Sequence record: PP430141.1
Strand: one strand, 5' to 3'
From: Enterobacteria phage FrSaffron
Length of the DNA: 3,552 nt
The translations under genes were made by a program, and so were the position numbers. Positions 1 through 3,552 of the stretch are shown piece by piece; within the stretch, counting starts at the first letter, position 1, and the number at the start of each line of letters is the position of its first letter. The notes beneath the pieces are model-generated. The model saw nothing but the letters and a program-made list of their open reading frames with translations, had not been told where the DNA came from and did no database searches.

Positions 1-5
1 GGGTG

Positions 6-23
6 GGACCCCTTTCGGGGTCC
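6..23 (+). promoter_or_regulatory. 5'-terminal stable hairpin (replication/packaging element of the plus strand)
   Basis: Seen in sequence: GGACCCC (6-12) pairs with GGGGTCC (17-23) around a UUUC loop (13-16), giving 7 consecutive pairs. The helix can extend with G-U pairs toward 1-5/24-28. Its role is established knowledge for MS2-like phages. Confidence 0.7.
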
Positions 24-115
24 TGCTCAACTTCCTGTCGAGCTAATGCCATTATTTATGTCTTTAGCGAGACGCTACCATGGCTATCGCTGTAGGTAGC
101 CGGAATTCCATTCCT

Positions 116-121
116 AGGAGG
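116..121 (+). promoter_or_regulatory. Shine-Dalgarno sequence of the maturation gene
   Basis: AGGAGG at 116-121, about 8 nt upstream of the ATG at 130. Confidence 0.8.
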
Positions 122-129
122 TTTGACTC

Positions 130-1311
130 ATGCGAGCTTTTAGTGTCCTTGATAAGGAATCCGAGACCTTTGTTCCTTACGTCCGCGTTTACGCTGACGG
201 AGGGATTGAGGATAACTCGTTTTCTCTAAAATACCGTTCGAACTGGACTCCTGGTCGTTTTAAGTCGACTGGGGCCAGAACGAAGCAGTGGCACTACCCG
301 TCTCCCTACTCTAGGGGGGCGCTTAGCGTCACGTCGGTAGATCAAGGCGCCTATAAGCGCTCAGGGTCATCGTGGGGTCGCCCGTACGAGGAGAAAGCCG
401 GTTTTGGCTTCTCGCTCGACGCACGCTCCTGCTACAGCCTCTTCCCTGTTAGTCAGAATCTGACTTACATCGAAGTGCCGCAGAACGTTGCGAATCGGGC
501 GTCGACCGAAGTCCTGAAAAAGGTTACCCAAGGCAATTTCAACCTTGGTGTGGCCTTAGCAGAGGCTAGGTCGACAGCCTCACAACTCGCGACGCAAACC
601 ATTGCGCTCGTGAAGGCGTACACTGCCGCTCGTCGCGGCAACTGGCGCCAGGCGCTCCGCTATCTCGCCCTAAACGAAGATCGAAAATTCCGATCAAAAC
701 ACGTGGCCGGCAGATGGTTGGAGTTGCAGTTCGGCTGGCTACCGCTCATGAGCGATATCCAGGGCGCATATGAGATGCTTACGAAGGTCCACCTTCAAGA
801 GTTTCTTCCTATGAGAGCCGTGCGTCAAGTAGGCACTAACGTCAAGTTAGACGGCCGCTTGTCGTATCCAGCTGCAAACTACCAGACTACGTGCAACATA
901 TCGCGACGAATCGTGATATGGTTTTACATAAACGATGCACGCTTAGCCTGGTTGTCGTCTCTAGGTATCTTGAACCCACTAGGAATAGTGTGGGAAAAGG
1001 TGCCTTTCTCATTCGTTGTCGACTGGCTCCTTCCTGTTGGAAACATGCTCGAGGGCCTTACGGCCCCCGTAGGATGCTCCTACATGTCTGGAACAGTTAC
1101 TGACGTAATAACGGGTGAGTCCATTATAAGCGTTGACGCTCCCTATGGGTGGACAGTGGAGAGACAGGGCACTGCTAAGGCCCAGATCTCAGCCATGCAT
1201 CGAGGGGTACAATCCGTATGGCCAACAACTGGCGTATACGTAAAGTCACCTTTCTCGATGGTCCATACCTTAGATGCGTTAGCATTAATCAGGCAACGGC
1301 TCTCAAGATAG
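130..1311 (+). CDS. mat: Maturation (A / assembly) protein, the pilus-binding minor virion protein
   Basis: 393-aa ORF starting MRAFS..., ending with TAG at 1309-1311. Position, length and sequence match the MS2 A protein as I recall it. Strong SD upstream. Confidence 0.93.
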   Translation: MRAFSVLDKESETFVPYVRVYADGGIEDNSFSLKYRSNWTPGRFKSTGARTKQWHYPSPYSRGALSVTSVDQGAYKRSGSSWGRPYEEKAGFGFSLDARSCYSLFPVSQNLTYIEVPQNVANRASTEVLKKVTQGNFNLGVALAEARSTASQLATQTIALVKAYTAARRGNWRQALRYLALNEDRKFRSKHVAGRWLELQFGWLPLMSDIQGAYEMLTKVHLQEFLPMRAVRQVGTNVKLDGRLSYPAANYQTTCNISRRIVIWFYINDARLAWLSSLGILNPLGIVWEKVPFSFVVDWLLPVGNMLEGLTAPVGCSYMSGTVTDVITGESIISVDAPYGWTVERQGTAKAQISAMHRGVQSVWPTTGVYVKSPFSMVHTLDALALIRQRLSR

Positions 1312-1324
1312 AGCCCTCAACCGG

Positions 1325-1347
1325 AGTTCGAAGCATGGCTTCTAACT
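1325..1347 (+). promoter_or_regulatory. Coat-gene initiator hairpin with the AUG in the apical loop
   Basis: Seen in sequence: AGTTCGAAGC (1325-1334) pairs with GCTTCTAACT (1338-1347) with one C/U mismatch (1329/1343). The loop is AUG (1335-1337), the coat start codon. This matches the known MS2 coat initiation hairpin. Confidence 0.7.
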
Positions 1348-1727
1348 TTACTCAGTTTGTTCTCGTCGACAATGGCGGAACTGGCGACGTGACTGTCGCA
1401 CCAAGCAACTTCGCTAACGGGGTCGCTGAATGGATCAGCTCTAACTCGCGCTCTCAGGCTTACAAAGTAACCTGTAGCGTTCGCCAGAGCTCTGCGCAGA
1501 ACCGCAAATACACCATCAAGGTCGAAGTGCCAAAAGTGGCTACCCAGACCGTTGGTGGTGTAGAGCTTCCTGTAGCCGCATGGCGTTCGTACTTAAATAT
1601 GGAATTAACTATTCCTATTTTCGCAACGAACGCCGACTGCGCGCTTATTGTTAAGGCGATGCAAGGTCTCCTGAAAGATGGAAACCCAATCCCCTCAGCA
1701 ATCGCAGCAAACTCCGGAATCTATTAA
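1335..1727 (+). CDS. cp: Major coat (capsid) protein, also the translational repressor of the replicase gene
   Basis: ATG at 1335 begins MASNFTQFVLVDNGGTGDVTVAPSNFANGVAEWISSNSRSQAYKVTC...SGIY (130 codons). It ends with tandem stops TAA (1725-1727) and TAG (1728-1730). Sequence is recognisably MS2-type coat. Confidence 0.95.
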   Translation: MASNFTQFVLVDNGGTGDVTVAPSNFANGVAEWISSNSRSQAYKVTCSVRQSSAQNRKYTIKVEVPKVATQTVGGVELPVAAWRSYLNMELTIPIFATNADCALIVKAMQGLLKDGNPIPSAIAANSGIY

Positions 1728-1905
1728 TAGATTCCGGCCATTCCAACATGAGGATTACCCATGTCGAAGACAACAAAGAAGTTCAACTCTTTATGTATTG
1801 ATCTTCCTCGCGATCTTTCTCTCGAAATTTACCAATCAATTGCTTCTGTCGCTACTGGAAGCGGTGATCCGCACAGTAGAGACTTTACAGCAATTGCTTA
1901 CCTAA
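1678..1905 (+). CDS. lys: Lysis protein L (single-gene lysis protein), overlapping the coat 3' end and replicase 5' end in the +1 frame
   Basis: 75-aa ORF METQSPQQSQQTPESINRFRPFQHEDYPCRRQQRSSTLYVLIFLAIFLSKFTNQLLLSLLEAVIRTVETLQQLLT. It has a polar, basic N-terminal half and a hydrophobic C-terminal segment (LYVLIFLAIFL...LLLSLL). Coordinates match the MS2 L gene as I recall it. Confidence 0.88.
   Translation: METQSPQQSQQTPESINRFRPFQHEDYPCRRQQRSSTLYVLIFLAIFLSKFTNQLLLSLLEAVIRTVETLQQLLT
1714..1737 (+). repeat. Perfect 24-nt palindrome / RNA hairpin spanning the coat stop codons (coat terminator hairpin)
   Basis: Seen in sequence: CCGGAATCTATTAATAGATTCCGG equals its own reverse complement. As RNA it is a 9-10 bp stem with the coat UAA (1725-1727) and UAG (1728-1730) in and next to the loop. 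Confidence 0.85.
1746..1764 (+). promoter_or_regulatory. Replicase translational operator (TR hairpin; coat-protein binding site and packaging signal)
   Basis: Exact ACATGAGGATTACCCATGT: stem 1746-1750/1760-1764, bulged A1751, pairs 1752-1753/1758-1759, loop AUUA 1754-1757. The replicase AUG (1761-1763) lies within the stem. Identical to the canonical MS2 operator. Confidence 0.92.
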
Positions 1906-3398
1906 GGGATGAGTTGCTTACTAAGCACCCGTCCTTAGGAAACGGTAATGACGAGGCGACCCGCCGGGCTCTAGCTATCGCTAAGCTCCGGGAGGCGAAT
2001 GAGCGTTGCGGCCAGATTAACAGAGAAGGTTTCTTACATGACAAATCCTTGTCATGGGATCCGGATGTTTTACAAACCAGCATCCGTAGCCTAATTGGCA
2101 ACCTTCTCTCTGGCTACCGCTCGTCGTTGTTTGGGCAATGCACGTTCTCCAACGGTGCCTCAATGGGGCACAAGTTGCAGGATGCAGCGCCTTACAAGAA
2201 GTTCGCTGAACAAGCAACCGTTACCCCCCGCGCTCTGAGAGCGGCGCTACTGGTCCGAGACCAGTGTGCGCCGTGGATCAGACACGCGGTCCACTACAAC
2301 GAGTCATATGAATTTAGACTCGTGGTAGGGAACGGAGTGTTCACAGTTCCGAAGAATAATAAAATAGATCGGGCTGCCTGTAAGGAGCCCGATATGAATA
2401 TGTACTTACAGAAGGGAGTCGGTACCTTTATAAGGCGCCGTCTCAAATCTGTGGGTATAGACCTGAATGATCAAACGATCAACCAGCGTCTAGCTCAAAA
2501 GGGTAGCGTAGATGGTTCGTTGGCGACGATAGACTTATCGTCAGCCTCCGACTCCATCTCCGACCGCCTGGTGTGGAGTTTCCTCCCACCTGAGCTATAT
2601 TCATATCTTGACCGCATCCGCTCTCACTACGGAATCGTAGATGGAGAGACGATACGGTGGGAACTATTTTCCACTATGGGTAACGGGTTCACTTTCGAGC
2701 TAGAGTCCATGATATTTTGGGCAATAGTGAAAGCGACCCAGATCCATTTTGGTAACGCCGGAACCATAGGCATCTACGGGGACGATATTATATGTCCCAG
2801 TGAGATTGCACCCCGTGTGCTAGAGGCACTTGCCTACTACGGTTTCAAACCGAATCTTCGTAAAACGTTCGTGTCAGGGCTCTTTCGCGAGAGCTGTGGC
2901 GCGCACTTTTACCGTGGTGTCGATGTCAAACCGTTTTACATCAAGAAACCAGTTGACAACCTCTTCTCCCTTATGCTGATCATGAATCGGCTTAGGGGTT
3001 GGGGAGTTGTCGGAGGTATGTCAGATCCGCGCCTTTATAAGGTTTGGGTACGACTGTCCTCCCTGGTTCCATCGATGTTCTTCGGTGGGACGGACCTTGC
3101 TGCCGACTACTATGTAGTCAGTCCCCCTAATGCGGTCTCAGTTTACACTAAGACTCCATACGGGAGACTACTCGCGGACGCCCGTACCTCGGGTTTCCGT
3201 CTTGCTCGTATCGCAAAAGAGCGTAAGCACTTTAGCGAGAAGCATGACAGTGGTCGCTACATAGCATGGTTCCATACTGGAGGTGAGATCACCGACAGTA
3301 TGAAGTCCGCTGGCGTACGCGTAATGCGTACTTCGGAGTGGCTGACGCCGGTTCCCACATTCCCTCAGGAATGCGGGCCAGCGAGCTCTCCTCGGTAG
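1761..3398 (+). CDS. rep: RNA-dependent RNA polymerase (replicase beta subunit)
   Basis: 545-aa ORF MSKTTKKFNSLCIDLP... ending with TAG at 3396-3398. The catalytic YGDD motif is encoded at 2775-2786 (IGIYGDDIICP). The start codon is embedded in the operator hairpin. Confidence 0.95.
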   Translation: MSKTTKKFNSLCIDLPRDLSLEIYQSIASVATGSGDPHSRDFTAIAYLRDELLTKHPSLGNGNDEATRRALAIAKLREANERCGQINREGFLHDKSLSWDPDVLQTSIRSLIGNLLSGYRSSLFGQCTFSNGASMGHKLQDAAPYKKFAEQATVTPRALRAALLVRDQCAPWIRHAVHYNESYEFRLVVGNGVFTVPKNNKIDRAACKEPDMNMYLQKGVGTFIRRRLKSVGIDLNDQTINQRLAQKGSVDGSLATIDLSSASDSISDRLVWSFLPPELYSYLDRIRSHYGIVDGETIRWELFSTMGNGFTFELESMIFWAIVKATQIHFGNAGTIGIYGDDIICPSEIAPRVLEALAYYGFKPNLRKTFVSGLFRESCGAHFYRGVDVKPFYIKKPVDNLFSLMLIMNRLRGWGVVGGMSDPRLYKVWVRLSSLVPSMFFGGTDLAADYYVVSPPNAVSVYTKTPYGRLLADARTSGFRLARIAKERKHFSEKHDSGRYIAWFHTGGEITDSMKSAGVRVMRTSEWLTPVPTFPQECGPASSPR

Positions 3399-3408
3399 CT
3401 GACCGAGG
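3390..3408 (+). other. Hairpin presenting the replicase stop codon in its loop
   Basis: Seen in sequence: CTCGG (3391-3395) pairs with CCGAG (3403-3407), plus C3390-G3408. The loop TAGCTGA (3396-3402) contains the replicase UAG. Confidence 0.55.
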
Positions 3409-3552
3409 GACCCCCGTAAACGGGGTGGGTGTGCTCGAAAGAGCACGGGTCCGCGAAAGCGGTGGCTCCACCGAAAGGTGGGCGGGCTTCGGCCCAGGGA
3501 CCTCCCCCTAAAGAGAGGACCCGGGATTCTCCCGATTTGGTAACTAGCTGCT
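3399..3552 (+). other. 3' untranslated region, truncated at the window end (lacks the extreme 3' terminus)
   Basis: No ORF; GC-rich and highly structured. It ends ...GGTAACTAGCTGCT, which is the 5' half of the terminal hairpin in MS2 as I recall it. Confidence 0.85.
3431..3495 (+). other. Array of four tetraloop-capped hairpins in the 3' UTR
   Basis: Seen in sequence: GTGCTC-GAAA-GAGCAC (3431-3446), CCGC-GAAA-GCGG (3451-3462), CCACC-GAAA-GGTGG (3468-3481), GGGC-UUCG-GCCC (3484-3495). A further hairpin CCCCG-UAAA-CGGGG lies at 3412-3425. Confidence 0.75.

What the first reader, a model, noticed from the sequence alone, without database searches (positions are those of the whole stretch)
1..3552. 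Nearly complete MS2-group ssRNA phage genome present as DNA
The whole window is collinear with the MS2 gene map (A 130-1311, coat 1335-1727, L 1678-1905, replicase 1761-3398) with no indels that shift any gene boundary. Fiersviridae have no DNA stage, so a DNA copy implies a cDNA or infectious clone, an RNA-seq or metatranscriptome assembly, or a control spike-in, not a genomic locus. It is a known phage, not a new system, but the provenance matters for interpreting everything else.
Basis: partly seen in the sequence, partly recalled or inferred. Interest (0 to 1): 0.35.

Follow-up and report, generated by a model that had tools for sequence, protein, structure and literature searches.

The report
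Known MS2-like RNA phage FrSaffron genome
The window is the already-deposited genome of FrSaffron, a wild MS2-like RNA phage of E. coli, written in DNA letters because it was sequenced through cDNA; it is ordinary, and only the last 17 bases are missing.

Summary
The window holds the four MS2 genes at exactly the MS2 reference coordinates: maturation 130-1311, coat 1335-1727, lysis 1678-1905, replicase 1761-3398. It has no gene-shifting indel, it carries the coat-protein operator hairpin (Rfam RF02359, 60.6 bits), and its 5' and 3' UTR folds are conserved. It starts at genome base 1 and stops 17 nt short of the 3' end, inside the loop of the terminal hairpin.

All four encoded proteins are exact matches to NCBI WZB35602.1-WZB35605.1 of Enterobacteria phage FrSaffron, on a 3552-nt contig, the length of the window. 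FrSaffron (PP430141.1) is a plaque-purified, F-plasmid-dependent isolate from park water with bird waste (Quinones-Olvera et al. 2024). It was sequenced from DNase-treated virion RNA via cDNA.

It is a wild Emesvirus zinderi strain: 94.9% identical to FrHenna and 92.4% to reference MS2. That excludes a laboratory MS2 spike-in. There is no vector or host flank, no hit in plasmids or E. coli genomes, and no replicase relative in 185,579 representative genomes. There is no sign of a chimeric assembly.

Verdict: already known, low interest.

The parts
1..28 (+). 5'-terminal hairpin of the genomic RNA (GGGUGGGACCCC UUUC GGGGUCCUGCUC)
   Evidence: It folds at -21.5 kcal/mol, z = -4.99 against shuffles. 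It is invariant in all 11 aligned strains and is predicted by RNAalifold.
29..123 (+). 5' UTR cloverleaf. A long-distance helix pairs the upstream complementary sequence (29-36, AACUUCCU) with the maturation-gene Shine-Dalgarno region (116-123, AGGAGGUU) and encloses three hairpins.
   Evidence: The RNAalifold consensus pairs columns 29-36 with 117-124 (window 116-123), kept in 11 of 11 sequences. That this helix limits maturation-protein translation to nascent chains is established knowledge for MS2 (Groeneveld, Poot and van Duin), recalled and not tested here. None of these eight pairs varies among the strains, so there is no covariation support.
130..1311 (+). Maturation (A) protein gene, 393 aa, ATG start
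   Evidence: ORF. PF03863 E = 1.2e-201. Exact match to WZB35602.1, FrSaffron maturation protein A. dN/dS 0.045-0.083 against seven strains.
1335..1727 (+). Coat protein gene, 130 aa, ending in the tandem stops TAA TAG
   Evidence: ORF. PF01819 E = 7.4e-68. Exact match to WZB35603.1. dN/dS 0.03-0.05.
1428..1433 (+). 5' arm (GAAUGG) of the long-range Min Jou pairing inside the coat gene
   Evidence: It is the exact reverse complement of 1738-1743 (CCAUUC), and both arms are invariant in the window and 12 relatives. Its role, closing the replicase start until ribosomes read the coat gene, is established knowledge for MS2 and was not tested here. RNAduplex gave shifting registers and did not resolve the helix.
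1678..1905 (+). Lysis (L) protein gene, 75 aa, in the +1 frame, overlapping the coat 3' end and the replicase 5' end
   Evidence: ORF. PF11125 E = 1.3e-38. Exact match to WZB35604.1. The FLSKF segment holding the Leu-Ser dipeptide is present at residues 47-51.
1738..1743 (+). 3' arm (CCAUUC) of the Min Jou pairing, just upstream of the operator
   Evidence: Complementary to 1428-1433 and invariant in all strains.
1746..1764 (+). Coat-protein operator (translational repressor and packaging) hairpin, ACAUGAGGAUUACCCAUGU, containing the replicase start codon
   Evidence: Rfam RF02359 match at 1729-1764, 60.6 bits against a gathering score of 40, E = 4.7e-13. It folds as (((((.((....))))))) at -5.3 kcal/mol, z = -3.3. 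It is identical in all 13 aligned strains.
1761..3398 (+). Replicase (RdRp beta subunit) gene, 545 aa, with YGDD at residues 339-342
   Evidence: ORF. PF03431 E = 7.6e-214. Exact match to WZB35605.1. YGDD located. dN/dS 0.02-0.06 in the non-overlapping part.
3399..3552 (+). 3' UTR with its series of GNRA/UUCG-type hairpins. It is truncated in the loop of the terminal hairpin, so the 3' arm and the ACCCA end (17 nt) are missing.
   Evidence: RNAalifold consensus. The window's 3' UTR is 100% identical over its length to Hu-Sh, DL1 and DL16. MS2 3538-3569 folds at -17.7 kcal/mol, whereas the window's remnant 3538-3552 does not fold. End alignment.

Best explanation
The window is the plus (messenger-sense) strand of Enterobacteria phage FrSaffron (GenBank PP430141.1), written in DNA letters. 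FrSaffron is a wild strain of Emesvirus zinderi, the species of MS2, R17, f2 and M12, in family Fiersviridae.

It works as MS2 does. This part is inferred from conservation of every element and was not tested here:
- The maturation protein binds the F pilus and brings the RNA into the cell. Its translation is limited by the 5' UTR helix that sequesters its Shine-Dalgarno sequence.
- The coat gene is the open ribosome entry site.
- Reading of the coat gene opens the long-range pairing (1428-1433 with 1738-1743) and so allows replicase translation.
- Coat dimers later bind the operator hairpin (1746-1764). This shuts off the replicase and nucleates packaging.
- The overlapping L gene is reached by ribosomes that terminate at the coat stops, and its product lyses the cell.

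The sequence exists as 'DNA' only because virion RNA was reverse-transcribed for Illumina sequencing. The 17 missing 3' bases are a sequencing and assembly loss at the terminal hairpin, not a biological deletion.
For: - Identity: all four proteins are exact, full-length matches to WZB35602.1-WZB35605.1, named FrSaffron by NCBI, on a single contig of 3552 nt, the window length. [quoted passage not shown]
- Independent assembly: contig 14 of the Logan assembly of SRR24145718 is 100% identical to window 1709-3495. That run number lies in the unlisted gap 718-724 of the same BioProject's run series.
- Molecule and method: DNase-treated RNA from twice plaque-purified phage, cDNA, Illumina, then a stranded total-RNA library.
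- Genes and elements.
- Functional genome: dN/dS is 0.02-0.08 in mat, coat and rep against seven strains, and the differences in the sampled 2257-2700 stretch are almost all at third codon positions.
- Placement: 94.5-94.9% identity to the wild strains FrHenna, FrBlood, Hu-Sh, DL1, DL16 and J20, and 92.4-92.5% to the laboratory lineages MS2, ST4 and R17.
Against: The nucleotide record PP430141.1 is not in the local phage collection, so nucleotide identity over all 3552 bases was not checked directly. The exact-gene index returned nothing for the maturation protein, although the protein collection holds it under NCBI; this is a coverage gap of that index, not a conflict. The mechanistic steps are carried over from MS2 literature. 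The UTRs and the operator are invariant or nearly so among the strains, so covariation gives no independent support for the structures (0 and 1 compensatory pairs).
Confidence: 0.97

Rival explanations
1. It is laboratory MS2 used as an internal control, carrier RNA or spike-in that was assembled out of an unrelated library.
For: MS2 is widely used as a process control. One IMG/VR contig (L012) differs from NC_001417 at only 11 positions. MS2-like fragments also turn up on short contigs labelled Klebsiella, E. coli, Vibrio and Salmonella.
Against: The window is only 92.4% identical to NC_001417. Laboratory lineages sit far closer to one another: ST4 98.9%, IMG/VR contig 11 differences. The window falls in the wild clade, and its proteins are exactly those of a named environmental isolate.
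Confidence: 0.01
2. It is a DNA copy: a cDNA or infectious clone in a plasmid, or a copy integrated in a cellular genome.
For: Only that the sequence is written in DNA letters.
Against: The window begins at genome base 1 and ends inside the 3' terminal hairpin, with no vector or host base on either side. There is no megablast hit in 72,556 plasmids or in 5,426 complete E. coli genomes. No replicase relative was found in one genome for each of 185,579 bacterial and archaeal species. The source paper describes RNA extraction with DNase treatment.
Confidence: 0.01
3. It is a chimeric consensus of several co-occurring wild MS2-like strains, as in a metatranscriptome assembly, and not one real genome.
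For: Only 22-25 of its roughly 180 differences from any nearest relative are private to it. The first-round Logan assembly is fragmented, with a contig starting at 1709.
Against: Every wild strain shows the same pattern: 24-54 private sites at 166-194 differences from its nearest neighbour. No segment becomes near-identical to any one relative in 300-nt windows. The more divergent 2257-2700 stretch is hypervariable among all strains. Four-gamete incompatibility shows no dependence on distance (p = 0.10-0.68). The phage was plaque-purified at least twice. An independent run gives the identical 1787 nt.
Confidence: 0.02

Closest known systems
Enterobacteria phage FrSaffron (PP430141.1; proteins WZB35602.1-WZB35605.1)
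   Same: The raw-run assembly from the same BioProject series is 100% identical over 1787 nt.
   Different: Nothing detected. Whole-length nucleotide identity could not be checked, because the record is absent from the local collection.
Enterobacteria phages FrHenna and FrBlood (PP430140.1, PP430139.1), sister isolates from the same study
   Same: Same gene map and coordinates and the same ATG start of the maturation gene. All three records stop within one base of each other in the loop of the 3' terminal hairpin (FrHenna one base earlier than FrBlood and the window).
   Different: 94.9% nucleotide identity. Amino-acid differences: 13 in mat, 2 in coat, 2 in lys and 7-8 in rep. They come from farm animal waste, not park water.
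Escherichia phage MS2 reference (NC_001417.2 / V00642), type strain of Emesvirus zinderi
   Same: Identical gene coordinates, identical operator hairpin and identical Min Jou arms. Amino-acid identity is 96.4% in mat, 98.5% in coat and 96.3% in rep.
   Different: 92.4% nucleotide identity. MS2 starts the maturation gene with GTG, the window with ATG. The lysis protein is 90.8% identical, with changes in the N-terminal part (R4Q, F5S, A14E, T16I, R19F, K23Q) and T68E. MS2 has A at 1744, the window has C.
Wild Emesvirus zinderi strains DL1, DL16, J20 and Hu-Sh-YMS-1704-01
   Same: Same clade: 94.5-94.8% identity. They share the wild-type states at the maturation start, at 1744 and in the lysis N-terminus.
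   Different: About 5% nucleotide divergence, almost all synonymous. Among the 12 strains compared, seven amino-acid states are private to the window: mat S17Y, E25G, N45K and Q130K, coat residue 100 Ala, and rep A222T and Q247K.

Membership tests
Emesvirus zinderi (Fiersviridae) | About 3.6-kb plus-strand genome with the order maturation, coat, replicase, and a lysis gene overlapping the coat end and the replicase start | tested here: met
   ORFs at 130-1311, 1335-1727, 1678-1905 and 1761-3398, identical to the NC_001417.2 annotation.
Emesvirus zinderi (Fiersviridae) | All four proteins belong to the levivirus families (Phage_mat-A, Levi_coat, Phage_MS2_lysis, RNA_replicase_B) | tested here: met
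   All four are above the Pfam gathering scores, with E-values from 1e-38 to 1e-214.
Emesvirus zinderi (Fiersviridae) | Sequence identity to the type strain within the species range. The RdRp-based demarcation of about 80% aa is recalled from the ICTV Leviviricetes revision and was not re-read. | tested here: met
   RdRp is 96.3% aa identical and the genome 92.4% nt identical to NC_001417. GenBank records at the same distance (DL1, DL16) are filed as Emesvirus zinderi.
Emesvirus zinderi (Fiersviridae) | Coat-protein operator hairpin spanning the replicase start codon | tested here: met
   RF02359, 60.6 bits against a gathering score of 40. The fold is confirmed.
Emesvirus zinderi (Fiersviridae) | The genome is single-stranded RNA with no DNA stage | not testable with these tools
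   The sequence letters cannot show this. The source paper reports RNA-type absorbance ratios, DNase treatment and reverse transcription. No DNA-borne copy was found in plasmids, E. coli genomes or representative genomes.
Emesvirus zinderi (Fiersviridae) | Infection through the F (IncF) conjugative pilus | not testable with these tools
   The paper states that three IncF-dependent isolates belong to Emesvirus. FrSaffron is listed on host SVO348 together with the other Fr phages.
Phage FrSaffron (identity with the deposited record) | Encoded proteins identical to the deposited ones, on a contig of the same length | tested here: met
   Four of four exact matches; contig 3552 nt.
Phage FrSaffron (identity with the deposited record) | Nucleotide identity to PP430141.1 over the whole length | not testable with these tools
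   PP430141 is not in the local collection. Only window 1709-3495 was verified as 100% identical, against the Logan assembly of SRR24145718.

The most novel reading that the evidence does not exclude
The wild MS2-like population to which this genome belongs shows an unusual pattern. Strains differ pairwise by about 5%, yet each carries only about 25-55 private sites, and 58% of pairs of informative sites fail the four-gamete test regardless of distance. Two readings remain open. Either recombination among co-circulating ssRNA phages is frequent enough to erase linkage across a 3.5-kb genome, or only a very small set of sites, limited by RNA structure, is free to flip back and forth. Neither is a property of this window in particular.
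Probability: 0.1. Interest if true: 0.3.

Novelty: already known. Interest (0 to 1): 0.05.

Why it matters
It matters mainly for bookkeeping. The window is a complete, self-contained RNA-virus record, not a cellular or DNA-phage locus. Any other first-stage finding in this window (ORFs, hairpins, overlaps) should therefore be read as a feature of a well-studied MS2-type genome. It also shows that the sequence is a wild strain, not the laboratory control strain, which excludes the usual contamination explanation. Nothing here opens a new question.

Tried and rejected
- Laboratory MS2 spike-in: rejected on identity, 92.4% against 98.9% or more among laboratory lineages.
- Plasmid clone or integrated DNA copy: no hits in plasmids, E. 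coli genomes or 185,579 representative genomes, and no flanks.
- Chimeric or mosaic assembly: sliding 300-nt distances, region-wise distance matrices and a permutation test on four-gamete incompatibility gave no signal.
- An apparently divergent segment at 2257-2700: it proved to be hypervariable in all strains, mostly at third codon positions.
- Fetching fr (NC_001333), PP430141 and PP430138 from the local collection: these records are not held.
- Literature search for SRR24145718: no paper names it. It is tied to the study only by its position in the gap 718-724 of the BioProject's run series.
- Exact-gene look-up of the maturation protein: nothing in the contig index, although the protein collection holds it.
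- RNAduplex of the Min Jou arms: inconsistent registers between strains, so it is not used as evidence.
- Covariation support for the UTR structures: none available, because the UTRs are almost invariant.
- Other Rfam families: none matched at E up to 1 on either strand.
Full report
**1. Observation**

The window was read in full and its ORFs were listed.
- 130-1311, 393 aa
- 1335-1727, 130 aa
- 1678-1905, 75 aa
- 1761-3398, 545 aa

These coordinates equal the annotation of the MS2 reference NC_001417.2 and of six other Emesvirus zinderi records. Each product passes the Pfam gathering score of its levivirus family: Phage_mat-A 670.8 bits, Levi_coat 227.1, Phage_MS2_lysis 131.2, RNA_replicase_B 711.6. 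The minus strand has only short mechanical ORFs, the longest 92 aa.

Megablast against 50,697 phage records returns 300 records, all of them MS2-group ssRNA phages. The window aligns in one collinear piece at 94.9% (FrHenna) down to 92.4% (NC_001417). A more sensitive blastn adds only more distant Fiersviridae. In a MAFFT alignment the window needs no indel of its own. It starts at genome base 1 and lacks the last 17 nt.

**2. What it is**

An exact-sequence look-up shows that all four proteins are identical, first to last residue, to NCBI WZB35602.1 (maturation protein A), WZB35603.1 (coat), WZB35604.1 (lysis) and WZB35605.1 (RNA-directed RNA polymerase). All four belong to 'Enterobacteria phage FrSaffron' and lie on one contig of 3552 nt, the length of the window.

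FrSaffron appears in Supplementary Dataset 1c of Quinones-Olvera et al., Nat Commun 2024 (PMC11015023). It is listed as a Fiersviridae isolate from 'Park water with bird waste', accession PP430141.1, run SRR28247438. The paper states that three IncF-dependent isolates belong to Emesvirus and are close to MS2. A later paper names them FrSaffron, FrHenna and FrBlood (PMC12169576).

There is also independent sequence support. The replicase gene is found on contig 14 of the Logan assembly of SRR24145718, which is 100% identical to window 1709-3495. That run is not listed in the paper. It lies in the gap 718-724 of the study's otherwise continuous run series, seven runs for the seven Fr ssRNA phages that the authors say they re-sequenced. 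Assigning the run to this study is an inference. The record PP430141 itself is not in the local collection, so whole-length nucleotide identity was not checked directly.

**3. Provenance and the 'DNA' question**

The paper's methods describe these steps:
- phage purified at least twice from single plaques
- nucleic acid extracted and treated with DNase I
- reverse transcription and second-strand synthesis
- Illumina sequencing, then a second round with a stranded total-RNA kit

So the DNA letters reflect cDNA sequencing and database convention. There is no base of vector or host at either end. There is no megablast hit in 72,556 plasmids or in 5,426 complete E. coli genomes. No replicase relative was found in one genome for each of 185,579 species.

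A laboratory MS2 spike-in is excluded. The window is 92.4% identical to NC_001417. ST4 is 98.9% identical to that reference, and an IMG/VR contig differs from it at 11 positions.

**4. Is it one real genome?**

Only 22-25 of the roughly 180 differences from any nearest relative are private to the window. That could suggest a chimera. Several results argue against it:
- Every wild strain shows the same pattern: 24-54 private sites at 166-194 differences from its nearest neighbour.
- No 300-nt window comes close to identity with any single relative.
- The stretch 2257-2700 lies about 9-10% from every strain, but it is hypervariable between all strains, almost entirely at third codon positions.
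- A permutation test on four-gamete incompatibility shows no distance dependence: 58% of site pairs are incompatible, p = 0.10-0.68.

Together with the plaque purification and the identical independent assembly, a chimera is unlikely.

Selection is strongly purifying in the three large genes: dN/dS is 0.045-0.083 in mat, 0.027-0.050 in coat and 0.023-0.059 in the non-overlapping part of rep. In the coat/lysis overlap, the changes are synonymous for coat and therefore amino-acid-changing for the N-terminal part of L.

**5. How it works**

This section is inferred from conservation of every MS2 element. The functions themselves are established for MS2 and were not tested here.
- **5' end.** The 5'-terminal hairpin (1-28) folds at -21.5 kcal/mol. 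The consensus fold of the 5' UTR pairs 29-36 (AACUUCCU) with 116-123 (AGGAGGUU), the Shine-Dalgarno region of the maturation gene, in all 11 strains.
- **Coat and replicase coupling.** The coat start is followed by the conserved arm GAAUGG (1428-1433). This arm is complementary to CCAUUC (1738-1743), just upstream of the operator.
- **Operator.** The operator hairpin ACAUGAGGAUUACCCAUGU (1746-1764) carries the replicase AUG. It matches Rfam RF02359 at 60.6 bits and is identical in all strains.
- **Replicase and lysis proteins.** The replicase has YGDD at residues 339-342. The L protein keeps the FLSKF segment with the Leu-Ser dipeptide and the hydrophobic C-terminal half.
- **3' end.** The 3' UTR hairpins are conserved. 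The window stops in the loop of the terminal hairpin, which folds at -17.7 kcal/mol in complete genomes.
- **Truncation point.** FrBlood stops at the same base and FrHenna one base earlier. This points to a method-related loss at a stable terminal hairpin.
- **Covariation.** It adds nothing, because the UTRs are nearly invariant (0 and 1 compensatory pairs).

**6. Comparison and membership**

Every sequence-testable defining feature of Emesvirus zinderi is met: gene order, protein families, identity to the type strain and the operator hairpin. RNA nature and F-pilus dependence cannot be read from the sequence and rest on the source paper.

Within the species, the window belongs to the wild clade (FrHenna, FrBlood, Hu-Sh, DL1, DL16, J20) and not to the laboratory MS2/ST4/R17 lineage.

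**7. Verdict**

The window is an already known, deposited genome of a well-understood phage species. Two refinements apply: the strain is the wild isolate FrSaffron, not MS2 proper, and the spike-in and clone options are excluded. Interest is low.

Noticed in passing
window 127-132: The maturation gene starts with ATG (GACTCATG), as in all wild strains, R17 and M12. Only the laboratory MS2 lineage (NC_001417, ST4, and IMG/VR contig L012) has GTG (GACCTGTG). The well-known GUG start of the A gene is therefore a feature of the laboratory lineage, not of the species.
   Followed up: partly
window 54 and 57: Two substitutions private to this strain (T54A, A57T) sit three bases apart at the top of a 5' UTR hairpin that is otherwise invariant in 11 strains. 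They break the top U-A pair and enlarge the loop. The effect is unknown.
   Followed up: no
L004 (NC_001417.2) about 3451-3465: The MS2 reference record reads GTGCGAAAGCGGTCCGG where the window and the six other strains aligned over this stretch read GTCCGCGAAAGCGGTGG (J20 with one substitution in the loop). The non-reference version forms a clean CCGC-GAAA-GCGG hairpin. This looks like a local error in the original reference sequence, not biology.
   Followed up: no
protein clusters (P0007, P0021, P0041, P0044): MS2-like protein fragments are deposited as 'hypothetical protein' or 'coat protein' of Klebsiella pneumoniae (424-nt contig), Escherichia coli (WP_105321765.1, 1599 nt), Vibrio parahaemolyticus (1763 nt) and Salmonella enterica (627 nt). 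The contigs are short, with little room for host flank; their sequences were not read here. They are most likely MS2 control or carry-over contamination in bacterial assemblies, not integrated copies.
   Followed up: partly
whole alignment of window with L001-L010, L012, L029: Homoplasy is pervasive among wild strains. There are 579 variable sites, 102 of them with more than two states. 58% of informative site pairs fail the four-gamete test with no distance dependence, and each strain has few private sites despite about 5% pairwise distance. The choice between recurrent mutation at a small set of free sites and very frequent recombination is not resolved.
   Followed up: partly
window 2257-2700 (replicase): This is a hypervariable stretch of the replicase gene, 8.6-10% divergent from all strains including the closest ones. 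Nearly all changes are at third codon positions, and in this stretch the wild-versus-laboratory clade signal seen elsewhere disappears.
   Followed up: partly
window 1678-1760 (lysis gene N-terminal part): Relative to MS2, the L protein has lost three basic residues in its N-terminal part (R4Q, R19F, K23Q) and also carries F5S, A14E, T16I and T68E. The transmembrane and LS part is unchanged. The N-terminal changes that lie inside the coat reading frame (R4Q to T16I) are synonymous there.
   Followed up: partly
window 1744: The window and most wild strains have C where MS2 has A, immediately 3' of the Min Jou arm and two bases upstream of the operator. This removes the possible U1427-A1744 pair that would extend the long-range helix. 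Rfam's consensus also marks this position as variable.
   Followed up: no
window 1632-1634 (coat residue 100, counting Met1); loci L030-L033: Coat residue 100 is Ala here, Asp in other wild strains and Ser in laboratory strains. The identical coat protein occurs in four listed Logan runs (SRR33038029, SRR33038034, SRR33038150, SRR33038166), on contigs that are only 94-96% identical to the window at the nucleotide level. The coat variant therefore circulates in other wild backgrounds.
   Followed up: partly
window 3552; L001 3551; L005 3546: FrSaffron and FrBlood end at the same base in the loop of the 3' terminal hairpin, and FrHenna ends one base earlier. FrBlood also lacks the first 6 nt. 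These are systematic end losses of the sequencing and assembly method in that study.
   Followed up: yes
L012 (IMGVR_UViG_3300011370_000027): This IMG/VR 'uncultivated viral genome' differs from laboratory MS2 NC_001417 at only 11 positions and has no private site. It is probably the laboratory strain, used as a control or present as a contaminant, and not an environmental virus.
   Followed up: no

Follow-up and report, generated by a model that had tools for sequence, protein, structure and literature searches.

The AUG Start of the Maturation Gene in Enterobacteria Phage FrSaffron as a Natural Polymorphism of MS2-Group Phages

Introduction

The maturation (A) protein gene of Enterobacteria phage FrSaffron (PP430141.1) opens with ATG, at a site where MS2 has a GUG start. 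This raises the question of whether the codon is a natural variant, an engineered change or an error in the record, and whether the leader in front of it makes up for the different start. Knowledge that the A-protein start is AUG in R17-like phages and GUG in MS2 goes back to the earliest sequencing of RNA phages. Here, we place the FrSaffron start site among its relatives, compare its leader with that of MS2 and weigh the possible consequences for A-protein synthesis.

Genome Organization and Strain Identity

The window, i.e., the whole stretch of DNA analysed, comprises 3552 nt. It covers nearly all of the genome of a levivirus of the MS2 group (Emesvirus zinderi) and is collinear with the group over its full length. 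The genes follow the order maturation, coat, overlapping lysis and replicase, as in Emesvirus zinderi (genogroup I, plus strand of ~3.57 kb), and the four products each matched their Pfam family (Phage_mat-A, Levi_coat, Phage_MS2_lysis and RNA_replicase_B; E < 1e-38). Coordinates of the genes and of the leader elements are collected in Table 1.

Table 1. Genes, initiation signals and RNA elements of the window.
Feature	Position	Strand	Remarks
5′-terminal hairpin	1–28	+	12 bp, 1–12 with 17–28; in every predicted fold; sequence as in MS2
Predicted metastable (kinetic-trap) hairpin	25–43	+	Window 19–48 folds as GCUC.AC.....GU.GAGC, −6.5 kcal/mol, same as MS2
Upstream complementary sequence (UCS, AACUUCCU)	29–36	+	Predicted long-distance pairing with SD region 116–123
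West arm of 5′ cloverleaf	37–73	+	T54A and A57T at apex; fold −10.1 vs. −9.9 kcal/mol in MS2
South arm of cloverleaf	74–100	+	Predicted fold; compensatory pairs in GA and KU1
East arm of cloverleaf	102–114	+	Predicted fold
Shine-Dalgarno (SD) AGGAGGU (AGGAGGT in DNA) of maturation gene	116–122	+	Read from sequence
7-nt spacer UUGACUC	123–129	+	Holds in-frame TGA 124–126, and T128 and C129 linked to the ATG allele
ATG start codon of maturation (A) protein gene	130–132	+	Read from sequence; opens the Phage_mat-A ORF
Maturation (A) protein gene	130–1311	+	393-aa/393-codon ORF; Pfam PF03863 Phage_mat-A, E = 1.2e-201
Coat gene	1335–1727		Internal in-frame ATG of listed ORF 1218–1727
Lysis gene	1678–1905		ORF list
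Coat-protein operator hairpin at replicase start	1729–1764		Rfam RF02359, 60.6 bits vs. gathering score 40
Replicase gene	1761–3398		ORF list

The closest genomes in the phage collection searched are FrHenna and FrBlood (94.9% identity) and MT830620 (94.8%). FrHenna, MT830620, DL1, DL16, J20, R17 and MS2 all show 92–95% identity to the window across 100% of its length, the MS2 reference reaching 92.4% overall. No record was found for the exact maturation protein of the window. Since this protein is unrecorded and the nearest record is only ~95% identical, the window is, on sequence comparison, a distinct MS2-group strain, not recorded before and ~5% away from anything in the phage collection searched.

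Several features of the record lie outside the start site. The window ends in ...GGTAACTAGCTGCT, the final 17 nt of MS2 (TGGCTAGTTACCACCCA) being absent, and FrHenna (3551 nt) is cut at nearly the same 3′ point. Coat residue 99 (window 1632–1634; initiator Met uncounted) is Ala (NADCA) in the window, Ser in MS2, R17, ST4, M12 and JP501, and Asp in the cluster of J20, DL and Fr strains; the Ala is found in none of the 13 strains compared with the window. Nine clustered mismatches to NC_001417/V00642 at 3451–3463 amount to a 2-nt (CC) register shift around the GCGAAAGC hairpin. In this interval, the window is matched exactly by R17, ST4, the resequenced MS2 stocks and most field isolates; J20, FrHenna and FrBlood are one base off, and DL52 is not collinear there. 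Judging by these alignments, the oddity belongs to the old MS2 reference record and probably reflects an early sequencing error. A promoter and terminator scan of window positions 1–400 found nothing; such a scan is irrelevant for an RNA genome.

The Maturation-Gene Start Site

The window reads ...CCTAGGAGGTTTGACTCATGCGAGC..., in which the A of the ATG is position 130. The earlier note on this DNA had taken this codon to open the maturation gene, and it does begin a 393-codon Phage_mat-A ORF, and the CDS annotated in MS2, FrHenna and other genomes lies at the same coordinates. No upstream start is possible for the gene because of the in-frame TGA at 124–126, and the ATG is the first start codon past it. 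The GUG that the earlier note gives for MS2 is likewise correct: NC_001417 (MS2 reference) and resequenced MS2 stocks carry GACCT-GTG at the coordinates of the window's GACTC-ATG. Compared with MS2, the window thus has three linked substitutions at the start (C128T, T129C and G130A), i.e., a three-base haplotype; the start context of MS2 sensu stricto, GACCU-GUG, is absent from the window, which has GACUC-AUG. The SD AGGAGGT upstream is unchanged in 15 of 15 aligned MS2-subgroup records, and fr has AGGGAGC there.

Two further start codons deserve mention. A 49-codon ORF (window 80–229) begins with an ATG at position 80, within the South arm and out of frame with the maturation gene; this ATG is kept in every strain checked but M12 (TTG), and the ORF gives no sign of translation. 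In LT898437 (L007), the lysis gene starts with GTG instead of ATG (1678–1680), so ATG/GTG toggling also occurs at a second gene of the group.

Distribution of Start Haplotypes

For a single codon, allele frequency among relatives is the relevant test, and chance is not. An alignment was made of the first ~175 nt of the window and 16 group I records, for which the start codons given in the annotation were also compared. We also queried three exact 35-mers, differing only at 128–130, against the phage collection; as megablast requires a 28-nt exact word, each of them detects its own haplotype only.

The window's haplotype, GACTC-ATG, was found in 10 records (DL1, J20, DL16, DL52, JP501, M12, LT898437, MT830620, FrBlood and FrHenna). 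All of these are isolates other than the MS2 stock, and the 35-mer GAATTCCATTCCTAGGAGGTTTGACTCATGCGAGC, with SD, spacer and ATG, is identical in them. GACCT-ATG occurs in a single record, that of R17. GACCT-GTG was detected in 220 records, all named MS2 and including strain ST4; they are mostly host-labelled laboratory lines, 184 of them from E. coli TOP10 F′. The fr maturation gene also starts with GTG, in another context, and its GenBank record states 'gtg start codon'; the group II phages GA and KU1 have an ATG start. Within the phage collection and the aligned records, a GTG maturation start is confined to MS2-named records and fr. An exact-pattern search of IMG/VR returned one contig, of the MS2 laboratory type with GTG, and a like search of metagenome contigs returned none.

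Across a natural sample that is small (~13 lineages), these sequences identify ATG as the usual allele of wild MS2-group phages and GTG as that of the laboratory MS2 lineage. At the maturation start, laboratory MS2 does not typify the group to which it belongs. Conversion of GTG to ATG at this position was seen in 0 of ~220 MS2-named records, the GACCT-ATG 35-mer having matched R17 only, a weak hint against strong pressure in either direction in the MS2 background.

The polarity of the change was addressed by neighbour joining over the first 2 kb, with fr as the root. In the MS2 subgroup, TC-ATG stands on all of the deep branches, and CT-ATG (R17) and CT-GTG (MS2, ST4) are nested within one clade. 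Within this subgroup, AUG is the common state and, by parsimony, probably the ancestral one. GTG, being nested in the single R17/MS2 clade of the fr-rooted tree, looks derived and peculiar to the MS2 lineage. Because the outgroup fr itself has GTG, polarity is clear only inside the MS2 subgroup, and the deep group I ancestor is ambiguous.

Engineering or Error as the Origin of the ATG

The earlier note had allowed for two origins of the ATG, a natural strain variant or an engineered change. An engineered ATG, e.g., in a cDNA clone altered for more A protein, would have to coexist with a three-base haplotype and flanking 35-mer that recur unchanged in 10 isolates outside the MS2 stock. The window is also at least 5% away from each record searched, with ~85% of the changes at third positions, unlike a mutated MS2 clone. 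The latter figure comes from the comparison with FrHenna, which differs from the window at 180 sites, ~85% of them third codon positions (64/78 in the maturation gene, 18/20 in the coat gene and 69/78 in the replicase gene). Since the differences are mostly of this kind, they point to natural divergence under purifying selection and not to engineering, an origin that we regard as scarcely credible.

That position 130 was misread or misassembled might be suspected from the record itself, which is imperfect in missing 17 nt at the 3′ end. However, the three linked bases match the haplotype of 10 other records, and neither the ORF nor the N-terminal protein sequence is disrupted, leaving an error with a negligible probability. 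The third-position pattern and the haplotype common to 10 isolates together make either engineering or a base-calling error very unlikely. Of the two origins, it is the natural variant that agrees with the shared haplotype and the third-position divergence. The view of the ATG as unusual or possibly engineered finds no support, as ATG is found in wild-type MS2-group phages (the 10 isolates and R17).

Leader Architecture and Folding

Over leader nt 1–126, the window equals MS2 but for two loop changes, T54A and A57T. Minimum free energy folding gives one and the same structure for the leaders of the window, MS2 and R17, including the 29–36:116–123 pairing, and the SD has an unpaired probability of ~0.02 in the predicted equilibrium fold. 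A fold predicted from the alignment keeps the UCS–SD pairing via compensatory changes in fr, GA and KU1. The 3′ portion of the metastable hairpin, MS2 nt 37–45, is present in the window, where nt 1–53 are identical to MS2. Bases 124–135, the start codon included, are unpaired in predicted leader folds of up to 135 nt. A search for a curated Rfam family covering the 5′ leader gave no match, the operator hairpin alone being matched. According to these models, the leader control apparatus is intact in the window, with the polymorphic bases immediately beyond its edge.

The substitutions T54A and A57T are unique to the window, both positions being invariant in 16 of 16 other group I leaders aligned, fr included. 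In the window, the apical stem of the West arm is predicted to shorten from 4 bp to 3 bp and its loop to grow from 3 to 5 nt, with the energy unchanged.

Is the AUG Compensated?

The earlier note had expected an AUG to raise A-protein translation unless leader structure offset it. We rejected such leader-based compensation: apart from positions 54 and 57, nt 1–126 are those of MS2, and both leaders are predicted to sequester the SD in the same fold. Sequence comparison and folding against MS2 found no structure in the regulatory leader that compensates for the AUG. We also exchanged the alleles in silico between the window and MS2, modelling each version both at equilibrium and under blockage of the UCS. 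Across all swaps, the behaviour of the SD is alike, and it is sequestered (unpaired probability ~0.02). The predicted shift in start-codon accessibility runs in opposite directions in 200-nt and 400-nt contexts, so no robust effect of the allele emerged.

Compensation might instead reside downstream, with positions 128–130 co-evolving with coding bases, especially 155, so as to keep a helix 127–136:148–156; this helix, holding the start codon, would tune A-protein output to the MS2 level. In a 175-nt MS2 fold, 127–131 and 133–136 indeed pair with 148–156, and 88.9% of the helix cells are standard pairs across 11 distinct sequences. Moreover, C128:G155 of MS2 is replaced by U128:A155 in most ATG strains, and G130–U153 by A130–U153. 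However, covariation in the helix does not exceed controls (165 of 500 shuffles reach it), the pair 129:154 is broken in 9 of the 11 sequences, and R17 (C128, A155) departs from the 128:155 pairing pattern. A155 is explained equally well by a competing local hairpin 146–150:154–158, for which covariation is not above controls either. The predicted accessibility of the start codon flips sign between the 200-nt and 400-nt contexts, and the 148–156 region is coding, so its substitutions are codon-constrained. We therefore find downstream compensation improbable.

A related and quite doubtful proposal is that start-codon identity is not neutral, AUG with UC at −2/−1 and A155 being one co-adapted set and GUG with CU and G155 the other. 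If this were true, the helix 127–136:148–156 would adjust ribosome loading in the brief interval before the UCS–SD pairing closes, and both haplotypes would yield the same A-protein dose by different routes. Co-adaptation of the start codon with downstream bases is possible but unsupported. The AUG/GUG difference is an ordinary natural polymorphism, already known, and no structural consequence of it was detected.

Proposed Control of A-Protein Initiation

In published work, the MS2 5′ UTR is described as a cloverleaf in which SD–UCS pairing at the base closes the ribosome-binding site (PMC4615214). A metastable hairpin sequesters the UCS and delays closure, allowing translation only from nascent strands (PMC4615214); for the hairpin function, this source summarises van Meerten 2001, and for UCS–SD cloverleaf and kinetic-trap control as a whole it refers to Groeneveld 1995, Poot 1997 and van Meerten 2001.

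We consider, with a probability of about 0.9, that the window site is the ordinary maturation-gene initiation site of a wild MS2-group levivirus, carrying the common GACUC-AUG haplotype and expected to be governed by its leader as in MS2. In the folded genome, the SD would be locked by long-distance pairing to the UCS at the cloverleaf base. On nascent plus strands, the metastable hairpin would hold the UCS briefly, by analogy with the published MS2 work. Since the SD would be locked once the genome is folded, we propose that ribosomes start on nascent plus strands only. The start codon lies just 3′ of the UCS–SD pairing and is uninvolved in it, so AUG or GUG would set only the efficiency of an already exposed site.

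In E. coli, GUG is a less efficient initiator than AUG, and for this reason AUG strains may make somewhat more A protein per nascent strand. Judging from published MS2 work, the gain in initiation with AUG is probably modest. A reporter study grouped AUG, GUG and UUG together, initiating at 10–100% of AUG (bioRxiv 10.1101/063800). In the literature searched, nothing specific was found on how A-protein yield from the native leader differs between an AUG and a GUG start.

The attribution of low A-protein yield to a weak GUG cannot be extended to the group, since in most relatives the leader-folding control is retained alongside an AUG. The occurrence of AUG with the same leader control in most relatives fits the view that folding kinetics, and not start-codon strength, is the main limiter.

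Comparison with Known Systems

The closest systems are M12, JP501, DL1, DL16, DL52, J20, LT898437, MT830620, FrHenna and FrBlood, which have the start-site 35-mer, gene order and coordinates of the window. Their genomes are 5–8% divergent from it, and T54A and A57T occur in the window alone.

R17 agrees with the window in the AUG start, the SD and the spacing, and its leader is the same except for the window-specific positions 54 and 57; it differs at −2/−1, which are CU in R17 and MS2 and UC in the window. The R17 A-protein ribosome-binding site with its AUG was reportedly sequenced by Steitz in 1969.

MS2 shares the predicted cloverleaf, long-distance pairing and metastable hairpin with the window, but its start is a GUG preceded by CU, whereas that of the window is an AUG preceded by UC. 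The GUG maturation start of MS2 is said to have been reported by Volckaert and Fiers in 1973.

Phage fr, of the same genus and with the same gene order, shows ~76% identity to the window over the first 2 kb. Its GTG start stands in a different SD/spacer context (AGGGAGCCTCGT-GTG), and the UCS–SD pairing is retained with compensatory change.

Follow-up and report, generated by a model that had tools for sequence, protein, structure and literature searches.

A perfect 24-nucleotide palindrome at the coat stop codons of phage FrSaffron is very probably its version of the conserved coat-stop hairpin of MS2-like phages

The stretch of DNA analyzed here (the window) is a 3,552-nt near-complete genome of a levivirus, FrSaffron, which belongs to the MS2-like phages of the Baym-lab collection (PMC12169576). 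Its gene coordinates are the same as those of MS2 (Table 1), relative to which it is without the last 17 nt. It is 92.4% identical to the MS2 reference genome, and its best matches among deposited genomes, at ~94.9% identity, are FrHenna, FrBlood, and an isolate from Chinese human stool. The element studied here, positions 1714 to 1737, takes in the final four sense codons of the coat gene together with its stop codon, and in the lysis (L) reading frame it corresponds exactly to codons 13 to 20. It occupies the position of its MS2 ortholog, covering the end of coat and both stops, with the Min Jou 3' strand immediately after it and the replicase operator ~9 nt farther 3'; genome identities of 92 to 95% to relatives, with the same coordinates and flanks as MS2, support this orthology. 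The operator (TR) hairpin itself forms in both the 71-nt context fold and the whole-genome fold, is covered by a match to Rfam family RF02359 at 1729 to 1764 (60.6 bits, E = 4.7e-13), and is unchanged in the 13 aligned isolates except fr, in which A replaces the loop base U1756.

Table 1. Genes and RNA features of the FrSaffron window, in order of position
Feature	Position	Strand	Details
Maturation gene	130-1311		
Coat gene	1335-1727	+	ATG 1335, stop 1725-1727; coordinates as in the annotated MS2 record
Min Jou 5' strand, GAAUGG	1428-1433	+	Within the coat gene
Lysis (L) gene	1678-1905	+	+1 frame; from the open reading frame list and per-strain translation; protein identical to FrSaffron WZB35604.1
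Hairpin 5' arm, CCGGAAUCUA	1714-1723	+	Coat Ser127-Gly128-Ile129-Tyr130; L codons 13-16
Covarying base	1718	+	Third base of coat Gly codon GGN; second base of L codon 14; pairs with 1733
Tetraloop, UUAA	1724-1727	+	Last base of the Tyr codon (U1724; C in MS2) and the coat UAA
Coat stops	UAA 1725-1727, UAG 1728-1730	+	Tandem
Hairpin 3' arm, UAGAUUCCGG	1728-1737	+	Opens with the second stop, UAG; outside coat; L codons 17-20
Covarying partner	1733	+	Second base of L codon 19 (Phe, Arg, Cys, Ser, or Tyr among isolates)
Min Jou 3' strand, CCAUUC	1738-1743	+	Pairs with 1433-1428 in the whole-genome minimum free energy (MFE) fold
Replicase operator (TR) hairpin	1746-1764	+	Bulged A1751, loop AUUA, replicase AUG 1761
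Replicase gene	1761-3398	+	

The original prediction described the element as exactly self-complementary over 24 nt, and direct reading of the window letters bears this out: CCGGAATCTATTAATAGATTCCGG is equal to its own reverse complement. No other perfect palindrome in the window comes close (the runner-up measures 12 nt), and a length of 24 nt was reached in 1 of 2,000 first-order Markov shuffles of the window. The MS2 counterpart had been given as CCGGCATCTACTAATAGACGCCGG, which is the exact NC_001417 sequence, internal A.C mismatch included, and from which the window hairpin differs at four positions (C1718A, C1724T, C1732T, and G1733T). The surroundings had also been described correctly, with tandem coat stops, a lysis AUG at 1678, 47 nt upstream of the coat stop, and the Min Jou 3' strand at 1738 to 1744.

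As RNA, 20 of the 24 nt can pair. Because the central UUAA is a tetraloop, the self-complementarity of these four nucleotides is without structural meaning. Three of them (U1725, A1726, and A1727) are dictated by the UAA stop, so that the palindrome required only a U at 1724. The change C1724U leaves the coat protein unaltered (TAC to TAT, Tyr), replaces threonine with isoleucine in L (T16I), and is common to the window, J20, and the German isolate LT898437. Since the stop codon and one synonymous C-to-U change produce the self-complementary loop, the perfect 24-nt DNA palindrome is incidental to what is a 20-nt stem plus a loop. Extra pairing from the central TTAA was considered and rejected, as a 2-nt loop is impossible and the energy gain nil. 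A role at the DNA level, as a restriction site or double-stranded palindrome, was likewise rejected, the phage being an RNA phage.

Positions 1714 to 1737 fold as a 10-bp stem closed by the UUAA tetraloop (−13.7 kcal/mol, z = −4.7). Pairing of 1714-1723 with 1737-1728 was found in local folds, in the whole-genome MFE structure, in the partition function, and in the RNAalifold consensus, which recovered the hairpin unguided from the 13-isolate alignment; the mean pair probability of the stem was 0.97 in the partition function ensemble for 1284 to 1830, and the tetraloop was single-stranded in every fold. The original prediction had allowed that this region might instead be paired elsewhere in the MFE structure. 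The hairpin is retained both beside the operator hairpin in the 71-nt context fold and in the MFE fold of the whole 3,552-nt RNA.

We compared the hairpin in a gap-free alignment to 12 isolates at identical coordinates, and the stem occupies the same 10 positions in all of the Emesvirus zinderi isolates compared. J20 (EF204939) carries the identical 24-mer (−13.7 kcal/mol) and is the sole exact match in the phage collection; the two phages are also identical across the stretch 1710 to 1745 but differ at 1709 (C in J20, A in the window), and their genomes are ~94.6% identical elsewhere. FrHenna, FrBlood, and Hu-Sh have the window's stem beneath a CUAA loop, again at −13.7 kcal/mol. Among the remaining isolates, DL1 has a G.U wobble at 1717/1734 (−10.8 kcal/mol); DL16, DL52, and DL54 have lost the closing pair through G1737U (−11.4 kcal/mol); LT898437 has G-C at 1718/1733 and U.G at 1721/1730 (−13.5 kcal/mol); and JP501 has U-A at 1718/1733. 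The extremes are R17, whose C-G at 1718/1733 and A-U at 1719/1732 give the strongest stem (−15.9 kcal/mol), and M12, which has a C.A mismatch at 1718/1733 (−9.2 kcal/mol). MS2 and ST4 share an A.C mismatch at 1719/1732 (−11.5 kcal/mol). The stem is free of mismatches in 9 of the 13 isolates compared, with DL1 and the German isolate reaching this by way of G.U wobbles. The A.C mismatch is limited to the MS2/ST4 tip of a neighbor-joining tree built without the hairpin columns, and on this tree it is the derived, outlying state. Because M12 tolerates its C.A mismatch and MS2 its A.C mismatch, full stem stability is not essential.

Searches for further variants reached little beyond these isolates. 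Two scans of viral contigs for hairpin variants returned only one lab-type MS2 contig, and an L-protein homology search showed no environmental diversity beyond the GenBank isolates; the latter search brought up JP501, the source of the U-A pair, and FrSaffron itself. A metagenome scan with the operator 18-mer was set aside: of its 30 loci, one was MS2, equivalent to the lab strain, and the rest were chance-like, ribosome-binding-site-like matches in unrelated contigs.

Compensatory change within the stem, as originally proposed, is genuine: C1718A is accompanied by G1733T, and C1732T mends the A.C mismatch of MS2. At 1718/1733 the pair is A-U in the window, J20, FrHenna, FrBlood, Hu-Sh, DL1, and DL16, C-G in MS2 and ST4 as in R17, and, in the three isolates described above, G-C (LT898437), U-A (JP501), or the C.A mismatch (M12). 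The covariation score for this pair was 0.095, compared with 0.033 ± 0.011 in column shuffles, none of 500 of which reached the observed value, and it was at most 0.037 when the partners were slid by 1 to 3 columns. The neighbor-joining tree calls for three or more independent switches with compensation, for which the C.A of M12 is a plausible intermediate. Covariation is limited to this one pair, which can covary because 1718 is a free third position in coat and 1733 lies outside coat. Conservation at most other stem positions is uninformative about structure because coat codons and stop codons pin them. Selection maintains pairing, not sequence.

The consequences of this pairing extend into the lysis protein. 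The N-terminal half of L is dispensable, and the stretch around residue 19 appears unconstrained, since that residue is Phe, Arg, Cys, Ser, or Tyr among the isolates. The combinations at residues 14/19 (A/R, A/C, E/F, G/S, V/Y, and A/Y) are radical changes, for which RNA pairing is the only sensible explanation. The G.U wobbles of DL1 (1717/1734) and LT898437 (1721/1730) suggest that the plus strand is the selected molecule. The original proposal is supported in this respect: the plus-strand RNA has a functional hairpin where coat translation terminates, and the Min Jou partner follows it directly.

The element, its fold, and its contact with coat protein have already been described for MS2, and the exact sequence has already been deposited. 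In earlier work, the hairpin was named stem-loop V or SL-1 (PMC4751978) and TR-1 (bioRxiv 10.1101/2021.08.10.455819). Rolfsson et al. (2016) predicted stem-loop V/SL-1, lying 5' of the operator, to be a packaging signal and located a CLIP peak for coat protein at nt 1741, in the interval from SL-1 to TR (PMC4751978). X-ray footprinting showed TR-1 to be folded both in the virion and in the free transcript (bioRxiv 10.1101/2021.08.10.455819). The MS2 hairpin (NC_001417, 1714 to 1737) has the same coordinates, flanks, and 10-position stem as that of the window; in both, the loop contains UAA and the 3' arm UAG, and the hairpin abuts the Min Jou 3' strand. The two differ at 1718/1733 (A-U in the window, C-G in MS2), at 1719/1732 (A-U versus A.C), and in the loop (UUAA versus CUAA), and the window stem is ~2.2 kcal/mol more stable. 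We consider it very likely that the palindrome is the FrSaffron version of the conserved plus-strand coat-stop hairpin of the MS2-like phages (Emesvirus zinderi). It is an ordinary natural variant of a known hairpin and represents no new adaptation.

More distant relatives show how far the arrangement extends. Phage fr (X15031; genome ~76% identical) also has a coat-stop hairpin, at approximately nt 1715 to 1736, with CCAUUCC (the Min Jou strand) and the operator following closely on its 3' side. In fr, however, the register is shifted, the weaker stem consists of 4 bp, an AA/AA internal loop, and 3 bp beneath an ACUA loop, and the Min Jou strand begins after a 2-nt spacer. GA (NC_001426) has a stable stem-loop at 1683 to 1707, at the 3' end of coat and shortly before the operator, which is annotated as possibly controlling lysis. 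Unlike the window hairpin, it ends before the stop is reached and is unrelated in sequence, and the GA coat stop overlaps the L start (UAAUG). The closest comparison within the genome is the neighboring stem-loop TR (RF02359), whose tetraloop also ends in A and which also binds a coat dimer in the virion (PMC9023274). TR differs from the coat-stop hairpin in its bulged A, its AUUA loop, its 7 bp, and its inclusion of the replicase AUG. Rfam holds no family for the coat-stop hairpin; its MS2 operator model begins at 1729 and does not cover the element.

High-affinity MS2 coat-protein operators, as defined in the Uhlenbeck and Stockley work, have a tetraloop of consensus A-N-Py-A (A at −4, a pyrimidine at −5, and a purine at −7) and a bulged purine, A-10. 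The coat-stop hairpin has A at −4 but A at −5 and U at −7, and its perfect 10-bp stem has no counterpart of the A-10 bulge two pairs below the loop. It is without the operator recognition features, and any contact with coat protein would therefore be of low affinity or cooperative. In the 3.6-Å cryo-EM structure of the MS2 virion by Dai et al. (2017), 15 stem-loops are reported to be visible in contact with coat dimers; the list given in PMC9023274 includes nt 1720 to 1731, which cluster with 1747 to 1763 (TR) and 1776 to 1791 on three neighboring dimers, an arrangement that the paper describes as conducive to nucleating assembly. Nucleotides 1720 to 1731 are the apical four pairs and the loop of the hairpin. 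By analogy with MS2, for which this docking has been shown, the apical stem-loop of FrSaffron would dock on a coat-protein dimer beside the one that binds the operator and thereby belong to a cluster of three loops proposed to nucleate capsid assembly; we judge this reading of the FrSaffron hairpin to be, on balance, probable. Adding the two flanking loops of TR raised in-cell packaging from 48% to 57%, and an MS2 insert that was intact except for deletion of TR and its two flanks was packaged no less than before (PMC12377776), the latter result indicating redundancy. A paper on MS2 cheater mutants contains nothing on positions 1718 to 1744.

The hairpin may also serve its other neighbor, the long-distance Min Jou helix, previously placed at 1427-1433/1738-1744 (PMC11339067). 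In the whole-genome fold, the closing pair C1714-G1737 directly abuts this helix with no spacer, and the operator follows. Pairing of the Min Jou strands has a probability of ~0.87 in the partition function; C1744 is unpaired in the window, whereas MS2 has an A1744-U1427 pair. When the 3' arm was shuffled so as to break the stem (n = 40), predicted Min Jou pairing fell from 0.87 to a mean of 0.18, and compensating changes in the 5' arm restored it to 0.88 whatever the sequence. This design confounds loss of the hairpin with release of a 5' arm that is complementary to the Min Jou strand: in the window's clade, GGAAU of the 5' arm can pair with AUUCC at 1740 to 1744. Control shuffles in the window gave 0.18 when the 5' arm alone was shuffled and 0.36 for both arms, and the corresponding values in the MS2 background were 0.27 (3' arm), 0.36 (5' arm), and 0.58 (both arms). 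Because scrambling both arms is milder in effect, part of the loss is due to competition from the freed arm. In this modeling, which is thermodynamic only and omits coaxial-stacking terms, the hairpin thus tends to protect Min Jou pairing, in part by tying up arms that are prone to mispair. Natural support comes from DL16, DL52, and DL54, in which G1737U costs the hairpin its closing pair and gives U1737 a predicted partner in A1434 (P = 0.85), so that the Min Jou helix is lengthened.

A mechanism along these lines would begin with the folded hairpin sequestering two arms that would otherwise mispair, while sitting against a marginal 6- to 7-bp Min Jou helix that closes the replicase ribosome-binding site. 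Each ribosome completing coat would melt the hairpin, and fast local refolding would help to restore the closed state. Such a guarding role is compatible with coat docking, and the modeling leaves us evenly divided as to whether the hairpin plays it. A stronger version, in which the hairpin is an obligatory partner of Min Jou that decides closure of the replicase ribosome-binding site and the two helices coevolve as one unit, seems to us doubtful but worth entertaining. Examples of such coevolution would be the G1737U change in DL16, DL52, and DL54, by which a base pair passes from the hairpin to the Min Jou helix, and the disappearance of U1427-A1744 pairing from the C1744 clade.

A different regulatory function was also weighed, in which the hairpin mainly governs termination-dependent expression of L, for example through refolding that biases a terminated ribosome toward the L AUG, 47 nt upstream, versus the replicase AUG, 34 nt downstream. 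The positions of the two stops, UAA within the loop and UAG within the 3' arm, fit this idea, as does the dependence of L translation on coat termination, for which both unfolding and scanning models have been discussed (PMC12548453, citing Berkhout 1987 and Adhin & van Duin 1990). Phage fr too has a hairpin over the stop, and the GenBank record of GA marks its coat 3'-end stem-loop with "pot. function in lysis gene control." However, the GA hairpin lies upstream of a stop that overlaps the L start, so that the geometry is not conserved; published models put the regulatory structure around the L start rather than the stop; and no experiment in the accessible literature assigns the hairpin such a role. 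The natural variants, with stems anywhere between −9.2 and −15.9 kcal/mol, are not known to show any lysis phenotype. We therefore regard lysis control as an unlikely principal function of the hairpin. The original prediction that hairpin strength could change lysis reinitiation finds no linking evidence, the accessible literature crediting coat termination and structure at the L start.

The same prediction held that the window hairpin had been specially sharpened into a longer, perfect stem, which would adaptively alter both lysis reinitiation and replicase repression. Set against MS2 alone, this has some appeal: the stem gains ~2.2 kcal/mol (−13.7 versus −11.5) through C1732U, and 1718/1733 is compensated. 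Set against the other isolates, it is highly improbable. J20 has the same palindrome, the stem and its energy recur in FrHenna, FrBlood, and Hu-Sh, and most of the stems compared are free of mismatches, so that it is MS2, with a mismatch that is derived on the tree, that is the oddity. Nor is the stem longer, its span being constant in the Emesvirus zinderi isolates compared and its energy falling in the middle of the range between M12 and R17, the latter being stronger. The C-to-T change assigned to the loop-proximal stem is in fact C1724T, the first loop nucleotide, and has no effect on energy, as the equal value for the CUAA loop of FrHenna shows. Replacing the window stem in silico with that of MS2 left predicted Min Jou pairing (0.87) and operator pairing (0.90) unchanged.

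Two further readings carry still less weight. Coat codons and the tandem stops fix much of the stem, and the self-complementarity of the loop is incidental, which could be taken to mean that the palindrome arose by chance or as a by-product of overlapping coding, with no RNA function. This is scarcely credible given the rarity of such a palindrome in shuffles (1 in 2,000 reaching 24 nt), the occurrence of all four Watson-Crick types at 1718/1733 with radical changes at unconstrained L residues, and the detection of the hairpin by footprinting (bioRxiv 10.1101/2021.08.10.455819) and, as listed in PMC9023274, by cryo-EM. Least credible of all is action in the minus strand, for example as a replicase signal, or at the double-stranded level: a perfect palindrome does yield the same hairpin sequence on its complement, but the G.U wobbles of DL1 and LT898437 turn into C.A mismatches there, the A.C of MS2 and C.A of M12 are not mirrored favorably either, and no supporting literature was found.

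What emerges for the MS2-like phages is a conserved plus-strand hairpin in which a single stem pair carries all four Watson-Crick types, textbook-quality covariation among natural isolates that adds to the probing and cryo-EM by which this hairpin is usually justified. The N-terminal sequence of L, at residues 14 and 19, simply tracks RNA pairing. The modeling, together with the boundary shift of the DL16 type, suggests that the hairpin is coupled to the Min Jou switch that governs replicase translation. If the hairpin were indeed an obligatory partner of that helix, natural variants of the stem would tune expression of the replicase, not lysis.

The hairpin at the coat stop codons directly abuts the 3' strand of the Min Jou helix, the long-range pairing that shuts the replicase ribosome-binding site, and a single substitution appears able to move the boundary between them. 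In the related phages DL16, DL52 and DL54, G1737U breaks the closing pair of the hairpin, and the folding model joins U1737 to A1434 instead (P 0.85). In that model the hairpin would lose a base pair and the adjoining Min Jou helix would gain one.

Coordinates of the RNA elements and of the overlapping gene
Feature	Position	Detail
Lysis protein (L) gene	1678-1905	
Coat-stop hairpin	1714-1737	10-bp stem
Hairpin 5' arm segment	1716-1720	GGAAU
Hairpin loop	1724-1727	UUAA
AUUCC, first copy	1731-1735	hairpin 3' arm
AUUCC, second copy	1740-1744	Min Jou 3' strand
Min Jou 5' strand	1427/1428-1433	
Min Jou 3' strand	1738-1743/1744	CCAUUCC
Replicase operator hairpin	1746-1764	
Coat-stop hairpin of fr	about 1715-1736	ACUA loop

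The far end of the Min Jou strand varies as well. Because the window carries CCAUUCC in place of the CCAUUCA of MS2, the U1427-A1744 pair is lost and a 6-bp helix remains; restoring it in silico (C1744A) raised Min Jou pairing in the window from 0.87 to 0.98. C1744 is common to the window, fr and most of the window's clade, and A occupies this position in MS2, R17, M12, JP501 and DL1. In the window's clade AUUCC is present twice, and the GGAAU arm could therefore pair with either copy, a latent alternative pairing, suggested by sequence complementarity, that is lacking in MS2, where the corresponding arm is GGCAU.

The loop change C1724U, at the position equivalent to -7 in the coat-binding motif, was found in three isolates: the window, J20 and the German isolate LT898437. 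These were not grouped together in a poorly resolved neighbor-joining tree, which may mean that the change arose more than once, that it spread by recombination or that the tree resolves too little. The hairpin of fr adopts a shifted register with an AA/AA internal loop, and its loop is closer than the CUAA of MS2 to the coat-binding consensus A-N-Py-A.

Among the records of the phage collection searched, which did not include the FrSaffron record, the highest identity to the window was 94.9%; the 3' end of MS2 reaches 17 nt beyond the window's last base. A set of 29 unrelated metagenome contigs, which includes several near-duplicates, carries the operator 18-mer ACATGAGGATTACCCATG without mismatch, and the copies usually lie directly upstream of an ATG-initiated open reading frame; these are probably chance occurrences of a string resembling a ribosome-binding site plus ATG in a very large collection.

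The window's L protein is identical to WZB35604.1 (FrSaffron). The L-protein search also returned a 114-aa protein joining a Microviridae lysis domain (PF04517) to the C terminus of MS2 L; it has the appearance of an artificial E-L fusion. Two further hits, truncated MS2 L fragments from Listeria assemblies, resemble contamination from a vector or a spike-in.

Read in the L frame, the hairpin begins and ends on codon boundaries and covers L codons 13 to 20, eight in all. Residues 14 and 19 occur in the combinations A/R, A/C, E/F, G/S and V/Y, and their apparent “covariation” is purely a by-product of RNA pairing. These RNA-driven changes show that the N-terminal part of L is under little constraint.

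Follow-up and report, generated by a model that had tools for sequence, protein, structure and literature searches.

In phage MS2, translation of the replicase gene is coupled to translation of the coat gene, as described by Berkhout and van Duin in 1985 and summarised in PMC11339067 and PMC12143590. A long-distance helix, the Min Jou (MJ) interaction, keeps the replicase ribosome-binding site masked until it is broken up by ribosomes that translate the coat gene (PMC11339067; PMC12143590), and its two strands are given as positions 1427-1433 and 1738-1744 (PMC12143590; PMC11339067). Replicase translation requires ribosomes to pass the 5' strand, and early nonsense mutations in the coat gene show polarity (PMC11339067). 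For the phage considered here, Enterobacteria phage FrSaffron, a sequence-only reading had proposed that this helix is present at the MS2 positions with one terminal pair lost to a mismatch. Mismatches in the MJ helix uncouple the replicase.

The FrSaffron genome and its relatives

The window, by which we mean the whole 3552-nt stretch of FrSaffron DNA that was analysed, aligned to positions 1-3552 of the MS2 reference NC_001417.2 with zero offset and 279 differences (92% identity). It is a near-complete genome, with 17 nt missing at the 3' end relative to the 3569-nt MS2 record. Comparing the list of open reading frames with the MS2 annotation placed all four genes (maturation, coat, overlapping lysis and replicase) at the MS2 coordinates (Table 1). 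Identity ranges from 92-95% for MS2-like records to 78% for fr, and the nearest relatives, at ~94.5-95%, are the environmental isolates FrHenna, FrBlood, MT830620, DL1, DL16 and J20. In an NJ tree rooted on fr, the window falls within an environmental clade that is separate from a laboratory clade made up of MS2, ST4, R17, M12 and JP501. Both the four-gene MS2 arrangement and the high nucleotide identity expected of Emesvirus zinderi (the MS2/fr group I levivirus) are found in the window, which we read as the wild-type genome of an MS2-like levivirus of that species, belonging to its environmental clade.

Several other features of the genome were recorded in passing. An exact-match look-up of the L (lysis) protein of the window returned no match. 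The maturation gene starts with AUG at 130-132, as it does in R17, M12, JP501 and all environmental isolates; GUG stands there in MS2 and ST4, and apparently in fr too, and the GUG of MS2 is a minority state. At 1878-1880, three adjacent differences from MS2 (GAC to AGA) replace Asp with Arg at replicase codon 40 and Thr with Glu in the lysis protein. Since AGA is common to all environmental-clade genomes except MT830620 (GGA), and to JP501 as well, we take it for a lineage marker and not an error.

Table 1. Genes and RNA elements of the FrSaffron window considered in this work
Feature	Positions	Strand	Basis and remarks
Maturation gene	130-1311	+	ORF, coordinates as in MS2
Coat protein gene	1335-1727	+	Inside ORF-list entry 1218-1727; coordinates equal to the annotated coat CDS of MS2 and relatives
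Adjacent long-distance helix, 5' strand	1419-1426	+	Contiguous with MJ 5' strand; pairs with 1810-1817; 8/8 pairs in the MFE structure
MJ 5' strand	1427-1433	+	In coat gene, codons GCU-GAA-UGG; G1428-G1433 paired, U1427 unpaired (MFE and RNAalifold consensus)
Lysis protein (L) gene	1678-1905	+	75-aa ORF, MS2 coordinates; overlaps 1738-1744
Coat-terminator hairpin	1714-1737	+	10-bp stem; coat stops UAA UAG (1728-1733) in 3' arm; MFE
MJ 3' strand	1738-1744	+	Just upstream of replicase operator/RBS; C1738-C1743 paired, C1744 mismatched with U1427
Replicase operator (TR) hairpin	1746-1764	+	Shine-Dalgarno and AUG at 1761; identical to that of MS2; all pairs invariant
Replicase (RdRp beta subunit) gene	1761-3398	+	545-aa ORF, MS2 coordinates; product matches PF03431
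Adjacent long-distance helix, 3' strand	1810-1817	+	Inside replicase gene; MFE and RNAalifold

The Min Jou core and the distribution of C1744

Window positions 1427-1434 read TGAATGGA and positions 1738-1745 read CCATTCCA; at the equivalent coordinates the MS2 reference carries CCATTCAA. Relative to the Min Jou interaction of MS2, the window thus has an identical 5' strand, UGAAUGG, at the homologous position and six of the seven 3'-strand bases, with CCAUUCC at 1738-1744 where MS2 has CCAUUCA. U1427 faces C1744 and the junction-proximal U-A pair of MS2 is missing, leaving 6 of the 7 MJ pairs, all Watson-Crick. On each of these points the sequence-only reading proved accurate: the MJ coordinates it gave agree with those in PMC12143590 and PMC11339067, the 5' strand is unchanged in the reference alignment, NC_001417.2 carries A and not C at 1744, and the zero-offset alignment puts U1427 opposite C1744.

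As expected of an MJ interaction, a coat-gene segment is complementary to a segment directly 5' of the operator and ribosome-binding site, and the two occupy homologous positions in a collinear genome. Six-base complementarity alone is statistically unremarkable: GAATGG occurs 3 times over both strands of the window against 1.5 expected, a count reached by 38 of 200 shuffles. For that reason, the case for the helix rests on three other points: it is homologous to the characterised MS2 element, its core is invariant, and unconstrained folding recovers it. A second CCAUUC, at window positions 108-113, closely precedes the Shine-Dalgarno sequence of the maturation gene in the 5' untranslated region, and MS2 is arranged likewise; the genome thus offers the single GAAUGG (1428-1433) two sequences with which it could pair.

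Conservation was examined in a gap-free alignment of 1400-1830 comprising 15 distinct sequences, and with RNAalifold on 16 genomes. The core pairs G1428-G1433:C1738-C1743 are invariant in 15/15 distinct sequences. Positions 1427 and 1744, in comparison, form a U-A pair in 6 and are unpaired in 9, with no compensating change, and the RNAalifold consensus retains the 6-bp MJ core and an 8-bp neighbouring helix with 1427 and 1744 unpaired. On the 3' side, the invariant block 1738-1743 sits directly between variable positions 1737 and 1744, a suggestive pattern that would delimit a conserved element of 6 bp. Invariance of the 5' strand could be due in part to the Glu-Trp codons it contains, and with no variation in any of the six core pairs, covariation provides evidence neither for nor against the core. 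Judged from the alignment, the conserved functional MJ core across the species appears to be six base pairs.

U1427 occupies the third position of an Ala codon (GCU), where a synonymous U1427G (GCG) would restore pairing with C1744. A search for U1427G in the nine C1744 genomes found none, an absence that fits weak selection on the 1427/1744 pair but could also reflect a constraint on 1427 for some other reason.

Among 16 related genomes, C1744 is present in FrHenna, FrBlood, MT830620, DL16, DL52, DL54, J20 and LT898437, and A1744 in MS2, ST4, R17, M12, JP501 and DL1. The eight C1744 genomes resemble the window in clade, in overall identity (~94-95%), in combining U1427 with C1744 and in the 6-bp core; with the window included, 9 of the 10 genomes of the environmental clade carry C1744 in the NJ tree. 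The seventh pair is missing from fr (X15031) too, a divergent member of the species that shares the core GAAUGG/CCAUUC and has C at the 1744 equivalent, but A instead of U at the 1427 equivalent (A·C). Using a census 30-mer in which each 28-nt word spans position 1744, we found the C1744 form in 8 records of the phage collection, all environmental isolates, and the A1744 form in 196, of which laboratory clones make up at least 158. When IMG/VR and the metagenome collection were scanned for CCATTCNAACATGAGGATTACCCATG, each yielded a single contig, and both contigs carried A1744 and were of the laboratory MS2 type. Which base is ancestral at 1744 is equivocal on the NJ tree, where either scenario takes two steps.

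These distributions speak against regarding the mismatch as an anomaly or defect, since environmental MS2-like isolates usually carry C1744, as does fr, and the U-A pair is found in only 6 of the 15 distinct sequences. We consider U1427·C1744 a lineage-wide natural polymorphism that is already in public genomes, and the seventh MJ pair is restricted to the laboratory lineage (MS2, R17, M12, JP501) and DL1. The MJ mechanism is known, as is the C1744 variant from eight deposited natural genomes.

Position 1744 also serves the overlapping reading frame, being the first base of codon 23 of the lysis protein (frame 1678-1905), where A1744C exchanges Lys in MS2 for Gln in the window (K23Q). The choice between A and C might accordingly have been driven by the lysis protein, or be neutral for it, with an effect on the RNA that is incidental and carries no regulatory meaning. 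The N-terminal part of L tolerates changes, and with 1732-1734, 1737 and 1744 varying among isolates while 1738-1743 stay constant, 1744 behaves as a weakly constrained position. K23Q may be equally relevant to why 1744 varies. Such an origin is, however, compatible with a modest weakening of the helix, and the predicted change of 1.5-1.8 kcal/mol exists whatever drove the substitution; that the RNA effect has no regulatory meaning strikes us as possible but unlikely.

Folding of the coat-replicase region and predicted cost of the mismatch

Unconstrained folding of 1400-1830 gave an MFE of -152.5 kcal/mol, with a z-score of -8.4 relative to shuffles. The MFE structure contains 6/7 MJ pairs, which also appear in the centroid, together with 8/8 pairs of the helix 1419-1426:1810-1817 and the terminator and operator hairpins. 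The structural context of the MJ interaction, made up of the operator hairpin and a second long-distance helix next to MJ, is thereby present in the window and is shared with MS2. Rfam family RF02359 ('Bacteriophage MS2 operator hairpin') matches 1729-1764 with 60.6 bits, against a gathering score of 40. The helix 1419-1426:1810-1817, which we take to be the van Duin (VD) interaction, is paired in all cells over the 15 sequences and shows one-sided changes only, from C-G to U-G in fr and from G-U to G-C in GQ153927. In the latter genome ('MS2_ancestral'), U1817C converts G1419·U1817 to G-C, and at the outer end the predicted probability of pairing goes up from ~0.35 to 0.94; a second-site suppressor of this kind has been reported for Min Jou mutants.

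On the other flank, G1737 of the coat-terminator hairpin adjoins C1738, so the hairpin could stack coaxially on the MJ helix. Its pair 1718/1733 covaries across isolates (A-U, C-G, G-C and U-A), and the isolated hairpin is predicted at -13.7 kcal/mol in the window versus -11.5 kcal/mol in MS2. The A1719·C1732 mismatch of the MS2 hairpin is an A-U pair in the window. In the folded model, 1427/1744 would be the junction-closing pair of a three-way junction and not a free helix end.

For the MJ duplex in isolation, the prediction is -7.8 kcal/mol with C1744 and -9.6 kcal/mol with A1744. Within the window, a C1744A back-mutation lowers the ensemble free energy by 1.6 kcal/mol (1400-1830) or 1.5 kcal/mol (1320-1920). 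The predicted probability of the MJ core is 0.81-0.85 in the window versus 0.99 in the back-mutant, and the fraction of the ensemble without any MJ pair, computed under NO_REMOVE constraints, is 0.15-0.26 versus 0.009. Among natural isolates the probability of the core spans 0.84-0.99 with C1744 and 0.92-1.00 with A1744, so that the two ranges overlap. For fr, which differs from the window in having a U·G wobble in the neighbouring helix, A at 1766 and another, weaker terminator hairpin, the folding model predicts no MJ helix in the tested segments, and forcing one costs 1.9-5.7 kcal/mol. Given this result for fr and a non-MJ population of 15-26% in the window, the thermodynamic numbers are only rough; read as such, they predict an MJ helix ~1.5-1.8 kcal/mol weaker in the window than with A1744. 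A slight loosening of coupling by the mismatch, as suggested earlier, is in line with nearest-neighbour thermodynamics at the level of duplex, ensemble and MJ-free fraction, and stands to that extent as a prediction. The accompanying idea that the helix may have shifted or been extended does not apply to the window, where A1434 faces G1737, itself held by C1714 in the terminator hairpin (P 0.94); we rejected a change of register on this ground.

The lost pair might instead be compensated elsewhere, leaving net gate strength unchanged, through a stronger stacked terminator hairpin or through an A1434-U1737 pair in DL16, DL52 and DL54. Along with C1744, these three genomes carry G1737U (at their own positions 1737, 1739 and 1612), which opens the terminator hairpin at its closing pair C1714-G1737 and allows A1434-U1737 to form (P 0.88). 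Their MJ helix is consequently 7 bp long and displaced by one position, whereas the window keeps G1737. Hairpin strength follows the expected pattern within the environmental clade, with -13.5 to -13.7 kcal/mol in genomes that combine a 6-bp MJ with G1737, -10.8 in DL1, which has the U-A pair, and -11.4 in the three G1737U genomes that gain A1434-U1737; the weaker hairpin of MS2 likewise accompanies a 7-bp MJ. This pattern, however, is based on about three independent events and fails outside the clade, where R17 (-15.9) and JP501 (-13.9) have strong hairpins with 7 bp and fr (-6.9) has a weak one with 6 bp. Of the relatives examined, those other than MS2, ST4 and fr have U1732, the base that repairs the MS2 hairpin mismatch, whatever their base at 1744, and the predicted probability of the MJ core still falls in the window (0.84 versus 0.99). 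We regard full compensation as improbable.

It is very improbable that C1744 creates a new or shifted pairing in place of the lost one, either with G1766 or as part of a helix between 1739-1744 and 1906-1911. The MFE structure of 1400-1830 does draw C1744-G1766 as an extension of the operator hairpin, and in 1320-1920 the pairing of 1739-1744 (CAUUCC) to 1906-1911 (GGGAUG), at the end of the lysis gene, reaches P ~0.115 and is gone with A1744. Yet C1744-G1766 is worth only -0.1 kcal/mol (P 0.11-0.12), for which we rejected this extension; the isolated operator hairpin has -6.0 kcal/mol with either base at 1744, and the A at 1766 in fr leaves the pair unconserved. The alternative with 1906-1911 makes up only a minority of the ensemble, in a model whose accuracy is limited. 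That C1744 arose by a sequencing or assembly error can be dismissed: eight deposited isolates, sequenced by independent laboratories, carry it, and a Logan contig (run SRR24145718) is identical to window 1709-3495, although the contig and the window may go back to the same data.

Probable coupling in FrSaffron and the environmental lineage

The reading we prefer, with a probability of roughly 0.85, is that the window carries the ordinary coat-to-replicase coupling device of MS2, and that the U1427·C1744 polymorphism is a modest weakening of it with coupling kept. The 6-bp MJ core (G1428-G1433 with C1738-C1743) would close a coat-gene domain of ~300 nt, its 5' side running on into 1419-1426:1810-1817 and its 3' side abutting the terminator hairpin, and these helices would together enclose the operator hairpin and the replicase start in the three-way junction. 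Ribosomes on coat codons ~29-33 would unwind 1419-1433, and the replicase start would then be exposed. Lying at the junction end of MJ, the mismatch would leave the helix ~1.5-2 kcal/mol weaker and permit somewhat more basal, coat-independent opening, with coupling not lost. From published work on MS2, we infer both that MJ gates replicase translation in this strain and that the terminal mismatch probably changes expression only slightly. As these are viable wild phages, coupling retained with a modestly weaker gate is the most likely outcome.

A further-reaching view would be that environmental MS2-like phages and fr gate with a 6-bp MJ that is measurably leakier than the 7-bp helix of the laboratory MS2/R17 lineage. 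The textbook seven pairs would then be a lineage peculiarity, and replicase dosage would be tuned by single changes at 1744 in the junction or at 1737 on the edge of the hairpin, partly compensated by the strength of the terminator hairpin. We consider this rather doubtful. If leakiness were measured and the view were true, it would illustrate, on a small scale, the tuning of translational coupling in nature.

Beyond bookkeeping, the significance of the variant is small, the coupling mechanism being classic and the variant already deposited. The comparison suggests that the part of the helix conserved across the species is six base pairs long, the seventh pair known from MS2 being confined to the laboratory lineage and DL1. 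MS2-based coupling circuits or reference structure models taken from wild strains should expect a helix ~1.5-2 kcal/mol weaker.

What the first reader, a model, noticed from the sequence alone, without database searches (positions are those of the whole stretch)
1678..1905. Overlapping lysis gene with a variable N-terminus and conserved hydrophobic C-terminus
The L ORF is read in the +1 frame across the coat stop and the replicase start, so about 225 nt are constrained by two or three overlapping functions (coat/L, the operator, L/replicase). The polar N-terminal third appears to differ from MS2 at several positions as I recall it, while the hydrophobic C-terminal domain, including the LS dipeptide in LLLSLL, is retained. 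That matches the known dispensability of the N-terminal domain for lysis. L expression has no SD of its own and is expected to depend on coat termination.
Basis: partly seen in the sequence, partly recalled or inferred. Interest (0 to 1): 0.35.

Follow-up and report, generated by a model that had tools for sequence, protein, structure and literature searches.

The report
MS2-type phage lysis gene L
This is the well-known overlapping lysis gene L of an MS2-like RNA phage (almost certainly the deposited isolate FrSaffron); it behaves as the textbook says, so it is ordinary, though it shows neatly how coat coding and RNA hairpins dictate the protein's variable N-terminus.

Summary
The ORF at 1678-1905 is real. 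It is the 75-codon L lysis gene of an MS2-like Emesvirus zinderi genome (Pfam PF11125, 131 bits). The exact protein is already deposited as the lysis protein of phage FrSaffron.

It differs from MS2 L at 7 residues. Six lie in the first 23 (R4Q, F5S, A14E, T16I, R19F, K23Q) and one is T68E. Residues 24-67 are identical.

Across 12 MS2-like genomes, replicase third codon positions vary at 2/48 sites inside the L overlap and 206/497 outside it (p=2.5e-8). The coat/L overlap shows no such suppression.

The N-terminal L changes appear to be passengers:
- All four inside coat are coat-synonymous.
- F5S, A14E and R19F sit on compensatory base pairs of the lysis hairpin and the coat-terminator hairpin.

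- The family-conserved LS dipeptide is L48-S49 (FLSKF), not the LS in LLLSLL.
- L does have a weak ribosome-binding site (AAGGU, 1663-1667), masked in the lysis hairpin, so "no SD" is not supported.
- One substitution does fall in the C-terminal tail.

The only mildly new point is that the N-terminal net charge is +1, against +5 in MS2. Verdict: already known, low interest.

The parts
1678..1905 (+). L lysis gene, 75 codons plus TAA
   Evidence: ORF list. Pfam PF11125 131.2 bits over residues 22-75. Same coordinates as the annotated lys gene of MS2 and 14 other isolates. The exact protein is deposited as FrSaffron lysis protein WZB35604.1.
1335..1727 (+). Coat protein gene; its last 50 nt overlap L
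   Evidence: Pfam PF01819 227 bits; annotation in relatives. The coat C-terminus is identical to MS2 across the overlap.
1761..3398 (+). Replicase beta subunit gene; its first 145 nt overlap L
   Evidence: Pfam PF03431 711.6 bits. Third-position polymorphism is 2/48 in the overlap against 206/497 outside.
1647..1702 (+). Lysis hairpin (LH), enclosing the L start codon (AUG 1678-1680; its G pairs with C1671) and the SD-like element
   Evidence: The same predicted fold appears in the window (-16.2 kcal/mol) and in MS2 (-14.0). 97% of cells are paired across 12 distinct sequences, with compensatory changes at 3 pairs including 1658/1691. Named and assigned this role in the literature.
1663..1667 (+). 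SD-like AAGGU, 10 nt upstream of the L AUG, partly in the LH apical stem
   Evidence: Invariant in all 17 aligned genomes including fr. MS2 position 1664 is described as the first base of the L ribosome-binding site, and A1664G lowers reporter expression and gives tiny plaques.
1672..1674 (+). In-frame stop (UGA; UAA in MS2) immediately 5' of the L start
   Evidence: Read from the sequence; 1673 A>G is coat L112-synonymous.
1714..1737 (+). Coat-terminator (CT) hairpin: a perfect 10-bp stem whose loop and 3' arm carry the tandem coat stops UAA UAG (1725-1730)
   Evidence: Folds at -13.7 kcal/mol against -11.5 in MS2. Pair 1718/1733 occurs as A-U, C-G, G-C and U-A among isolates, and 1719/1732 goes from an A.C mismatch to A-U. 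The CT structure is named.
1738..1743 (+). 3' strand of the long-range Min Jou interaction with 1426-1431 in the coat gene
   Evidence: Duplex prediction gives 6 bp at -7.8 kcal/mol here and 7 bp at -9.6 in MS2. The loss is due to 1744 A>C, which is L K23Q. The role of this interaction comes from the literature.
1746..1764 (+). Replicase translational operator / TR packaging hairpin, containing the replicase AUG (1761)
   Evidence: Rfam RF02359 matches 1729-1764 at 60.6 bits, gathering score 40. The sequence ACAUGAGGAUUACCCAUGU is identical to MS2.
1789..1824 (+). L residues 38-49: the hydrophobic domain LYVLIFLAIFL followed by the conserved L48-S49 dipeptide (nt 1819-1824)
   Evidence: Kyte-Doolittle 19-residue maximum is 1.74 centred at residue 49. 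LS in LAIxLSxFT is conserved in MS2, fr and GA. There are no nucleotide differences from MS2 anywhere in 1745-1877.
1878..1880 (+). Three adjacent changes (GAC>AGA) giving L T68E and replicase D40R
   Evidence: E68 is shared by all 11 non-laboratory-lineage genomes, while replicase residue 40 is R or G.

Best explanation
The feature is the L single-gene lysis protein of an MS2-like levivirus (Emesvirus zinderi, almost certainly isolate FrSaffron).

Expression (inferred by homology). The L start and its weak AAGGU ribosome-binding site are closed in the lysis hairpin. L is therefore translated only at a low rate, by ribosomes that have read the coat gene to its tandem stops 50 nt downstream and either keep the hairpin open or reinitiate.

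Protein function (inferred by homology). L inserts in the membrane through residues about 38-60, with the LS motif at 48-49, and triggers autolysis.

Evolutionary behaviour (shown here). L residues 24-75 are under strong purifying selection, which suppresses otherwise-silent replicase third-position changes. Every replicase third position is an L second position. The first 23 residues impose no detectable constraint. Their sequence is set by coat-synonymous changes and by compensatory pairs in the lysis and coat-terminator hairpins.
For: Identity:
- The genome is 92.4% identical to MS2 and 94.9% to FrHenna, with the same four genes at the same coordinates.
- Pfam PF11125 scores 131 bits.
- The exact L and coat proteins are deposited for FrSaffron on a 3552-nt contig, the same length as the window.
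- FrSaffron is a plaque-purified MS2-like phage.

Selection:
- Replicase third positions are polymorphic at 2/48 sites in the overlap against 206/497 outside, p=2.5e-8. Coat third positions are polymorphic at 8/16 against 51/113, p=0.79.
- There are no differences from MS2 in 1745-1877.
- L residues 24-60 are invariant in 10 distinct sequences.

Passenger N-terminus:
- R4Q, F5S, A14E and T16I are all coat-synonymous third-position changes.
- Pair 1658/1691 changes from A-U to G-C, which gives F5S.
- Pair 1718/1733 is seen as four different Watson-Crick pairs, which gives the variation at residues 14 and 19.

Control elements:
- The lysis hairpin, coat-terminator hairpin and operator folds are conserved.
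- The tandem stops UAAUAG are kept in all MS2-like genomes.

Literature: coupling to coat termination, an L ribosome-binding site at 1664 in the lysis hairpin, a dispensable N-terminal domain and DnaJ.
Against: Nothing contradicts it. Several steps are not shown for this sequence: no expression or lysis assay exists for this allele on its own, and the RNA structures are predictions supported by covariation in a small, closely related set (12 distinct rows).

Part of the conservation at 1761-1780 must also reflect the operator and the replicase start rather than L.

The N-terminal domain is not entirely neutral, since K23E and R20W in MS2 are reported to reduce L expression.

The molecular target of L remains unknown in the literature.
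Confidence: 0.93

Rival explanations
1. The strong conservation of 1761-1905 is caused by RNA structure and replicase N-terminal function (operator, replicase initiation, packaging contacts) rather than by the L reading frame.
For: The operator/TR hairpin and the replicase start lie at 1746-1764. The region is described in the literature as carrying several overlapping RNA functions. The replicase N-terminal 48 residues are themselves well conserved.
Against: The suppression covers all 145 nt, far beyond the 19-nt operator. It is specific to replicase third positions (4% against 41% polymorphic), while replicase first positions, which are L third positions, vary more than elsewhere (7/48 against 43/496). 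That inversion is the signature of selection in the L frame. The conserved block ends where L ends: five replicase-synonymous changes occur in the 25 nt after 1905.
Confidence: 0.1
2. The N-terminal substitutions are adaptive. They lower the positive charge of domain 1 (net +1 against +5 in MS2) to change DnaJ dependence or lysis timing, rather than being passive by-products.
For: The net charge of residues 1-36 is +1 in the window and +5 in MS2, and full-length pI is 7.96 against 10.84. Environmental isolates range from +1 to +3. The cationic N-terminal domain confers DnaJ dependence in MS2. K23E and R20W affect L expression.
Against: The four changes inside coat are silent in coat, and such sites vary as often as non-overlapping coat third positions (50% against 45%). 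Three substitutions coincide with compensatory RNA pairs. Phage fr has a similarly low-charge N-terminus, and deletion of the whole domain leaves lysis intact.
Confidence: 0.15
3. The ORF is a chance alternative-frame ORF that is not expressed.
For: Other alternative-frame ORFs of 50-90 codons exist in the window.
Against: Pfam match with E=1.3e-38. The ORF is at the same position in every relative, shows frame-specific purifying selection, and the phage forms plaques.
Confidence: 0.01

Closest known systems
MS2 L protein (YP_009640126.1; Pfam PF11125 Phage_MS2_lysis)
   Same: Same length (75 aa), same genome coordinates and +1 overlap, and 68/75 identical residues. Residues 24-67 are identical, including the hydrophobic domain and L48-S49. 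The lysis hairpin, tandem coat stops and operator are the same.
   Different: R4Q, F5S, A14E, T16I, R19F, K23Q and T68E. N-terminal net charge is +1 instead of +5. The coat-terminator hairpin is a perfect 10-bp stem (-13.7 against -11.5 kcal/mol). The Min Jou duplex is one pair shorter.
L of environmental MS2-like isolates FrHenna / FrBlood / DL16 / DL52 / DL54, J20 and Hu-Sh-YMS
   Same: Two residues different from each. All share S5, E14, F19 and E68, and all are annotated as lysis protein. The L proteins of J20, the FrHenna/FrBlood/DL16/DL52/DL54 group and Hu-Sh-YMS fall in the same 90% cluster as the window protein.
   Different: The combination Q4 + I16 with Q11 and Q71 is found only in the FrSaffron entry. 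Each single residue is seen in at least one other isolate.
Phage fr L (71 aa) and phage GA L (63 aa)
   Same: Same position across the coat/replicase junction, with a hydrophobic segment ending in LS followed by xFT (LAIFLSKFT / LAIVLSDFT). Translation is coupled to coat termination.
   Different: fr starts 12 nt further downstream at UUG (-38 spacing) and has LLASLL instead of LLLSLL. GA starts at the coat stop (UAAUG) and has an unrelated N-terminus and tail.

Membership tests
MS2-type L lysis protein (Pfam PF11125) | Sequence match above the curated family threshold | tested here: met
   131.2 bits against a cut-off of 25, E=1.3e-38, residues 22-75 on profile positions 1-54/54.
MS2-type L lysis protein (Pfam PF11125) | Gene embedded in the +1 frame across the coat 3' end, the intergenic spacer and the replicase 5' end | tested here: met
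   L 1678-1905 against coat 1335-1727 and replicase 1761-3398, with frames checked from the coordinates.
MS2-type L lysis protein (Pfam PF11125) | Causes lysis when expressed alone | not testable with these tools
   Indirect only: FrSaffron, which carries this exact L, was plaque-purified and titred on E. coli.
MS2-type L lysis protein (Pfam PF11125) | Dependence on the host chaperone DnaJ through the N-terminal domain | not testable with these tools
   Known for MS2 L. Here the domain is present but much less basic.
L-like / type II single-gene lysis proteins (four-domain scheme) | Domain 1: positively charged N-terminus of variable length | tested here: inconclusive
   Residues 1-36 have 5 K/R and 4 D/E, net +1 (MS2: 8 and 3, net +5); pI of the segment is 8.0 against 11.3. 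Still slightly basic, but not 'highly cationic'.
L-like / type II single-gene lysis proteins (four-domain scheme) | Domains 2-3: a hydrophobic stretch followed directly by a conserved Leu-Ser dipeptide | tested here: met
   LYVLIFLAIFL-S at residues 38-49, identical to MS2. The LS aligns with fr and GA.
L-like / type II single-gene lysis proteins (four-domain scheme) | Domain 4: variable C-terminal tail | tested here: met
   The only variable positions outside the N-terminus are 61, 68, 70 and 71.
Coat-termination-coupled L translation (lysis hairpin control) | Start codon and ribosome-binding site enclosed in a conserved hairpin, with coat stop codons about 50 nt downstream | tested here: met
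   Hairpin 1647-1702 is predicted in both the window and MS2, with 97% of cells paired and compensatory changes at three pairs. UAAUAG lies at 1725-1730. Functional coupling itself was not tested.
Rfam RF02359 MS2 operator hairpin | Covariance-model match above the gathering score | tested here: met
   Window 1729-1764, 60.6 bits against 40.

The most novel reading that the evidence does not exclude
The near-neutral N-terminal domain of this L allele (net +1 against +5 in laboratory MS2) might weaken or abolish binding to DnaJ. If so, this lineage would lyse independently of DnaJ or with different timing. Because L-DnaJ complexes can activate the bNACHT25 defence nuclease, it might also be sensed differently by that system.
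Probability: 0.12. Interest if true: 0.35.

Novelty: already known. Interest (0 to 1): 0.12.

Why it matters
It matters little as a discovery. The gene, its overlap, its control by the lysis hairpin and coat termination, and the dispensable N-terminus have been textbook since the 1980s, and this very protein is already deposited and annotated.

Its value is as a clean worked example. In one 228-nt stretch, the L frame overrides replicase synonymous sites in its essential half. In its dispensable part, the amino-acid sequence of L is written by coat-synonymous drift and RNA-helix covariation.

The natural spread of N-terminal charge (+1 to +5) gives a ready-made allele series for testing what the DnaJ-binding domain does.

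Tried and rejected
- The two primary papers on L genetics (Chamakura et al. 2017, Microbiology and J Bacteriol) could not be read by DOI or PMC id. The LS position was therefore settled from the MS2/fr/GA alignment and from secondary descriptions.
- A literature search for 'L48/S49' gave nothing relevant.
- Guessed accessions for FrSaffron (PP430141, PP430138) and for fr (NC_001333) are not in the phage collection.
- The exact-protein contig look-up for L found nothing. The replicase look-up gave an identical 1787-nt Logan contig.
- tblastn masked the Q-rich first 16 residues of L, so the comparisons were made by direct translation.
- I considered that the coat/L overlap would be more conserved than the rest of coat and rejected it: 92.0% against 94.2% identity, p=0.53.
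- I considered a chance ORF and rejected it.
- The minus-strand ORF 1651-1776 was ignored, because the genome is a plus-strand RNA phage and that ORF has no homology support.
- No structure prediction or large protein searches were run, since identity was already unambiguous.

Full report
**What the window is.** The 3552-nt window is a complete or near-complete genome of an MS2-like levivirus (Emesvirus zinderi).
- It aligns end to end with phage FrHenna (94.9%), MS2 isolates from the environment (about 94.5-94.8%) and the MS2 reference (92.4%).
- It has the four canonical genes at the MS2 coordinates: maturation 130-1311, coat 1335-1727, L 1678-1905 and replicase 1761-3398. All four products hit their Pfam families far above threshold.
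- The exact L and coat protein sequences are deposited as WZB35604.1 and WZB35603.1 of Enterobacteria phage FrSaffron, from a contig of 3552 nt, the length of the window.
- A Logan assembly contig (SRR24145718) is identical over window 1709-3495.
- FrSaffron is described as an MS2-like phage that was plaque-purified and titred on E. coli.

**Checking the observation.**
- The frame arithmetic from the coordinates shows L is +1 relative to both coat and replicase. The overlaps are 50 nt with coat and 145 nt with replicase, and 33 nt are intergenic for the other two genes.
- Direct translation and comparison gives seven differences from MS2 L: R4Q, F5S, A14E, T16I, R19F, K23Q and T68E. Residues 24-67 are identical.
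- Every one of these residues is also seen in at least one other cultured isolate. The nearest L sequences (FrHenna/DL16/DL52, J20, Hu-Sh-YMS) differ at two positions.
- Over ten distinct MS2-like L sequences, 10 of 23 N-terminal positions vary against 4 of 52 elsewhere (p=0.0006). No position in 24-60 varies.
- The Kyte-Doolittle 19-residue maximum is 1.74, centred on residue 49, and is the same in the window and MS2.

**How the overlap constrains the sequence.** Nucleotide identity to MS2 is 97.2% in the L/replicase overlap against 91.0% in the rest of replicase (Fisher p=0.007). The coat/L overlap (92.0%) is no better conserved than the rest of coat (94.2%, p=0.53).
- From 1745 to 1877 there is not a single difference from MS2. 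In the 25 nt after the L stop there are five replicase-synonymous changes.
- The frame geometry explains this. The third position of a coat or replicase codon is the second position of an L codon, so every 'silent' change in the other gene changes an L residue.
- Among 12 MS2-like genomes, replicase third positions are polymorphic at 2/48 sites inside the overlap and 206/497 outside (p=2.5e-8). Replicase first positions, which are L third positions, are if anything more variable than elsewhere (7/48 against 43/496).
- Coat third positions are polymorphic at 8/16 inside the overlap and 51/113 outside (p=0.79).
- So the part of L encoded in the replicase overlap (residues 29-75) dominates selection over replicase silent sites. 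The 16 L codons that lie inside coat impose no detectable constraint on coat.

**Where the N-terminal substitutions come from.** R4Q, F5S, A14E and T16I are each a single coat-synonymous third-position change. R19F and K23Q lie in the spacer. Three of them are tied to RNA helices. Folding 1640-1770 gives the same three hairpins in the window and in MS2:
- the lysis hairpin, 1647-1702, which contains the L AUG;
- the coat-terminator hairpin, 1714-1737, which carries the tandem stops UAA UAG;
- the replicase operator, 1746-1764.

Counting pairs on the 17-genome alignment gives 96.7% of cells paired, against 30-48% for slid controls. Five pairs show changes on both sides.
- Pair 1658/1691 is A-U in the MS2/R17/M12 lineage and G-C in the window and its relatives. 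The 1691 half is L F5S, and the 1658 half is coat A107-synonymous.
- Pair 1718/1733 occurs as C-G (MS2, R17), A-U (window and most isolates), U-A (JP501) and G-C (GER_K20). These are L residue 14 = A/E/V/G coupled to residue 19 = R,C/F/Y/S.
- Pair 1719/1732 goes from an A.C mismatch in MS2 to A-U here, so the window's coat-terminator hairpin is a perfect 10-bp stem (-13.7 against -11.5 kcal/mol).
- K23Q (1744 A>C) removes the terminal pair of the long-range duplex between 1425-1431 and 1738-1744 (-9.6 to -7.8 kcal/mol). This corresponds to the Min Jou interaction named in the literature.

The same positions (1688, 1718, 1744) are known multi-function sites in MS2 experimental evolution. These structures are predictions backed by covariation in a small, closely related sample.

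**The C-terminal change.** T68E arises from three adjacent nucleotide changes (1878-1880, GAC>AGA) that also change replicase D40 to R.
- MS2, R17, M12 and fr have the T/D state.
- All 11 genomes outside that lineage (10 others plus the window) have E68 in L, while replicase residue 40 is R or, in one isolate, G.
- Residue 68 lies in the tail that the literature calls the highly variable domain 4. The isolates that carry E68 include cultured, plaque-forming phages, so the change is compatible with lysis.

1. The LS dipeptide. L has two LS dipeptides. The one conserved across MS2, fr and GA is L48-S49, in LAIFLSKFT (GA: LAIVLSDFT), at the end of the hydrophobic stretch. The LS in LLLSLL is AS in fr and has no counterpart in GA. 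Published descriptions define the motif as following the hydrophobic domain.
2. The Shine-Dalgarno site. An AAGGU at 1663-1667, 10 nt before the AUG, is invariant in all 17 genomes including fr. Meir et al. 2020 describe MS2 position 1664 as the first base of the L ribosome-binding site within the lysis hairpin, and show that A1664G lowers reporter expression and gives tiny plaques. A review likewise speaks of secondary structure around the ribosome-binding site of the lysis gene being relieved by the ribosome terminating on coat. The site is masked rather than absent.
3. Coupling to coat termination. Dependence on coat termination is well supported for MS2 and fr in the literature. All the sequence elements are conserved here, but it was not tested for this genome.

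**Mechanism, with what is shown and what is inferred.**

Shown here:
- gene identity and position;
- frame-specific purifying selection on residues 24-75;
- the passenger nature of the N-terminal substitutions;
- conservation and covariation of the three hairpins, and the operator match (Rfam RF02359, 60.6 bits).

Inferred from homology and literature:
- low-level translation of L by ribosomes that have terminated at the coat stops;
- membrane insertion and oligomerisation through the C-terminal domain;
- lysis without inhibition of net peptidoglycan synthesis;
- modulation by DnaJ through the N-terminal domain.

The cellular target of L is still unknown.

**The one mildly unusual point.** The N-terminal 36 residues carry a net charge of +1 here, against +5 in laboratory MS2. 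Full-length pI is 7.96 against 10.84. Environmental isolates range from +1 to +3, and fr is similarly low. The cationic N-terminus is the part that confers DnaJ dependence, and L-DnaJ can activate the bNACHT25 defence nuclease. This natural allele series could therefore be informative, but nothing here shows a functional difference.

**Verdict.** The feature is the known L gene in an already deposited phage: already known, and of low interest (0.12).

Noticed in passing
L003 (DL52) and L010 (DL54), replicase beyond the L stop: These two isolates are 100% identical to the window in the L/replicase overlap but only about 78% identical in the rest of replicase and the 3' UTR. That looks like recombinants whose breakpoint lies 3' of L.
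   Followed up: no
L009:1678-1680 (isolate GER_K20): The L gene of this isolate begins with GUG instead of AUG. It also carries G14/S19, which is the G-C version of the 1718/1733 pair.
   Followed up: partly
window 3536-3552 (3' end): The window stops at ...TAACTAGCTGCT, 17 nt short of the MS2 3' terminus (TGGCTAGTTACCACCCA is missing), so the 3' end is incomplete. A small indel difference from MS2 lies near 3451-3452 in the 3' UTR.
   Followed up: no
window 1672-1674: The in-frame stop just before the L AUG is UGA here and UAA in MS2 (1673 A>G, coat L112-synonymous). Among the 16 MS2-like genomes only A or G occurs at this four-fold degenerate coat site, and both keep a stop in the L frame.
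   Followed up: partly
window 1642: Coat residue 102 is Ala (GCG) here and in all environmental isolates, M12 and fr. It is Glu in laboratory MS2, R17 and ST4.
   Followed up: no
window 1744 with 1425: The change 1744 A>C (L K23Q) removes the terminal U-A pair of the long-range coat-to-spacer duplex, taking it from 7 to 6 bp (-9.6 to -7.8 kcal/mol). Ten of 17 genomes, including fr, carry C at this position.
   Followed up: partly
window 1878-1880: Three adjacent nucleotides differ from MS2 (GAC>AGA), reversing the charge of replicase residue 40 (D>R) and changing L T68E. One isolate has GGA (replicase G40, L E68), so L residue 68 is the constant one within the clade.
   Followed up: partly
phage collection: FrHenna and FrBlood are in the phage collection, but no record more than 94.9% identical to the window is. 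The FrSaffron genome was found only through its deposited proteins.
   Followed up: yes
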